Below, piece after piece: positions 1 to 64,000 of a stretch of 64,000 nucleotides of DNA. Where the stretch lies: IMG/VR virus record IMGVR_UViG_3300031857_000034, positions 32,001 to 96,000 of that record. The stretch is one strand, 5' to 3'. Numbering within the stretch: position 1 is the first letter of the stretch; every line of letters starts with the position of its first letter. Origin of the DNA: a virus. Below the pieces are notes generated by a model. That model made no database searches, was not told where the DNA came from, and worked only from the letters and a program-made list of their open reading frames with translations. Position numbers and translations under genes: made by a program.

Positions 1-220
1 ATGGATTACCAAATGTGGTAGCCATATCACGCTGGCTGGTAATTAAATATACCTTGCCTGCGTTGACTGCCAACGTTCCTGCTGCTACGCCTGTACCTGT
101 GCCAGAAATTTTGTTCTGGGCTGATGCAAAAAGTATGAAAGGTACAGTACCTGCTGCTGCGGGTAAGTATTGACTTTCGTCTATGACTGTTACTTCTACG
201 CCTGGTGAAATTAATGCCAT
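1..220 (-). CDS. Tail sheath protein (T4 gp18-like), 5' part, runs off window start
   Basis: Manual translation from ATG at 220: MALISPGVEVTVIDESQYLPAAAGTVPFILFASAQNK...VYLITSQRDMATTFGNP, a typical sheath N-terminus (SPGV, FGxP). AAGGA SD and TATAAATA upstream. Not in the ORF track. Confidence 0.9.
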   Translation of the reverse strand, partial: MALISPGVEVTVIDESQYLPAAAGTVPFILFASAQNKISGTGTGVAAGTLAVNAGKVYLITSQRDMATTFGNP

Positions 221-249
221 GGTTTAGTTCCTTTATATCCAGTTGTAGA

Positions 250-257
250 TATTTATA
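250..257 (-). promoter_or_regulatory. T4-type late promoter TATAAATA for the sheath gene
   Basis: Plus strand tatttata is the exact T4 late consensus on minus, 29 nt upstream of the sheath ATG; gp55 is encoded in the window. Confidence 0.8.
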
Positions 258-320
258 AAGAACTGCGAAATCTGGCTGGTTATGGCAACCTACTAAGTAG
301 GTTTTGCTGTAAATATGTGT

Positions 321-659
321 ATGAGACCCTTGTGCAAAGCCTGCGAACGCCGTCCCAGAGCCATTGCTTACTATCGCAATGACAAGTGTGTGTATCGCAG
401 CAGATGCACCGAGTGTGAACGGCGCCATAAAAAACTACCTGTACAAACTCCACGCTGGTCTGCGCAGGGCTACAAGTTGAAAAAAATCTGTGACCTATGC
501 GGGTTTCGTGCCAAAATAGCACGACAACTCATGGTGTATCATTTGGATGGGAATTTGAACAACAGCCAATTGCATAATCTACGCACAGTGTGTCATAACT
601 GTGCGGTAGAACTAAGCTGGGACAAGAGTGTCTGGCGCCGTGGTGACCACGTTGAGTAA
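321..659 (+). CDS. Zn-finger/HNH-like protein, possibly catalytically degenerate
   Basis: CxxC pairs (CKAC, CTEC, CDLC, CHNC) and YHLDGNLNN..HNL..VCHNC. Probable start ATG 321, 5 nt after TAAATA (310-315). Confidence 0.7.
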   Translation: MRPLCKACERRPRAIAYYRNDKCVYRSRCTECERRHKKLPVQTPRWSAQGYKLKKICDLCGFRAKIARQLMVYHLDGNLNNSQLHNLRTVCHNCAVELSWDKSVWRRGDHVE

Positions 660-1286
660 CGCATCAATCTGGCTGTACAACTCATCCAGGGAGTTGTTGT
701 TGTCAATCACATGATCAAAATCGCTGCCAATCCAGGATGTTTCGCTGGGGTGGATTTTGTAATCTTCCATTTTGGACTTGCTCAGCGCCCAGCCAATGAA
801 TCTAGGGCCGGCATTGACTGCTTCAGCGTGTCTGTACCATTCGGGATCAGGGCCGCGTTTCACACGTATGACCAAACCGTTCTGTTGCTTGATGGCCGCA
901 ATTTCATTGGGAAATCTGCAGTCACTGATAACGATGTCGTCCTGGGATTTAGACAGTTTGTGCTCTACAGCAGCAATCCAGATGTCATCGTGGAAGGCCC
1001 GGCGACATACTTCTGTGCCCCAATACTGTAGTATCCAGCGCGGTGTCAGATGCGGTATGCCCAGTCTTTCTGCCCACCAGGGATCCACACATTCGCGCCA
1101 TTCTCTGCTGCTTTTGCTACGACCTTCCAGCATTTCCCTGTCCCAGCCAAACACAGCGGCCACTGCGTCTTTGAGGCTGTTGGCAAAGGATTCTCTGCGG
1201 AACTGATGTATGTTCACTAGATAGTCAGCGATGGTGTCTTTGCCTGAGCCGATAAGACCACAGACGCCAATGATTCTTTTGGACAT
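612..1286 (-). CDS. Deoxynucleoside monophosphate kinase (T4 gp1-like)
   Basis: IIGVCGLIGSGKDT P-loop, FANSLKD, TPRWILQYWGTE, ISDCRFPNE, HPSE motifs. Confidence 0.9.
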   Translation of the reverse strand: MSKRIIGVCGLIGSGKDTIADYLVNIHQFRRESFANSLKDAVAAVFGWDREMLEGRSKSSREWRECVDPWWAERLGIPHLTPRWILQYWGTEVCRRAFHDDIWIAAVEHKLSKSQDDIVISDCRFPNEIAAIKQQNGLVIRVKRGPDPEWYRHAEAVNAGPRFIGWALSKSKMEDYKIHPSETSWIGSDFDHVIDNNNSLDELYSQIDALLNVVTTAPDTLVPA

Positions 1287-1477
1287 TATCGCCCCCTGCC
1301 GCTGGTTCTGCGTACTTTGGAGCCACCAAAACCCCGGGAGTTTTTAGGTCCCTTCGGCGGAGGCGGTGCCTTGGGCTTTGGTGACAAGACTGGCGTTGCT
1401 GCTTGATCTGTAGCAACGTTGGCATTGGCTGATATACCAATGCGTTCAAATAATTTAGGAATTTTTTTCTCTACCAC
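1286..1477 (-). CDS. Small basic Pro/Lys-rich hypothetical protein
   Basis: 63-aa ORF with GGGAGG SD before GTG; stop overlaps the kinase start. Confidence 0.6.
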   Translation of the reverse strand: MVEKKIPKLFERIGISANANVATDQAATPVLSPKPKAPPPPKGPKNSRGFGGSKVRRTSGRGR

Positions 1478-1498
1478 TGTTGCCTCCCTGCGTAATGT

Positions 1499-1527
1499 AT
1501 TTTATAACATCTTTAGAGAGAGTGCAA
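1499..1527 (-). promoter_or_regulatory. Host sigma70-type promoter TTGCAC-N17-TAAAAT
   Basis: Hexamers and 17-nt spacer read directly; lies upstream of the small ORF and dNMP kinase. Confidence 0.55.
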
Positions 1528-1555
1528 ATTTTTAGGCAAGAATATTTGACGCAGT

Positions 1556-2314
1556 TTAACCTTGTACCCAGTAGTAAGGTTGGCTGCCATCCACGTACTT
1601 CTGTAGATCATCAATCAACTTGGCCATGTCTTCTTTGGCTTCGGCCTTGAGTTGTGCGCCATTCAGCGTGGTGCCACCGCCCGGACCGGCGATGGAATTG
1701 AATTTTTCACGAGCCTCGCCAATGATCTGTTTGCACACAGCATAGGTATAGTCCCGTATCCAAGGCAGGATGCGATAGTCGGTCAAGAGTTGTATTTCGG
1801 GACGCATCTGATCGCACCACAGCAGGATCACTTCGCCTTCACCCTTGGGATAGTTGATGATGTGCAGCACCTTGGTCACCGGATTGTAGGTGTAGTTGAT
1901 GAATCCACCAAACATTCTAGCAGCCTGCTCTACATATTGGGTGTAAAAGTCGTATGTGGCCAAACCACCCGAATAGTTGAAATTCAGCAGGTATGTGTTC
2001 ATGATGGCACTGCTGAAGGGATCAAAACTCTGGCTGAAAGGACCTTGGGCAAAACCAATGGTACGTCGGAAGATCTGACGCACATTGTAGATCTCCTGCG
2101 GCAATGTGTAGTGTGTTAGATCACTCTGCAGAGTGATAAAATTGTAGGCTTCTTCGTAGGCATTTTGAGCCCGTTGTCTATAGGTCAATACTGCCTGTTC
2201 ATAGGCCACTTCATAGTCTGGAGCATTGAGTTCTACGTCAACCAAGTTGCCGCCCAAGCGGGTGTTCACATAGTCAAATACTTTGGATTTAAGATTGGTC
2301 AGTGTATCACTCAT
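1556..2314 (-). CDS. Neck protein (T4 gp13-like)
   Basis: RLGGNLVDVEL N-terminus; WIRDYTYAVCKQIIGEAREKF..IAGPGGGTTLNGAQLKAEA C-terminus. Confidence 0.85.
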   Translation of the reverse strand: MSDTLTNLKSKVFDYVNTRLGGNLVDVELNAPDYEVAYEQAVLTYRQRAQNAYEEAYNFITLQSDLTHYTLPQEIYNVRQIFRRTIGFAQGPFSQSFDPFSSAIMNTYLLNFNYSGGLATYDFYTQYVEQAARMFGGFINYTYNPVTKVLHIINYPKGEGEVILLWCDQMRPEIQLLTDYRILPWIRDYTYAVCKQIIGEAREKFNSIAGPGGGTTLNGAQLKAEAKEDMAKLIDDLQKYVDGSQPYYWVQG

Positions 2315-2320
2315 AAGAAA

Positions 2321-2348
2321 AGCCCTGTGCTGTATTTAGCACAGGGCT
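2321..2348 (-). promoter_or_regulatory. 11-bp hairpin/terminator with late promoter TAAATA in its loop
   Basis: agccctgtgct-gtattt-agcacagggct; on minus it is followed by TTTCTT and then the gp13 ATG. Confidence 0.7.
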
Positions 2349-2367
2349 GGCTGCTGTGAGTGTTAGT

Positions 2368-3534
2368 TTACCAAACTTTAAGGATTATGAGATTTTCGTT
2401 GAAACGCCCGTTGAGTTTGATTTCGGTGGCCTTGATGTCTTTGAAATACTTGCGAGCCCCGGGCTTGCCGCCGGCAAACAGGGCTTTCAGTTGATCTGCT
2501 GGTTTGCGCAGAGTTTTGCTCACACTGAGATTGGCATCAAAACCAATGATGGTGTTGTTTTTCACAGTCATGGACCCCACGTGTGAGTCAGCCACATAGT
2601 GCTGTAGTTTGCGCTTGGTGGTATCGTAGGTGTAGAACTCTGTGCAGTCTGCCAGTTTGGTAGCGGACTCTGAAGTGAGTTTTAATTCTGGGAACGACTG
2701 CAGATATTTTAGTTTGCGCACAATCTGATCGGGCGTTTGCTTTTTCTTGGCCCTGGGTTTGCGTTCTACTTTTTTGATCTGCACATAACTGTCGCAATCG
2801 GCTACCACCAACTCACAGAACTTCAGCATCTGCTTGAGTTCATTTTTGCCCCAACGACTGTAGCCTTCGACCAACTGAGCATCCTTGCCTTCCAGGGCTT
2901 CTGTAAGTTCTGCCACTTTGCTGGCAAAAGGATCGCGCACTTGACTGATATGTGTGGGCTGAACATTCATACCGCGTATGATGGTCATGGGCTTGTGGTT
3001 GTTCAAATTCAGTTTTACTTCTCCCGCTGTGCAGAAATCATCATACATGGCTTCTAATTCGCCAGCGGCTTCTATGGCCTTGTCACGCAGTCTGTCCTGG
3101 ATATTGGGCTTGATCACATCATCATCTTTGACTTCTTTCTTTACTTGTTCTTTCAATGCCTTGAGTCTAGTGATTTCTGCGCTGACGTGCAGTTCTTCGT
3201 GCTCACTGAGTTGTAGGCCCACTGTGGTCATGCGAGCCAGCCAGCCTGTCACGTGCTTGAATTCGTAGTCGCTGACACCTTTGATGCGTTTGGCTTCTGT
3301 GCCGCGCCCATTGCGTTCTAGATAATCCAGCAGGAATTCTTTGCTGTCTTTGCGTTGGAAATTGTAGTTGTACCAATTGATGGCGTGAAGCACCGCAGAT
3401 GAACGTTTGTCTGCTTCGGGCTGTGTGCGCCAGTCTGGCTCAGGTCCTACGTTTTTGAGATCACCGTCCCGTGGTTTCAGGAGTTTAATGGCTGTGGTTT
3501 TTGCTGTGCTGGTTCTGACCATGGATTGCCTCAC
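2368..3534 (-). CDS. Hypothetical phage protein (388 aa, basic C-terminus)
   Basis: Long ORF with plausible composition, coupled to the upstream ORF; no function recognised. Confidence 0.75.
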   Translation of the reverse strand: MRQSMVRTSTAKTTAIKLLKPRDGDLKNVGPEPDWRTQPEADKRSSAVLHAINWYNYNFQRKDSKEFLLDYLERNGRGTEAKRIKGVSDYEFKHVTGWLARMTTVGLQLSEHEELHVSAEITRLKALKEQVKKEVKDDDVIKPNIQDRLRDKAIEAAGELEAMYDDFCTAGEVKLNLNNHKPMTIIRGMNVQPTHISQVRDPFASKVAELTEALEGKDAQLVEGYSRWGKNELKQMLKFCELVVADCDSYVQIKKVERKPRAKKKQTPDQIVRKLKYLQSFPELKLTSESATKLADCTEFYTYDTTKRKLQHYVADSHVGSMTVKNNTIIGFDANLSVSKTLRKPADQLKALFAGGKPGARKYFKDIKATEIKLNGRFNENLIILKVW

Positions 3535-3800
3535 TTTTTGCTTAATTTAGCCAAGAATATATGCTTTTCTAATTCTAACAGGTTTGTGTTTATTTGGTCA
3601 ACCAATTCTTGATGTTTTGGTAAAACTCTATGTAGCCTGCGCTGTTCCACTTCGATGTTGCTGAGTTCGGCGATCAAATGATCTATGGCTCTAATGATGC
3701 GATGCCCATCTGCGCCTTGCTCTAATCCGCGTAGATACTGGCGTAGCAGGGGTTCTACGCTGTTCCAATCTTCTGCTTTTTGAATTACCAATTGTGTCAT
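3531..3800 (-). CDS. Hypothetical helical protein
   Basis: 89-aa ORF whose ATG is 6 nt after a sigma70-like -10. Confidence 0.7.
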   Translation of the reverse strand: MTQLVIQKAEDWNSVEPLLRQYLRGLEQGADGHRIIRAIDHLIAELSNIEVEQRRLHRVLPKHQELVDQINTNLLELEKHIFLAKLSKK

Positions 3801-3806
3801 AGCACC

Positions 3807-3835
3807 ATATTACACTAAAAAGAATATTTGGTCAA
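3807..3835 (-). promoter_or_regulatory. Host sigma70-type promoter TTGACC-N17-TAATAT
   Basis: Hexamers and spacer read directly; divergent from the late promoter at 3859. Confidence 0.65.
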
Positions 3836-3858
3836 ATTGTAGGCTACCAAAAAACCGC

Positions 3859-3864
3859 TAAATA
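3859..3864 (+). promoter_or_regulatory. Late promoter gcTAAATA for the gp14-like gene
   Basis: TAAATA 6 nt before ATG 3871, no SD. Confidence 0.65.
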
Positions 3865-3870
3865 CGTATT

Positions 3871-5190
3871 ATGCCCAAACTTAGTCTTTACCGCGAGAAT
3901 TTCACCAACGATTACAAATGGTTTGACCGCAGGATTTCGGAACAATTCACGGTGGGCTGTGCCACGGTATTGATACACAAGTATGTGGGGCCTATCAATC
4001 AAGGCACCTCTAACGATGCCACGCAACCTGATTATCTAAATCAAAGCGTTAACAACATCCAAGACCTGCTGTATCTAGAAAATCGAGATCGCAAGTATGA
4101 TACCACGGTGTATAGACTGCGTATGCATCATACCATGCAGAACATAGACTTTGATCTAACACAGTTTGGTCTATTTCTAAACAACGACACATTGTTCTGC
4201 ACAGTACACAAAACCGACTGTGTGAATACCATTGGCCGACTGCTGATGTCAGGCGATGTGATCGAAATGCCTTATCTACGTGAGTTCTTTCCGCTAAACT
4301 ACGATGAAGTACAGACCAGTCTCAAGAGATATTATGTGGTGCAAGACACAGCCAATGCTGCTGAAGGATTCAGTCCCACTTGGTATCCACACCTGTGGCG
4401 TGTGAAGTGCGAGCCCTTGGTAGACAGCCAAGAGTTTGCGCAGATATTGACTCAGCCCGAAAATCAGACCAACTACTTTGGACCCTGGGGCAAGACCATC
4501 GCTTACTTTGAAGGCGACCGTGTTACATTTGGCGACAAGAATTACATTGCCAAACAGGATGTGCCTACTGGTGTGGCACCTACCGGCAAAGATGACGATC
4601 CATATTGGGGCCTAGATCCCAACCAGACCTTCCGAGACATGATGTCTACTTACCAGAAGAACATAGACATCAACAATGCTATCCTGGCGCAGGCCGAAGC
4701 AGAAGTTCCGCTGTCAGGCTACGACACTGTACCATTTTATATCGTGCCCACCACCGTGGACGGCGAGCCCTTGGGATCTACCTACACCGCAGATCAGACC
4801 TTGGTAAACAGTTCACAAACAGACATACCATCATCTTCTGAAAGTATCACGCCCAGAAACAATGCTTGGACCATGGGTTATCTCACTGGTGACGGTTTGC
4901 CGCCCAATGGTGCTCCTGTCACACCTGGCGTGGTATTCCCACGCGATCCCAGAGAGGGTGATTTCTGCCTGCGTCTAGATTATATGCCCAATAGACTGTT
5001 CCGTTTTGATGGCGCACACTGGGTCAAGTTTGAAGATCGTGTGAGAACCAATATCACGCCCAGCAACACCAATGACACTGAGCACTATGCATTTTACAAC
5101 AACCCTGGTGATATCTCCACCACGGATCGCGGTGAGATTCCGCGCAAACAATCATTATCTAAAGCACTGCGGCCTAAGGACGATAACTAA
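3871..5190 (+). CDS. Neck/head-completion protein (T4 gp14-like)
   Basis: DLLYLENRDRKY, DLTQFGLFL, GDVIEMP, WYPHLWRVKC motifs; lies directly upstream of gp15. Confidence 0.7.
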   Translation: MPKLSLYRENFTNDYKWFDRRISEQFTVGCATVLIHKYVGPINQGTSNDATQPDYLNQSVNNIQDLLYLENRDRKYDTTVYRLRMHHTMQNIDFDLTQFGLFLNNDTLFCTVHKTDCVNTIGRLLMSGDVIEMPYLREFFPLNYDEVQTSLKRYYVVQDTANAAEGFSPTWYPHLWRVKCEPLVDSQEFAQILTQPENQTNYFGPWGKTIAYFEGDRVTFGDKNYIAKQDVPTGVAPTGKDDDPYWGLDPNQTFRDMMSTYQKNIDINNAILAQAEAEVPLSGYDTVPFYIVPTTVDGEPLGSTYTADQTLVNSSQTDIPSSSESITPRNNAWTMGYLTGDGLPPNGAPVTPGVVFPRDPREGDFCLRLDYMPNRLFRFDGAHWVKFEDRVRTNITPSNTNDTEHYAFYNNPGDISTTDRGEIPRKQSLSKALRPKDDN

Positions 5191-5195
5191 TAGTC

Positions 5196-6611
5196 ATGGC
5201 CAACAATCTCGTACCTTACTTTTACGACGGACAAATCCGCAGATTCATGCTGCAGATCGCTCGCGCATTCAGCAACTTCCAATGTGAGTACGGCAAAGAT
5301 CAAGAAGGCAATCCCATATTGGTCAGGATACCTTGTATGTACGGCAATGCCTCTAGACAGGCTGCTGACATCATAGCCAAGAACACACAAAACAACTTGC
5401 CAGCAGCGCCGCAGATTACCTTTTATATCTCTGCTGTGAAGTATGCAAGAGATCGTGTGCAGGATCCCACCTTCACTGGCAAAATCGCTGTGCGCCAAAG
5501 AACCTACGACGAAGTGACCAATACATATGAACGCACACAAGGTAATGCGTTTATTGTAGAGCGCATGATGCCAGTACCATATGACATCACGGTGAACGTG
5601 GATTTCTGGACCAGCAACGAACAACAAAAACAAAGCATCTTCGAACAGATTGGTACACTGTTCAATCCTGCTATAGAAATACAAAGCACTGACAACTATA
5701 TCGATTGGACCAGCTTGACAACTTTAGAGCAGACTGATCTACAGTGGAGCAGCCGCACAGTGCCCGTGGGGCAAGGCAATCCCATAGACATCATGACCTT
5801 TACACTTAAACTACCGGTATGGATATCACCGCCAGTGAAAGTCACCAAGTATGGTGTGATCCACAAGATCATTACCAACATCTTTGATGAATCAGGCGAT
5901 GCCAACAATGCTCTCACAGGCGACGACATACTGGCTGGCACCCGCGCTGTGATAACTCCCATGGGCTATCAGATCCTGCTGTTGGAAGGACAGATACAAT
6001 GCCTGCGCAGTAATGTGCCGCATCAACCGCCCAACGTTGAACTCAATGATCCTGTCGAAGATGAAACCAGCACACTGCTGTGGCACAATGTCATTGACTT
6101 GTATGGCGCACTGCGCAATGGCATCAGCCAGATACGCATACAGAATCATGATCTAGAAACTGAAATAGTTGGCACAGTGGCTTATCATCCATCGGATGAT
6201 CGTGTGCTGTTATTCTCTGCCGACGCAGATACATTACCTCCCAATACCTTACAGCCTATCTCTGCTGTGATCAATCCACAGCGTTCAGGTCCGGGATCAG
6301 GATTACCATTGGCATCTCCAGGACAGCGTTATTTGTTGACTGACAACATAGGCAGCAAGAACAACACAGATCCAGCACCGGCCTGGACTGAAAACGGTGT
6401 GGCATTGATTGCCGCTGCCGACGACATCATTGAGTATGATGGTCAGCGTTGGTTTATCTCCTTTGATGCCAGTGAAGTGCAGCCTGGCCAGCAGATAGAA
6501 TTTGTGACCAATCTCAAGACCAAAGTGCAGTACAAGTTTGACATTGAGCTAGGCTGGATCAAAAGTTACGAAGGTTTCTATCGCGGTGGCGATTGGAGCA
6601 TTGTGCTTTGA
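5196..6611 (+). CDS. Tail sheath stabiliser/tail terminator (T4 gp15-like) with C-terminal extension
   Basis: YFYDGQIRRF..F, IPCMYG, PVPYDITVNVDFW...QIFEQI..LFNP-type motif, FTLKLPVWISPP. Confidence 0.85.
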   Translation: MANNLVPYFYDGQIRRFMLQIARAFSNFQCEYGKDQEGNPILVRIPCMYGNASRQAADIIAKNTQNNLPAAPQITFYISAVKYARDRVQDPTFTGKIAVRQRTYDEVTNTYERTQGNAFIVERMMPVPYDITVNVDFWTSNEQQKQSIFEQIGTLFNPAIEIQSTDNYIDWTSLTTLEQTDLQWSSRTVPVGQGNPIDIMTFTLKLPVWISPPVKVTKYGVIHKIITNIFDESGDANNALTGDDILAGTRAVITPMGYQILLLEGQIQCLRSNVPHQPPNVELNDPVEDETSTLLWHNVIDLYGALRNGISQIRIQNHDLETEIVGTVAYHPSDDRVLLFSADADTLPPNTLQPISAVINPQRSGPGSGLPLASPGQRYLLTDNIGSKNNTDPAPAWTENGVALIAAADDIIEYDGQRWFISFDASEVQPGQQIEFVTNLKTKVQYKFDIELGWIKSYEGFYRGGDWSIVL

Positions 6612-7027
6612 AATCTGTTGATGCTGTAGGCATCATGTTTTACAGTGCTGCCACACATAGATATCTTTACCTACTGCGCAATGATCCCAAGCACCCAGGC
6701 TCTTGGGGACTACCTGGTGGTAAGATAGAATCAGGTGAATCCATACTGGCCGCAGTGGAGCGAGAATGTCGGGAAGAACTAGGCATGGTTCCTGCGTATC
6801 AAAAACTTATTCCCATTGAAAAGTTTACCAGCAATGACAATAACTTTAACTATCATACTTTCTTTTGTGCCGTGGCAGAAGAATTTGTGCCTACACTAAA
6901 TCACGAACACATTGGCTATGCCTGGGTGGCCGCAGGTACAGTGCCCAAACCTCTGCATCCAGGATTATACGCTACATTCAAGATTGAAGAAATACGAGAC
7001 AAACTGGCAGTGATTGAACGAGGTTAA
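6608..7027 (+). CDS. NUDIX hydrolase
   Basis: Nudix box GGKIESGESILAAVERECREELG. Probable TTG start overlapping the gp15 stop. Confidence 0.9.
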   Translation: MKSVDAVGIMFYSAATHRYLYLLRNDPKHPGSWGLPGGKIESGESILAAVERECREELGMVPAYQKLIPIEKFTSNDNNFNYHTFFCAVAEEFVPTLNHEHIGYAWVAAGTVPKPLHPGLYATFKIEEIRDKLAVIERG

Positions 7028-7731
7028 AGGCCGTATGTGGCTTTGGTCACATTAAAATTTTGCAGGATCTCTGATGAATTCAACACGCGATCGTAGATGA
7101 AAACTTGGCCTATATCTCCTACAAAAGCATAACTGCCGCCTAGATAGCGGCTTAAACCAATCCAAAGTTCTTGATCATTTAGAATGGAGCCTGTCAATGT
7201 ATCCGACACTGAGTTTACTTGACTGCCATTCACATAAAGCGTGAGCGTTGAATCATCTCTTGTGAACATGGCCAAATACCACGAATTGTTGTTGTAGTTT
7301 GTGAGTGGGCTAGTGATCGTGGTGCTGGACGAGGGCGATTGTGCTATGTCTCCCGCGATCTGGCCACCATTCAAATAAAGACGATAATTCCAAGGAGACC
7401 CGGCGCTTTGTTCCTTGCTCAAAATCATTTGATTGCCTGCTGCACTGGTTCTAAACCAAGCACCAACAGAAAAGTTTTCAAATTTTAGAATTTGGTTAGT
7501 ATCAACATACTGCGAATTGAAGGAAAAGTATGTGGAATTCCATGGTGGAGATCCAACCAAGTCAGTGGTGTAGGCATTGACGCTGAGATCATACCAGTAA
7601 AGTCCCGATCCTGGATAACTTGACGAACTGGCTGCATTGAGATACATTTGCAGATTTGAAGTAATAATACTCAAGCCAGGTGATGCAGCAGGCTGGACAT
7701 TGTTCATGATCATCATCTGTGCACCACTCAT
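7024..7731 (-). CDS. LamG/concanavalin A-like lectin-domain protein (putative adhesin)
   Basis: YLNAASSSSYPGSG..WYDLS, FSVGAWF, LYVNG, GDIGQVFIYDRVL..SEILQNF; follows a fibre gene. Confidence 0.8.
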   Translation of the reverse strand: MSGAQMMIMNNVQPAASPGLSIITSNLQMYLNAASSSSYPGSGLYWYDLSVNAYTTDLVGSPPWNSTYFSFNSQYVDTNQILKFENFSVGAWFRTSAAGNQMILSKEQSAGSPWNYRLYLNGGQIAGDIAQSPSSSTTITSPLTNYNNNSWYLAMFTRDDSTLTLYVNGSQVNSVSDTLTGSILNDQELWIGLSRYLGGSYAFVGDIGQVFIYDRVLNSSEILQNFNVTKATYGL

Positions 7732-7768
7732 ACACCGAACCTGCCTTTCAGCGCTTCTGAAATAGACA

Positions 7769-10438
7769 TTAGGTCACTCCGGTGCCGTTGATCATCCAAA
7801 CATTCGCTGCCACATTCAGCAGGCTGGCCATGCCATAGGTAGAAATAGTTCTGTTGCCAGCAGTGCTGTTACCTGCTAGATATAAACTCACGCCCGAGCC
7901 CTGTGCAATAGTGATAGTGCCCGTGCCGCGATTGACCACTGTGATAGCCGTACCTACTTGGAAAACCTGACTGGAATTGTTAGCAATGGTCAGAACATAG
8001 TTGGTGCTTTCTGTTGAATAAAAATGCTTGCCGGCATCTGCAGCTGCTATGGTTGCATTGCCTGTGAAACTGACCTGTGGAATATCTCTGTAGCCTATAG
8101 CAAAGCCTGCTATATTACCAGACACGTTGCCTGCGGTGATAATGTTTCCACCTGTGATGTTGCCAGTTACACTGATAGCATTACCATAGGTGATTTCTTT
8201 TGATGTGATATTATAGAACACGACTTCAGCCACATTGGCCACATCATTGCGTATGGGTGCCACTGTGAATGTATTGGCAGTGGTTTGATTAAGTATGCCA
8301 CCAGTGGCATTGATGATGATCGAATTGTTGCCCTGATTGGTGTCGCCGGCTGCTCGACCCAGGGCTACCGCATATTCGCCTTGTGTGATTCGACCAGCTC
8401 CGTCACCTACGGCCACTGCTGAGACGCCTTGTGTGTCGGTACCAGCCATTTCACCAATGGCCACTGCTGAACCACCTTGGGTGTTGTTACCAGCTTGGTA
8501 GCCTATGGCCACTGCATAGATGTCTTGATTTTCCCCTCCAGCCCGGTAACCAATAGCCACTGAATCGCCGCCTTGATCAGTCTCGCCGGCCTCTAAGCCA
8601 ATGGCTATAGCACCACTGCTCTGCCCTGAAAACCCTGCTTCTTGACCAATGGCCACTGCGTAGGCACCTTGTGCGTTGCCGGCTTCTCGACCAATGGCCA
8701 CTGCTCCAATGCCTTGTGAGGTTATGGCAGCTTGAAAGCCCAGGGCCACTGCATAGTTGCCTTGTGATGTTTCACCAGCTTGTTGTCCAATGGCCACTGC
8801 ATCACCTGCGGTGTCTCGTATCATAGCACCGTTGGTGAGTGTGATCTTGCCAGTGTTGACGTTGCCGCCTGTGATGTTACCGGTGGCACTGACATTACCT
8901 GCTGTGATGTTGCCTGTGTATGTGGGCAGATATGCAGCAACATTGACATTGCTATAAGCAGCAGGTAATCCTGTAAGTTGTGATCCGTTGCCAATAAAAT
9001 AGTTGGCAGTGATGTTGCCCGTGGTAGTGATTGCGGCATTTGACCCGTTGGATAGCACTGTCTGTCCACCAATGGTCAATCCGTTGGCACTGGTAACTGC
9101 CAGTGGCACATTGCCGAGATAAATGGTATTGTTACTGACATAAAGATCATTCCATTGATTTGTTACATTACCCAGACTACGGCTACCGTTGGCCACTGGA
9201 ATGATGTCGCCAGGAACTAGAAAAATACCTTCGCCCGAAAATTTCCAAAAGTAATTTTGGCTGTTGCCATCAAAAGTTATAATTCTAGCAAAGTTATTGG
9301 AACCGTCATTAGCAGTTAGTTCAAACTGTGCTAGTCTTTCATCTTCTGATTCGGCGACTATTTGAATATAGGTACTCTCTGGACCATTGTAGCCTAGATT
9401 TATCGTGGCTTCTGCTATGGTGTTGTTGGCCACTTGCAAAGACATTTCACCTGTGCCTTCAGCATAGATAGTGGACACCGGGGGACAATGCATGGCGCCG
9501 CTATTGATGAAAAACCAAGTTTCAGATCCGCTGGTGATCTCAACGTTACCGTTATCGAAGATCACAATGTTGGATGTGCCATTGGATATTCTGTCTATGC
9601 CCGACAGTTGCCTACCGTTGCCTAAAATATAAGATCCTGAAATGTTAGCATTGGTAGTGACATTGCCTGTCAATAATGCTAGATTGCCACTGTAAGTGGG
9701 AAGATAGTTGGCCACGTTAGCGTTACTATATCCATCCACCACAGATATATTACTCAATAGTCCGCCATCTCCAACAAAGTAATTGGCTGTGATGTAACCT
9801 GTGGCTGTGAGATTGCCTGAGTAGTCAAAAACCCAATCACCACTGTTGGTGTCGATCTTGACATTGCCTCTGTTGGCAAAATTAAAAATATTTAAACTGA
9901 ACGAGTTGGCGGCTGCGTCATCGGGTATGGTAATACCCGCTAGGCCAGAAGCACCGTTGGGCCTGATAGCGATAGCTGTTTCGGATGCGCCGTTGGCCAA
10001 CTCAATGGTGGCACCATCAAAGTAGATATTGCCTATGCGATCGCTGGCTTCAGGCACTGGTTCAAATACTATGGCCGTTACACCAATCACAACGGGATTG
10101 GGCGTGGTCAATGTCCAAGTGGTCTGTGCATAATCTGCACCTTCGGTGACGGCCACAGTCAATCCTGAGTTCACTGCGGAACTCAATCCAGAATTGATAT
10201 TGACCCAGTCTGGTGCAGGCACCAACAATGTCTGCGCAGCATTGACCTGATATATGCCGTTTTCGGTGGCATTGGTCTGTGCTGTCAACAACACACGATC
10301 ATAGGGATCTAACACCACTGCGTCAATGACCAGTGCGCCAGGGCTGGCTAGATTGATGTTTGAGTCAGATAAAGCACGAACCGCCTGTTTCCAGTCGATG
10401 TCGTATACTTGGTATGCGCGGGGTTTTGTTGCTGGCAT
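7769..10438 (-). CDS. Tail fibre protein with YadA-head-like repeats
   Basis: DRVLLTAQTNATENGIY N-terminus, TGNIT repeats, ~12 x 14-aa AVAIGxxAG repeats, IGYRDIPQ...WMINGTG C-terminus. Confidence 0.8.
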   Translation of the reverse strand: MPATKPRAYQVYDIDWKQAVRALSDSNINLASPGALVIDAVVLDPYDRVLLTAQTNATENGIYQVNAAQTLLVPAPDWVNINSGLSSAVNSGLTVAVTEGADYAQTTWTLTTPNPVVIGVTAIVFEPVPEASDRIGNIYFDGATIELANGASETAIAIRPNGASGLAGITIPDDAAANSFSLNIFNFANRGNVKIDTNSGDWVFDYSGNLTATGYITANYFVGDGGLLSNISVVDGYSNANVANYLPTYSGNLALLTGNVTTNANISGSYILGNGRQLSGIDRISNGTSNIVIFDNGNVEITSGSETWFFINSGAMHCPPVSTIYAEGTGEMSLQVANNTIAEATINLGYNGPESTYIQIVAESEDERLAQFELTANDGSNNFARIITFDGNSQNYFWKFSGEGIFLVPGDIIPVANGSRSLGNVTNQWNDLYVSNNTIYLGNVPLAVTSANGLTIGGQTVLSNGSNAAITTTGNITANYFIGNGSQLTGLPAAYSNVNVAAYLPTYTGNITAGNVSATGNITGGNVNTGKITLTNGAMIRDTAGDAVAIGQQAGETSQGNYAVALGFQAAITSQGIGAVAIGREAGNAQGAYAVAIGQEAGFSGQSSGAIAIGLEAGETDQGGDSVAIGYRAGGENQDIYAVAIGYQAGNNTQGGSAVAIGEMAGTDTQGVSAVAVGDGAGRITQGEYAVALGRAAGDTNQGNNSIIINATGGILNQTTANTFTVAPIRNDVANVAEVVFYNITSKEITYGNAISVTGNITGGNIITAGNVSGNIAGFAIGYRDIPQVSFTGNATIAAADAGKHFYSTESTNYVLTIANNSSQVFQVGTAITVVNRGTGTITIAQGSGVSLYLAGNSTAGNRTISTYGMASLLNVAANVWMINGTGVT

Positions 10439-10440
10439 AA

Positions 10441-10476
10441 GCTGTTTCCAATTTACAACTATTTAGCGGAAACAGC
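10441..10476 (-). promoter_or_regulatory. RBS-sequestering hairpin with late promoter TAAATA in its loop
   Basis: gctgtttcc / ggaaacagc 9-bp inverted repeat; the minus-strand 3' arm contains GGA and ends 2 nt before ATG 10438; tattta at 10460-10465. Confidence 0.7.
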
Positions 10477-10493
10477 GGTTGGTACCAGGTGTG

Positions 10494-11237
10494 CTACTTA
10501 AATGACGGTCCTGTGATCCAGGCCACAAGGCTGTATCTAGTGCCCTTGGTCACGGGCGTTACCCTGTGTAGCACATAGCTGGGAAACACTGCAATAAATC
10601 CCTGGTCTTTAGATGGCTTGGTTGGTTCTTCACCAAAGTACAGTTCCAATTCGCCACCCTTGTAGTCCTTGGGGTCGGATAACTGCAGTGTAAAGCTTAG
10701 TTTGCGTGTCCAGGTATTGAGTCCACGGTCCACGTGCTGATTATATTTGCCACCAGGAGCATCATAGCGTGTAAACTGAAATCCTTCGATAAAGCCAAAC
10801 AGATCAAACTTGAAAAATCTAGAATTCAAATCAACGATAATGTCTGTGACGCGCCTAAACATCCAATCGCTGTCATCGTTGGGCATGATCCAAGCAGTTT
10901 TGCTGTCTCGGATTTTGGTATCCACTTGATTACCGCGGATACGTGCATCTTCTACCAAGCGACTATTGCCTATCTCAACTATTTTTTGACAGTCTTCGGG
11001 TGAAAATGCGCCTTGGAAATATGCCCAATCTTCCACGTGATCAAGCTGGAAGGGCCATACAGTAGAAGGCTGTTGTATTTTTAATACACTTGGTGAAGAC
11101 TCTGTCTTGGATGTGTTATCCGCAGTTTTTTCTGTGGACACTGCCAGTGTTTTTTTAACTCGCGGAGTTTTTACTGTTTTGATTTCTTTAGACGGCATAG
11201 TGCCGTTTTGTTCGGCTTGAGCAAGTTTCTTAGGCAT
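10494..11237 (-). CDS. 2OG-Fe(II) oxygenase (PKHD/P4Hc-type)
   Basis: HVD, RKLSFTLQLS, YKGGEL, FPSYVLHRVTPVTKGTRYSLVAW. Confidence 0.9.
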   Translation of the reverse strand: MPKKLAQAEQNGTMPSKEIKTVKTPRVKKTLAVSTEKTADNTSKTESSPSVLKIQQPSTVWPFQLDHVEDWAYFQGAFSPEDCQKIVEIGNSRLVEDARIRGNQVDTKIRDSKTAWIMPNDDSDWMFRRVTDIIVDLNSRFFKFDLFGFIEGFQFTRYDAPGGKYNQHVDRGLNTWTRKLSFTLQLSDPKDYKGGELELYFGEEPTKPSKDQGFIAVFPSYVLHRVTPVTKGTRYSLVAWITGPSFK

Positions 11238-11267
11238 ACTTTTAATTAGTATCCAGTATGCCTAAGA
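11228..11267 (-). promoter_or_regulatory. 13-bp hairpin covering the oxygenase start codon, TAATTA in loop
   Basis: tcttaggcatact / agtatgcctaaga perfect inverted repeat including the ATG (11235-11237). Confidence 0.65.
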
Positions 11268-11287
11268 TATTTTTTTTTTGGCTGCTG

Positions 11288-11635
11288 TTATTCAGGAATC
11301 TGATCCCAAGATGTAGTGCCTTCGTTCCATTCGTAACGATTGCCATCTGTGGGATAAGCCACTGGTGCATTCCAAAGACAAGTATCCTCATCCAAGACCC
11401 AACTGTTGTGGGGTTTGGGCGGAATAAAAGCATCGCGGCCTGCATCATAACTGTAGCCAATACCTGCATAATTTTTACGCAAGGGGCGACCTTCGGGGTG
11501 TTGCCCAGCGTGTGTGTTGTAACTGGTTTGTACCCAGTCTGCGGCATTGCCCACTGCGCCAGAATTGATAAAATCCTGTTCGGCTACAATAACTTGGGTA
11601 ACAATACCGCCTTCAATTTTAGCGAAATGTGACAT
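11288..11635 (-). CDS. Small fibre-associated phage protein
   Basis: MSHFAK..IVTQVIV, WVQTSYN, RKNYAGIGYSYD, FIPPKP..SW, W.APV.YP pattern; GGAGG SD and TATAAATA (11671-11678). Confidence 0.75.
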   Translation of the reverse strand: MSHFAKIEGGIVTQVIVAEQDFINSGAVGNAADWVQTSYNTHAGQHPEGRPLRKNYAGIGYSYDAGRDAFIPPKPHNSWVLDEDTCLWNAPVAYPTDGNRYEWNEGTTSWDQIPE

Positions 11636-11687
11636 TAATTTCTCCTCCGTGAGTTATTTATTAAGATTTCTATTTATAATTGAAAAT

Positions 11688-12521
11688 TTATGTTATCACT
11701 ACTTCATCAAGCAGCAGCGTAGATCCTAACACTGTACCGCCCGTGGCGTCGTAGGATCCGCAGACAAAACAAAAATAGTAGTAGCCTGCTTGCCCAGAAC
11801 CTATCACAGTGCTGGACTGCACCCAACCAGAATCCGTTCCTGCAGCCGAAGCAGTTTGATTTAAAAGAGTAATATACTGTCCTGTGGAGGTAAAAGCGTA
11901 TGCTCTTACACAGTAAGCGTCGCTAGTTGAAGGGTTTCCTGTATCGTAGGCTCGCCAGTAAAACGATAGAGTTTGACCCACATTGGCTATCACGGGATTG
12001 GTGCTGTAGATATAAGGCCCGTATAGAATGTTATAACCAAATGCAGCATCCATGTCAGCTGTGCTTTGCATGACAGCACCGTACAATAATCCCCCTGGCG
12101 GTCCAGCCGGGACTCCTGGAGAACTGTACAATGATACACTGCTGGTGTATGTGGGTCCAGATTGAAAGAGATTACAGGTATCCCCGGGACTGCTGTAAGG
12201 ATCAGGATCAGGATCAGGCGGTGCAGCCACACCATTGATCACGGTAGGAGTATTACCTGAACTGTTGAATCTAAATCGGCTATTGACAAAATTCCAACCA
12301 GTGGTAGTGCCGGTTTCAAATCCTGGATTGGTAAATTCTGGCGTAGGCACATTGCCCGACAATGCCTTGCCATAAAAACTGCCATATCCTATTGGACCAG
12401 TAAACACATTGGCTAGATACCTGGCCGACGAACTGCCAAGCGCAAAAGTAGTGGTAGCAGTATTGCCTAACTCCACGTTGATCATTCCTGCGCCAATGGC
12501 ACCGGACACAGGCAGCGTCAT
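11688..12521 (-). CDS. Putative fibre-tip adhesin (gp38-like position)
   Basis: MTLPVSGAIG..INVELG N-terminus typical of proteins following S74-chaperoned fibres; NPGFETG..GW carbohydrate-binding-like motif. Confidence 0.6.
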   Translation of the reverse strand: MTLPVSGAIGAGMINVELGNTATTTFALGSSSARYLANVFTGPIGYGSFYGKALSGNVPTPEFTNPGFETGTTTGWNFVNSRFRFNSSGNTPTVINGVAAPPDPDPDPYSSPGDTCNLFQSGPTYTSSVSLYSSPGVPAGPPGGLLYGAVMQSTADMDAAFGYNILYGPYIYSTNPVIANVGQTLSFYWRAYDTGNPSTSDAYCVRAYAFTSTGQYITLLNQTASAAGTDSGWVQSSTVIGSGQAGYYYFCFVCGSYDATGGTVLGSTLLLDEVVIT

Positions 12522-12838
12522 ACAGGATCCCCGTAGGCATATCTCAGATATAATCTTCCAGGCTGTCCAGGAAACGGATCACCAAAGATTTCACTAGACA
12601 CTGCCAAGGCAGCAGAATTTTGATTGGCAAAAACATTGGCCACTACAGCACGGCTGGATCGGCAGTTATTGTTGCCATATTCAAAATTGGGTGCCAGTCC
12701 CCCAGGATTGCCGTAACTGGCAAATACTAAAATGTTGAAAATTTTACCTGCGGGTGCTGCTAACGTAAGCACATCGCCGTCATCTGCTTGAGCACATACA
12801 GTATTACCTGCTGCGTCTTGTGTTACTATCACTGTCAT
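12518..12838 (-). CDS. SUEL/rhamnose-galactose-binding lectin-like protein, Cys-poor
   Basis: LxxPxGK..I..FASYGxP.G and FGDPxPG..RLYxxY match the SUEL (Gal_Lectin) layout; ATGA overlaps at both ends. Confidence 0.7.
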   Translation of the reverse strand: MTVIVTQDAAGNTVCAQADDGDVLTLAAPAGKIFNILVFASYGNPGGLAPNFEYGNNNCRSSRAVVANVFANQNSAALAVSSEIFGDPFPGQPGRLYLRYAYGDPV

Positions 12839-15354
12839 AGTTTGCGTTTGATATCATTGATTTCTTGACGTAACTCTTTGATGGCAGCAATAATCAATGG
12901 AGCAAATCTTTCATACTTGACTGTGAGATATCCGTCACCTATGGGTGCATCGGCTATGATCTCAGGCACTACATTGGCCACTTCTTGTGCCGACACACCA
13001 AGATCGCGATGTCGGGTATAACCATAGGTATTGACTGCTATGTCATTGGGCTCAAAGTAGAATGTGGTCAACTGATCAACTTTGTCCAGTGCGTTTTCTA
13101 TATTGCCCAATCTTGTTTTGAGCCTATCGTCTGAGAAGTATGCAATGATATTGCCTGTGGCCACAATCTCGCCATTGGTACCCGAAGGTGCAGTACCAAC
13201 ACCCAGTTGATTGACTTGTATATTGCCGTTTACTGTTGTGCTGTAAGTGACTTCCTTGGTACTGTTGTTGTATTGTAATATGCCTGCGTTGCCCGATGTG
13301 TTTCTAATAGGTGCTACCACAAACGAATTGGCCGTGGTGTTATTTAGATTGGCCCCTGTGCCGTTCAACACTATGGAATTGTTGGCTTGATTCACACGAC
13401 CTGCGCGGAAACCAATGGCTATGGAATTGGTTCCTTGGCTGTTGCCGCCGGCTTCTGCACCAATGGCTATGGCACCGGCCAGTTGTGTATTTTGTCCAGC
13501 ACCTATGCCAATGGCCACTGTGTAATAGTCTTGGGCAACATTGCCTGCGTTCACTCCAATGGCCACCGCAGTCTGGCTTTGTGTGGCCCCACCTGCTCCA
13601 GTGCCCAGAGCTATGTAATTGTTAGCCACTCCTGTCCAAGCTGTGTTCTGATAGGTGCCATCACCAAATGTTATTCGATCTGTCACTGCAATATTACCAC
13701 CAGAAATGTTGGATGTGAATATGCCGGATAAACCAAACACATTGGCCACAGCCACAATATTGCCAGAAGCAGTGATATTGCCATTGGCAGTGCCACTGGT
13801 AGAGATAGATCTAAATCCTGAAAGAGTGGCCGCAGGACTAGCACTTGTTGCCACGATGCTGTTTTCTACTATGAAATTTGCTGCACGAACATTGCCGGTG
13901 GTTGTGATGTTGCCTGCTGAGATGTTGCCTGTGTATGTAGGCAAGTAGTAGTCTACATTGGCATTGGAATAGCCGTTGGCAAAACCAAGATATTCTCCGT
14001 TGGCCACAACAAACTGGCCATCATAGGTGTTGCCTTGTAAATCTTCCAAGTATAATTTGTCAATACCTGCCATGATCAACACACCGCTATTGGCCAGTTC
14101 TGTGTTGCCAATAGTGGCTGTCTGCAGCCGGATGTTGCCTGCCACAGTCAGGGTATTGGTGTCAGTTGAATTTGCTCCTTGATAGATGTTAAGGCTTAGA
14201 TTGCTGATTCTAATGTTGGGTGCTGCAATATTTGAAGTGTCATAGACAAAATCATCTACACCGTACAAGGCGGTGCCATTGGAATTGTACTGGAAAGACC
14301 CTGGGGAATTTCCCGGGGTTGCCGATATGTTTTGGAACTCCACACCGTTGGCACCGTCGCTGATCAATGCTTGACCAATGTTGCCTCCAGGTATGCGCAG
14401 ATTGGCCACACTGGAAAACACAGCCAGGCCAGTGACATTAGATGTGACCGTCGTTAGGGCACCGCTGATGGAGACATTGCCAGCAGAAATATTACCGGTG
14501 TAGGAAACCAAGTAATTGGCCACATTGGCATTTGAATAACTGCTGGTAACGATGCCTGACAGGAATGCTCCATTGCCCAGCACATAACTGGCAGAGATAT
14601 TGGCTGTGGTAGTGACATTGCCAGCAAGACTATCCAAATTGCCCGAATACACAGGCAAGTAATTGGCCACATTAGCATTACTATATGCCGACGATAGTCC
14701 TGTGATAAAAGCACCGTTGCCTAAAATATAAGCAGCAGAAATATTAGCAGTGGTCGTGACATTGCCTGTCAATGACACTAGATTACCGGTATATGTTGGT
14801 AGATAACTTGGTAGATAAGCTGCCACATTGGCATTGCCGTACAGCACATTTGCACCAGCAAGATTGAGATATGACACTGCTCGGATGTTGCCAGCTGTGA
14901 TGTTGCCGTTGGTTGCGATATTGGCCGAGCCAATGTTGGCTGATGTGATATTGGCAAAAGTTGCTGTCACGCGATTTGACGAAACATTATTTGCTATAAG
15001 ATTACCTTTTCCTGCACCAGTTATGGTAATGTTGCCTGTCATTGCAACTGCATTATTTGCTTCATCAACAGTAAACTCATCAGATACTGCTGCGTTACCG
15101 CCTGGGGCTTTGTATAAAATTCCGTAATCGGTTCCGCTGGGCAAAACAACATTGCCTGTGATGTTGGCATAGATATTGCCGCCCAGTCCTACGATATTAC
15201 CATAAACTACTAAATTTGCAGACTGAAAAACAGTGTCTTTGTTGCCGCGGCGAACTGTGACAAGTGAATTTGACGTGGAGTCAAAATATTGCCAATTTTC
15301 ACTGGCGCCGGTCCAGAAATTAAAATTACCGGTAACTCTTTTAGATGAAGGCAT
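12835..15354 (-). CDS. Tail fibre with C-terminal intramolecular chaperone (peptidase S74)
   Basis: ATGNIIAYFSDDRLK..IENALDKV, GVSAQEV..VVPE, YLTVKYERFAPLIIAAIKEL; also YadA-like AIGxxAG repeats. Confidence 0.9.
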   Translation of the reverse strand: MPSSKRVTGNFNFWTGASENWQYFDSTSNSLVTVRRGNKDTVFQSANLVVYGNIVGLGGNIYANITGNVVLPSGTDYGILYKAPGGNAAVSDEFTVDEANNAVAMTGNITITGAGKGNLIANNVSSNRVTATFANITSANIGSANIATNGNITAGNIRAVSYLNLAGANVLYGNANVAAYLPSYLPTYTGNLVSLTGNVTTTANISAAYILGNGAFITGLSSAYSNANVANYLPVYSGNLDSLAGNVTTTANISASYVLGNGAFLSGIVTSSYSNANVANYLVSYTGNISAGNVSISGALTTVTSNVTGLAVFSSVANLRIPGGNIGQALISDGANGVEFQNISATPGNSPGSFQYNSNGTALYGVDDFVYDTSNIAAPNIRISNLSLNIYQGANSTDTNTLTVAGNIRLQTATIGNTELANSGVLIMAGIDKLYLEDLQGNTYDGQFVVANGEYLGFANGYSNANVDYYLPTYTGNISAGNITTTGNVRAANFIVENSIVATSASPAATLSGFRSISTSGTANGNITASGNIVAVANVFGLSGIFTSNISGGNIAVTDRITFGDGTYQNTAWTGVANNYIALGTGAGGATQSQTAVAIGVNAGNVAQDYYTVAIGIGAGQNTQLAGAIAIGAEAGGNSQGTNSIAIGFRAGRVNQANNSIVLNGTGANLNNTTANSFVVAPIRNTSGNAGILQYNNSTKEVTYSTTVNGNIQVNQLGVGTAPSGTNGEIVATGNIIAYFSDDRLKTRLGNIENALDKVDQLTTFYFEPNDIAVNTYGYTRHRDLGVSAQEVANVVPEIIADAPIGDGYLTVKYERFAPLIIAAIKELRQEINDIKRKL

Positions 15355-15399
15355 ATCTGCTTGTGATCCTAGTTTGTATTATTTAGTAGTTTGGAAATG

Positions 15400-15434
15400 T
15401 AAAAAAATCCCCGTATCTTGCGATGTCGGGGATT
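15400..15434 (-). terminator. Rho-independent terminator
   Basis: Minus strand aatccccgacatc-gcaa-gatacggggatt followed by a T run. Confidence 0.75.
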
Positions 15435-15455
15435 CTTTGCAGTAGAACCAGTGCT

Positions 15456-15947
15456 TTAGGCGCTGGGAATCTGGACGATGTCAAATCTACCGCTGGTGCC
15501 CGAACCGTCGGGCTGTACTGTAGCGTTGGCGCTGGCAAATGTCAGATAGTGACCAACGTTGCTGAAATCCACACCATAGTTGTTTTGGATATACTGCATG
15601 GTAACATTGGCAGCACTGGCATCTGTGGCAACAATGGCCATTTGATTTTCTGTCAATGCAGCAACATCATCAGTATTGACCAACACACAGATATTGGCAT
15701 AGGCCTGTGTGGTATCTGTGGTCAGTGTGACCAGGAACTTGCGCTTGCCTTTTTGGCGGATGATGTATGCTTCACCTGCGCCTGCACCTGGTACGTTGGC
15801 CAGTACATTAGCAGCGAGATAAAATGTATCACTGACCGATGTATTACCACCAACAACACCAACGTTGGGCGTGGATGTAGGATAACCGATGTCGATCTGC
15901 ACGGATTGAGCAGTGTTGTATTTTGCGATTTTGAGTGGGCGTCCCAT
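15456..15947 (-). CDS. Probable virion structural protein (MGRPLKI...)
   Basis: 163-aa ORF with AAGGAG SD, late promoter at 16023-16028 and its own terminator; YIIRQKGKRKFLV motif. Confidence 0.65.
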   Translation of the reverse strand: MGRPLKIAKYNTAQSVQIDIGYPTSTPNVGVVGGNTSVSDTFYLAANVLANVPGAGAGEAYIIRQKGKRKFLVTLTTDTTQAYANICVLVNTDDVAALTENQMAIVATDASAANVTMQYIQNNYGVDFSNVGHYLTFASANATVQPDGSGTSGRFDIVQIPSA

Positions 15948-16045
15948 TTATTTCTCCTTGTTTAGATTGGGCTGACGTTCTAGGTCATACGCAGGGACCT
16001 GCATAAGTCTTGAGCGACTAGATATTTAGCGTTCTGGAGTAGAAA

Positions 16046-16324
16046 TCAAGGAGTGACCACAGTCATTTGCTGGGTCACAGGATCATAGTACAGTGGATAG
16101 GATCCTGCAGGAACCACATTGCCTGCGGACACAGCAATGCCACTGGCAACCAAGGTCAACTGGCCAAGGCTGTTGCCTATGTAAAGATTGGTAGTACCTT
16201 GTGCTACTACCAGTTCTCCAGGTCTGGCATTGCCATTGTAGTCCACGATAGACACCTGCGCATTGTCTTTCATGACAGCTCGGGTGATGCCAGTTATATC
16301 AGTATAAGGAGGAGGATTAGACAT
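16046..16324 (-). CDS. Small putative virion protein
   Basis: MSNPPPYTDITG...ARPGELVV..TTNLYIG, a fibre-N-terminal-like GEL motif; start placed at ATG 16324. Confidence 0.6.
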   Translation of the reverse strand: MSNPPPYTDITGITRAVMKDNAQVSIVDYNGNARPGELVVAQGTTNLYIGNSLGQLTLVASGIAVSAGNVVPAGSYPLYYDPVTQQMTVVTP

Positions 16325-16335
16325 TTGATTAAAAC

Positions 16336-16467
16336 TTAAACAGCAGTGTTCATGGCTTCTCGAAGTTGCTGTCTTGCATCGCGCCAACTTGTAGCAGTGA
16401 TAACAAAATCTCTGTATTCTATGTTGCCGTTGATTCTAACTTGTGCGCGAAAGTTATAGGTCTTCAT
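16336..16467 (-). CDS. Small hypothetical protein (43 aa), below ORF-track cutoff
   Basis: MKTYNFRAQVRINGNIEYRDFVITATSWRDARQQLREAMNTAV; AAGGA SD and TAAATA (16491-16496) upstream. Confidence 0.6.
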   Translation of the reverse strand: MKTYNFRAQVRINGNIEYRDFVITATSWRDARQQLREAMNTAV

Positions 16468-16507
16468 TGCAATTCCTTGGTATGAACTAATATTTATTAC
16501 CAATACA

Positions 16508-16533
16508 ACAAAAAGCCCCTTGCGGGGCTCTTT
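16508..16533 (-). terminator. Rho-independent terminator
   Basis: Minus strand agcccc-gcaa-ggggct-tttgttg directly after the stop at 16533. Confidence 0.75.
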
Positions 16534-16754
16534 TACTGCTGGCTTACAAACCGGTTGAGTTTTTCGGCTTCTGCTATCACTGTGTCTGTGCTAGGAAAAT
16601 CCGGCAGTGCAGGAAAGTGGGCAGACTTGTCGCTTTCAAATCGGCTGTGGAATTCCTGGATCAGTGCATCGCGGCGCTGGAAGATGGGTGTTACCAGCAC
16701 TTCGTTGGCCAGTTTGAGTAGTTCGAGACGGATCTCGTAAGGTGTTTTGCTCAT
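16533..16754 (-). CDS. Small T4-like phage protein (MSKTPYEIRLELLK...)
   Basis: AAAGGAG SD before ATG 16754, TAAGTA at 16801-16806; PYEIRLELL..A and AEKLN.FVS pattern. Confidence 0.7.
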   Translation of the reverse strand: MSKTPYEIRLELLKLANEVLVTPIFQRRDALIQEFHSRFESDKSAHFPALPDFPSTDTVIAEAEKLNRFVSQQ

Positions 16755-16824
16755 GATAGACTCCTTTCTGTGTGATGTGTATGTGCTACACGAGCAACAA
16801 TACTTAGCGGTAGATTTTCTAGTC

Positions 16825-16856
16825 AAAAAAAAAAGGCACATTTCTGTGCCTTCTTT
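16825..16856 (-). terminator. Terminator after the major capsid gene
   Basis: Minus strand aaggcaca-gaaa-tgtgcc followed by ~10 T. Confidence 0.85.
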
Positions 16857-16900
16857 GTTTCCCATCCCGGGGAAGTATTGCAAGGATGTACAGCGAAGAA

Positions 16901-18094
16901 TTAACTGAACGACAGATTTTGGACGGCTATCTCGCCGACATAATCGCCCGCATTGCCAAAAGACGATGCAGTATTTGTCAATTCTATGTAGCCATATCTC
17001 GTCATAAACGAAACGACTGGCTCGAATGTGCTGGGATCCAGAACAACACCGCTTGACATCAAAGGAATGTATGGGCAGTAGAATGCTGGAGCATCAGCTT
17101 CGCTGGCGCCTTTGTAGCCAACCAGAACTGGTGTCGAGTCGTTAGCATAGCTATCAACATAAACACGCATAGCACTGTTGAGTGTACCAACAAACTTGGT
17201 GTTTGTGGGTGCTTCAAATGTGCCTTCTGTTGTGCGAGCAAAAGCAGAAGTTGTTGCGCTCTGGAGCACTGTCAAGGAAGCGGGCGAAACTACAGCGTAG
17301 TTACCTGCACCACGACGTGTGCGCTGAGCGATCAGGTTAGCAACACGATTGATCAGAACTGCCAGTGCGGCGTGCTCATCACCAACGTAGGTTGCTGTAC
17401 CACTAACGGTAGCCTGGTTGTATGTGAACTCTGTTGCAGCCAATGAACGCAGGCTCAGCAGGATCTCTTGGTCGATCTCAGTTGTGATCTCTTGTGCGAG
17501 AGCAGCCATGATTTCGGCCTCAACATCGATACCGTGCATTGCTTGTGCGTCTTGTGCAGCTTCAAATGTCCAACGAGCCTGGAGCTTACGTGTTTTAGCT
17601 TCAACGGCCTGCTTCAGGATTTGAACGGAAATCTTACGACCGCCGTCGCCTTCTAAAGCTGCTGTGTTGGAACCAGTGTAAGTGCTCTGAGTTGCGCTTG
17701 TGCTTGCACCAGCAGAGTATGCTGTTGCAATCAAGAACGGGCTCAGTGCTTCCTGGCCAGCTGTAACGCTGGTTGCTGCTGCTGATGTGTCTGTCATGCT
17801 TTGTGCATAACGAACACGCAGAGTGTGGATCTGACCAACGGGGCCAGTCATGGGCTGTACACCAACGAGTTCGTTGGCAATAACAGTTGGCATAACACGG
17901 CGGATCACTGGAAGGATCACACGATTCAGTGTAGCGATATTACCGCTAACTGTGGTACCTGCAGATGACTCTTTCAGGTACTTGCGAGTGTTTTCTAAAA
18001 CTACACCCATTGTGCTGCGACGGGAACCATTGAGTCCTTCTAGTAGGGCTTCTTTGGTCTCGTCCCAACGGCTTTCTAACAGTTCTTGTGACAT
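16901..18094 (-). CDS. Major capsid protein (T4 gp23-like)
   Basis: VIRRVMPTVIANELVGVQPMTGPVGQI, AKTRKLQARWTFEAAQD, FYCPYIPL, FMTRYG. Confidence 0.97.
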   Translation of the reverse strand: MSQELLESRWDETKEALLEGLNGSRRSTMGVVLENTRKYLKESSAGTTVSGNIATLNRVILPVIRRVMPTVIANELVGVQPMTGPVGQIHTLRVRYAQSMTDTSAAATSVTAGQEALSPFLIATAYSAGASTSATQSTYTGSNTAALEGDGGRKISVQILKQAVEAKTRKLQARWTFEAAQDAQAMHGIDVEAEIMAALAQEITTEIDQEILLSLRSLAATEFTYNQATVSGTATYVGDEHAALAVLINRVANLIAQRTRRGAGNYAVVSPASLTVLQSATTSAFARTTEGTFEAPTNTKFVGTLNSAMRVYVDSYANDSTPVLVGYKGASEADAPAFYCPYIPLMSSGVVLDPSTFEPVVSFMTRYGYIELTNTASSFGNAGDYVGEIAVQNLSFS

Positions 18095-18121
18095 GATTCT
18101 CTCCTGTTTCTTGTCGTAAGA

Positions 18122-19222
18122 TTAAAGCCCTGCCAGTCTCTTGAGCTCAATGACGTTTGATGCGTCATCAGACTTGGGTTTGACGGCAGATTTATCACCA
18201 GTGACTTCTTTGTGTACGCTTTCGGTAATGGTCTGTTTTGCAACAGCCACTTTCCGAGCGGCGTTCTCAAGAACTGCTGGTAGATACTTTTCAAAAGCAG
18301 TGCGAAGACGAGGTGTTTGCACGCTTTCTAGTAAGTTACGCATGATTTCTGCTTTTTCCTCGTTTAAAGGAGAGAGCAATTCATCCATAGTGCGGCTACG
18401 CTCTGTGGACTCCTTGATCATACGAACTTCACGTTCCTTGTTCTCAACCAATACTTTGGCAGTACGAGTTGATTCAATGGCTTCGGCCAATTTCTGTTCT
18501 TTGTCAGCAATCACAGCCCGGAGCTTGCGTACTTCGGCATTCTCATTGAGATGAGTGCCTGCAAACTCTGTGACATATGCTTCAAAGATACGACGACCAA
18601 AATTGTTCTCTCGAGCAATTTTAACGTCTTCTTTGAGCTGAGTAAGTTCAGAACGTAGATGTTCAGCAACACGCTGACCTAACTTGGCAGCAGATTCTTT
18701 TACAAACTGCTGTTTCAATGCTGTGAGTTGCTTCTTGGCTTCAGACACAAGTTTGACTTTGGTGTTAACCACGTCACGCTTGTCCTGGGCAAATTCAGTA
18801 ATCTCACGAGCCAAAGCTTCAATTACAAATCGTTCTAAACGATCCACGCTCTCGGTATGAGTGCGACGATCCGAACGTAGTTCCTTGATTTCCTCAGCAA
18901 GTTTACCAACCATGAAGTTGTTAAACTTCTCGGCTGATTCTTTCATCTTGACTTGGAAACGCACACGGTCTTCATTGAGACCACGGCGCTCTTCTTGGAA
19001 CTCTTGCATTTCTGCTTTGAGGCCTTCGGTTACCATGCGATCTAGGGCTTCGACCATAACTGACTTGTCATGCTCATAGCGTTGTGCAAATTCCTCACGG
19101 AGTTCTGCACGCACCTGCTCACGAGCTTCATTTAGTTTGGCCTCAAATGCTTCTGTGATGGCTTCACCAGTTGACTCGTTGATCAGTTGGCTATCTAGCA
19201 ATGGTTTGATTGCGTCTAGCAT
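18122..19222 (-). CDS. Prohead core scaffolding protein (T4 gp22-like)
   Basis: Coiled-coil, Glu-rich protein between the protease and the capsid gene; GRRIFEAY. Confidence 0.85.
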   Translation of the reverse strand: MLDAIKPLLDSQLINESTGEAITEAFEAKLNEAREQVRAELREEFAQRYEHDKSVMVEALDRMVTEGLKAEMQEFQEERRGLNEDRVRFQVKMKESAEKFNNFMVGKLAEEIKELRSDRRTHTESVDRLERFVIEALAREITEFAQDKRDVVNTKVKLVSEAKKQLTALKQQFVKESAAKLGQRVAEHLRSELTQLKEDVKIARENNFGRRIFEAYVTEFAGTHLNENAEVRKLRAVIADKEQKLAEAIESTRTAKVLVENKEREVRMIKESTERSRTMDELLSPLNEEKAEIMRNLLESVQTPRLRTAFEKYLPAVLENAARKVAVAKQTITESVHKEVTGDKSAVKPKSDDASNVIELKRLAGL

Positions 19223-19231
19223 TACGATCTC

Positions 19232-19882
19232 CTAAATCTTCAGATCCTTGATGAACTTGACAATCTCGTTCTTCAAGTGTTTCTGTGCAAGTGTGTCACC
19301 GCCCACAGCATTCTTGCTCATATCAAACATTCTATGTCCGTATCTCATGTTCATGAGGCTTTCATACACTGTTCGAGGATAAGCGTTTGGTGCTGATGGC
19401 TGTGCCACGATGTCGACAGTGACTATTTCAAAGTCACTGACACGTCCGGTCGCGTCATCAACATTACCTGATCCGCGACTCGAAACTCCTAATTTCACAC
19501 CCGACTGCAGCATTGTATCAACTAACTTGCCCATGGGTGTGGGTAACAACTTCAGTTTACCTATGCCGTTGGGGCCATCCATCCACATTTTCTGGATCAT
19601 ATGGCTCACACGGTCTAGATTAATTTTTAAATCTTCTGGATGATCTACTTCACCGCACACAGAGAATCCACCGTTGATCTGCTCATTGAGCTGATCCACT
19701 GCTGATCTAATCTGTTGCACTGGGTAAACTCGTCCATTGGCGTTTTTAACGTCACCCTGGATAAAGATGCCTTCCATGAAAGTGGAGGGCTCTTTACCTG
19801 GAGCTTCTTCTCGGCTCTCAACCACGATCTTGGCAGCATCGTAACTGAGAACTTCTTGTAAGTGACGGTTCCCTTTAAACAT
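19232..19882 (-). CDS. Prohead protease (T4 gp21-like)
   Basis: EGIFIQGDVKNANGRVYP, GEVDHP, LGVSSRGSG, VDIVAQPSAPNAY. Confidence 0.95.
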   Translation of the reverse strand: MFKGNRHLQEVLSYDAAKIVVESREEAPGKEPSTFMEGIFIQGDVKNANGRVYPVQQIRSAVDQLNEQINGGFSVCGEVDHPEDLKINLDRVSHMIQKMWMDGPNGIGKLKLLPTPMGKLVDTMLQSGVKLGVSSRGSGNVDDATGRVSDFEIVTVDIVAQPSAPNAYPRTVYESLMNMRYGHRMFDMSKNAVGGDTLAQKHLKNEIVKFIKDLKI

Positions 19883-19887
19883 CTAGA

Positions 19888-20766
19888 TTAGCTCTTGATT
19901 GCTTTTAAAGGACTCTTGGTGTTAACACCCGAAGCCTGGCTCAGCGTGGGCTTGGTAGCAGGTTTCATGGGAGCCATGTTTTTACCAGCAGTGTTCTGCA
20001 GGCCAGACTCAATGTCAGGTGCTTTTTGTGTTGTTGGTGCTTTGGTACCATCGGGGTTTTCAGCAGTAAACTTGCTGGAAGCAGGTTTGGCCACCGAACC
20101 AGTTACACTGGCGCCGGCATTGTTAGCGTTTGGGCTTTTGGAGTCAACACGCAGTTTGTCACCGCCTGTTGTGCCTTGACCTGCCAAACGATCACCACGG
20201 TCAACAGCAACTTTTTGCAGTTGAACGTTTTCTGCTAGGCTTTCCTCAACTTCTTCTTCTTCGGCTTCTACTTCTGAACCCATGGTCATTTCATCGTCTT
20301 CTTCGCCGTCGACCATACCATCGTCGCCGCCAATGACTTCTTCAAATTTGGCCAGTAGTTCGTCTAGTTTGCTGTCAATGCTGGCGATATCACCTTCGAG
20401 ATCGCCGCCTGCGCCCATTTCGTCGGCAAAATCATCGCCGCCAACCATTTCTTCTTCGGCACCCATGTCCATGACTTCTTCGTCATCTTCCATGGCTGTT
20501 TCATCGGCATCAACATTGGCACTGATATCGTTCATCAGTTGATCTGCTGCATCGCCGCCCATGGTTTCCATTTCCATGGACTCTTCCATTTCTTCATCTG
20601 CAGATTCTTCCAAATCCTCATCGGATTCTTCTTTGAGTTCTGCTGCCATGAGGTCTTCATAGATACCACGGCTTTTTTCCACTACGATTTCGTGAAAAAG
20701 GTCACGAGCCTTTTGTTCTTCGTCGTTAATGACGTACTCAATGAGTTTTTCAAACTTGCTTGACAT
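19888..20766 (-). CDS. Acidic prohead core/internal protein
   Basis: Very Asp/Glu/Met-rich protein between portal and protease (gp67/68 position); late promoter at 20805-20810. Confidence 0.65.
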   Translation of the reverse strand: MSSKFEKLIEYVINDEEQKARDLFHEIVVEKSRGIYEDLMAAELKEESDEDLEESADEEMEESMEMETMGGDAADQLMNDISANVDADETAMEDDEEVMDMGAEEEMVGGDDFADEMGAGGDLEGDIASIDSKLDELLAKFEEVIGGDDGMVDGEEDDEMTMGSEVEAEEEEVEESLAENVQLQKVAVDRGDRLAGQGTTGGDKLRVDSKSPNANNAGASVTGSVAKPASSKFTAENPDGTKAPTTQKAPDIESGLQNTAGKNMAPMKPATKPTLSQASGVNTKSPLKAIKS

Positions 20767-20821
20767 TTTTTGGTTCCTTTTCTAGAATAAGGTTTGTGTA
20801 GAGTTATTTACTGCACATATT

Positions 20822-20849
20822 AAAAAACCAGCCACTTATGGCTGGTTTT
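20822..20849 (-). terminator. Rho-independent terminator (possibly bidirectional)
   Basis: aaaaccagcca-ctta-tggctggtttt. Confidence 0.75.
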
Positions 20850-20886
20850 CTGGTAGAAATATTTATGTATTATGACTTGGGCTGTA

Positions 20887-21108
20887 TCATAAGCCCGGCA
20901 CCGCAGGAGGCGGTGCATACTGTTTGCGGATGTACTTTAATTTCTCATCGTACTCAAACTTGCGCACTTCTTGCATACGGCGTATTTTATTGATCTGAGT
21001 CAAGGTAAGTTTGGTTTTACGCAGTTGGCGCAGTTTAGGACGGCTGTTGTCGTCCTGTAAGTCCTGATAGCCTTCGGGCTCTTTGTCAAATAATTCAAGA
21101 AAATTCAT
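20887..21108 (-). CDS. Small head-assembly-region protein
   Basis: 73 aa, RKTKLTLTQINKIRR..IRKQY; TAAATA 5 nt before the ATG. Confidence 0.7.
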   Translation of the reverse strand: MNFLELFDKEPEGYQDLQDDNSRPKLRQLRKTKLTLTQINKIRRMQEVRKFEYDEKLKYIRKQYAPPPAVPGL

Positions 21109-21129
21109 AATGATATTTACTTGATTTTG

Positions 21130-22866
21130 TCAAACTGCTGGTGGTGCACCAGGCGCAGTGATAGTGCTGGCTGCAGGCGGTGCTGCTGCTCCGGGTGCTC
21201 CAAGATCATCTGCACCCAGGTCTCCAGCACCCGCGCCTTCGGGTGGCAGTCCTGCAAGATCTGCTTCAAATCCTCCAGGACTGATGCCCACTGAACGCAG
21301 TTCTGAACCTTGGCTGCCTTGTGCTGCAGGCTCGTCGCGCTCTTCGCGCCACATTTCTTCGTTTTCCAACACTTCTTCTTCGGTCAGACCCAGATAACGT
21401 TTCAGCAAGAAACGCTTGCTCATATAAGGCAGTGGTTCCAAAGTGGTAAAAGTGCTGACCCTGCTGGTATCCAACTCTGCTTCACGGTAAGCAGCAAAGT
21501 TCTGCGGTGGATTGAATTCCAGATCAAACAAACTGGAATCAATGTTGAATCCACGCCAGCGCATGAACATCTTGAACTCATCATCCAACTTGTGCAGTAT
21601 CAACTGCTGTAGACGTTTGCAGTATTCGTTGAAACGGAATTCTTGTATGAGTGCTGTGCCCACACGCCCATCGCTGAGTGGTGTGGTAGAGTCATCGGGA
21701 CCAGTGGGCAAGTAAGATGAAGGCACACGCAGTCCACGCATCATCATGTTGTTGAAATACTTGAGATCGTCGATCTCGCCCACGGCCTGGCCACCTTGCA
21801 GCATTTCTACCCGAGATCCGCGACCTTCTGCTGTCTGTGGAAAAAAGTAATCTTCGTTGATGCTGAGTGGATTGTAGGTGGCATCCAAGATGTTCATGCT
21901 TCCACCGGTCAAGGTAGGAATACGTCGCTGATGTATTTCGTTTTTCACACGCTCAACAAACTGCATGGCCAAGTGCGAAGGCATGTTGCCCACGTCGATG
22001 TAAAACACACGCCGCTCTGGCGCACGCTGTACACGATATATCAGGATGGAATCTTCTAGCAGTTCTTTCTGCTTGTAGACCTTGAAAATGCTTTCCAGTA
22101 TGCTTTGTCCAAATGGCCAGTAGAAATCCAAACCTTCTGACAGACTCAAATGCACCACGTGTTCAGCAGCGATAGCCGACTCGTTTTGGCTGAGACTGAA
22201 ACGTGATCCTTGATTGAACGGATTTGAAGGCACTGTATAGCCCGGCTGACCGCCCCAGGAGCCCTGCTGCGGCTGATTGGCATAGGCAGCGTCTGTGGCA
22301 ATGGCTGAGATAGTTAGATTCTGGAAGTTGGGGTTGATGTCACGCACAATGTACTGCTCAGGGCGCTTGCCTTCTGATTCGTTAACGATTACACGGCTGA
22401 CCTTGGTCATGTCCACATAGTACAGTTCAAAAGTCTGTGGATCACGGATAAACACCTGATCGCCGTACTTGATCACATTGCGGAACATCTTGAACATACG
22501 CTGATCAAACTTGTTGAGTTTGACCCAGGCCTGCAGCTGTTCTTTGATGATTTTTACTTCATGATCTGTGGCTTTTTCCTTGTACTTGACATTGAAACTG
22601 GTGCCGTTTTGCAGGTTTTTTTGCGTGGAAAATTCAGAGATAATGTCCAAACAGGCATTGATCTGTGCATCAGTGTCCATGGCTTCATACTGATTATAGC
22701 GTTCAATACGGTTGGGATGGCCCGAATACACTTCAGGCAAGCGTGACGCATAGTTACGGAAACCAAAATCTGCGCCATAGTTGCGGCTCTGCGCTGTGCT
22801 GCCTGATATGGGGCTCATGGAGCCGTCGCCGGGGTTGGCTACTTTAAAGTGTTTTTTCCAAGACAT
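21130..22866 (-). CDS. Portal vertex protein (T4 gp20-like)
   Basis: LLEDSILIYRVQRAPERRVFYIDVGNMP, EDYFFP, GEIDDLKYF, LRVPSSYL. Confidence 0.97.
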   Translation of the reverse strand: MSWKKHFKVANPGDGSMSPISGSTAQSRNYGADFGFRNYASRLPEVYSGHPNRIERYNQYEAMDTDAQINACLDIISEFSTQKNLQNGTSFNVKYKEKATDHEVKIIKEQLQAWVKLNKFDQRMFKMFRNVIKYGDQVFIRDPQTFELYYVDMTKVSRVIVNESEGKRPEQYIVRDINPNFQNLTISAIATDAAYANQPQQGSWGGQPGYTVPSNPFNQGSRFSLSQNESAIAAEHVVHLSLSEGLDFYWPFGQSILESIFKVYKQKELLEDSILIYRVQRAPERRVFYIDVGNMPSHLAMQFVERVKNEIHQRRIPTLTGGSMNILDATYNPLSINEDYFFPQTAEGRGSRVEMLQGGQAVGEIDDLKYFNNMMMRGLRVPSSYLPTGPDDSTTPLSDGRVGTALIQEFRFNEYCKRLQQLILHKLDDEFKMFMRWRGFNIDSSLFDLEFNPPQNFAAYREAELDTSRVSTFTTLEPLPYMSKRFLLKRYLGLTEEEVLENEEMWREERDEPAAQGSQGSELRSVGISPGGFEADLAGLPPEGAGAGDLGADDLGAPGAAAPPAASTITAPGAPPAV

Positions 22867-22901
22867 AGGTGTGTGGGATCCTTGCTATTACTTAGCGGGT
22901 T

Positions 22902-25286
22902 TTACATCTGCTGCTGGAGTATTTTGGAGTTGATGTCGTTGTTGGTGTTCATTTTATCGCTGATGTTCTGCAGTTTATCTATCATGATCTGCATCTGATC
23001 TGCGCTGGCAAAACGATTTAGAGCTTGTAGCATGGCTTCGGATTTCTGCAGTTGTTGTTCTAAAAATTGACTTTGCTGTGTCATTGATTCGTTGATCTTG
23101 GGCAGCGTATCTGAGAACATGGCATCCGAGTTCATGCCCATTGGTGCAGAATCACGGAAACTCACAGGTATGCTGCGATTGTTGGCGAGAGGCACTATGG
23201 CTTCTAGTCCGTGCAACAGTGCTGTATAACCTGATTCGGGACCGTCGGCAATGCCGCCATCTTTGTATCCTTTTTTGTAGAAATGCACAGGATCATTAGG
23301 AATGTCGTTGGCAAAACCGTATTTTTCGTGCAGGCCCATGGCCTTGATCTTGCGTGCCTGAGCAGTATCAATGTCCACGGCCTTGCCTTTTTCGTGTAAA
23401 CTTGTTCCTGGTGCAGCCACGGGCCTGCCTGCGTTTTTAGATTCATTGGCCTTGAGGCGTTCTTGATCTTCGCGTGTTCTAAATGCCGAAGTTAATTTGA
23501 CTTTTTCTTTGGTCTCCTTGTGGTACTCGGTGGCCATTTTTAAAAAATCTTCTTTGGTTTTGGGATCTAACCCTTCAAAAGCCTGCCGTGATCCACTTTT
23601 ATCACCAAAATCAATCACATCGTCGGGATTGGTCTTGAAGGCATCTACATAGGAATGATCTATCAGACCAAGGGCACCTGCTATACCGCCAACTATGCCA
23701 CCAATGACACCACCTGCAACTGTGCCCACACCTGGTACCACTGATCCAATGACAGCTCCTCCTGCCCCCAGAGCAGCAGCTCCTGCAGCCGCACCGCCGA
23801 GTCCACTGGGCGATCTTTCTTGTGCCCGCAGGGCCTCGGCTCTCTGGCCAGTGAGTTTGTTGATAGTCTCAGTCATGGTCTTCAACGCACTGGTAGCAGG
23901 CACTATGCCTGCTTCCACGAAACTCTGTAGACTGTTACGAACTTGTTCGGCAGCGATACGTCTTTTGTTTTCGGCTTCAGTGGCAGCATCTAATCCTTTG
24001 GTCATGGCATCGGCGGACTTGGCACCTTGTTCTTGGCGATTTTTAAGATCGCCGGCTGCTGCAAGATCTAGCAGTTCCGGTAATGAACCAAAAGTTTCTT
24101 CCATTATCTCGGGTGTTTGCTGAGCCACTCGACCCATAGTTGCCTGTAGTTTTTGTCCGCCTTGGGCTATCAATGTCGTCATACCCAAGACTGTTTGTTT
24201 GCCGGTCTTGATGTCGGCCACTTGTTTGTTGAGATCCACGCCTGCAGCTGCTGCTGCCAACTGTAATTTTTTATAATCTTCGCTGCCAAATTGTCCTGTC
24301 AGTGCTGCTTTGACACCATCGGCTGTTTTGCTTGCACCTCGAGCTTGTAGCACACCCACTTCTTCTAGCATCTGCTCGCCGCGTGCTGCCATTTCTTTAC
24401 CACCAGCAGACATCTGTTGTACCAAAGACCTCATGGCAGTTTCAGCAAGATTTCGCTTGCGATTCTTGTCTAACTCATCGGTACTGACACCAAATGCCTT
24501 GCTGAGTGCATCAGTGGCTTTGGTCATGCGTTCAAACTCTGCTATGGAAACATTGGTCTTGTTGCCCAACTGAGTCTGCAGATTGATGTAAACTGCTTGT
24601 CTTTTGTTCAGTTCGTCTTGGCTGCCTGTCAATCTACGCAGGCCCACAAAGGTACTGTTGGCATTTTTTCGTAGATTGTCTGAAAATTCACCAAATGCGA
24701 TAGCGCCTTTTTCTGCGGTACCGCCAAAGTCACCCAGAGTCTGAGCATTGCTACTGAGCAAGGCAACTGCTTTGTCTACTTCATTGAGACCATAGTTGAG
24801 TTCTACCATGCGACCTGCCAGGCCGCTCATGCCCGATTCGGTGGCCAGTCCTGTGTCACGTAATTTGTACAAACTGGTATACAGTGAGTCAGTGGTCTCT
24901 GCTACTTTTTCAAAGTATTTGCCGCCCAGTTTCAGCAGCTGGCCTCCAACAAATGTCAGACCCTTGATGATTATGCCGCCGGGCATGAGCATAGACAAGC
25001 CGCTGACTAGATCACCAATTTCCCCAGCAAATGACGACAAGGCCTTGGCCGAAGCTTTGGCACTGGTATCACCGGCCAGCAAGGATGAGCCAAGTTGCGT
25101 AGCAGCGCCAGCAGCAGCGCCAGCAGCCACACTCCATTTTTTAGCGTTGAGGATCTGTGCTTGTTGTACTTTTTGCAGTTGTTCTAACTGCTGTGCGGTG
25201 CCAGCAGTAACTGCGCCGTATTTTTGAATTTCTTCTTGGGCACGTTTGGTTGCTTCGGCAAATTCTCTTAGATATTGTTGATCCAT
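22902..25286 (-). CDS. Tape-measure/baseplate-hub-like protein with peptidase M15 (D,D/L,D-peptidase) domain
   Basis: Long Ala/Gln helical region, Gly-zipper segment, SAFRT..DQ..L / APGTSLHEKGKAVDI / DPVHF zinc-peptidase motifs, GGIA.GP.SGY..LHGLEAIVPL. Confidence 0.75.
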   Translation of the reverse strand: MDQQYLREFAEATKRAQEEIQKYGAVTAGTAQQLEQLQKVQQAQILNAKKWSVAAGAAAGAATQLGSSLLAGDTSAKASAKALSSFAGEIGDLVSGLSMLMPGGIIIKGLTFVGGQLLKLGGKYFEKVAETTDSLYTSLYKLRDTGLATESGMSGLAGRMVELNYGLNEVDKAVALLSSNAQTLGDFGGTAEKGAIAFGEFSDNLRKNANSTFVGLRRLTGSQDELNKRQAVYINLQTQLGNKTNVSIAEFERMTKATDALSKAFGVSTDELDKNRKRNLAETAMRSLVQQMSAGGKEMAARGEQMLEEVGVLQARGASKTADGVKAALTGQFGSEDYKKLQLAAAAAGVDLNKQVADIKTGKQTVLGMTTLIAQGGQKLQATMGRVAQQTPEIMEETFGSLPELLDLAAAGDLKNRQEQGAKSADAMTKGLDAATEAENKRRIAAEQVRNSLQSFVEAGIVPATSALKTMTETINKLTGQRAEALRAQERSPSGLGGAAAGAAALGAGGAVIGSVVPGVGTVAGGVIGGIVGGIAGALGLIDHSYVDAFKTNPDDVIDFGDKSGSRQAFEGLDPKTKEDFLKMATEYHKETKEKVKLTSAFRTREDQERLKANESKNAGRPVAAPGTSLHEKGKAVDIDTAQARKIKAMGLHEKYGFANDIPNDPVHFYKKGYKDGGIADGPESGYTALLHGLEAIVPLANNRSIPVSFRDSAPMGMNSDAMFSDTLPKINESMTQQSQFLEQQLQKSEAMLQALNRFASADQMQIMIDKLQNISDKMNTNNDINSKILQQQM

Positions 25287-25332
25287 TGTTTAACCGCAAT
25301 AAGTAGTGTTACCTTATTTATTGGACAGAAAA

Positions 25333-26172
25333 ATGACATCTTTTAACCCTTTGACTCGCTATTTTAGGCAGCCCACGATATTTTTGCGACTACCTTCAAA
25401 CGGACTACACTATGGACCCAATGATCTTGACATGCCTGAAAACGGAGAACTTCCAGTGTATCCCATGACTGTGCGGGATGAGATACTGAACAAGACTCCT
25501 GATGCGCTGTTCAACGGCTCCAGTGTGATCAGTCTCATACAGAGTTGCATACCCAATGTGAAAAATGCCTGGGCAGTGCCCAGTATCGATCTTGACGCTA
25601 TGTTGATAGCCATCAAGATTGCCACCTACGGCAAGGACATAGATGTCACTGGATCCTGCACGCACTGTCAAGAAACATCAGAGTATGTGATAGATCTAAA
25701 CCATCAGCTGGCCATGATAGGCCGCAGCGAGTATCAAAAATCCACAGTGATTGGCAACTTTGAAATCATGTTCAGACCTTTGACCTATAAAGAAATCAAC
25801 GAAACCAATCAAGATCACTTCAACGAGCAAAAACTAGCAGAAATCATGCCCACAGCAGATCTTACCAATGCTGATCGACTGCAACAGATCAATGATCTCA
25901 TTTTGAAAGTAACCGAAGGAACCATCAAAGCACTGAGTCGCAGCATTGGTAGCATACGCACCGATGATGTCATAGTAGATGATGAATCACAGATCTTGGA
26001 ATTTTTAACCAACTGTAGCAGTCAGATTTTCAATGCTATCAAAGATGCTGCCATTGCCAAACGCAGTGCCAGCAATCTCAAACCGCTGAAGTTGACCTGT
26101 AGTCACTGTAGCAAGGACTACGAACAACCCCTGGTGTTGGATCTATCAAATTTTTTCGGGCGCAGCTCCTAG
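25333..26172 (+). CDS. Baseplate hub assembly protein (T4 gp26-like)
   Basis: ELPVYPMT.RDE, DLDAMLIAIKIATYG, CTHC and CSHC Zn pairs, ends LSNFF; GGA SD before ATG 25333. Confidence 0.8.
   Translation: MTSFNPLTRYFRQPTIFLRLPSNGLHYGPNDLDMPENGELPVYPMTVRDEILNKTPDALFNGSSVISLIQSCIPNVKNAWAVPSIDLDAMLIAIKIATYGKDIDVTGSCTHCQETSEYVIDLNHQLAMIGRSEYQKSTVIGNFEIMFRPLTYKEINETNQDHFNEQKLAEIMPTADLTNADRLQQINDLILKVTEGTIKALSRSIGSIRTDDVIVDDESQILEFLTNCSSQIFNAIKDAAIAKRSASNLKPLKLTCSHCSKDYEQPLVLDLSNFFGRSS
26151..26157 (+). other. Putative -1 programmed ribosomal frameshift site (T TTT TTC)
   Basis: X XXY YYZ heptamer in the gp26 frame; the -1 frame is open from here into the downstream ORF. Confidence 0.65.
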
Positions 26173-26387
26173 TACTAGATCAAGAATCGATTGAACAGTT
26201 GGTGTCAAAAATGGATCGAGACATCAACGGTATTAGGAGCGAAATGTGGGAAATATCATGGCTTAGCCGTGGTGGTATATCTTACGAAGATGCATTCTAT
26301 CTCAGTCCCACCGATCGCAAATTGTTCAATGACATGACCAAACAGCACATGGAAACCACCAAGAAGTCTGGATTGCCATTCTTTTAA
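26157..26387 (+). CDS. gp51-like segment, probably made as a frameshift extension of gp26
   Basis: -1 frame RAQLLVLDQESIEQLVSKMDRD...WLSRGGISYEDAFYLSPTDRK; no SD before TTG 26199 or ATG 26211. Confidence 0.65.
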   Translation, partial: RAQLLVLDQESIEQLVSKMDRDINGIRSEMWEISWLSRGGISYEDAFYLSPTDRKLFNDMTKQHMETTKKSGLPFF

Positions 26388-26924
26388 TTTTGGTCACAGT
26401 CAAGTCAGGGTATGTCATTTCTCAAGCACGAGTCTCACACTGTTTATAGATCACTGCGTGATCTTCAGATTTCGCTTGCGCTCATCTGAACTTAGTTCAT
26501 CCTAAAGTTTACTGTCAAAACCTTTGTTACTTTAAACTGATTTCCCAGAGCCTTGAGCCGTAGTTCACCCTGGGCGGGTGAACTATCGCTTGCCATGGTC
26601 AGAGTTTTCCCGTCACCTGGAAGAGCCGTCAGATTAAGAAGATTGTAGTCTGGTACACTACACGGAGGCGGTTGACCGGTACCCCCTACTTCAGCGTTCA
26701 TTTCAACGGTACTGACCCTGGACCCATCTGACGAATCCCGGATCAGCGCAGGTTGTTTCTTTTTCACAGTGCCTGCATCTTTTGTGCTACATTTTTCGCT
26801 CTAGGAGCATGGATATGTGCTAACTCATCGATTGCGGTGACTCTCCACACCCAGGGCCCAGAGGGTCCATCTTGGAGACTGGCATTCCAGCAGCCAGCGC
26901 AGGTCGTATTGTAGGGTTCTGTAG
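26388..26924 (-). ncRNA. Candidate large structured non-coding element (ncRNA and/or ssDNA origin)
   Basis: Largest intergenic gap in the window; many helices, an 8-bp loop-distal pairing, and TAACTA at 26922-26927. Confidence 0.55.
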
Positions 26925-27434
26925 TTAGGCAGCGCAATACTGCCGGACTAGATCAGCGTTTGTTTCCCAGAACTGATCGTAATCCATGATATACCAATGA
27001 TCGTGTTTGATGGAGCCGTAGTTGAATTGTCTAGATAGGAGATGGTCTCTGTGAGCCTGAGTTGCGATGTATTTGCCTTTGCGATTGAATTTCATGATCA
27101 ATATGTTGTAGTCACCGGGATCGGCAACGTCCATCAGTTGATCAAGCCACGTTTCTAAAACAGCAACCTGCCCTTGGAACAGTTGATGGAATGGAAAGTC
27201 TGCATACGACTTGCATTCACAATTGAATCGCGGAAAACTCTGCCCGGGTATGATGTCGCCTTTGAAAGCGCGGATCTGACCTTCGTGTAGTGTTTGTTTG
27301 CGATGTGTGTTCTTGCCACCAATGTATGCGCCTGAATTGGGCACACGGGTAAAAGTTTCTCCATAGAGTTCAGTTAGGTGCAAGGCTACTGCTCGTTCCC
27401 AACTGCTTCCTTTGGATTTACTTTTTGATGGCAT
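26925..27434 (-). CDS. Holliday junction resolvase-like PD-(D/E)XK nuclease
   Basis: SKSKGSSWER, RVPNSGA, GDII, ECKSY. Confidence 0.85.
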   Translation of the reverse strand: MPSKSKSKGSSWERAVALHLTELYGETFTRVPNSGAYIGGKNTHRKQTLHEGQIRAFKGDIIPGQSFPRFNCECKSYADFPFHQLFQGQVAVLETWLDQLMDVADPGDYNILIMKFNRKGKYIATQAHRDHLLSRQFNYGSIKHDHWYIMDYDQFWETNADLVRQYCAA

Positions 27435-27472
27435 AGGCAGATAGTTAGCTGAGTCTAGAGTCTGTTCAAAAT

Positions 27473-29236
27473 TTAATTGGTCACATCAGTGGCATAGGAA
27501 GTAAAGCCACCTTCTTTGACCACTTTCAATATGTTTTCCACACGTCCGGCCAGTTCGTCTTTGTGCGACACCAACCAAACACTTTTGTTGCGCTCTCTGG
27601 TCATTTTCTTCAGCAGGGCCAGAGCATTTTCCACACCCGATGAATCCATACCAGAATCTATCAGTTCGTCAATGAACAACACATTCACCGGCGAGTATAA
27701 ACTTTCCCACACATCACGAAACGCCCAGGACAGACTCAGTATCAAGCGATTGCGCTCACCGCGCGAAAGATTGTCAAAGTCCAGGTCCCGGCCCAGTTCT
27801 GTGATCTGTACAGTTAGATCGTTTTGGAATACCACTGTGTGCGGCAGGCCTATGCGATCTAGATAGTGTGTGAGCCTGCTGTTGAGATATGAGAGATTCT
27901 GATCAATGATCTTTTTGCGCACAAACGAATCTTTGCTGGTCAGCAGTTTCAGCAAGAAGTCCTGATGATCCTGCAATCGTTTCAGTTGATTGACCATATC
28001 ATAGTCGATTTCAACCAAGGCCTGTTGCTGCATTTCTTCAATCTGTTCTGCATAAGGATCTGTCTCGGCCTGTTTGTTTTTCAAGTTCAGTTCGGCACTG
28101 GCCAGTCTACTGCGATGCTCGTGCGCATCTGCTTCTTGATCATAATACACCTTGGGCTGTGTGCCCAGCGGACCCACTGCTGTGACTGCCAGGGATAACT
28201 CTGCAAGATCTTGATTGATCTTTTGTAAGTTTGCTTGTGACTGTGATAGATCTTGCTGTTTGCTGGTCAGCATCTTGCCGTGATCAGCATCGTGTAGATC
28301 CTGACCGCAGGCGTGGCAGCGATGATCCTGTAGGCTGGCTATCTCTTTGGTGATCTTGTCTATCAGCCGAGACTCGCGACCAGCGTCGGTTTGCCCACGA
28401 GCAATGGCAGCACCAAGATCTTTGAGATCTTTGGCACGCTGATTGTAGGCCAATAAGTCACGATGCGCCTGCAGTTCTGCTTCTATGTCTAGATGGCCAA
28501 GTTCATCCACTTGACGTTGTAGTGCAGTGATATCTTCGTCGCGTTTGTTGATCCAAAGAGTTTGCCTGCGTTTCAAACTTTCTATCTGCTCTTCCATGCG
28601 GCGATTGGCTTCGATCATGGCTTTGATACGATGCTCTTCTTGGCTCATGGCGTCTTTGGTTTCACGCATTTCTTCCTTGAGCAGATCTGCTTTTTCGCTC
28701 AACAAAGTGATACCTAACAACTGTTCAATGATGGCACGCTGGTCATTGGCTTTGAGGCTTAGAAAAGGTTCTGTGTAGGTGTTTAGTGCCAAGATGTGTT
28801 TGAACATATCGTGGGTCATGCCCAGGGTGCGTTCTATAGCCAACTGTGTTTCTCTTGAGTCACCTTGGCTGTTGTCATCTTCGGTTTGCTGTACTTCGTC
28901 GTCAATGCTGAATTTAAGTACATTGGGTTTGCGTCCACGCTCAATGCGATATCGCTGATTGTTCACATTGAAATCCAAACTCACAATCATGTTCTTGGCA
29001 TTGGTCTTGTTTATGAGATTGTCTTTACGTATGTTGGTCAGGGCCTGCCCATATAGCGCATAACTCAAAGCATTGATGATAGTGGTCTTGCCTGTGCCGT
29101 TGCGCGAACCATCTCCACCAAGGTCTAGATTTTCGCCCAAGACCAAGGTTAGATCCTGGCGATCAAAGTCGATACCTTGTGTGGTATTGCCCACACTCAT
29201 GAAGTTTTTTACAGTGAGTTTGTTGATGCGTATCAT
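27473..29236 (-). CDS. Recombination endonuclease ATPase subunit (T4 gp46/Rad50-like)
   Basis: KNFMSVGN, NGTGKTT Walker A, CHAC zinc hook, LSRGE signature, LFIDE Walker B, VSH. Confidence 0.95.
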   Translation of the reverse strand: MIRINKLTVKNFMSVGNTTQGIDFDRQDLTLVLGENLDLGGDGSRNGTGKTTIINALSYALYGQALTNIRKDNLINKTNAKNMIVSLDFNVNNQRYRIERGRKPNVLKFSIDDEVQQTEDDNSQGDSRETQLAIERTLGMTHDMFKHILALNTYTEPFLSLKANDQRAIIEQLLGITLLSEKADLLKEEMRETKDAMSQEEHRIKAMIEANRRMEEQIESLKRRQTLWINKRDEDITALQRQVDELGHLDIEAELQAHRDLLAYNQRAKDLKDLGAAIARGQTDAGRESRLIDKITKEIASLQDHRCHACGQDLHDADHGKMLTSKQQDLSQSQANLQKINQDLAELSLAVTAVGPLGTQPKVYYDQEADAHEHRSRLASAELNLKNKQAETDPYAEQIEEMQQQALVEIDYDMVNQLKRLQDHQDFLLKLLTSKDSFVRKKIIDQNLSYLNSRLTHYLDRIGLPHTVVFQNDLTVQITELGRDLDFDNLSRGERNRLILSLSWAFRDVWESLYSPVNVLFIDELIDSGMDSSGVENALALLKKMTRERNKSVWLVSHKDELAGRVENILKVVKEGGFTSYATDVTN

Positions 29237-30249
29237 AGTCTATGCCATATTTCCAACAGCAGCTTGTTGTCATAATGATCGCTGCCAATGTCTGTGATCT
29301 GCTGTGTGACGATCTGATCCACTGATTCAAACTTCACATTGCCTGGTGCTAGATCTGTTTCAACGCCTTGCATCTTGTTGGGTATCAGACTGACTTCTCT
29401 AAGTTTGTATTTTTCGTGGAACGTTTCTTTGATAAAGTTGGCTTCTTCGTAGGATATGTCTATGTCCAACTGCAGCCTAGCGTGCATACCTGAGCGGAAA
29501 ACCTGATCCGCAGAATCAATCGCAGTGCTGAGATTCATCACACGATAAGTGGGCTGGTCGGGCCAGGCATGATACACAGGCTGTTGCCCCCACTCCAAGA
29601 TCATGAGTCCGCGAGCATCGTCGCCGGCATCTGCGTAGTTGTGCGGAAAACAGTTGCCTATGTAGGTCACATTCTTTTTGGTCTGCCGCATATGAAAGTG
29701 TCCGGAAAACACGTGGCCTGCACTGGCCAGATCATCTGCGGACAGTTCACCGTGGCTGGGCATTTCTACCATGGCATTCATCAAGAATGTGGGCAGTTCA
29801 AAATGCCCAAACACATACTGCTTGTCTAGGAAACGAAGCTTTTTATGATCCTCGCCAACGAGCCAAGGACAGATAGCAACATCACCGCCACTAAACCAAT
29901 CGTTGACAATATTAACTCGCGGTAAGTGTCTAGCCCAAGCCACGCTTTGAATATCACGACGATCGCGATAGTACAGGTCATGATTCCCAGGAATAAAATA
30001 AACAGCATCAAAGTTGTCATTGAGATGTTCTAAGGCTCGTAAACTATAATTTAGTGTTACGATGTTGATGTTGGCACGATTGTTGTGCCAGTCTCCCAAG
30101 AACATGGCCACTTCACAGCCTTGTTTTTTTGCCTCGGCAGTGGCCCAGATTACGAAATTCAAACAGTCTTCATTGTGCAGTTGGCTGTTGGACTTGAGTC
30201 CAAAGTGGATGTCCGTAAAGACAGCAGCCTTCTTGAAAAGTTTATCCAT
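29233..30249 (-). CDS. Recombination endonuclease nuclease subunit (T4 gp47/Mre11-like)
   Basis: TDIHFG, LGDW, GNHD, GHFE, SGHFH metallophosphoesterase motifs. Confidence 0.95.
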   Translation of the reverse strand: MDKLFKKAAVFTDIHFGLKSNSQLHNEDCLNFVIWATAEAKKQGCEVAMFLGDWHNNRANINIVTLNYSLRALEHLNDNFDAVYFIPGNHDLYYRDRRDIQSVAWARHLPRVNIVNDWFSGGDVAICPWLVGEDHKKLRFLDKQYVFGHFELPTFLMNAMVEMPSHGELSADDLASAGHVFSGHFHMRQTKKNVTYIGNCFPHNYADAGDDARGLMILEWGQQPVYHAWPDQPTYRVMNLSTAIDSADQVFRSGMHARLQLDIDISYEEANFIKETFHEKYKLREVSLIPNKMQGVETDLAPGNVKFESVDQIVTQQITDIGSDHYDNKLLLEIWHRL

Positions 30250-30267
30250 AGAGTGCTAGTGTAGCAG

Positions 30268-31137
30268 TTATTCTTCGTACTTCACAGTCTGATTGGACAT
30301 TTGTCTTGTCCAACTGGGATTGAGTCCATTGATTTCTAATATGTCATCTCTGATGTTTTGATTTTTCTTTTCTTCGTTGAGCACACGAGTAAAGGAATTG
30401 GTTATGGCCGCGGTATAGTAAGCAAAAGGATTGTCTGATTTTGATTCATCAAACTTCAATCCAATCTGGCTCAATTGCAGCAGTGCGGTGCCGCGCATTT
30501 CTTCGTTGTAGGTATAACCACGCCAGTTTGATCGGGTGGCATAGCGCTCGCACAGTTTGATAAACATATGTGCCAGTTTGTTGGTCATCTTGCCGTGTTC
30601 TTTGCAAAACACTCCGGTGTCAAGATCTCCGGACCAGTGGCTGCGGCCCACGATGTAAGGATCTTTGTCTTCCGTGAGCCGGAAGTGTTCAAACGGCGGA
30701 AAGTTCAATCTGATATGTGTCTGTGCCACGGGTTCTTCTTCGGGCACGATGTCCACTATTTCGGCCAAGGGATCTTCTTCAGGCAGTTCTTCCCAGCCAA
30801 ACAGTTCTTCCACGGATTTCTTCTTGGCCTGTGCCTTGGGCACTTTTTTAGGCGCCATGGGAATATGCTCCCAGGTCATGATGCGAAACACCAAATCCGT
30901 GTGCGGAATCTTTTTTTCGTTGACTTCTGCGCCAGTTTCCTTGGTCAGTCTGGCTGCACGATTTCTGCGTGCTTCGGCTATGGTATTGCGATTGATCTTG
31001 GCAACACTGGCCAAGATGATGTCATACTGATGATCCTGTGTTCTGTCAGCGTAATAGCAGTAGGTGTTTTTGCTTAGGTGTATTTCTTTCAGTAAATCGC
31101 GGTTGTTTAGGTAGTTTCTGGGTGCGGCCAATGCCAT
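30268..31137 (-). CDS. Late transcription sigma factor (T4 gp55-like)
   Basis: NYLNNRDLL, NWRGYTYNEEM, KFDESKSDNPFAYYT..ITNSF.R..NEEKK; adjacent to gp47/46 as in T4-likes. Confidence 0.9.
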   Translation of the reverse strand: MALAAPRNYLNNRDLLKEIHLSKNTYCYYADRTQDHQYDIILASVAKINRNTIAEARRNRAARLTKETGAEVNEKKIPHTDLVFRIMTWEHIPMAPKKVPKAQAKKKSVEELFGWEELPEEDPLAEIVDIVPEEEPVAQTHIRLNFPPFEHFRLTEDKDPYIVGRSHWSGDLDTGVFCKEHGKMTNKLAHMFIKLCERYATRSNWRGYTYNEEMRGTALLQLSQIGLKFDESKSDNPFAYYTAAITNSFTRVLNEEKKNQNIRDDILEINGLNPSWTRQMSNQTVKYEE

Positions 31138-31157
31138 GGTGAATCCTTGTTAGAATG

Positions 31158-31190
31158 TATTTATTTTACAACAAATTGCCGTTGTGTCAA
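31158..31190 (-). promoter_or_regulatory. Overlapping sigma70 (TTGACA-N16-TAAAAT) and late (TAAATA) promoters of gp55
   Basis: Minus strand ttgacacaacggcaatttgttgtaaaataaatac. Confidence 0.55.
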
Positions 31191-31252
31191 CCGCGGATCA
31201 CTCCAAAATCGCCGTTTTTACGGGTGCTAAATATAGATAACAGGATAAAGCA

Positions 31253-34048
31253 ATGGCATTGACACCACAACAGATAGCCGCAGAACTCAACAGACTGACA
31301 TCTCAGGGTCTTACCTTAGAACAGGCAGAACAACAAGTTCCCGGAGCCACTGCGCTGCTTGAAAGCACAGAGTTGATACTAAACGATGTGCCGGGCAGCC
31401 CCACGCGTGGCCAAGTAGAAGTTTATACTACTGGCAGTAAAAAAGCGGGTGTAGATTATAATGTTTATACTCCAACTGCTGAGGAACAAGCAGAAAACGC
31501 TCGATTCTTTGAAGATCCTCCGCCCACCAATATTACCAATCAACCGGTGGTTTCATCTCCCCCGCTCAAAACAACAACCACCACTACCACCTTTACCGAG
31601 GAACAAGTGTCCACATCCGGAGGCGGGGTGACCACTTTCAAAGTGGCGGATTTTGTGTATAAGGATACACCTGCCAGCCGGGCTCTGCAGACTCAGGCCG
31701 ATTCAGTCGGTTTGGAAAAAGAAGCTTATGCACAGAGCCTGCGCGATCAAGGCAAAAGCGGAAGAGAGATTCTGAGAGATCCCACCTATCGAGAACTCAG
31801 CGCCAAGCAAACAGCATTGAACAATCGAGCATTTGAAGCCAAGTCTGGCGAAGGCGGGGAGGTTACCACCACATATGAACCTGGCGTTAGTGAAACTATC
31901 AACAGCACTACAGTGACATCCTCTGTTACCAATTCGCAAGTGCCCCAGACAGCACAGACCAGAATAACCACAGAAGCCGAAGCCACACGCCAACAGGTGG
32001 CGGCTCTTGACAGCGGCGACAGCGCGGTAAACACTACCAAGATTGCCGGAGCCGAAGGCAACAATACCTTGGTGCAGACCAACACAGTAGAAGGTGCCGC
32101 CACAGCATCTCCACAAGCATCCTTCAACACAGCACAACCTAGGAGTATAGATGCACCAGTAAACACGGCAATAAGTCCTGAATTGACTCGGCCGGCAGAT
32201 ACCAATTCGACGTCACGAGCGTATCAGACGCAGGTAGACGATTACCGAGCGCAGGTCAATGACTTAAAATCTGACTTGGAGATTCAGCAGACGCAGCTCA
32301 AGTCATTGGAAGCGGCCCGTGCTAAGTTGGGTGAGGAACTAAAGTCGGCTGCTCCAGGCAGCCCCGAGCAAGCAGAGATACTGGCTAAACGCAATGCCTT
32401 GAACTCAGATATATCCGATCAAGAAAACAAAATTGGCCAGACCAACAGCGTGCTGGCCATCAAAGAACAAAGTTTGACACAAAGTCAGGATGACTTAGCC
32501 AGAGTATCCTCGGGAGGCTCAGCACCTGCACCTGGGGCTCCAGCAGTGACCGGAAACGCAGATCCCGCGGCCAACGCTATTAATCAGCAGGCTGCGGAGA
32601 TAAACAATGCCACTCCAAATACCACAACAGTAAACCCAGAATTAGATTCTGCATTATCTGCACAGCAATCTGCAACCGACGACGAAATCGATCAGCAACG
32701 AGAAAATCAACTGATCACAGTAGACGAAGATGGAAATTTCACAGCAGAGAATCCCTACACAGCTGTACAAGGCGGAGATGATGCTGAATTAACAGATGAA
32801 CAGATTGATCTGGCGCGAGAAAATCAACTGATTGAGCAAGACGAAGATGGAAATCTAACAGCAGAGAATCCTTATGATGTCCAAGGCGGAGATGATGCTC
32901 AATTAACAGATGAACAGATTGATCTGGAACGAGAAAATCAACTTATAGTACAAGATGAGGATGGAAACCTAACAGCAGAGAATCCCTACACAGCCATTGG
33001 AGATCGAGAACTCAGCGAAGAAGAACAGCAAGAACAAGACAATCCCATTGATTACAGCAATGAAGTGGAAGTGGATCCCTACAGCGATGTTGAAGGCGAT
33101 TACGGCGAACGTGAAGAAGGCACCGGCGACGATGTAGTCGAAGTTGGCCCCGACGGTTCACTGACTGCTCGTGCCCAGACACAGGCCGAAGTAGAAACAC
33201 TGCGTCAAGCACAGGCTCTACAACAACTGCGTGCCAAAAACACCAACGAAGATTGGCGTTTGCGAATTGGCCTAGCACCGGGTGCCAACTATCTGTACCG
33301 AGCACCCGATGCCGGCATATTACAACCTTTGAGAGAAACACAAGGTGTGGTGTTTCCATATACTCCCACAATATCAACAAGCTATCGCGCCAATTATGAT
33401 GCTTACGAATTGGTACATACCAACTACAAAGGATATTTCTACAAAAATTCCAGCGTACAGGAAATTTCTGTAACTGGTGTGTTCACTGCCAACAGCGCCG
33501 CCGAAGCTGATTATATGTTGGCTGTGATACATTTTTTCCGCAGCGCCAGCAAAATGTTTTACGGACAAGACTCCAATCCCGTGGCAGGCACACCGCCCCC
33601 GGTGCTGTATTTGGACGGCCTTGGAGTTTATCAATTCAATGAACATCCTTGTTTGCTCAGCGCATTCAACTATAGTCTACCTTCGGATGTGGATTATATC
33701 CGTGCCGGTGGTGCAAGAAATTATTCAGGCGGTGCTGTAAATTTAGCTGGTATTAGAAATCAACAAGGCGCTGCCAGCAACAGTCCTTTGGGTGCCACGC
33801 TGTCTAGGCTGACCAGTCTAAAAAATACATTTGATAATTTTATCAATCCTGGTGCTAGAGCAAATAATCCTGTGTCACAAAACATCACTAATTACTATGG
33901 TATCGCAGGTCAGCCCACATATGTGCCTACCAAAATTGACATATCAATCACACTACTACCATTGATAAGTCGCCAGCAACAAGCACAGGTCTTTAGCCTT
34001 AAAAATTATGCCACCGGGCAAGGCCTGCGTGAACAAGGATTCTTCTAA
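31253..34048 (+). CDS. Baseplate/tail-tube-initiator-like protein with long low-complexity N-terminus
   Basis: C-terminal DWRLRI, GVVFPYTP.I, HTNY, HFFRSASKMFYG, GTPPPVL.L.G.G motifs; upstream of gp53. Confidence 0.6.
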   Translation: MALTPQQIAAELNRLTSQGLTLEQAEQQVPGATALLESTELILNDVPGSPTRGQVEVYTTGSKKAGVDYNVYTPTAEEQAENARFFEDPPPTNITNQPVVSSPPLKTTTTTTTFTEEQVSTSGGGVTTFKVADFVYKDTPASRALQTQADSVGLEKEAYAQSLRDQGKSGREILRDPTYRELSAKQTALNNRAFEAKSGEGGEVTTTYEPGVSETINSTTVTSSVTNSQVPQTAQTRITTEAEATRQQVAALDSGDSAVNTTKIAGAEGNNTLVQTNTVEGAATASPQASFNTAQPRSIDAPVNTAISPELTRPADTNSTSRAYQTQVDDYRAQVNDLKSDLEIQQTQLKSLEAARAKLGEELKSAAPGSPEQAEILAKRNALNSDISDQENKIGQTNSVLAIKEQSLTQSQDDLARVSSGGSAPAPGAPAVTGNADPAANAINQQAAEINNATPNTTTVNPELDSALSAQQSATDDEIDQQRENQLITVDEDGNFTAENPYTAVQGGDDAELTDEQIDLARENQLIEQDEDGNLTAENPYDVQGGDDAQLTDEQIDLERENQLIVQDEDGNLTAENPYTAIGDRELSEEEQQEQDNPIDYSNEVEVDPYSDVEGDYGEREEGTGDDVVEVGPDGSLTARAQTQAEVETLRQAQALQQLRAKNTNEDWRLRIGLAPGANYLYRAPDAGILQPLRETQGVVFPYTPTISTSYRANYDAYELVHTNYKGYFYKNSSVQEISVTGVFTANSAAEADYMLAVIHFFRSASKMFYGQDSNPVAGTPPPVLYLDGLGVYQFNEHPCLLSAFNYSLPSDVDYIRAGGARNYSGGAVNLAGIRNQQGAASNSPLGATLSRLTSLKNTFDNFINPGARANNPVSQNITNYYGIAGQPTYVPTKIDISITLLPLISRQQQAQVFSLKNYATGQGLREQGFF
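32680..32995 (+). repeat. Three in-frame tandem repeats (periods 117 and 114 nt)
   Basis: cgagaaaatcaact at 32699, 32816, 32930; unit ID..RENQLI..DEDGN.TAENPY. Confidence 0.9.
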
Positions 34049-34347
34049 TGCCATTATATGATGCTACCAGTCCTTATTTCAACACCAACGTGGTAGACAA
34101 CTACTTGGATGTCATGATCAATCGTCCTATACCAAAAAGCGTAGACGACGAATACGTTACCATTTCTGCTGTGTACAACCTACGCCCTGACATGATGGCC
34201 TATGACCTGTATGGTGATGCTAGATTATGGTGGGTGTTTGCACAGCGCAATCCCAATACTTTGGTAGATCCCATCAATGACTTTGTCACAGGCCAAAAGA
34301 TATATTTGCCATCCGGAGACAATGTTCGCGCAGCACTGGGGCTCTAA
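34048..34347 (+). CDS. Baseplate wedge protein (T4 gp53-like)
   Basis: RPDMMAYDLYGDARLWWVFAQRN...G.KIYLP. Confidence 0.85.
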   Translation: MPLYDATSPYFNTNVVDNYLDVMINRPIPKSVDDEYVTISAVYNLRPDMMAYDLYGDARLWWVFAQRNPNTLVDPINDFVTGQKIYLPSGDNVRAALGL

Positions 34348-34350
34348 CTC

Positions 34351-37300
34351 ATGGCCACAGTCACGCTAGACACTTTGGTTTTACAGTGGGAAGCCCTGAA
34401 GGCGGAATTTAACCGCAAGTGGGCTCCTGAAATTAGAGCTATCCAAACAGCCACGGAACAAGGTGAAACTTACGATCAAGTGTATTCCAGATACCAAGCA
34501 GCCAGCGATGCAGTGCTGACTGCATTTGCTGAATTGGCAGCCATTAGAAATTCCGCTGACAGCATATTCAGTGAGTTTGGTGTGCCTGCTTTTATCGCCA
34601 AAACTGAAATTACTAACCAAGGTCTGACAACGTTTCAAAACAACCTGGCTATTTCACTGGGACGAGCACAGCGTAATCAAGCCACTGCCACCTCCACCAG
34701 TCAAGCAGCGTCGGGCGGCACAGCATCTACGCCACAGACACTGGGTGCAGCCAGCGCAGTGGATCCTGCCAATGCCAACACAGCCGCCGGCGGTCAACCT
34801 TCTCCGGGCATACCGTTGGGTACACCTGCAGCCACAGTTACTGCCATACCAGGCACAGCCAGCGGCATTGCTGCCGGGGCCAGCGGAGCCATAGCACTGC
34901 CTTCCAACTTTGGTACTACGGCAGGATTTCCGCAGACTGCTTTCAGCCGAGAAGACGCCGGTCCAACTGTATCCCAGACCATACGTGCGTCTTCGTCGTC
35001 GTCCCCGTCTAGTAACAGCAATAGTTTAGGCATAGGGTCAGGACCAGTGACCAATCCCTTGGACAAATATGCCAGTTACACCTACAATCTCAGTTTGTAT
35101 CTGCTGACTCCTGAAGACTACAATAAATTTGTGGAGTCTGATACCACCAGCGAAACTATCAATTTGCCAGGTGATCAACTGTTGATACGATCTGGTGGCA
35201 GCCCAGTGGGAGCAGGCAAACGCAACTCTTATTTCAGCGACTGCGATTTTACACTTGACAATCTACGCATTGAAAGCGTGATAGGATTCAGTGAACAAGG
35301 CGTGCCTTCTTCCACAGGGAGGCTAAGTTTTACCATCACGGAACCAGCAGGCGCAACATTTATCTATAGATTACAAAGTGCCACAGCAACATTGGCCAAC
35401 AAAGATCCCAACAGTGCTAGACAATACTATGCCCATACCTATGCAATGGTCATACGATTTTATGGCTATGACAACAATGGTCAGCCGATTACTCCCAAAG
35501 GAGATATCAATCAACTGGATCTAGCCGGCAGCAGCGAGTCTGCGGTTCTTACCAAGATATTTTTGTTCATGTTGTCAGATGTCAAGACACGCATCGGCAC
35601 ACGTATAGTAGAGTATCAATGCTCGGGCATATTTGGTCCCAGCTTTGTGGCTAGAACAGCCATGTTAGGTGTTAGTCCTGCTAGATTTGAATTGACTGGT
35701 ACCAATCTCAATGATATCTTTAATGGCGTGCCTGGTACCAGTAACAATGCCAACAACCAAGATGCCAATCCCAGGGCCGAAACCAGCGACGCCGATGCGC
35801 AAGAAGGGGGATTCTACGGAGATGCCAGCAAAGTCTCGGCACAGCCCAGCCAAAACATTCCCACACGCGGCCTTTGCCAGGCTATCAATCAAGAATTACA
35901 AAGATTATCTCGGCCGCAAAAGCAAGGCACCAAGGCCATTGACATACCCGACGAGTATGAAGTGTTATTTGCCAGCGACAATCTACGCAACGCTAAAATT
36001 ATCACAGCAGGACTAGACAACAGCCTGGTCAGTGCTGCCGGCGATGTGCCCACGGATACCAAATCAATCAACACAAGAGAAAACACAGCGGTGCCTAAAA
36101 ATGCCAAGAATGTGAGGATACTGCCGGGCACGCCAATCATCCAGTGGTTGGATATGATGATACGCAACAGCGAATATGTGAAATCTCAGGCATCGCTGGC
36201 TATCAAGGAAAGATCAACAGATGCCGACGCCCAAGGCGAAGAAGACTTCTATGGCAAAAAAGTAGAACAAACCAAACCAGTGAAATGGTACAAGATCACC
36301 CCATTCAACAAGATCTTGGGCTACGATAAACTTCGCAAAACCTATGCCAACAAGGTTATTTTTGCCATCAGCGAGTACAGTGTCACTGACGTGCGCAGTC
36401 CTTATTTCAAACGAGCCCCTTGGCGAGGTCCTGACAAACTCTACAATTTTACCTTCACTGGTCAAAACACAGCAGTGCTAAACTACGAACAAGATTTTAA
36501 CGCACTGTATAGACAGACCTTTGGCATTGGCGCACAGTTGGCCCAAGATGCTGGCAAGGAAGCCGCAGCCGCCGCAGGCCAAGTGGGCACCAGTTATGCC
36601 TTTCGAGTGGTAGCCGAAACAGGCAAACAAGGCAGTCTGGGTGACAGCACAGACCCGGCTGCTCGTGCTGCCGCTGGTATTTACAGTTTCACAGATTTGG
36701 CCAAGGCCAAGTTAAAAATTATTGGTGATCCTGATCTGTTGTTGCAGGACTGGTACAATGTGAATCAAGCCTTGATCAATCGACAAAATCTCACACAAGC
36801 AGCTGGCGGCAATGATTCCAACATACTCAACAGCAATCTTGGCGAATTGTATTTCCAGGTGACTTTTCTCACCGGCGACGACTGGAATCTCGCTGATGGC
36901 ATAGTCAAAGTAGAACCACGCCAAGGGTTTGTGCGCCGCCAAAGCAATGCCTACAAATTTACCAAGATCAACAGTGAATTTCAAAACGGCAGATTTACAC
37001 AGGACATAGAAGGCATAATCCTAGCCGATGTGAATCCTGATCAAGCCTTTGTCAAAGGAGACTATACCAGCGGTGCTGCTGGCCAAATAGCCACAGGCAC
37101 TCCAGTTGACACAGTTACCGACACTGACTCAGTTACTGCTAGACAAGAGACCACCGAAGCCAGCACAGGTGCGTTTGATACCGACGGCTCCAATGATCTA
37201 CGCACACAAGAAGGTGGTCCCACTACTGTGCCGCAAAGTCCCACCAGCGCATTGCCGGCAACTGCGCCACCAACTTTTGCCCAGCGCCAGGCAGCAGCAG

Positions 37301-37413
37301 CAGAAGCGATACGGCAAGCTCGCCGCGATCAATTCAGAAGGAAATTGTTGCCAAATCAAGCACAGACCGGCAACGACGATGCACCTGGCATTTCAGATAT
37401 CATAGCACCATAA
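34351..37413 (+). CDS. Baseplate hub protein (gp27-like position)
   Basis: NPLDKYASYTY, FTITEP.G, Y.FTFTGQN, LKIIGDP, F.NGRFTQ; between gp53 and gp5. Confidence 0.55.
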   Translation: MATVTLDTLVLQWEALKAEFNRKWAPEIRAIQTATEQGETYDQVYSRYQAASDAVLTAFAELAAIRNSADSIFSEFGVPAFIAKTEITNQGLTTFQNNLAISLGRAQRNQATATSTSQAASGGTASTPQTLGAASAVDPANANTAAGGQPSPGIPLGTPAATVTAIPGTASGIAAGASGAIALPSNFGTTAGFPQTAFSREDAGPTVSQTIRASSSSSPSSNSNSLGIGSGPVTNPLDKYASYTYNLSLYLLTPEDYNKFVESDTTSETINLPGDQLLIRSGGSPVGAGKRNSYFSDCDFTLDNLRIESVIGFSEQGVPSSTGRLSFTITEPAGATFIYRLQSATATLANKDPNSARQYYAHTYAMVIRFYGYDNNGQPITPKGDINQLDLAGSSESAVLTKIFLFMLSDVKTRIGTRIVEYQCSGIFGPSFVARTAMLGVSPARFELTGTNLNDIFNGVPGTSNNANNQDANPRAETSDADAQEGGFYGDASKVSAQPSQNIPTRGLCQAINQELQRLSRPQKQGTKAIDIPDEYEVLFASDNLRNAKIITAGLDNSLVSAAGDVPTDTKSINTRENTAVPKNAKNVRILPGTPIIQWLDMMIRNSEYVKSQASLAIKERSTDADAQGEEDFYGKKVEQTKPVKWYKITPFNKILGYDKLRKTYANKVIFAISEYSVTDVRSPYFKRAPWRGPDKLYNFTFTGQNTAVLNYEQDFNALYRQTFGIGAQLAQDAGKEAAAAAGQVGTSYAFRVVAETGKQGSLGDSTDPAARAAAGIYSFTDLAKAKLKIIGDPDLLLQDWYNVNQALINRQNLTQAAGGNDSNILNSNLGELYFQVTFLTGDDWNLADGIVKVEPRQGFVRRQSNAYKFTKINSEFQNGRFTQDIEGIILADVNPDQAFVKGDYTSGAAGQIATGTPVDTVTDTDSVTARQETTEASTGAFDTDGSNDLRTQEGGPTTVPQSPTSALPATAPPTFAQRQAAAAEAIRQARRDQFRRKLLPNQAQTGNDDAPGISDIIAP

Positions 37414-37429
37414 GAGGAAATAATTACAC

Positions 37430-38878
37430 ATGGCCGATAACATAGAAATCAACCGCGGACAAGCCAAGGATCTAACCTTTGGACGCGGCCGTACTCCGGT
37501 AGATCCAGGGCCCTACATTGGTATAGTCAAAGACAGCACAGACGTGACACTGTCGGGTAGACTGCGTGTGTACATTCCCGAGATGCCGGGATCTTCGGCC
37601 AACGATTCCAGCACTTGGCACACAGTGAGTTATATGAGTCCGTTTTATGGAGTTACACCCAACACCGGTGCATCGTCTGGTGCAGGCGATTTCATTGGCG
37701 GCAGACAAAGTTATGGATTTTGGGCTACTCCTCCAGATGTAGGCACCAGGGTCATGGTGATATTTGTGTATGGCGATCCCAATCAAGGATTTTACATTGG
37801 CTGTGTGCCCGAACCAGCACTGACACACATGATTCCTGCCATTGGTGCTGCTGCCGATCCCAATGAACCAGGAGACAGCAACGATTATTATGCTGTGGAA
37901 GGCACGCCTGATGGTTTTGCTGGCAAACCTTTGCTGCCTACTATCGAAATCAATACCAAAGATCCTACAATATTATCTGACCCCAAGTATTACACCAAAC
38001 CCAAAGCAGTGCATGTCTATCAGGCTGCACAGATGCTACAACAAGGTATCATCGACGATCCACAGCGTGGGCCCATAACCACCAACAGCCAACGCGAATC
38101 ACCTAGTCGTGTGTTTGGTATTTCAACACCGGGGCAGCCTGTGTACAAGGGCAAATTCGCCAACGATGAAATACAGTCTGACATTGATTCAGGCGACGTG
38201 GCACCCTCTGAGTTAGAAGTCATTGCACGTACAGGCGGTCATACCTTGGCCATGGACGACGGTGATCTATCCGGCAACAACAAACTGTTCAGACTTCGCA
38301 GTTGTCAAGGGCATCAGATTCTGATGAATGATTCAGATAGTTTTTTACACATCATCAGCAAGCGCGGCGATGTCTGGATCGAACTCAATAGAGAAGGTGC
38401 CTTGGACATCTATGCGGAAAACAGCATTAACTTGCGCACAGCCGGCACGCTGAATCTGCACGCGGACAAAGACATCAACATCAATGCCGAGGGTCAGATC
38501 CGTATGCGCAGCAAAGGCGCCATGAATCTGGAAACACAGGATGTGTTTAATCTACGTGCCGATAAAAATATCAATGTTTACACACAGGCCACATTCGAAG
38601 TCAAGGCCGATGGTACCCTGTTGTTGGAAGCCGGCGGCAAGGGTTCCTGGAAGTGCGGTGCAGAACTGCGCATGGACGCCAGTTTGATAGGCCTTAATTC
38701 CGGAGGTTCGGAAACAGTACCAGTGGTTCCAGAGTTGGTGAAAAACAGCCTGCCCGACACAGAGTTTGAAGGCAGCAATTGGATCATACAAAAAGACGTG
38801 ATCCAAACAGTGGCCACTCGTGCGCCCACTCACGAACCATATCCCATGCACAACTATGGAGTAGACACCAGTGAATAA
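37430..38878 (+). CDS. Baseplate central spike (T4 gp5/VgrG-like), no lysozyme domain
   Basis: OB-fold GIVKD..D...GRLRVYIP, SYGFWATPPDVG, RTGGH...MDD, beta-helix repeats, APTHEPY end. Confidence 0.85.
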   Translation: MADNIEINRGQAKDLTFGRGRTPVDPGPYIGIVKDSTDVTLSGRLRVYIPEMPGSSANDSSTWHTVSYMSPFYGVTPNTGASSGAGDFIGGRQSYGFWATPPDVGTRVMVIFVYGDPNQGFYIGCVPEPALTHMIPAIGAAADPNEPGDSNDYYAVEGTPDGFAGKPLLPTIEINTKDPTILSDPKYYTKPKAVHVYQAAQMLQQGIIDDPQRGPITTNSQRESPSRVFGISTPGQPVYKGKFANDEIQSDIDSGDVAPSELEVIARTGGHTLAMDDGDLSGNNKLFRLRSCQGHQILMNDSDSFLHIISKRGDVWIELNREGALDIYAENSINLRTAGTLNLHADKDININAEGQIRMRSKGAMNLETQDVFNLRADKNINVYTQATFEVKADGTLLLEAGGKGSWKCGAELRMDASLIGLNSGGSETVPVVPELVKNSLPDTEFEGSNWIIQKDVIQTVATRAPTHEPYPMHNYGVDTSE

Positions 38879-39464
38879 TCTCACTGAATTGGCAGCTCAA
38901 TTAAATCTTGGCGTCAAAACAGTCATAGTACAGACTGTGGATGTGTCAGATGTGCCATTGCCGCCAAGGCTGTTGGGCACATTGACACCTGCGGTACAAC
39001 AAATAATGATGGCACAAAGAATCAGAACAGTAGAACAACCTTCTGCTGCCTGGAGCACGGATCGTGGCATAGGCATCCTGGGATTGAATCTGCTGCAGAT
39101 CTACGATCTTGGCCTGATCAAACCACAGTTGTTTGATCAATTCGTCACAGGCAATACCAATCTAGACAGTGTGGGACTGGTTCCACCCAGTTTGAATTTC
39201 AATGAATCCCAGGTGTATGACGCGCTTAACTTACGCACCGCCTGGACCGGACAATACAATGTGAACAGCATCGAGGATATTTTGTCCAGACCAACTTTAC
39301 AATATATTCTACAACAAGACAGTTATATTTTGAGTTATAACGCTTTGATCAGTGGCAATATAATCAACGGCACCGAAGACATCGAAGTCTTGGCCATGAC
39401 CGTGGGGCTGACCAGCATCTATGGTTTTGCCGCAGTGGTTCAATTTTTAGGAAATCAACTGTAA
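38871..39464 (+). CDS. Hypothetical baseplate-region protein
   Basis: Coupled to gp5; GLIKP and WTGQYNVNSIEDIL motifs. Confidence 0.6.
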   Translation: MNNLTELAAQLNLGVKTVIVQTVDVSDVPLPPRLLGTLTPAVQQIMMAQRIRTVEQPSAAWSTDRGIGILGLNLLQIYDLGLIKPQLFDQFVTGNTNLDSVGLVPPSLNFNESQVYDALNLRTAWTGQYNVNSIEDILSRPTLQYILQQDSYILSYNALISGNIINGTEDIEVLAMTVGLTSIYGFAAVVQFLGNQL

Positions 39465-40633
39465 TGGCTGCTCCTGTAACCATACCTACCAGCATAGGCC
39501 AGACCGTGGGCGCTGTGCAGAACATAGCCAGTTCGGTCACTGCTGCTGGCATCAACATCAACGGTTTATCTAGCATGACCCAGGCTGCTACCAATCTCAC
39601 AGCAGCTGGGGCCAACTTGTTGAAATTGAATCAGCAGGCCACCAGTGCTGTGCAAGGCCTCTTGCCCAACAGCACACTGACCGTGGATGCGGCCTTGAGC
39701 AAGGCAAAAGTTGGTTTAGAAAGCACTTTTTCTGCACAGGGAGCTGCGGCCACTGCCACTGATTTCTTCAAAGCAGCCAAGCAAACAGCAGACAAGATAG
39801 CCAGCGATGTCAAGGCCGTGGCAGATAAAATCGCATCAGGTGTGGATCCCACATCCTTGGCCAAGTCGGCCACTTCGGGATTGTCCAGTCTGACCAATGT
39901 GGTGGGATCTGTGACATCATCCGTGACTTCGGCTGTGTCATCAGCGGCCAAAACAGTGAGCAGTTACATACCCGGTGCTGGCGCTGCTCTGGCGCAGACT
40001 GGCTCTATCAATACCAACGCCGCAGCGGCTGTTACCAACACTATAAATTCACTGCAGCAGGCAGGAGCCACTGTGGGAGTCAACACCGCACAGATAGCTG
40101 CTGCCAATCAGCAGCTGACTGGTGCTGTGAGCAGTCTCAGCCAGGCACTGAAAATATCAGCACCAGGTGTAGCCTTGCCCGGTGGGCTACCAGCCATACC
40201 CAGCATACCTGCCATACCAGGACTGCCAGGCGGCATACCTGCCATAGATCCTGCAAAATTAAAAGCAGCCACGGCTGCCATAGAAGCAGCACAAAATCCG
40301 CCCAATCCCTTGGCCACTGCTGGTACCAAAATTGGCGCTATCGATCGTTCAAAATTAGATAGTGCATTTTTATCAGCACTGCCGCCGGGACTGCCCAGTT
40401 TTGATCCTGGTACTATATCTGCAGCACAGCAGGCCGGTGCATCTATCAATGCTGCTAGATTCAAAAACACCAAAGACGAGGATCTGACCTATTCAGGACC
40501 TGACACGCAGGTCTGGGACGACATCAACAATGAGCGATTAAAACGCGGCCTCAGCGGCTTGCCCAATCCCAGACCTGCTGAAGACAGCGAATATGCTAAA
40601 AAATACAGCAATCCTGCTTATTCGGGCGGTTAA
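39464..40633 (+). CDS. Ala/Ser/Thr-rich hypothetical virion protein
   Basis: 389-aa ORF coupled to the upstream gene; PAIP/PG repeats. Confidence 0.6.
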   Translation: MAAPVTIPTSIGQTVGAVQNIASSVTAAGININGLSSMTQAATNLTAAGANLLKLNQQATSAVQGLLPNSTLTVDAALSKAKVGLESTFSAQGAAATATDFFKAAKQTADKIASDVKAVADKIASGVDPTSLAKSATSGLSSLTNVVGSVTSSVTSAVSSAAKTVSSYIPGAGAALAQTGSINTNAAAAVTNTINSLQQAGATVGVNTAQIAAANQQLTGAVSSLSQALKISAPGVALPGGLPAIPSIPAIPGLPGGIPAIDPAKLKAATAAIEAAQNPPNPLATAGTKIGAIDRSKLDSAFLSALPPGLPSFDPGTISAAQQAGASINAARFKNTKDEDLTYSGPDTQVWDDINNERLKRGLSGLPNPRPAEDSEYAKKYSNPAYSGG

Positions 40634-40643
40634 ATACTAGACC

Positions 40644-41018
40644 ATGGCAACATTCATCGGATACAACACACAGCAGGCATACAAAAAATTTACCTTGGTT
40701 GATCAGCAGTTGGTGATCAGGGATTTGTTGAATGCTTTCAACATCAAGCAAGGCGAACTGCCAGGACGCCCTCAATATGGGTCGCCTATCTGGGCCATGA
40801 TTTTTGAGCAAATGACCCCGGACGTGCAGCAAAACATACGCCAGAGTTGCATAGATATCATCAAACAAGACCCTAGACTGAGCCTGCAGACCATCAACGT
40901 GTTTCCTTTTGACAATGGTATGCTCATGGAAATTGAAGTACAGTTCCTTCCCAACACTGATGTAGAGTTGCTGCAGGTATTTTTTGACGGCAACACAGGC
41001 GTGGCTGGGCAGGTATAA
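40644..41018 (+). CDS. Baseplate wedge subunit (T4 gp25-like)
   Basis: DLLNAFNIKQGE..GRPQYGS.IW..IFE, IIKQDPR. Confidence 0.9.
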   Translation: MATFIGYNTQQAYKKFTLVDQQLVIRDLLNAFNIKQGELPGRPQYGSPIWAMIFEQMTPDVQQNIRQSCIDIIKQDPRLSLQTINVFPFDNGMLMEIEVQFLPNTDVELLQVFFDGNTGVAGQV

Positions 41019-41064
41019 AACCCCTGTTTTTTTGTCAGATAAATATTAAAACACAACTATAACT

Positions 41065-44000
41065 ATGGCCACAACAACTAGACAGACTGCAGTATTTGGG
41101 TTGGAAGACTGGAAACGTTTTTATCAAAACTACAGCCAGGCTGACTTTCAAAGCTATGACTTTGAAACCATACGCAAGACCTTTGTAGATTATCTGCGTC
41201 TGTACTATCCCGAAACATTCAACGATTATACAGAATCTTCAGAATTTATCGCACTGCTGGATGTCATGGCATTCATGGGTCAGGCTCTGGCCTTCCGCAA
41301 TGATTTAAATGCAAGAGAAAATTTCATTGACACAGCCGAGCGCAGAGACTCGGTGGTTAAATTGGCCAACCTAGTAGACTACACTCCCAAACGCAATATA
41401 CCAGCACAGGGCTATCTCAAGGTGGTGTCAGTGAGCACCACGGAAAATGTGTATGATTATCAAGGCAATAATCTAGCCGGCGTCACAATCAATTGGAATG
41501 ATTTGACCAACGAAAGTTGGTATGATCAATTTACTTCTATAATCAATGCTACCTTGGTCAACAGCCAGCGTGTGGGCAAACCCGGCGGTACTGCCACTAT
41601 ATTAAATGTGTTGACTGAAGAATATTCGGTGAATATGCAAGCAGGCTATCTGCCTGTTATTCCGTTTACTGCCACTGTGGATGGCATATCCATGCCTTTT
41701 GAATCAGTGTCGGTCAGTATTCAAAATCAGGACGCCATCGTTGAGCGTGCGCCCAGGCCCAATTCAGTGTTTAATATCCTGTATCGCAACGATCGCCAGG
41801 GCTATGGTTCTACCAACACTGGCTGGTTTTTGTATTTCAAACAGGGTATATTGCTGAATCAGGATTTTAATTTTCCTGAAAAAATCAACAACAACAATCA
41901 AAATATCAATATCGAAGGTATCAATGACCAAGACGTATGGCTTTATCAACTGGATGAAGTGGGCAATATCACCAGACTTTGGACTCCAAAAGAAAGTATC
42001 TATACTGCTAGCCAATTGGGCAGTTCCGAGCGCAGTCTGCGTACCATTTATTCAATTACCAGCAGATCCAATGATCAAATACAGTTTAACTTTGGAGATA
42101 ACACTTTTGCCGAAGCACCTGTGGGCACATTCCGCACATATGTTCGCCAAAGCAATGGCCTAACCTATACCATCAATCCTGAAGAAATGCAGTCAGTGGT
42201 ACTGCAGCTGGGGTATGTTGACCGCAACAACAAAATACAGACCATAACATACACTCTGAATCTACAGCAGAATATTACCAACAGCCAGGCCAGAGAAGGC
42301 ATCACTGAAATCAAGCAGCGTGCTCCGTCGAGATTTTACACACAGAATCGCATGGTCAACGGTGAGGACTACAATCAGTTTCCCTATAGCCAATATAATT
42401 CAATCATCAAATCCAAATCTATTGTGCGCAGTGTGATAGGTGCTGCTCGTAATTTAGATTTCCTGGACATCACTGGCAAATATTCTTCAACTAATATATT
42501 TGCCGACGATGGCGTGCTGTATGAAGAAGAACAGACTCCGGACTTTGCTTTTGACTTTTTAGATGTGTCAGATATCAATTCAGTGATCATCAACGGAGTA
42601 CAACCTATAACACGCACCAAAGAGATGCTGCAGTTCTATTATGAGAATTTTCCACGACCAGCATTGAACAGCGTGATCAATCCTTATGGACAAAGCGGTT
42701 TGCCTGAGCCTGCTGTGCCCTACTTGTTCTGGCATCAGACTTCAGCCACTACCAATACCTGTACTGGTTGGTTTGCCAACATTCCTGCAGCAGGTGGACA
42801 GCAATATCCTGTGGCCATTGGCGCAGGCGCCAGTGGCAATCTAGCATATATCAAACAAAGCGCATTGGTAAAATTTGAAGCACCCTTGGGCAGTTGTTTT
42901 GACGCTACCAATAGACTGCAAACACGCACACCTGTACAACAGGGCGATCACACAGTGATCTGGGCTACTATTACTCGTGTGATCCGCGACGGCAGCAACC
43001 AAGGTCGCGGCGACAACAGTGACGGTACAGGTCCAGTGAGCCTCAACAATTTCGTACCACAGGGCGCTATACCTACTCAAGTTATTCCTGTGTTTGTCAA
43101 CACGTTCGGCACTGAATTGACCAATCTCATGGTGCAAAATATTCTGATCTATAGAAACTTTGGTCTAGGCTATGACAATGTTGCTGGCGAATGGTATTTT
43201 ATCAGCAACACCAATCTTGACGTAGATGCTGCCTTTAACATATCCACAGCAAAAGATCTCAGCAATACCAACAGCGACGCTGCTTGGATGTTTCAATTCA
43301 TCACCGACGGTGTCAACTATACTGTGACTTATCGCAATCTCACATATATCTTTGGATCGGTGAGCCAGTGTAGATTCTTTTTTGATTCTGCAGGACGTAT
43401 ATTTGATGTCAAAAAAGGCAGCATAGTCAATGACTACATCAGTGTGCTACGCAGCAATCCCGATGCCAACGCCACACCACCGTACAGTGCCAGTCTATTA
43501 GAAGATGTGATATTAGATATCATTGGTCAGCAGACCGAAAGCGATGGCTACGTCAACGACTTTGGCGTAGAAGTATCATTTGGCGACTATGATCAAGACA
43601 CAGTTGCGGATGATCCTGACGTGTTTAATATAGTGGTAGCACCTGATGTGGATCCCGACAGCAAATATGTTTTCCTGCAGAGAACACTAGATTTTGATGA
43701 TCTAGAAAGATATCTCTTGATACCCGAATATGTAATGAACAAGGTGTATGCAACCAAAGAAGCCATTGAAGCACAGATGGCAGCATATCCGGCTGGACAG
43801 TTATTTTTTGCCTATCAAGACAAGACTTTTTGGGAATTGAAAGTAGATGTCTATGGTGGACGCAGCCTTACTGCCAGAAGTGATTTCCAATACAAAGTTG
43901 GGCGTGCGGGCTTGTATTTCCAGTATCGGCATAACAGTCCCAACACACGCAGGATAGATCCCGGTACCAGCAATATCATTGATATCTATGTGGTCACAAA

Positions 44001-44541
44001 CAGTTACTACAATGAATATCGCAACTGGATCACAGACACTACCAACACTGTGCCTAAACCCGCTGTGCCTACCATGAGTGAATTAGGACAGGCATATCAA
44101 GGACTCAATGAATACAAAATGCTCAGTGACAACATAGTGTTGAATTCTGTGACCTTTAAACCTTTGTTTGGCGCCAAGGCCGATCCTGAACTCAGAGCTC
44201 TGTTCAAAGTGGTGAAAAATTCCAACACCACTGCATCAGATCAAGAAGTCAAGTCTGCTGTGGTGGCCAGCCTCAATACCTATTTTGACATAGACAACTG
44301 GAACTTTGGTCAAACTTTTTATGCTTCTGAGTTGTCGGCCTATTTACACGATACCCTGGGCACGCTGATTTCGTCTGTGGTATTGGTACCACAGGATCCC
44401 AACAAGGCCTTTGGTAATTTGTATGAAATACGTTCTGCCCCCACAGAGATATTTGTCAATGCCACCACAGTCAATGACGTGGAGATTATCGCAGCACTGA
44501 CACCATCTGAGTTACGTATTCAAACCACGGTTAGTTACTAA
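41065..44541 (+). CDS. Baseplate wedge subunit (T4 gp6-like)
   Basis: YDFETIR, FNDY.ESS...LLDVMA, ENFIDTAERRDSV..LA..VDY.P, QNRMVNGEDY, FGQTFYASEL. Confidence 0.9.
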   Translation: MATTTRQTAVFGLEDWKRFYQNYSQADFQSYDFETIRKTFVDYLRLYYPETFNDYTESSEFIALLDVMAFMGQALAFRNDLNARENFIDTAERRDSVVKLANLVDYTPKRNIPAQGYLKVVSVSTTENVYDYQGNNLAGVTINWNDLTNESWYDQFTSIINATLVNSQRVGKPGGTATILNVLTEEYSVNMQAGYLPVIPFTATVDGISMPFESVSVSIQNQDAIVERAPRPNSVFNILYRNDRQGYGSTNTGWFLYFKQGILLNQDFNFPEKINNNNQNINIEGINDQDVWLYQLDEVGNITRLWTPKESIYTASQLGSSERSLRTIYSITSRSNDQIQFNFGDNTFAEAPVGTFRTYVRQSNGLTYTINPEEMQSVVLQLGYVDRNNKIQTITYTLNLQQNITNSQAREGITEIKQRAPSRFYTQNRMVNGEDYNQFPYSQYNSIIKSKSIVRSVIGAARNLDFLDITGKYSSTNIFADDGVLYEEEQTPDFAFDFLDVSDINSVIINGVQPITRTKEMLQFYYENFPRPALNSVINPYGQSGLPEPAVPYLFWHQTSATTNTCTGWFANIPAAGGQQYPVAIGAGASGNLAYIKQSALVKFEAPLGSCFDATNRLQTRTPVQQGDHTVIWATITRVIRDGSNQGRGDNSDGTGPVSLNNFVPQGAIPTQVIPVFVNTFGTELTNLMVQNILIYRNFGLGYDNVAGEWYFISNTNLDVDAAFNISTAKDLSNTNSDAAWMFQFITDGVNYTVTYRNLTYIFGSVSQCRFFFDSAGRIFDVKKGSIVNDYISVLRSNPDANATPPYSASLLEDVILDIIGQQTESDGYVNDFGVEVSFGDYDQDTVADDPDVFNIVVAPDVDPDSKYVFLQRTLDFDDLERYLLIPEYVMNKVYATKEAIEAQMAAYPAGQLFFAYQDKTFWELKVDVYGGRSLTARSDFQYKVGRAGLYFQYRHNSPNTRRIDPGTSNIIDIYVVTNSYYNEYRNWITDTTNTVPKPAVPTMSELGQAYQGLNEYKMLSDNIVLNSVTFKPLFGAKADPELRALFKVVKNSNTTASDQEVKSAVVASLNTYFDIDNWNFGQTFYASELSAYLHDTLGTLISSVVLVPQDPNKAFGNLYEIRSAPTEIFVNATTVNDVEIIAALTPSELRIQTTVSY

Positions 44542-44543
44542 GC

Positions 44544-47500
44544 ATGGCACGCACAGTAGATTTTTTACCTGAAATATTCCGCACACCCACCAACAAACAG
44601 GTGCTACACGCCACCTTGGATCAATTGGTACAAGAGCCGCGCTATGAGCGTGCGCAGGGTTTTATAGGACAGAAGTTTGGTCCAGGTGTGACCACCGAAG
44701 ATCGTTACATCGTTGAACCAGACAAAACACGCAGAGACTATCAGTTGGAACCTGCCACCATATTCTTGGAAGACGGCAGCCGGCGTGTTATCGATGCACT
44801 GACCTATCCCGGATATCTTGATGCGCTGAAAAAAATAAACGGTCCTATCACACGTCCTGACGAACTGTTTGAGCAAGAATATTATGCTGTGGATTTTTTC
44901 ATCGACTGGGACAAGTCAGTCAACTACAATCAATATTACTGGCAGTTCCAAGGACCCGAAACTGTAAGATTAACTGCCCCTGCCACACTGCAGTCTTTTA
45001 ATGTTGAACAGCAAATTGTAGGCAAGCAGACCTATACCACTGACAATGTGCGGCTGGTCAGTCCTGCCACCTGGAACAAAACAATCTCATTCAGCAATGG
45101 TATGCGTATCCAATTTGTTGGCAATATCACTCCTGCGTTTTATAGGAATCGAGATTTTTATGTAGAAGGTGTGGGCACTGCTGGGGGTATTAAATTGCTG
45201 CCAGTGGATGATTTTGTTATTCCTGAAATTTACAATTATCCTGCCACAGTTCAACGTGAGCCTATTCCTTGGGACGTTTATCCTTGGGATACCACACTGT
45301 GGGACGGAGCAAGACTGGTTCCTGGATCCGACATAGACTATGTGACCATCAATCGCGCCAGCCGAGATCTAAATCCTTGGACCAGGAGCAACCGTTGGTT
45401 CCACGTGGATGTGCTGACTTATTCTGCCGAAATCAACGGCACCGTGGCAGTGATCGACGACAACTTCCGCGGCAAGCGTCCTATCTTGGAATTCCGTCCT
45501 GACATCAAACTCATACGCTTTGGTACCCAAGGACTGGAGCCCATCAGTTTGATAGACTACTCAGTGACCAATGCTTTTACACAAGTGGCAGGTCAGCCCA
45601 GTTTTACCATTGACGGCATTGAGTTGTTTGCAGGAATGAAAGTTATTTTTGCTGCGGACGAAAATCCCGAAGTCGCACGGCAAGTATATCTGGTACAGCA
45701 GATCACTCCTGTGCCGGGTGGACAAAGCCTACTGTATCTTGAAGCCATTGAAGGCCAAGTGGCTGCCGAAGGATCGGTCACAGTGTGTACCTTGGGTGAG
45801 AGCCAGCAGGGCTATAGTTTTTACTACAGCAACGGTGAGTGGAGCACCATCCAACAGACACAGCAAAAGACCCATCCCAATCAAGCACCATTGTTTGATG
45901 TTTTTGATCAAGACGGAACCAGTTTCAGCAACGCCACAGTGTATCCCGACACCAACTTTGTGGGATCTCCGCTGTTCAGTTATGCAGTTGGCACCGGAGT
46001 GGCCGACGCTGTGTTGAAATTTCCACTGCAGTACAGCGGCGTCAACAATGTGGGAGACATACTATTTTTCTTTAATTTCTACAGAGATTCGTTTACCTAT
46101 CTCAATAATCTCACTGTAGATCTAGTGGGACTGCGCACCGGATTTGTACATCAATATACTGATCGTGTGAATTATGATAGATTGATAGGTTATCAAACTG
46201 CCAGCCTTACACCTAATACTACCAATGTTCCTTTGCTGAGCCAGCAGCCGCAAATTTTTGAATTTGATTATACCGAAGGCAGCATCAAGATAGATGTTGC
46301 AGTACTGGAGCAAGATCAATATCCCAGCATCACCAACATCGTGCGCATATCAGTCAATGATGTGCTGCAGGATCCAGGAACATATACCTATAGAATCTTG
46401 GATGGCAGTAATTTAGAAGTTTACCCAAATGCACAATCCGGAGCCGGTACAGGCGTACAAACCGAAATAACTTTTGCAGTTGATCCCGAGCCCACCAGTC
46501 TGGTGGTAGTGGCAGCATTGAGCGCTCAGACCAGCAGCACAGGATATTTTTCAGTGCCCACTAATTTGACAGTAAATGCTCTCAATCAAGATGTCACAGA
46601 ATGCACCTTGGGCACATTGCGAGATCATTATATAGGCATTTGTCAAAATATACAAGGCTTTGAAGGTCAGGTTCTGGCTGCCAACAACAGCCGCGATTTA
46701 GGCAACCTAGTGCCTTATGGCATCGACCTTATACAACACTCGGCTGCATTGGCCATACCAGCAGTATTCTTGCGCGAGCAGGATTATTCTATATCCAGCG
46801 CATTGTATTACAGTGCTGTGGAGTACCAACGATATAAAGATCTTGTTTTAGATTACGTTTGGAAAAACGAATTTATCAATGAAACCACAGCAGAAATATT
46901 AGACTCGGCCATTGATGCCTTAAAGTCCAATCGTTCCAGCGATAATCCTTTTTACTGGAGTGATTGTATTACAGCAGGTATTTTTGAAAGCACCACATAT
47001 ACCTGGTACGAAGAAAGCAGCACCAGTTTTGATCTCATTTACACATATAATTACAGCGAAGCCAATTATCAAGGTTTGAATGTGTATGTGAATGATGTGA
47101 TACTGTGCCGGGACAGAGATTATGTAGTTGATACTGTGACCAATACTGTGACTCTGGTACCCAGTGTGCTGGCCGACGAAGATATCGTGGTCATACGTGA
47201 ATATCAACAGACCTATGGCAACTTTGTTCCTGCCACTCCCAGCAGTCTGAGACTGTTTCCTGCATACTTTCCAGAGATATATGTAGACACTACCTATACC
47301 ACTCCCACCACTGTGATACGTGGACACGACGGCTCAATCACGCCTGCGTTTGGCGACTACAGGGATCAGGTACTATTAGAATTCGAAACACGTATCTACA
47401 GCAACATCAAGGGCACCGCCGACTATCCGCTAGACTACAATGAATTTTTGCCTGGCGCCTTTCGTGGTGTCACAGCAGACAATATCAATAGCCAGACTAT

Positions 47501-50500
47501 ATTGAACAATGAATTTGTACGCTGGTTAGGCAGCAATCGTGTGGACTACAAGCAACAAGATTTCTTGGTCACCAACGAAAAAACCTGGAACTACAGCCAG
47601 ACTGGTGCTAAAATCACGTATCCCCAAGGACTGGACGCCGGTGATGCTATTCCCATGCCTGGTTACTGGCGCCAGATCTATTGGTTGTTTTACGACACCG
47701 ATGAGCCACAGAACTTTCCTTGGCAGATGCTGGGTTTCAGCAACAAGCCCCTATGGTGGGACGCTGAATATGGACCAGCACCTTATACCTCAGGTAATCT
47801 CTATATGTGGGAAGACATTGCCGCGGGCCGCATCCGCGAGCCAGGCAATGACAGGATTGACACAGTTTATGCACGTCCTGGCCTGTTAGACATCTTGCCT
47901 GTGGATGCGCAGGGCAATCTGTTGTTGCCTTTTACCACCATCGTCGCAGACTACAACCCAGCCACTTATCAGGCCAATTGGAGCATTGGTGGCGGATCGC
48001 CTGCAGAAACAGCGTGGCGCAAATCCTCTGCTTGGCCGTTTGCCATACAAAGACTTTTGTTTTTATTAAAGCCAGCTCAGTATCTAAACTATTACATTGA
48101 TCGGGATCAATATAAATTCAACACTGAATTTGATCAATGGCTCTACAACGGTCGCCAAAGACTGACATCAAATGATTTACAGATCTATGGCGAGGGCACA
48201 GCAGTTAATTCTTATGTTAATTTCATTATTGACTACAACAAGAGTTATGGATTGCCCGGTACTGCCAATCTTGAAGCCAGGATCAACAATCTAGACATAC
48301 GATTGGCCTATCGTGTGGCAGGTTTCACTGACAAAAGATATCTGCAGTTGCTGAGTGATCGCACAAGTCCGGCCACTTACAATCGCAGTCTGCTGATTCC
48401 TGACGAAAACTACAACATACTTTTGTATCGCAATGAAGTGTTTGACAGCATCAACTATTCGGCAGTGACCATTGAACGCACCGAATCGGGTTGGGCTGTG
48501 TACGGCAACAGCATAGCCAATCCGTATTTCCAAATCCTGCCCAGCATCATCAACAACAACTATACCACACTGAACATTGGTAATACTACCATACGTATGC
48601 AAAAAGATTTTTCAGACACAGTGGTCTTGATTCCCTATGGTTATATCTTTCGCAGTGTTAACGCAGTGGTAGACTTCTTGTTGAGTTATGGCAAATTCTT
48701 GAACACATCGGGATTCGCTTATAACACACTAGAAAATACCGTGTTGCTGAACTGGGAGCAGATGGCACAGGAATTTGTGTACTGGTACAATCAAGGATGG
48801 GCCGTAGGCGCACTGATACAGCTCAATCCCAGCAGCGCCAAATTAGAATTTTATAAACAGAATGCAGTGGTAGTGAATCTACTGGAATCCAAACGCGAAG
48901 ACATTCTGGTCAATCAAAACAAGCAAGCCCTGCGTTTGCGAGACTACAGCGTGTACAGAGATGGCAACTTGTTTGAACTCACTGCGCTGAATGAAAACAC
49001 TGTTGGATATGTTAATCTCAAACTCACCAACTATGAACATATCATCATCGTTGACAACGTCACAGACTTTGATGATATCATTTATCAGCCATTGACAGGA
49101 CTGCGCCAGGGGCGCTTGATATATCAAGGTATCAAGTCGGCCGAATGGGATGGCACCATGGATGCACCCGGCTTTATCATAAACTTGCCCAGCGTGACCG
49201 AATGGGATTCGGGCCTAAAGTATGCCAAAGGCCAAGTGGTCAAGTTCAAAAATTTTTATTATCAGGCCAATGTCACTGTGGATCCTGCGGATACATTTGA
49301 TTACAATCTTTGGAACAAAATAGTTTATCGTCCAGACCAAGAAGGTATGCTGCCCAACCTTGCCCTCAAGGCCATACAAAGCACACAGTTTTACGATCAG
49401 CACGCTGATAACTTAGACGCCGATTCAGAACTTTTGGGATTTGGACTCACAGGATTCCGCCCGAGAGAATACATGGCCAGTATCGAACTTGATACTGTGA
49501 GTCAAATGAATGCCTATCAAGATTTTATCGGTACCAAAGGCACACCGCGCAGTCTTTATTTTTACGATCAGGCAGTGGTCAATGGCGATGATCTCAGTTA
49601 CGATGTTTACGAAAACTGGGCTATACAGCGTGCCACTTATGGTGCCACGGCTACCAACGCCTTTGTTGATTTTACATTAGATGCTACCAAACTTACCGGC
49701 AATCCCAGTACCAGCCAGTTTGTGGTCCTGGGCGAATCCACAGAAGCCGATCAAGCCACATTGATCACAGACTTGTATGCAGTCAGTCAGCCGGTGAATA
49801 CCACACAGATACTGCCACAATTACAACAGACATACCCTGACAAGTTTTTGCCCACGGCAGGATATGTTGACAGCCGCGATGTTGAAATACAGTTGTTCAG
49901 CATCGACGACCTCAACAGTCTAAGTGCTGAATTAGACAAAGTCACCAATCTTGCAGAAGTATGGGTGGCCAAGATCAATCAATCGGACTGGGACGTATAC
50001 AAATGCCAGAATCTAGTCAACACACTGGTCTTGGCACAAGACAATCTGGATGGCCAGACTCTACTTATATTCTCTGGCAATCACGGACTTACTGCAGATC
50101 AGACCATAATCATCAAAGAATTCAATGTAGATTTACAGGGCGCGTTCAGAGTCAACAGCGTTCCTAGTACCAGCACAGTGTTGATAGACAGCCAATTGCC
50201 CGACGGCGTGACCACACTTGTGGGCGAAGGCGTGGTTTTTGAACTGTCTTCAGTACACGTGGCACAGCCCAGCGACATTGCCGATTTACCTATATTGTTT
50301 GACTTGACCAAGACCAACAAGGTATGGGTAGATAACAATGGATCAGGCCGCTGGCAAACTTTAGAAAAACAAACGCCTTATACTGATATCAAAGATTACG
50401 AATATGCTGGCACAGAATTATTTGGTTCAGCAGTGTGCCAAACCAGCGATAATGCCAACATATTGATAGGTGCTCCAGGCAGTTATACCACAGGAGTGGT

Positions 50501-53500
50501 CATACCCTACTATCTCGATGGCAATGTTTACACTGCCGAGTCTCCTGTGGCTGTGCCTTCTGTTTGGACCAACTACAGTGATTTTGGACGTGTGGGCGAT
50601 GCTGCTGGCAATATTTGGGCTGCGTTTAGTGTAGGACTAGGTACTGTGCCTGGTTTCAACACTGATTTCCGTGTTGTGATCATGCAGAAAACTGATCGTG
50701 GATTTGAACCACGGCAGTTATTGCCTGGCGGCAGCACTGGCGTAGATGGCAAATTCTCCGGCGACATAAAATTCAGCCAAGATGCATACTGGCTTTATGT
50801 GAGCAACCCGGTTGATAAAAAAGTACAGGCATATCAGCGTAATAGATTCCAGGAACAAGCCACTGAATTTACCTGTGACGGTGTACAGTTTATTTTCCCA
50901 ACCGACGATAAAGTACTGGTTGATCGTGGATCACAGTGGTCTGTGACTCTAAACAGCACAGTACAGGCCTACAATCAAGATTACACAGCCAATGCCACAC
51001 GTATCAGTTTCCGTGTACCACCGGCAGCTCCTGTGATTCAAGCAGTAGATAGTATTACTTCGGGTTCAACTGTGTTTACAGTTACCAGCATCAATGGATT
51101 GGCTGCGGGACAACAAGTTTCTGGCATGGGTATAGCAGTGGGCAGCAAAGTTGTATCCATTGATACCACCAATAATGCAGTGACCATTGATCGGGCTATC
51201 ACGCTCACGGGTACCAATGTAGATATCACGTTTACCAACATGATATATGTGTCTCGCTGGGGCACAGATCCTGATTCAGCATATTGGGGATTTGGTGCCA
51301 ATCCATTGAAACCCAATGGTATCACTAGATCGTTCCCCATTGATATGCTGGCAGGCGCAACTCCTGATCCCGAATCAGTGGGAGTTTACTACAACGGCGA
51401 ACTCATGAGATTTAATAATTCTCCAGCCGTAGACGGAGATTACATCTATGATTATGTTAATCGTCAGATAGTTTTTAACTTTACGCCGCCTGCTACGTCA
51501 TCCCAGGCAGTAACTTACTTGGCTCAAGATTATTTTACCGCTGTCACAGATGTTGTCAACCATGCAGGACTGTCTTTTGGTATCAGTTGCGCTACTGACA
51601 ATGATGGTTCAGTGCTGGCGGTGGGCGATGCAGATGCAAACACTAGTAATATTGACATAGATGCCGACGGTGTGGCCTATGTTTATGACCGGGGCACTGT
51701 GTCTCACATGGTCAGTAATGTCAGCACTAGACTGTACTCTACTCCTTCTCCCATTCTTGGTCAGCCGCAGGTTTATCTCAACGGTCAATTATTATATCCT
51801 GACACAGGCATGACCATTGGAAGTTATGTTTATGAACCGGTATCGGGCACGGATTACACAGGCAATACTGCTGTGAGATTCAACGAAGGCGTGATTGATT
51901 CTGTGGGAGATATTGTAGATATCAGTTACAACAAACTGTCTACTATCCAGATCGTTACCAATCCGCAGTCTAATGCCAGCGGCAGCGAATTTGGCACAGC
52001 AGTAAGTTTTAATTCCAGCGGATCTGCAATCTTGGTAGGCGCGCCCAACGGCAATACTTCGGTATTGGGTGCAGGTTTTGCAGCCAGGATCGAAAATCAA
52101 ACAGCAATTTATGGCAGCATCACAGGGACCACAGTTAATCCTGTTGTCACAGCAGGCTCTAGTCTAAGACTCGACAACTATTATGTAGAATTTGATGCTG
52201 CAAATATAACATCGGTTTCATTATCCAATGTCTGTAGCATCACAACATCAGCTCCGCATGGATTTTACAACGGCGAAACAGTTGTCATCAACGGTCTAAA
52301 TGGCGGCGTTCTCAATCTCAATAACAAACCATACTATGTACGTGTCACGGGTTCGACTACATTTAACATTTTTGATTATGGTACTATTAGCAATGTCACA
52401 GCCAGCAGCAAAGTAGTGGTCACCAGTAATGTAGCAGCCAATATCGATCTGGGTCTGGCTATACAGGTGTTCAATCCAGTGGAAATTTCCCAAGTGCAGG
52501 GCATAGCCAATGTCAACAATACCACTGCCAATCCTTATTGGCTGGCTAGAAAAGCCAACGGCAATAGCACTACACAGATGGAACTGTTCCGCGGCGTTGG
52601 TATATTTGACATCTTGTCGGCCACTGAAGGTAATGTGGCACAGACCCTGGTGCTGACTTCCACCAATCCAAATATCACGAGAGGTACCGCAGTGGTATTG
52701 GAAAGCAATTCTGCTGCCATCAACAACACAGTGGTTTATGCTGGCAACATAGGAGTATACAATCACGGATCAGGCAGCACCTATAACAGTTTCGTTCTTT
52801 ATACAGATCCAGCATTGATATTTCCAGTATCGCCTATAGGCAACACTGGACCCGGTGGTACCGTGGGCATATTCATTGATGGCACAGGATGGGGCAACTA
52901 TGCTAGTGGAGGTCAGGTCCTACGATACATTGACACCACGGGATTAACGCCAGCATACAATGCCAGTACCAGCCAAGGCACTGCATTTGATGGAAGCCTT
53001 GATGGAGTTGTAAATGTAATTAACAATCAAGGCATATCCAATCTGCAGGCCGCTAATGCTGCAGGAAAACTACAACTGTCGGTAATAAATGCCAATGCTG
53101 CTATTCCCAATGAATTATTAAGTGTGCTGCCTGGAACGGAAACAACTTACACCTCTGGGGCCATGTATCAGTTGGGATTGTCTCCTTATTACGGTGCTGG
53201 AGCGCAGATCATAGGCGGGAGTTATCCTGCATACGGCAGTAGATTCGGCTTCCGCATAGATCAAGACTGGATTACCAATCAAACAGTGATCAGCAGTGAG
53301 TTCGGTACTGCTGCTGCCGAGACAACCTTTGATCTAGATACCACAACATTTGACGGCCGTACAACGAGATTTGATGATCTTTATGCCAAATCAGGATCGG
53401 TAGATGTTTATGATCTGTTGGTCAGTGCCAATGCCAGCAAGGATAATCCCAGCAAACTAGTATGGGATCAACAGTTGGTGGACTACTTGGTTCGCGCAGG

Positions 53501-56500
53501 ACAAAATTTTGGCTATGCTGTGAGCATATTAGGCGACAATATCATTGTGGGTTCTCCGGGATATCAAGTTGACAATGTCATGCAAGGTCGTACACTGGTA
53601 TTTTCGGGTCGCCGCACAGGATGGAAGAATCTAAGACAGCAGCCCAACGAAGTAGACATACATCTGCTGAACGAAGTAACCATATTCAATAAACAATCTA
53701 AGATCACTTTGAACTATCTCGATTTCATTGATCCCATACAAGGCAGGATCTTGGGAGCGGCACAACAGAATATCGATCTTATCAGTGCCACTGATCCGGC
53801 GGGTTATAATGTAGGCGACATCAATAACTTTGGTGTAAATTGGGGCGAATCGCAATATGGATACATCTGGTGGGATATCAACAGTGTGCGTTTCCTAGAG
53901 TACCACTTGCAAGACATTAACCAGGCTGCCAAAATTTGGGGTAGCACCTTCCCCGGCAGCAGCATCGACATATATCAATGGATTGAAAGCGATGTACCGC
54001 CGGCAGATTATACAGGACCCGGGACACCACGCAGTTTAACCAGTTATTCGGCCTACCAGATCATTACCGATACCAATAGCGTGGCTACCAAGTATTATTT
54101 CTGGGTGTCGGGCCTGGAAGGCGTGCCACCTTACACCAACAAGACTCTTAGTTGTGCTGCCATTGCTCAATACATCTTTAATCCAAGAAGTTCGGGCATA
54201 AGTTATCTAGCACCCATAAATCCCAGCACTGTGGCCATTTATAACAGCGGTAACGATTTCGTAGCCCAAGAAAATGTTTTACATATCTCCTATGATACGG
54301 TTCCACAAGACAACAACATACACGTGGAATATGATTTAATCCAACAGGATAATCCCAGACAGTTCATGGACGATACCACCTATGCCAAGTTTGTGGACAG
54401 TCTGTCAGGCATAGACGCGCTGGGTAACACAGTACCAGATCCTAACTTACCTCCTGGTATGCTGTATGGTATAAACTTTAATCCTAGACAAAGTATGTTC
54501 CGTGACAGATTCCTGGCACTGAAAAACTACATTACCACTGCCAATGAAATATTGTTGACCTTCCCGTTTGTGGAAGATTCCAATATGGAACTATTGGATT
54601 CTAAGGAATTGGCTCCCGAGTACGGTCAAACTGATGCCAACGGACAGCTGTGGTGGAATGTGCAAGTGGCCAACTTGACTGAGCTGGGATATCAGAATCT
54701 CTCGTTGGTTCCTGTGGGCTATCGTTATTTGGTAGACCTTGACAATCGTTATAACAATTTCTGGACCATACATCAGGTGTCATTGGATTCTACAGGTACT
54801 CCTACAACCACAGTGATCCGTGTGCAGACATACAACACTCCGGCATATTGGTCATATGTGAACTGGTATGCCGAAGGATTTGATCCTTTGCAAAGGCCTT
54901 TGTTCACAGTAGATTATCTCAGCCAAGCAGAACTGATACCTTTGCCAGACAACGGTGTAGTTAGAGTCACTAGAAATAATCCCATTGGATTTGAACTGTA
55001 TCAGAACAAAGTGATAGACAGTTACAGAGATCCCGTGACACTGGAGTGGGTAACAGTAACAGAATTTACTAGGGTAGGCTTAGAAAATGGTACTATACAA
55101 ATCAGTAATGAGATCTATGACTATTCCCAACTGAGAGACCCAGAATTAGATCCCAAGTTGGAAACTAGATACATTGTGGATAGTATTAACTTTGAGATAC
55201 TTACAGGCTCCAGACTGATCCTGCGCAATCAACTGATGAGTCTGATGTTTAACTTTATACTAGGTGAGCAGATTGATTGTAATTGGCTTTACAAAACTTC
55301 CCTGATCGATATTACGCATCCTGTACGCAAGTTATTGCCCTACAGGACATTCAAGCGAGACAACAAAGATTTTGTGTATGGTTACATAGAAGAAGTCAAA
55401 CCTTATCACGTGTTTATCAAAGACTTTAGTTTGGTTTACGCTACTGTGGCAGATGTGTATCCTGGTGATATCACAGACTTTGATGTACCTGCAACCTACA
55501 ATGCCGCTGACGGCATTTACATCAGTCCCATATTGGAAAATGATCCTGACTATGTGAACTATGACAAGTATGGCATCTACGGTGTTGGTCCTTATGCTCA
55601 GTTCGAAGGCTATATCACAGCATCGGGAGGTAGTGGTGTCACTGTGCTGACTGTGACGGAAATGTTAAAAGGATCAATTTATATTGGTGCTAATCTTGTG
55701 GGCAGTATTATCTCTCCAAGGACGCAGGTAGTTTCCTTTATTGGATACAACTCTTTGGGCCAATCTACCTACAGTATCACTGGCCAATACGAAACTACCA
55801 CCGCAGTAGGCACCATTGAAATCAATCCAATCTGGGCCACCCTGCCTTATCGCAACTGGTACAACAACTATGGCCTGTATCTAGTAGACATCATGGTAAC
55901 CAATCCAGGCAGTGGATATACAGTACCTCCTGCTGTGACCATCAACGGAACCACAGCAGATTCTGCCAGGGCCACTGCTATCCTAAACGGCAATGGCAGC
56001 ATCTCAAACATATTGATAAATTATCTCGGTGGCAGATATCTTTCACAGCCCACGATAACCATCGCTGCGCCTGATCAAGATTCGGGCACGCAGGCCACTG
56101 CCTATCCAGTGACCAGTTCCGGACCAGTGCGCAGTTTTGACACATCCTTGATTTACAATCGTATGAATCTGCGACCCAGTTTCACAGAGTGGATTCCGGG
56201 ATTTGTGTATCGTGAAGGCGAACTGACTAAATTTTCTGGAGTGGTTTATCGCAGCAGATTTGACTATAATCAAAACACACAGTTTGATTTTAATCACTGG
56301 ACAACAGTTCCTCCAGGCGACCTTGAAGGAGTAGATCGCACCTACGGTTACTATACTGGCGCACCTGGACAGCCAGGACTGATCCTGGATCAACTGATCA
56401 CTGGATTGACCTATCCTGGTGTGATCACTGATCGCAGATACTTGGGTACCTGGGACACAGGTCCTTGGAGCACTGATCCTTTTGAATCCGATAGCGGAAG

Positions 56501-59500
56501 ACTACAAACCATAATCAACGGCGGCGCATATCCCTTGGACAGCAGCACTGGAATCATACCTGCGTTGAATGCCTGGGATGTCAATGTGTATGGTGGTGCC
56601 TATGTAGATACCTACAGCAGCCACGCTCCAGAGGAACTGGTACCCGGTGCGGTGTTTGACACTTTAGACTTGACAGTGTATACCATACCTGGCCAAGACA
56701 ACACAGGCGCAGGATTTTCCAGCCCACTGAATGGCAGGATCGTTGCAGGAGATGGAGTCACTGATACCTACAGTTTCCAACTGTTGATTAAATTCCCCGA
56801 ACAGGTACTGGTGTTCAAAAAATCAGGCACAGGAGAAAAACTCCGCCTGCAGGAATCAGTTGATTATGTCATTGACTGGCAACTGCAAAACATTGAATTG
56901 ACCACTGCGCCCACTGTCAACGAGCAGATAATGATCATCGCAGTGGGACTGGGCGGCGGCAATCAGATATTGCGCTCCAGCGAAGTTTATGTGGATGGTG
57001 TCGGCGCCAACGGCAACATAGATGTACCAGTGCAGTACACACAGGTATGGTCCTTGCCAGTGTTTGTGAATGGGCAAGCTTTGACACAGGGCACAGATTA
57101 TACCATTGCTGCTTACCGTCCCGAAGAACCATTGCCCGATGACAATGACATCTATCCTATTACTAGAATTAATTTTGCCAACGCTGTTGCAGCCAACAGC
57201 AGAGTCGATTACACAGTGATAGGCGAAAGATATCAAAGCACCAACTATAGTTACAGTCTACCTGTGGTAGAATACTATACAGGCAGCAGCAGTGCAAACG
57301 TGTTTGCTGTGACCAACTCATTGACTGGAACCAATCCCATAGCGGCTATAGTAGAATTAGAAGGCAGCAGACTGCGTGGCCCGCACTGTGTAGAATACAC
57401 GGCCGATGGCACACAAACTACATTTGCTGCAGGATGGCAAAGAGACGTAGCCCCCAACGCTATAGTTTCAGACGACGTCATAGTGTATCTCGACAATGAG
57501 GCAGTGACTACTAGTATCTGGACTAGCGGATATCAAGAGATCACTGACACTTATGATATTGTATTCGGTGATGCTCCTGCTGCAGGCACAAGGATAGTGA
57601 TTGCGGTCTGGGCTGCTGCTGAATATTTCTTTGATGTTGGTGGCAGTAATCTTCATATCTATTCCTCGGCATTGCCTGCAGCCAGTTCCAATATTGGCTT
57701 GACAACTTGGCAAGAAACCGCTGAACAGAATTTCCTCAACACAGTATCTCTGGGACAGACCATTATTCCAGTGACTCCTGAATTGTCTATCAGCACCAAC
57801 GGTCGTTGGGCTGCCGGCAATAACTTTATTACAGTGGGCACTGATACCGCCGGTATCTGGAATAGCCAGGGTCTGTGGTTTGACTACGCAGCCTATGGTT
57901 CGGGCATTGACATAGGCAATCTCAATCCTTACCCCAACGGCACCAGCAACTCGGCTAACACTGCCATACCTTCAGAAATGTTGAGTTATGGCAACGTCTT
58001 GATAGTATTAGATGGACAATATATCAATGTGGGCGACTTGGTGTCCGGCGCAGGTATACCCTATGGAACTGCAGTAGAACAAGTCAGAGAGTTCAAGAAC
58101 AGAGATCTGCAGACCAACTGGGCAGTGGCAGTAGATCGAGCCTTGCCAGGTAATGGACAGATATGGACAAGACAGTACAGTAACATCACTGCTCCCTATT
58201 TGAACAACACACTATATGGTCTCAGCACTGGTCCAAACATCTTGGCACTGGGCGATAACAATAATATCCTTATGAGTAACAATGCTAGCCAGTGGACCAA
58301 CATTGATCCCGTGGCACTGTTGCCATTGCGTAGTGTGGCCTATGGTAATATAGGTGGAACAGGATACTATATAGCGGTGGGTCTAGAAAGCAATATTCTG
58401 CGTAGTAGTGATGGCGTAAATTGGACACAGGAAGGTTTCGCCCTGCCCTTGAACACTTATGCTTTCCGCGCTGTGGCTTATGGCGCAGGAAAGTTTGTGA
58501 TTGTTGGTGACAGTGGCGTGATATTCGCCAGCGCCGATGCACTGAATTGGACACAGGAAACCAGTGGTACTGTTGAAAATTTAAGTTCTGTTAGTTATGA
58601 CGGCGCTGAATTTATCGCGGCAGGTGAAAATGCTATGATGCTGGCCAGTTCCGATGGCAGTGTCTGGGTACGTAGATTCTTTGGATATGTGTCTGCTACC
58701 ACTGTTGTTAATCCGGGCAACAGTTATGTAGCACCGCCCACAGTACAATTCCAAGGACCTTTCAACGGAACAGGTATTACCACTTTGGGTTTTCCTGCTA
58801 TCGAAGGTGGAGTAGGTCGTATCGACATCGCCAACACCGGTGTGTTGTATGGACGTCCTCCCAACGTAGTAATCTCTCAGTCAAACATCACCACGTTCTC
58901 GGGTAATGTACCATCGGGAGCCACAGCCAATGCATATCTTACTTTGACAGGCCCTGTGACCTATATTGGATTGGTCAACGGCGGCACTGGTTATAATACT
59001 GCTCCCATAATTGGATTCACCGACAGCATAGGTGGTACCGGAGCCAATGCGGTGGCCACACTAAACGCCAATGGCAATATTACTTCTATCACACTGCTTT
59101 CAGGCGGCACAGGATATAGTACTGTATTCAACGACATACAAGTGACTATAACACCTGTGGGCAACGATGTACCGTCTATTTCGGCCACTGCTATCGCAGC
59201 AGTCACTGGCAATTTAAATCTCTTGCAGATGACTAGCTATGGCGTCAACTATAGTTCCTACGATTTGACATCAGCTGCTAACAATAGTCCTACCGTATCG
59301 TTTACTCCTTATACAGTGGCAGGATACAGCAATAGTCTTACCACAGGTAACGTCTATCAGAGTTACATAGTTCTGGACAGCATAGCAGAACTGCAGATTG
59401 GTATGAACATAGAGTTTACCGACAATAGCAACAATCAGGTGTATATCGGAAACGTCACGACAATTTATACAGGTAATAGCAGTATTGGCGTATTTCCGCC

Positions 59501-62500
59501 CCTTTACTATCAAGTTGATCCGTTTACAACATTTGCTGCCAGAGATAACGGTAGAAATGCTGCAGCGGTATTTGGTGAATACTACGATGCTGGGGTAACC
59601 GGCATCATAATCACAGAGCGTGGATCGGGATATGAATTTGCTCCTAACGTTTCTGTCAGTTATCCGCCAACAGCCGGTGGTGCTGTAGCTGAAGTCACTG
59701 CATCTATCGTGGATATAACCACTGAAAATTTAAATGATGTTAACTATATAGGCAACTATTGGTTGGCAGTAGGCGACCAAAGCACTACCATTTACAGTGA
59801 TGATAATATCACATGGTTTGAAGGCAATGTTGCACCCAATGCGGCGGTAACGTTGAACACAGTGTTTGGCAGCAGCATCGGCAACGCCAATGTATTTTTA
59901 GCCGGCGGCTTAGGCGGCAATCTTTACCTCAGCAACGACGTGGCACAGGGCTGGCAACAGATAACTAGCGGAACTACTGCCAATATCGCTCAGGGCGCTT
60001 ATGCCAGTGGTAATTATGCTTACGTGGCTGCAGGTGGTGTGATTGCTTACAGCACATCGGGAGCCAATGGATCTTGGCAGCAGGCTGCAACCAGCGATGG
60101 CACTACACAGGATATCTGGGGTGTGATAGCCAGCGGCAATACTGTAGGAGATTGGTGTGCTGTTGGTAGCCGTAGTACTATCCTACGTACATCAAATGTA
60201 GCCACTTGGCAGGCCTATAATCAAGAATGGCCCTTGAATGACAGCGAATATGGATACCAAAGTTCCAGAGATACCTACGTGCTAGTTGGAGACAACGGCA
60301 CCATATATCGCAGTATTGGCAGCAGCAGCGACTTTGTGCGTGTAGATGCCACCACCGATGAAAATATCGAATCAGTGACCTTTGGACTAGGAAAGTTTGT
60401 AGCAGTAGGCAGCAACGGCAAGAGTTTGGTCAGTACCGATGCCAACACTTGGACGGTGTATGACATAGGTAGCACTGCGACCTTTAGAGACATAACTTAC
60501 ACAGGTGCTAATTCGGGTCCCATGGCATTTATCGCTGTGGGCGATTCAGGGCAGGCCTACAAATCTGCAGATGGTCAGGTATGGTCAAGGATGTTAGTAC
60601 CCACATCTTCAAATTTACGTTGTGTAAATGTAGCTGTCACAGGCAGCACAGTCAAGACAGTGATAGGCGGGGAAAATGGCGCACTTGTAGTCAGTGTTGA
60701 TTCATTTGGCAACAGTTTTGTATTGATCTCAGAATCAGGATCAGAATCTTTTATTCAGTCTAACGCCAACAATCGCACATTCACAACCACAACTTCTACA
60801 CTGCTGGCCACAGATACACAGGAAATTTCAGTATTATTAAACGGCAATGCTTTGACACGCGGAGTAGACTATGCCGTGACTGCTATCAATCCCAATGTCA
60901 CCATACTGATGACCAGTAATGTCAGCGTCAACAGCAATGTTACCATTGTCACTGATATGATCAATTGGAATTCCGTTGCTTATGGTGCTAACAAGTTTGT
61001 CTTGGTAGGACAGAATGGTACGGTTTGGAATGGATACGACAACGCTTCTACTTGGACAGAAATGCAACCCTTGACCAGCGCTAATATTACCAGCGTGGCC
61101 TATGATCAGACCACCAGTCAGTTTGTCAGCGTAGGCGAGTCAGCAGGAAGTCAGCAGATAGGTACGCAAAGTTATATCGCCACAACCTTTACAGCAGAGT
61201 ACTATCCCTTGTCCTTTGTTCCTGACTTTACAAGAATCGTACCAGGTATGCTGGTAACTGGTAATTATCTACGCACCAACACACTGGTCACAGGCACAGA
61301 TTATGCTCAACGTCAGGTCTATATCGATACCACACAGTATTCTTCTAGATCTAATATAACAGTGACATTTACTCCCACACAGATCGAAAATGTCTATCCT
61401 GTGCAGGATCCCGTGACCAACGGCTACAGACCATGGACCACGCTCAATGGCAACAGATTATTCTTTAACGAAGATTATGTCGCCGAAGGCTCTGCTGTGC
61501 GTATCGTGGCCAACGGCCTGCCCGACACAGATGTAGTGCAAATTCTTGATTCCAGCCAGAATTCAGTGCCCGATGAATTGGATTTCAAAGTCTGGAAAGA
61601 CATGAATGACAACACCGCTGTGTACCGTATGACAGAACTCAATGTCACAGAGACTACGGTAAGGGTACAATTCACCGATGACATCATTTATCTAGAAGAC
61701 GCATCTAAGTTATCATTGCCACAACTGTCACTGAATCAGATTGGAGTAGCATTTGTAGGATCGGAGCGTTTGGCCTACAGATACATCGACTATAGCAATA
61801 ATACCATATCGGGATTGATACGTGGCATCGGTGGAACTGCCGCACAGGATCACGAAGTGGGCAGTACGGTAGTAGATGCTGCCACACCCAACATCATTCC
61901 CATAGCCTATAGAGATCGCATAACGGCTGAGCAGTTCACAGGAGATGGCAACACCCGTACTTTTGCCACTGCTACCATAATGGCTGATATCCAACAAGAA
62001 GTTAGATTGGCCGTGGCAGGAACAGAGATCGCCATGCGTATGGCCAGTATTACAGCCGACGGCGTGGTCAATACATTTACTGCCACAGATTCCAACGTTT
62101 CTGGCAGCGACATAGGTAATATCGCAGTTGACCGTTATGATCAAGTCATGGTAGCAATCAACGGAGCACTGCTGCCCACACCCAATGCCAATGTATTCTT
62201 TGGCGATAACTATACCAACGTGTTTATAGCCAATAATGTTTCTGTCAGCAACGTGGCCAATGTTATAGTGGTGATCAACAATCAAGTGGTAATACCCACC
62301 GGCATTTCGTTGAGCAATAGTCATCCCAATGTAGTGATAGATCCCCCACCCAATGGTAATTCTTGGGTGCATATCAGTGACACATATGCTGTGATAGATA
62401 CCGACCCAGTTCAGGTAGCATTTGCTCAAACGCCCGCAGCCAACGCTATAATCACTATCGCCGCAGATTATTATTCAGTGGGTGTGATGCCTGCTGTAGT

Positions 62501-62645
62501 TACACTGGCAGAAGCACCAGCCAATGGGGTAACAGTGGTAGTTGGTATTGACTCTAGCAAAAATTGGTACAATGCCACAGGAGATGGTATAAGACTGCAG
62601 CATCAACCCACAGTTGCAGGTCGATTCCTGCAAGGTGACGTATAA
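44544..62645 (+). CDS. Giant (6033 aa) baseplate wedge/virion structural protein (gp7-like position)
   Basis: MARTVDFLPEIFRT start and YIEEVKPYH motif; follows gp6; beta-propeller, GxGY and carbohydrate-binding-like modules. Confidence 0.75.
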   Translation: MARTVDFLPEIFRTPTNKQVLHATLDQLVQEPRYERAQGFIGQKFGPGVTTEDRYIVEPDKTRRDYQLEPATIFLEDGSRRVIDALTYPGYLDALKKINGPITRPDELFEQEYYAVDFFIDWDKSVNYNQYYWQFQGPETVRLTAPATLQSFNVEQQIVGKQTYTTDNVRLVSPATWNKTISFSNGMRIQFVGNITPAFYRNRDFYVEGVGTAGGIKLLPVDDFVIPEIYNYPATVQREPIPWDVYPWDTTLWDGARLVPGSDIDYVTINRASRDLNPWTRSNRWFHVDVLTYSAEINGTVAVIDDNFRGKRPILEFRPDIKLIRFGTQGLEPISLIDYSVTNAFTQVAGQPSFTIDGIELFAGMKVIFAADENPEVARQVYLVQQITPVPGGQSLLYLEAIEGQVAAEGSVTVCTLGESQQGYSFYYSNGEWSTIQQTQQKTHPNQAPLFDVFDQDGTSFSNATVYPDTNFVGSPLFSYAVGTGVADAVLKFPLQYSGVNNVGDILFFFNFYRDSFTYLNNLTVDLVGLRTGFVHQYTDRVNYDRLIGYQTASLTPNTTNVPLLSQQPQIFEFDYTEGSIKIDVAVLEQDQYPSITNIVRISVNDVLQDPGTYTYRILDGSNLEVYPNAQSGAGTGVQTEITFAVDPEPTSLVVVAALSAQTSSTGYFSVPTNLTVNALNQDVTECTLGTLRDHYIGICQNIQGFEGQVLAANNSRDLGNLVPYGIDLIQHSAALAIPAVFLREQDYSISSALYYSAVEYQRYKDLVLDYVWKNEFINETTAEILDSAIDALKSNRSSDNPFYWSDCITAGIFESTTYTWYEESSTSFDLIYTYNYSEANYQGLNVYVNDVILCRDRDYVVDTVTNTVTLVPSVLADEDIVVIREYQQTYGNFVPATPSSLRLFPAYFPEIYVDTTYTTPTTVIRGHDGSITPAFGDYRDQVLLEFETRIYSNIKGTADYPLDYNEFLPGAFRGVTADNINSQTILNNEFVRWLGSNRVDYKQQDFLVTNEKTWNYSQTGAKITYPQGLDAGDAIPMPGYWRQIYWLFYDTDEPQNFPWQMLGFSNKPLWWDAEYGPAPYTSGNLYMWEDIAAGRIREPGNDRIDTVYARPGLLDILPVDAQGNLLLPFTTIVADYNPATYQANWSIGGGSPAETAWRKSSAWPFAIQRLLFLLKPAQYLNYYIDRDQYKFNTEFDQWLYNGRQRLTSNDLQIYGEGTAVNSYVNFIIDYNKSYGLPGTANLEARINNLDIRLAYRVAGFTDKRYLQLLSDRTSPATYNRSLLIPDENYNILLYRNEVFDSINYSAVTIERTESGWAVYGNSIANPYFQILPSIINNNYTTLNIGNTTIRMQKDFSDTVVLIPYGYIFRSVNAVVDFLLSYGKFLNTSGFAYNTLENTVLLNWEQMAQEFVYWYNQGWAVGALIQLNPSSAKLEFYKQNAVVVNLLESKREDILVNQNKQALRLRDYSVYRDGNLFELTALNENTVGYVNLKLTNYEHIIIVDNVTDFDDIIYQPLTGLRQGRLIYQGIKSAEWDGTMDAPGFIINLPSVTEWDSGLKYAKGQVVKFKNFYYQANVTVDPADTFDYNLWNKIVYRPDQEGMLPNLALKAIQSTQFYDQHADNLDADSELLGFGLTGFRPREYMASIELDTVSQMNAYQDFIGTKGTPRSLYFYDQAVVNGDDLSYDVYENWAIQRATYGATATNAFVDFTLDATKLTGNPSTSQFVVLGESTEADQATLITDLYAVSQPVNTTQILPQLQQTYPDKFLPTAGYVDSRDVEIQLFSIDDLNSLSAELDKVTNLAEVWVAKINQSDWDVYKCQNLVNTLVLAQDNLDGQTLLIFSGNHGLTADQTIIIKEFNVDLQGAFRVNSVPSTSTVLIDSQLPDGVTTLVGEGVVFELSSVHVAQPSDIADLPILFDLTKTNKVWVDNNGSGRWQTLEKQTPYTDIKDYEYAGTELFGSAVCQTSDNANILIGAPGSYTTGVVIPYYLDGNVYTAESPVAVPSVWTNYSDFGRVGDAAGNIWAAFSVGLGTVPGFNTDFRVVIMQKTDRGFEPRQLLPGGSTGVDGKFSGDIKFSQDAYWLYVSNPVDKKVQAYQRNRFQEQATEFTCDGVQFIFPTDDKVLVDRGSQWSVTLNSTVQAYNQDYTANATRISFRVPPAAPVIQAVDSITSGSTVFTVTSINGLAAGQQVSGMGIAVGSKVVSIDTTNNAVTIDRAITLTGTNVDITFTNMIYVSRWGTDPDSAYWGFGANPLKPNGITRSFPIDMLAGATPDPESVGVYYNGELMRFNNSPAVDGDYIYDYVNRQIVFNFTPPATSSQAVTYLAQDYFTAVTDVVNHAGLSFGISCATDNDGSVLAVGDADANTSNIDIDADGVAYVYDRGTVSHMVSNVSTRLYSTPSPILGQPQVYLNGQLLYPDTGMTIGSYVYEPVSGTDYTGNTAVRFNEGVIDSVGDIVDISYNKLSTIQIVTNPQSNASGSEFGTAVSFNSSGSAILVGAPNGNTSVLGAGFAARIENQTAIYGSITGTTVNPVVTAGSSLRLDNYYVEFDAANITSVSLSNVCSITTSAPHGFYNGETVVINGLNGGVLNLNNKPYYVRVTGSTTFNIFDYGTISNVTASSKVVVTSNVAANIDLGLAIQVFNPVEISQVQGIANVNNTTANPYWLARKANGNSTTQMELFRGVGIFDILSATEGNVAQTLVLTSTNPNITRGTAVVLESNSAAINNTVVYAGNIGVYNHGSGSTYNSFVLYTDPALIFPVSPIGNTGPGGTVGIFIDGTGWGNYASGGQVLRYIDTTGLTPAYNASTSQGTAFDGSLDGVVNVINNQGISNLQAANAAGKLQLSVINANAAIPNELLSVLPGTETTYTSGAMYQLGLSPYYGAGAQIIGGSYPAYGSRFGFRIDQDWITNQTVISSEFGTAAAETTFDLDTTTFDGRTTRFDDLYAKSGSVDVYDLLVSANASKDNPSKLVWDQQLVDYLVRAGQNFGYAVSILGDNIIVGSPGYQVDNVMQGRTLVFSGRRTGWKNLRQQPNEVDIHLLNEVTIFNKQSKITLNYLDFIDPIQGRILGAAQQNIDLISATDPAGYNVGDINNFGVNWGESQYGYIWWDINSVRFLEYHLQDINQAAKIWGSTFPGSSIDIYQWIESDVPPADYTGPGTPRSLTSYSAYQIITDTNSVATKYYFWVSGLEGVPPYTNKTLSCAAIAQYIFNPRSSGISYLAPINPSTVAIYNSGNDFVAQENVLHISYDTVPQDNNIHVEYDLIQQDNPRQFMDDTTYAKFVDSLSGIDALGNTVPDPNLPPGMLYGINFNPRQSMFRDRFLALKNYITTANEILLTFPFVEDSNMELLDSKELAPEYGQTDANGQLWWNVQVANLTELGYQNLSLVPVGYRYLVDLDNRYNNFWTIHQVSLDSTGTPTTTVIRVQTYNTPAYWSYVNWYAEGFDPLQRPLFTVDYLSQAELIPLPDNGVVRVTRNNPIGFELYQNKVIDSYRDPVTLEWVTVTEFTRVGLENGTIQISNEIYDYSQLRDPELDPKLETRYIVDSINFEILTGSRLILRNQLMSLMFNFILGEQIDCNWLYKTSLIDITHPVRKLLPYRTFKRDNKDFVYGYIEEVKPYHVFIKDFSLVYATVADVYPGDITDFDVPATYNAADGIYISPILENDPDYVNYDKYGIYGVGPYAQFEGYITASGGSGVTVLTVTEMLKGSIYIGANLVGSIISPRTQVVSFIGYNSLGQSTYSITGQYETTTAVGTIEINPIWATLPYRNWYNNYGLYLVDIMVTNPGSGYTVPPAVTINGTTADSARATAILNGNGSISNILINYLGGRYLSQPTITIAAPDQDSGTQATAYPVTSSGPVRSFDTSLIYNRMNLRPSFTEWIPGFVYREGELTKFSGVVYRSRFDYNQNTQFDFNHWTTVPPGDLEGVDRTYGYYTGAPGQPGLILDQLITGLTYPGVITDRRYLGTWDTGPWSTDPFESDSGRLQTIINGGAYPLDSSTGIIPALNAWDVNVYGGAYVDTYSSHAPEELVPGAVFDTLDLTVYTIPGQDNTGAGFSSPLNGRIVAGDGVTDTYSFQLLIKFPEQVLVFKKSGTGEKLRLQESVDYVIDWQLQNIELTTAPTVNEQIMIIAVGLGGGNQILRSSEVYVDGVGANGNIDVPVQYTQVWSLPVFVNGQALTQGTDYTIAAYRPEEPLPDDNDIYPITRINFANAVAANSRVDYTVIGERYQSTNYSYSLPVVEYYTGSSSANVFAVTNSLTGTNPIAAIVELEGSRLRGPHCVEYTADGTQTTFAAGWQRDVAPNAIVSDDVIVYLDNEAVTTSIWTSGYQEITDTYDIVFGDAPAAGTRIVIAVWAAAEYFFDVGGSNLHIYSSALPAASSNIGLTTWQETAEQNFLNTVSLGQTIIPVTPELSISTNGRWAAGNNFITVGTDTAGIWNSQGLWFDYAAYGSGIDIGNLNPYPNGTSNSANTAIPSEMLSYGNVLIVLDGQYINVGDLVSGAGIPYGTAVEQVREFKNRDLQTNWAVAVDRALPGNGQIWTRQYSNITAPYLNNTLYGLSTGPNILALGDNNNILMSNNASQWTNIDPVALLPLRSVAYGNIGGTGYYIAVGLESNILRSSDGVNWTQEGFALPLNTYAFRAVAYGAGKFVIVGDSGVIFASADALNWTQETSGTVENLSSVSYDGAEFIAAGENAMMLASSDGSVWVRRFFGYVSATTVVNPGNSYVAPPTVQFQGPFNGTGITTLGFPAIEGGVGRIDIANTGVLYGRPPNVVISQSNITTFSGNVPSGATANAYLTLTGPVTYIGLVNGGTGYNTAPIIGFTDSIGGTGANAVATLNANGNITSITLLSGGTGYSTVFNDIQVTITPVGNDVPSISATAIAAVTGNLNLLQMTSYGVNYSSYDLTSAANNSPTVSFTPYTVAGYSNSLTTGNVYQSYIVLDSIAELQIGMNIEFTDNSNNQVYIGNVTTIYTGNSSIGVFPPLYYQVDPFTTFAARDNGRNAAAVFGEYYDAGVTGIIITERGSGYEFAPNVSVSYPPTAGGAVAEVTASIVDITTENLNDVNYIGNYWLAVGDQSTTIYSDDNITWFEGNVAPNAAVTLNTVFGSSIGNANVFLAGGLGGNLYLSNDVAQGWQQITSGTTANIAQGAYASGNYAYVAAGGVIAYSTSGANGSWQQAATSDGTTQDIWGVIASGNTVGDWCAVGSRSTILRTSNVATWQAYNQEWPLNDSEYGYQSSRDTYVLVGDNGTIYRSIGSSSDFVRVDATTDENIESVTFGLGKFVAVGSNGKSLVSTDANTWTVYDIGSTATFRDITYTGANSGPMAFIAVGDSGQAYKSADGQVWSRMLVPTSSNLRCVNVAVTGSTVKTVIGGENGALVVSVDSFGNSFVLISESGSESFIQSNANNRTFTTTTSTLLATDTQEISVLLNGNALTRGVDYAVTAINPNVTILMTSNVSVNSNVTIVTDMINWNSVAYGANKFVLVGQNGTVWNGYDNASTWTEMQPLTSANITSVAYDQTTSQFVSVGESAGSQQIGTQSYIATTFTAEYYPLSFVPDFTRIVPGMLVTGNYLRTNTLVTGTDYAQRQVYIDTTQYSSRSNITVTFTPTQIENVYPVQDPVTNGYRPWTTLNGNRLFFNEDYVAEGSAVRIVANGLPDTDVVQILDSSQNSVPDELDFKVWKDMNDNTAVYRMTELNVTETTVRVQFTDDIIYLEDASKLSLPQLSLNQIGVAFVGSERLAYRYIDYSNNTISGLIRGIGGTAAQDHEVGSTVVDAATPNIIPIAYRDRITAEQFTGDGNTRTFATATIMADIQQEVRLAVAGTEIAMRMASITADGVVNTFTATDSNVSGSDIGNIAVDRYDQVMVAINGALLPTPNANVFFGDNYTNVFIANNVSVSNVANVIVVINNQVVIPTGISLSNSHPNVVIDPPPNGNSWVHISDTYAVIDTDPVQVAFAQTPAANAIITIAADYYSVGVMPAVVTLAEAPANGVTVVVGIDSSKNWYNATGDGIRLQHQPTVAGRFLQGDV

Positions 62646-62664
62646 AATAGCGATAAATAACAGA

Positions 62665-62808
62665 ATGCAAAATCAAGAGCCACAAAACAAACAACAATCC
62701 CAGAAACCCACAAAACCTGTGGATGAAAATCTGGGTATTTTGGTACAAGATCATATCCGTATCTTTGATCCAAAAAATCAACAGATGCACTATCGGGGGA
62801 GAGGATAA
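62665..62808 (+). CDS. Small protein (47 aa)
   Basis: TAAATA 5 nt before ATG 62665; DHIRIFDP motif echoes FVKISDP of the next gene; stop overlaps the next ATG. Confidence 0.65.
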   Translation: MQNQEPQNKQQSQKPTKPVDENLGILVQDHIRIFDPKNQQMHYRGRG

Positions 62809-63413
62809 TGCTGTCTAGCGTTCCAGCGATGATACAAGGATTTGTCAAAATCTCGGATCCCAAAACAGGACAGGTATTTGTTGACAAAAAGAATGCCATA
62901 CACTACGAGAACATGAGTCGCAGTCTAGCAGAAAGCCTGGCCAATCGCAACACAGGATATATCTATGAAATGGCTTTTGGCAACGGTGGCAGCACAGTAG
63001 ATGCAACAGGCGTGATCACATACTTGCCGCCTAACACAGTGAATCAAAATGCTGATTTATACAATCAAACATATGCCAAAGTAGTAGACGATAATTCAGC
63101 AGCCAATCCTGATCCACTACGCAACTATCTCACAGTGGTACACATACCTGGTAGAGTCTACACAGATATCGTGGTAACTTGTTTGTTGGACTACGGTGAG
63201 CCCAGTGATCAGCAGGCTTTTGATAACAGCACAAATTTTAATGGAGAGTATGTGTTTGACGAAATAGGACTAAAAACCTGGCAAGGGCAAGATCTTCCCC
63301 TGCGCTTGGTAACACACGTGATTTTCCATCCCGTGCAAAAAAGTCTAAATCGACAGATACAGATAGAATACACAGTTAGGATACAGACGCTGACTAACTT
63401 GAGCGCGGCCTAA
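62808..63413 (+). CDS. Baseplate/virion structural protein
   Basis: KKNAIHYEN, MAFGNGG, VFDEIGL, THVIFHPVQKSLNR..QIEYTVR. Confidence 0.7.
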   Translation: MLSSVPAMIQGFVKISDPKTGQVFVDKKNAIHYENMSRSLAESLANRNTGYIYEMAFGNGGSTVDATGVITYLPPNTVNQNADLYNQTYAKVVDDNSAANPDPLRNYLTVVHIPGRVYTDIVVTCLLDYGEPSDQQAFDNSTNFNGEYVFDEIGLKTWQGQDLPLRLVTHVIFHPVQKSLNRQIQIEYTVRIQTLTNLSAA

Positions 63414-63438
63414 ATAAATATCAATAACGGAGCAAGAA

Positions 63439-64000
63439 ATGCCTTATTCAGTTACGCTAACCCGAGGTGCAATATTCGCTAACATAGCGGATGGAACCAT
63501 TAACCAAACGTCAACCATGACGCTGATTGGTCGCGACTTTGCCAACTATGGACAGTTCGTAGATCAGGATTTTATACGCTTACTGGAATCAGGTGCAGCC
63601 ACAGCCAACAATCGTCCCACCAACGCATTGACAGGACAACTTTGGTATGATCTAACCAACACACAGTTAAAAATCGCCACACAGGGCAACATACCCAACG
63701 GAGCAACATATACTGGAAATGCCATTACCTGGCAAGGAGTCATGCCAGCACGCTCGGCCAATGCGCCCAGCGCACCTGCCAAGGGTGATCAATGGATGTA
63801 TGTTGACAGCGCAAGCAACATTGCGCAGTTGATAGTGTACAGTGGAGACACTACAAAAACCACATTTGGAAATCCGGGCTGGCAAGCCATTGGCCCGCTT
63901 ACACGTCAAGACACAGTAAATGTGGCTGTGATCAATGCCAACGTAGGCAACTTCACAACCAACACCGGCGACGGCCGCATCGATGTCAACAATTTATATG
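63439..64000 (+). CDS. Baseplate-attached fibre/gp10-like protein, 5' part, runs off window end
   Basis: Manual translation MPYSVTLTRG...ADGTIN..STMTLIGRDFANYGQFVDQDFIRLLE...P.NALTGQLWYD; GGAG SD and TAAATA upstream. Confidence 0.75.
   Translation, partial: MPYSVTLTRGAIFANIADGTINQTSTMTLIGRDFANYGQFVDQDFIRLLESGAATANNRPTNALTGQLWYDLTNTQLKIATQGNIPNGATYTGNAITWQGVMPARSANAPSAPAKGDQWMYVDSASNIAQLIVYSGDTTKTTFGNPGWQAIGPLTRQDTVNVAVINANVGNFTTNTGDGRIDVNNLY

Follow-up and report, generated by a model that had tools for sequence, protein, structure and literature searches.

Large structured non-coding RNAs in uncultured freshwater T4-like jumbo phages: evidence for a widespread and uncatalogued family

To our knowledge, few intricate and conserved bacterial or phage RNAs of more than 300 nt are without a known function (OLE, GOLLD, ROOL, HEARO and raiA), and every one of them has brought new biochemistry or may yet do so. 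Genes for tRNA often lie near those of GOLLD and ROOL. Both RNAs form RNA-only assemblies, as described in the accessible part of PMC12286853. For PA5oct, the accessible text of Lood et al. (2020, PMC7318152) describes four ncRNAs as abundant transcripts without ORFs and with no known function. Structured RNA candidates from viruses and phages, some of them beside resolvase and RusA genes, are presented in the accessible part of Fremin et al. (2023, PMC10690425).

The window, which is the whole 64,000-nt stretch of viral DNA analyzed here (positions 32,001 to 96,000 of the IMG/VR record IMGVR_UViG_3300031857_000034), contains one large gap in a tightly packed region. An earlier note, made from the letters of the window alone, had placed this gap between convergent gp51 and resolvase genes; this is the arrangement found, with a gp51-like ORF of 62 aa (26199-26387, plus strand) on one side and a PDDEXK_15 'resolvase' ORF (26925-27434, minus strand) on the other. 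Recombination and repair genes adjoin the locus (gp46/47-like, resolvase). The interval 26448-26905, read on the minus strand, is very probably a copy of a widespread large structured non-coding RNA family that has not been catalogued. A covariance model built from 44 relatives (R1; 209 positions, informally the 'twin-box' family) matches the window at 26577-26797 on the minus strand over its full length (model positions 1-209; 136 bits, E 2.7e-31). The core features of the model (P0, P2-P5 and the invariant junctions) are present in the window, where 25 of the 30 nested pairs form. R1 also matches each of 94 sources tested, once in each; these sources are the window and 93 loci chosen from the 327 that were gathered. 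The proposal of an undescribed, tertiary-folded minus-strand ncRNA of about 460-500 nt is borne out by this match, together with the covariation, the pseudoknot test, and the lack of a conserved frame and of an Rfam match set out below.

The family is borne by T4-like jumbo phages of fresh water that have not been cultured; PA5oct, Atu_ph07 and Phosso are their nearest cultured relatives. A pattern scan of virus contigs found at least 120 loci; in a set of 201 loci, 139 matches were confirmed with a sequence profile. On cellular genome contigs, only three of the 120 pattern matches listed are real, most of them being chance matches. The RNA is present as a single copy per genome in five of five virus records, including a complete genome of 346,856 bp. 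It is about 460 nt long here and 330-400 nt in most relatives.

The RNA is best delimited to about 458 nt (26448-26905, minus strand) and consists of a 5' domain, a triple-pseudoknot core and a 3' domain. These limits are based on the R1 match, on the helices P6, P7 and P8 that are shared across the family, and on counts of differences between the window and two near-identical relatives, L328 and L329. The 5' domain differs from these relatives at 0 and 3 of 108 nt, and the core at 0 and 11 of 221 nt; by eye, ten of the 11 core differences, all from L329, fall in a single block that keeps P3 paired. The neighboring ORF has 13 differences in 188 nt. By these counts, the core is under stronger constraint than the adjacent coding sequence. 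The spacer past the resolvase stop codon is variable (26906-26924; 4 and 4 differences in 19 nt), as are a tail or spacer at 26388-26447 (10 and 9 in 60 nt), in which the folding-energy test found no stable fold, and a lineage-specific insertion of 49 nt on the minus strand at 26491-26539 (8 and 11 in 49 nt), which is missing in other family members. Both the tail and the insertion vary freely between near-identical relatives and probably lie outside the folded RNA.

The earlier note had proposed covariation of the helices in related phages as a check on the fold, and in the relatives both paired cells and double-sided changes are far above the shuffled controls. Among the 94 aligned copies, 88.6% of cells are paired, against 71.0% in shuffles, and there are 712 double-sided changes against 213; neither observed value was reached by any of 500 shuffles, and slid controls gave at most 49.2% paired cells. 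The 44-sequence alignment gave 84.4% paired cells against 69.9% when shuffled. RNAalifold on plain MAFFT alignments recovered part of this structure, and the other helices were added by inspection and then counted. The assignment of the RNA to the minus strand also stands. Read on this strand, the paired cells of the family alignment include 666 G-U and 114 A-C combinations, and the strand is fixed as minus because of this asymmetry; the folding energy likewise favors minus, with a z of -2.34 (2 of 100 shuffles equally good) against +0.45 for the plus strand. The first sign of conservation came from blastn, in which 26662-26783 is conserved only in its present orientation.

The core is a compact unit of about 200 nt, and three pseudoknot helices (PK1, PK2 and PK3) link its hairpins P2-P5 to one another. 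About 30 of its bases are nearly invariant, in the segments AAAUGAU, GUUCCG, GUAGGGGGUAC, CAACCGCCUCCG and AAUCU. All features of the core lie on the minus strand. The P2 hairpin (26748-26776), with a conserved loop CUGUGAAAAAGAAACAAC, corresponds to the helix read earlier as gcagg/cctgc; it is 90.5% paired in the 94 copies, with double-sided changes in 4 of 6 pairs, and its inner UGU/ACA stem is 98% paired. The long hairpin at 26712-26746, P3, also withstands this comparison (88.2% paired, double changes in 10 of 10 pairs), and in the near-identical relative L329 a compensatory block of ten changed bases leaves its stem paired. The 7-nt loop of P3 supplies the 5' strand of PK1. P5 (26644-26662), read earlier as tgtagt/actaca, has 86.6% of cells paired and double changes in 3 of 3 pairs. 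The stem that the note had drawn within 26664-26686 holds in part: its outer pairing, GGGGGU with GCCUCC, is 98.8% paired and almost invariant, while the inner cgg/ccg stem is not conserved and has been replaced, as its bases belong to the covarying helix P4. This helix joins CGUUGA (26703-26708) to GUCAAC (26671-26676) and is 96.8% paired in the 94 copies, with double changes in 5 of 6 pairs.

The note had also proposed a long-range pairing between the loop of P3 and a segment about 100 nt away, and an alignment-free test on the 94 copies shows that this pairing, PK1, is real. Its strands are CGUCAGAU (26726-26733, within the P3 loop) and AUCUGACG (26627-26634), both on the minus strand, and in the window they form eight perfect base pairs. 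At least six contiguous Watson-Crick pairs form between the same two places in 74 of the 94 copies, against 5% of non-cognate combinations, and the duplex occurs in 43 distinct sequence versions. On fixed alignment columns only 62-66% of PK1 is paired, because the register shifts, and the case for PK1 is based on the alignment-free test. PK2 pairs GAAG (26689-26692, within GCUGAAG) with CUUC (26638-26641, within AAUCUUCUU), again on the minus strand; it is 93.9% paired in the 94 copies, with double changes in 3 of 4 pairs, and all four pairs form in the window. PK3 pairs GGGGGU (26681-26686) with GCCUCC (26664-26669) on the minus strand, within the near-invariant core segment UAGGGGGUAC...CCGCCUCCG (26664-26686), and all six of its pairs form in the window. 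Its variation in the 94 copies consists of a change from G-U to A-U in eight and to G-C in one; since it is otherwise invariant, covariation does not prove it, and the PK3 pairing is plausible but not proven.

The 3' domain of the family is built around a strong hairpin, P6, which in most relatives stands between two copies of one 7-mer (the twin boxes), and also includes a helix capped by GAGCGCAAGCGAA and a terminal hairpin. The window carries P6, the GAGC-loop-GCGAA-capped helix and the terminal hairpin P8, all on the minus strand. P6 (26561-26585), a perfect 10-bp hairpin between the box positions, had been noticed in the letters as tagttcaccc/gggtgaacta, and the family agrees: a stem of at least 7 bp forms in 59 of 60 copies, with 38 different 5' strands. 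The cap motif of P7 (26465-26490), GAGCGCAAGCGAA, occurs in 60 of 93 copies; of 60 copies compared for the P7 stem, 55 have at least 5 bp, and 40 distinct strands were counted. P8 (26448-26464), AGAUCAC-GCA-GUGAUCU, forms a 7-8 bp stem in 56 of the 60, and its distinct strands number 29. The 7-mers of the two boxes agree exactly in 79 of the 94 copies, compared with 1.4% for non-cognate combinations; in these 79 copies the second lies 18-95 nt downstream of the first, and at least 13 sequence versions occur. Such boxes that change together are unusual and point to a specific partner. A search for internal complements to the boxes within the RNA gave cognate combinations that were no better than non-cognate ones. 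In the window, Box 1 (ACUCUGACCAUG, 26594-26605, minus strand) occupies the place of the first twin box and a diverged element (GGCUCUGGGAAAU, 26540-26552, minus strand), assigned by position only, that of the second; there is no identical second box in this copy, the best match being 5 of 7 and displaced. Either the twin boxes are dispensable or the copy in the window would work differently. Readings of the 3' domain as a hammerhead, a k-turn or C/D box, a CsrA site or a group I intron were rejected by eye, as the required bases are not conserved.

The 5' domain (26798-26905, minus strand) comprises a GAC-CUGCG leader, a CUGGC/GCCAG hairpin and a putative UCUCCA/UGGAGA helix (26842-26878), the one read earlier as tctcca/tggaga. 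The part at 26842-26878 is carried by the two near-identical relatives only. By eye the layout of the domain in the window is similar to that of the family, which has GAC-UCUGUG, a hairpin and a long-range CCCA/UGGG helix. The folding energy of the domain in the window is no better than that of shuffles (z = -0.11), and the sequence profile of the family 5' domain has no match in window positions 26700-27000.

The genes around the RNA bear on how it might be made. The upstream ORF is co-oriented with the RNA in 87 of the 88 loci that have one, and these ORFs fall into 11 unrelated clusters (54 SegE GIY-YIG, 20 resolvase, and others); the downstream gene is convergent in 69 of 93 loci. These counts are not an unbiased census, because the resolvase served partly as bait when the loci were gathered. 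Small nuclease genes are frequent upstream, in most relatives of the SegE-type GIY-YIG kind, and the best explanation for them is that homing-endonuclease genes have settled next to a target of high conservation, without being partners of the RNA. A scan for sigma-70 promoters and intrinsic terminators returned no site, and no U-tract terminator was seen. The proposed late-promoter variant TAACTA at 26922-26927 could not be sustained: TAACTACA with at most one mismatch occurs 57 times against 50 expected, and in both close relatives some of the four altered bases of the 19-nt spacer lie inside TAACTA. The motif that is truly enriched upstream of ORFs is GCTAAATA, and GCTAACTA, one mismatch from it, stands at 27442-27449 before the resolvase start.

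Contigs from RNA libraries give a hint of expression. One covers 26598-26782 with no differences, a second 26508-26679 with no differences and one gap, and a third 26848-27049 with two differences, bridging the end of the resolvase and the RNA; pieces of other family members fall on the invariant core. These contigs come from four runs in three studies; they carry no information on strand, ends or level and may include DNA, and missing cover (for example at 26388-26507, or over most flanking genes in runs X15 and X17) is evidence neither way.

Our preferred guess is that the folded RNA acts in trans, or forms a scaffold with protein, after its release from the 3' end of the transcript of a nuclease gene. 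In this model, transcription would start with the co-oriented upstream gene, here the resolvase, which has a late-promoter variant (GCTAACTA) ahead of its start; the RNA portion would then be trimmed off to give a stable globular molecule. Acting in trans, this molecule would serve as scaffold or decoy, and its partner would bind at the twin boxes as two equivalent sites. We hold this full account, in which the RNA is the trimmed 3' part of the upstream gene transcript and not a regulator of its neighbors, only tentatively, at somewhat less than an even chance. A more radical reading, which we consider possible but on balance unlikely, would make the RNA a new catalytic or assembly-forming class, with the core as active site or multimerization hub and the twin boxes as equivalent recognition or processing sites; the partner of the boxes would then change from phage to phage, and the RNA would be a programmable element of jumbo-phage infection and not an inert scaffold.

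An alternative is a cis-acting 3'-untranslated element. Such an element would shield the upstream mRNA from 3' exonucleases, or insulate or terminate convergent operons, and would have no role in trans; the orientation of the neighbors on both sides, the failure to find a promoter belonging to the RNA itself, and the contig that spans the resolvase end and the RNA all fit it. It does not explain why some 30 invariant bases and three pseudoknots, which far exceed the needs of a stabilizer or terminator, should recur behind 11 unrelated gene clusters, nor why the core is more constrained than the neighboring coding sequence. A U-tract terminator is missing as well, and we regard this alternative as rather unlikely.

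Somewhat less likely again is that the knotted invariant core is itself a ribozyme, which would self-cleave or process the transcript at two sites marked by the twin boxes. Homing-endonuclease genes often accompany self-splicing RNAs, and the combination of invariant junctions, covarying helices and multiple nested pseudoknots is a pattern like that of known ribozymes and riboswitches, with two identical boxes flanking a conserved hairpin. However, Rfam self-cleaving ribozymes and group I and II introns gave no match even at E up to 10, the contigs show no ends, and the copy in the window is without identical boxes; with a downstream gene that in most loci is convergent, flanking exons are missing too.

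A role in replication, with the transcript of an origin priming DNA synthesis or with a signal in the DNA whose direct repeats (the boxes) bind an initiator, is very unlikely. T4 origins do use transcripts as primers, the recombination and repair genes lie next to the RNA, and the mutually identical direct repeats resemble iterons. Against this, the G-U/A-C asymmetry and the compensatory changes show that selection acts on a single strand, folded and of one polarity, the cumulative GC skew has no turn near 26.5 kb, and the position in the genome varies among relatives.

Membership of Polynucleobacter-1 (RF01718) is suggested by the shared freshwater habitat, and the accessible text of Weinberg et al. 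(2010, PMC2864571) describes an RNA that resembles the present one in its freshwater spread and unassigned job. Its model spans 141 positions, fewer than the roughly 209 that the core of the present RNA alone takes up, and searches fail in both directions. RF01718, which requires at least 37 bits, had no match at E up to 10 in the window record or in five further records, and is absent from the E-up-to-10 lists for the window region, locus L122 and 18 loci. Conversely, R1 with filters off does not match a bona fide RF01718 copy (92.4 bits), found on a contig from a bacterial metagenome bin with a probable integrase gene about 800 bp away; the best score in that locus is 3.1 bits, and it falls elsewhere. 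A divergent member of RF01718 is thus highly improbable. Hardly credible at all are small protein genes chained to the resolvase through overlapping start and stop codons, as the two minus-strand ORFs that overlap head to tail (57 aa, 26764-26937; 91 aa, 26492-26767) have no protein family match and no relative, stop codons interrupt every one of the six anchored frames in 93 or more of the 94 copies, and the substitutions are compensatory in helices and not codon-like; by these tests the RNA at 26448-26905 is non-coding.

The RNA can also be set among known systems. That it belongs to no known family, as the earlier note had supposed, agrees with Rfam 15: at the gathering threshold there are no matches in the window or in 16 related loci, and at E up to 10 the window region, L122 and 18 loci gave chance-level rows only. 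No description of the RNA was found in a literature search, outside which lay supplements, including the catalogue of PMC10690425, and three family members had no blastn match among GenBank phages. The candidates in the accessible part of PMC10690425 are described upstream of genes, whereas the RNA here is downstream, a comparison by description only. PA5oct is the closest cultured relative by its gp46-like protein (50% identity). R1 has no match in the four published PA5oct ncRNA intervals; the one match it has in that genome, a weak one (19.3 bits, E 0.0086), falls at 13102-13377 within another gap, unannotated and 911 nt long. This may be a distant copy of the family, and if it is a true member it would open the family to genetics.

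What is new is an RNA family absent from Rfam. It is common (at least 120 virus-contig loci), single-copy and, by the difference counts, more constrained than the neighboring genes. Membership of GOLLD (RF01998) or ROOL (RF03087) was rejected, as both are below the gathering threshold and neither is listed at E up to 10. The RNA is not a relative of either; of the proposal that it belongs to their size class, only the broad class stands, GOLLD and ROOL both being longer than the RNA here. The present RNA differs from them in its twin boxes, in a different core and in its setting, with no tRNA or tmRNA gene detected by ARAGORN in the 64-kb window. It resembles them in being large, many-helixed and pseudoknotted, and in forming a phage gene in its own right.

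The window comes from an IMG/VR virus contig of 127,758 bp, and the gap at 26388-26924 is flanked by two converging genes: on its left a 62-aa gp51-like ORF (plus strand), downstream of a baseplate-hub gene, and on its right a 169-aa PDDEXK_15 'resolvase' (minus strand), downstream of a gp46-like nuclease gene. Judged by the gp46-like protein, the virus has its nearest cultured kin in Pseudomonas PA5oct (50% identity), Sinorhizobium Phosso and Agrobacterium Atu_ph07, which places the source, itself uncultured, among the T4-like jumbo phages. The DNA runs in which the stretch occurs mostly bear freshwater or lake-water labels, with 'fungus metagenome' on some; the latter label, odd for a lake phage, is carried by eight runs with the nearly complete stretch (X7-X14).

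The helices that an earlier note had listed in this gap are present in the sequence, and folding is consistent with its choice of the minus strand: as RNA the minus strand has a fold energy z of -2.34, with 2 of 100 shuffles equally good, while the plus strand (z = +0.45) is no better than its shuffles. Energy by itself is weak evidence, and relatives were therefore sought. Among 80 virus loci collected using the resolvase as bait, blastn recovered window positions 26662-26783 with 65-72% identity and unchanged orientation, lying 3' of either the resolvase or an inserted gene. In a first alignment, of 13 copies, helices covary and one block of bases does not vary at all; this block supplied a 15-base degenerate pattern. 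This pattern matched at least 120 virus contigs, and 139 matches were confirmed by a sequence profile among the 201 loci then gathered. Applied to cellular genome contigs (596 Gb), it again gave at least 120 matches, with three real copies among the matches listed, at least two of which share one metagenome bin. No GenBank phage was matched by blastn, and in a scan of metagenome contigs no more than two close relatives turned up, with resolvases 100% and 99% identical; the remainder reached 67% at most.

The core structure was drawn up from inspection and RNAalifold on an alignment of 44 diverse copies, in which 84.4% of cells are paired compared with 69.9% in shuffles; none of 500 shuffles attained any of five measures. 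A 209-position covariance model of this core (R1) found exactly one match per source in all 94 sources given, that in the window scoring 136 bits (26577-26797, minus strand), and a single copy per record in five of five virus records, one a complete genome of 346,856 bp. In the resulting 94-row alignment, which was fitted to the nested structure and so favours nested pairs, pseudoknots lying outside the model, 88.6% of cells are paired (71.0% in shuffles) and 712 carry changes on both sides (213 in shuffles); sliding the partners by 1-3 columns lowers pairing to 38.9-49.2%. The covariation that the earlier note proposed to test in related phages is present, and the paired cells, with 666 G-U against 114 A-C, show that the RNA is the minus strand.

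By helix, the values on the minus strand are as follows: P2 (26748-76; 90.5% of cells paired, double changes in 4/6 pairs), P3 (26712-46; 88.2%, 10/10), P4 (26671-76 / 26703-08; 96.8%, 5/6) and P5 (26644-62; 86.6%, 3/3). Two further pseudoknot helices on the same strand are PK2 (26689-92 / 26638-41; 93.9%, 3/4) and PK3 (GGGGGU/GCCUCC, 26681-86 / 26664-69; 98.8%), the latter nearly invariant with almost no double changes. The long-range pseudoknot proposed originally, PK1 (26726-33 / 26627-34), is only 62-66% paired on fixed alignment columns because its register shifts between lineages. Measured without alignment, the P3 loop forms at least six contiguous Watson-Crick pairs with the segment after PK2 in 74 of 94 copies, compared with 5% of non-cognate combinations; the duplexes comprise 43 different sequences, with eight pairs in the window.

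On the 3' side of the core, family members carry in order box 1, the strong hairpin P6 (the 10-bp hairpin of the earlier note), UAUGACC, box 2, an A-rich linker, P7 and the terminal hairpin P8. The P7 cap, GAGC-loop-GCGAA, was found in 60 of 93 copies; of these 60, 59 have a P6 stem of at least 7 bp (38 different strands), 55 a P7 stem of at least 5 bp (40 strands) and 56 a P8 stem of 7-8 bp (29 strands). The two boxes hold an identical 7-mer in 79/94 copies, with at least 13 versions of it among them, whereas non-cognate boxes agree in 1.4% of combinations; no sequence complementary to the boxes was found anywhere inside the RNA. Of these elements the window's copy retains P6, P7 with its cap, and P8; its boxes differ from each other and there is an additional insertion.

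Comparison with the two near-identical relatives, L328 and L329, delimits the molecule. Differences from the window (L328 and L329, respectively) number 0 and 0 in the resolvase 3' end (76 nt), 0 and 3 in the 5' domain (26798-26905, 108 nt), 0 and 11 in the core (221 nt), 1 and 0 in the P6 region (37 nt) and 0 and 1 in P7-P8 (43 nt); they rise to 4 and 4 in the spacer (26906-24, 19 nt), 8 and 11 in the insertion (26491-26539, 49 nt), 10 and 9 in the tail (26388-26447, 60 nt) and 13 and 13 in the gp51-like ORF (188 nt). Of the 11 core changes in L329, ten make up a single block that spans both strands of the outer P3 stem, with pairing preserved. From this pattern the folded RNA most likely spans about 26905 to 26448; spacer, insertion and tail, by the same comparison, vary freely. 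The window's 5' domain begins GAC-CUGCG followed by a hairpin, resembling the family's GAC-UCUGUG and hairpin. The family 5'-domain profile does not match it and its fold is not significant, so that the predicted UCUCCA/UGGAGA helix is no more than plausible. In many loci (alignment A4) a (T)TAGGCA motif stands 8-20 nt ahead of the first hairpin of the RNA, with five copies in a row at L103:9968-10050; in the window the corresponding place is taken by the reverse complement, TGCCTAA.

Neither a sigma-70 promoter nor an intrinsic terminator was found. Two 7-mers, GCTAAAT and CTAAATA, are enriched upstream of the window's ORFs (each 5/41 ORFs, ~30-35 times expectation), and GCTAAATA, with five exact copies (2333-2340, 3857-3864, 10460-10467, 16023-16030 and 31226-31233), probably serves as late promoter of this phage; GCTAACTA, which differs from it by one mismatch, lies at 27442-27449, 8 nt before the resolvase start. 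The TAACTA in the spacer (26922-27), once taken for a late promoter, is not enriched, is two mismatches from this motif, differs in L328 and L329 alike, and is not supported as a promoter. Since in 87/88 loci the gene upstream points the same way as the RNA, read-through from it followed by trimming seems the likeliest origin of the RNA. The conserved loop of the family hairpin P0 (alignment A2, columns 2-14), GCUAACUUAAGGC, resembles GCTAACTA, and a promoter may be nested within the RNA gene; the window's copy does not have this loop sequence. Contigs on the locus occur in four RNA-library runs from three studies, covering 26598-26782 (no differences), 26508-26679 (no differences, one gap), 26522-26690 (10 differences) and 26848-27049 (two differences, spanning the resolvase end), and pieces from other family members map onto the invariant core; as these contigs reveal neither strand nor ends and may include DNA, they only hint at expression.

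Taken together, the RNA is single-copy, strongly constrained and triple-knotted, with two co-varying boxes. Our best guess, a tentative one, is that it would act in trans as a globular RNA or RNA-protein scaffold, the twin boxes binding a lineage-specific partner, either as two copies or through its two halves. Action in cis as a 3' element is an unlikely alternative. The ORFs upstream fall into 11 clusters (54 SegE-type GIY-YIG nucleases, 20 resolvases) and those downstream into 25, in a locus sample biased by the manner of fetching; this diversity of neighbours argues that the RNA is not tied to the service of any one. The SegE-type ORF (142-152 aa; L122 and 53 other loci; Pfam PF19835, E 9.5e-33) stands directly upstream in most of the members that the RNA pattern retrieved. 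In T4, seg genes encode free-standing homing endonucleases, which establish themselves next to conserved targets, and by analogy the pairing would fit a homing endonuclease parked at a highly conserved target, with no functional tie needed. A ribozyme is less likely still than a cis-acting element, and a replication primer or origin is improbable, GC skew giving it no support.

Membership of the Polynucleobacter-1 family (RF01718) is very improbable, as reciprocal searches failed: the RF01718 model had no hit in any of six records, even at E up to 10, nor was it among the Rfam rows at that threshold for the window region, L122 and 18 more loci, and R1 does not recognise a genuine RF01718 copy (92.4 bits, L327:1501-1635, minus strand). 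Some 800 bp from that copy is an ORF of 194 aa, judged by eye to be a probable tyrosine recombinase/integrase, so RF01718 may ride on an integrating element; the contig of this copy shares a metagenome bin with two copies of the jumbo-phage RNA. A coding function can be dismissed, no frame being conserved (with the invariant core as anchor, each of six frames is stopped in at least 93/94 copies) and ORFs of 57 and 91 aa (26492-26937, minus strand) recurring in no relative, as expected of chance. These two ORFs look operon-like, with overlapping start and stop codons, chained to the resolvase.

The RNA matches no family in Rfam 15, in keeping with the earlier note's view that it was new; GOLLD and ROOL, whose size class that note invoked, are the nearest RNAs in kind only. 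No description of it was found in the searchable full texts; more than ten thousand candidates are catalogued in the supplements of Fremin et al. (2023; PMC10690425). In PA5oct (NC_071039.1) R1 has a single weak match (13102-13377; 19.3 bits, E 0.0086), within a 911-nt unannotated gap (12810-13720; L326:1211-2121) that opens with a perfect TTGACA-17-TATAAT promoter. This match is distinct from the phage's four published ncRNAs (PMC7318152). It retains the P2 loop, GUUCCG, P4 and CCGCCUC, may be a distant homologue and, if genuine, would provide a cultured model for the RNA.
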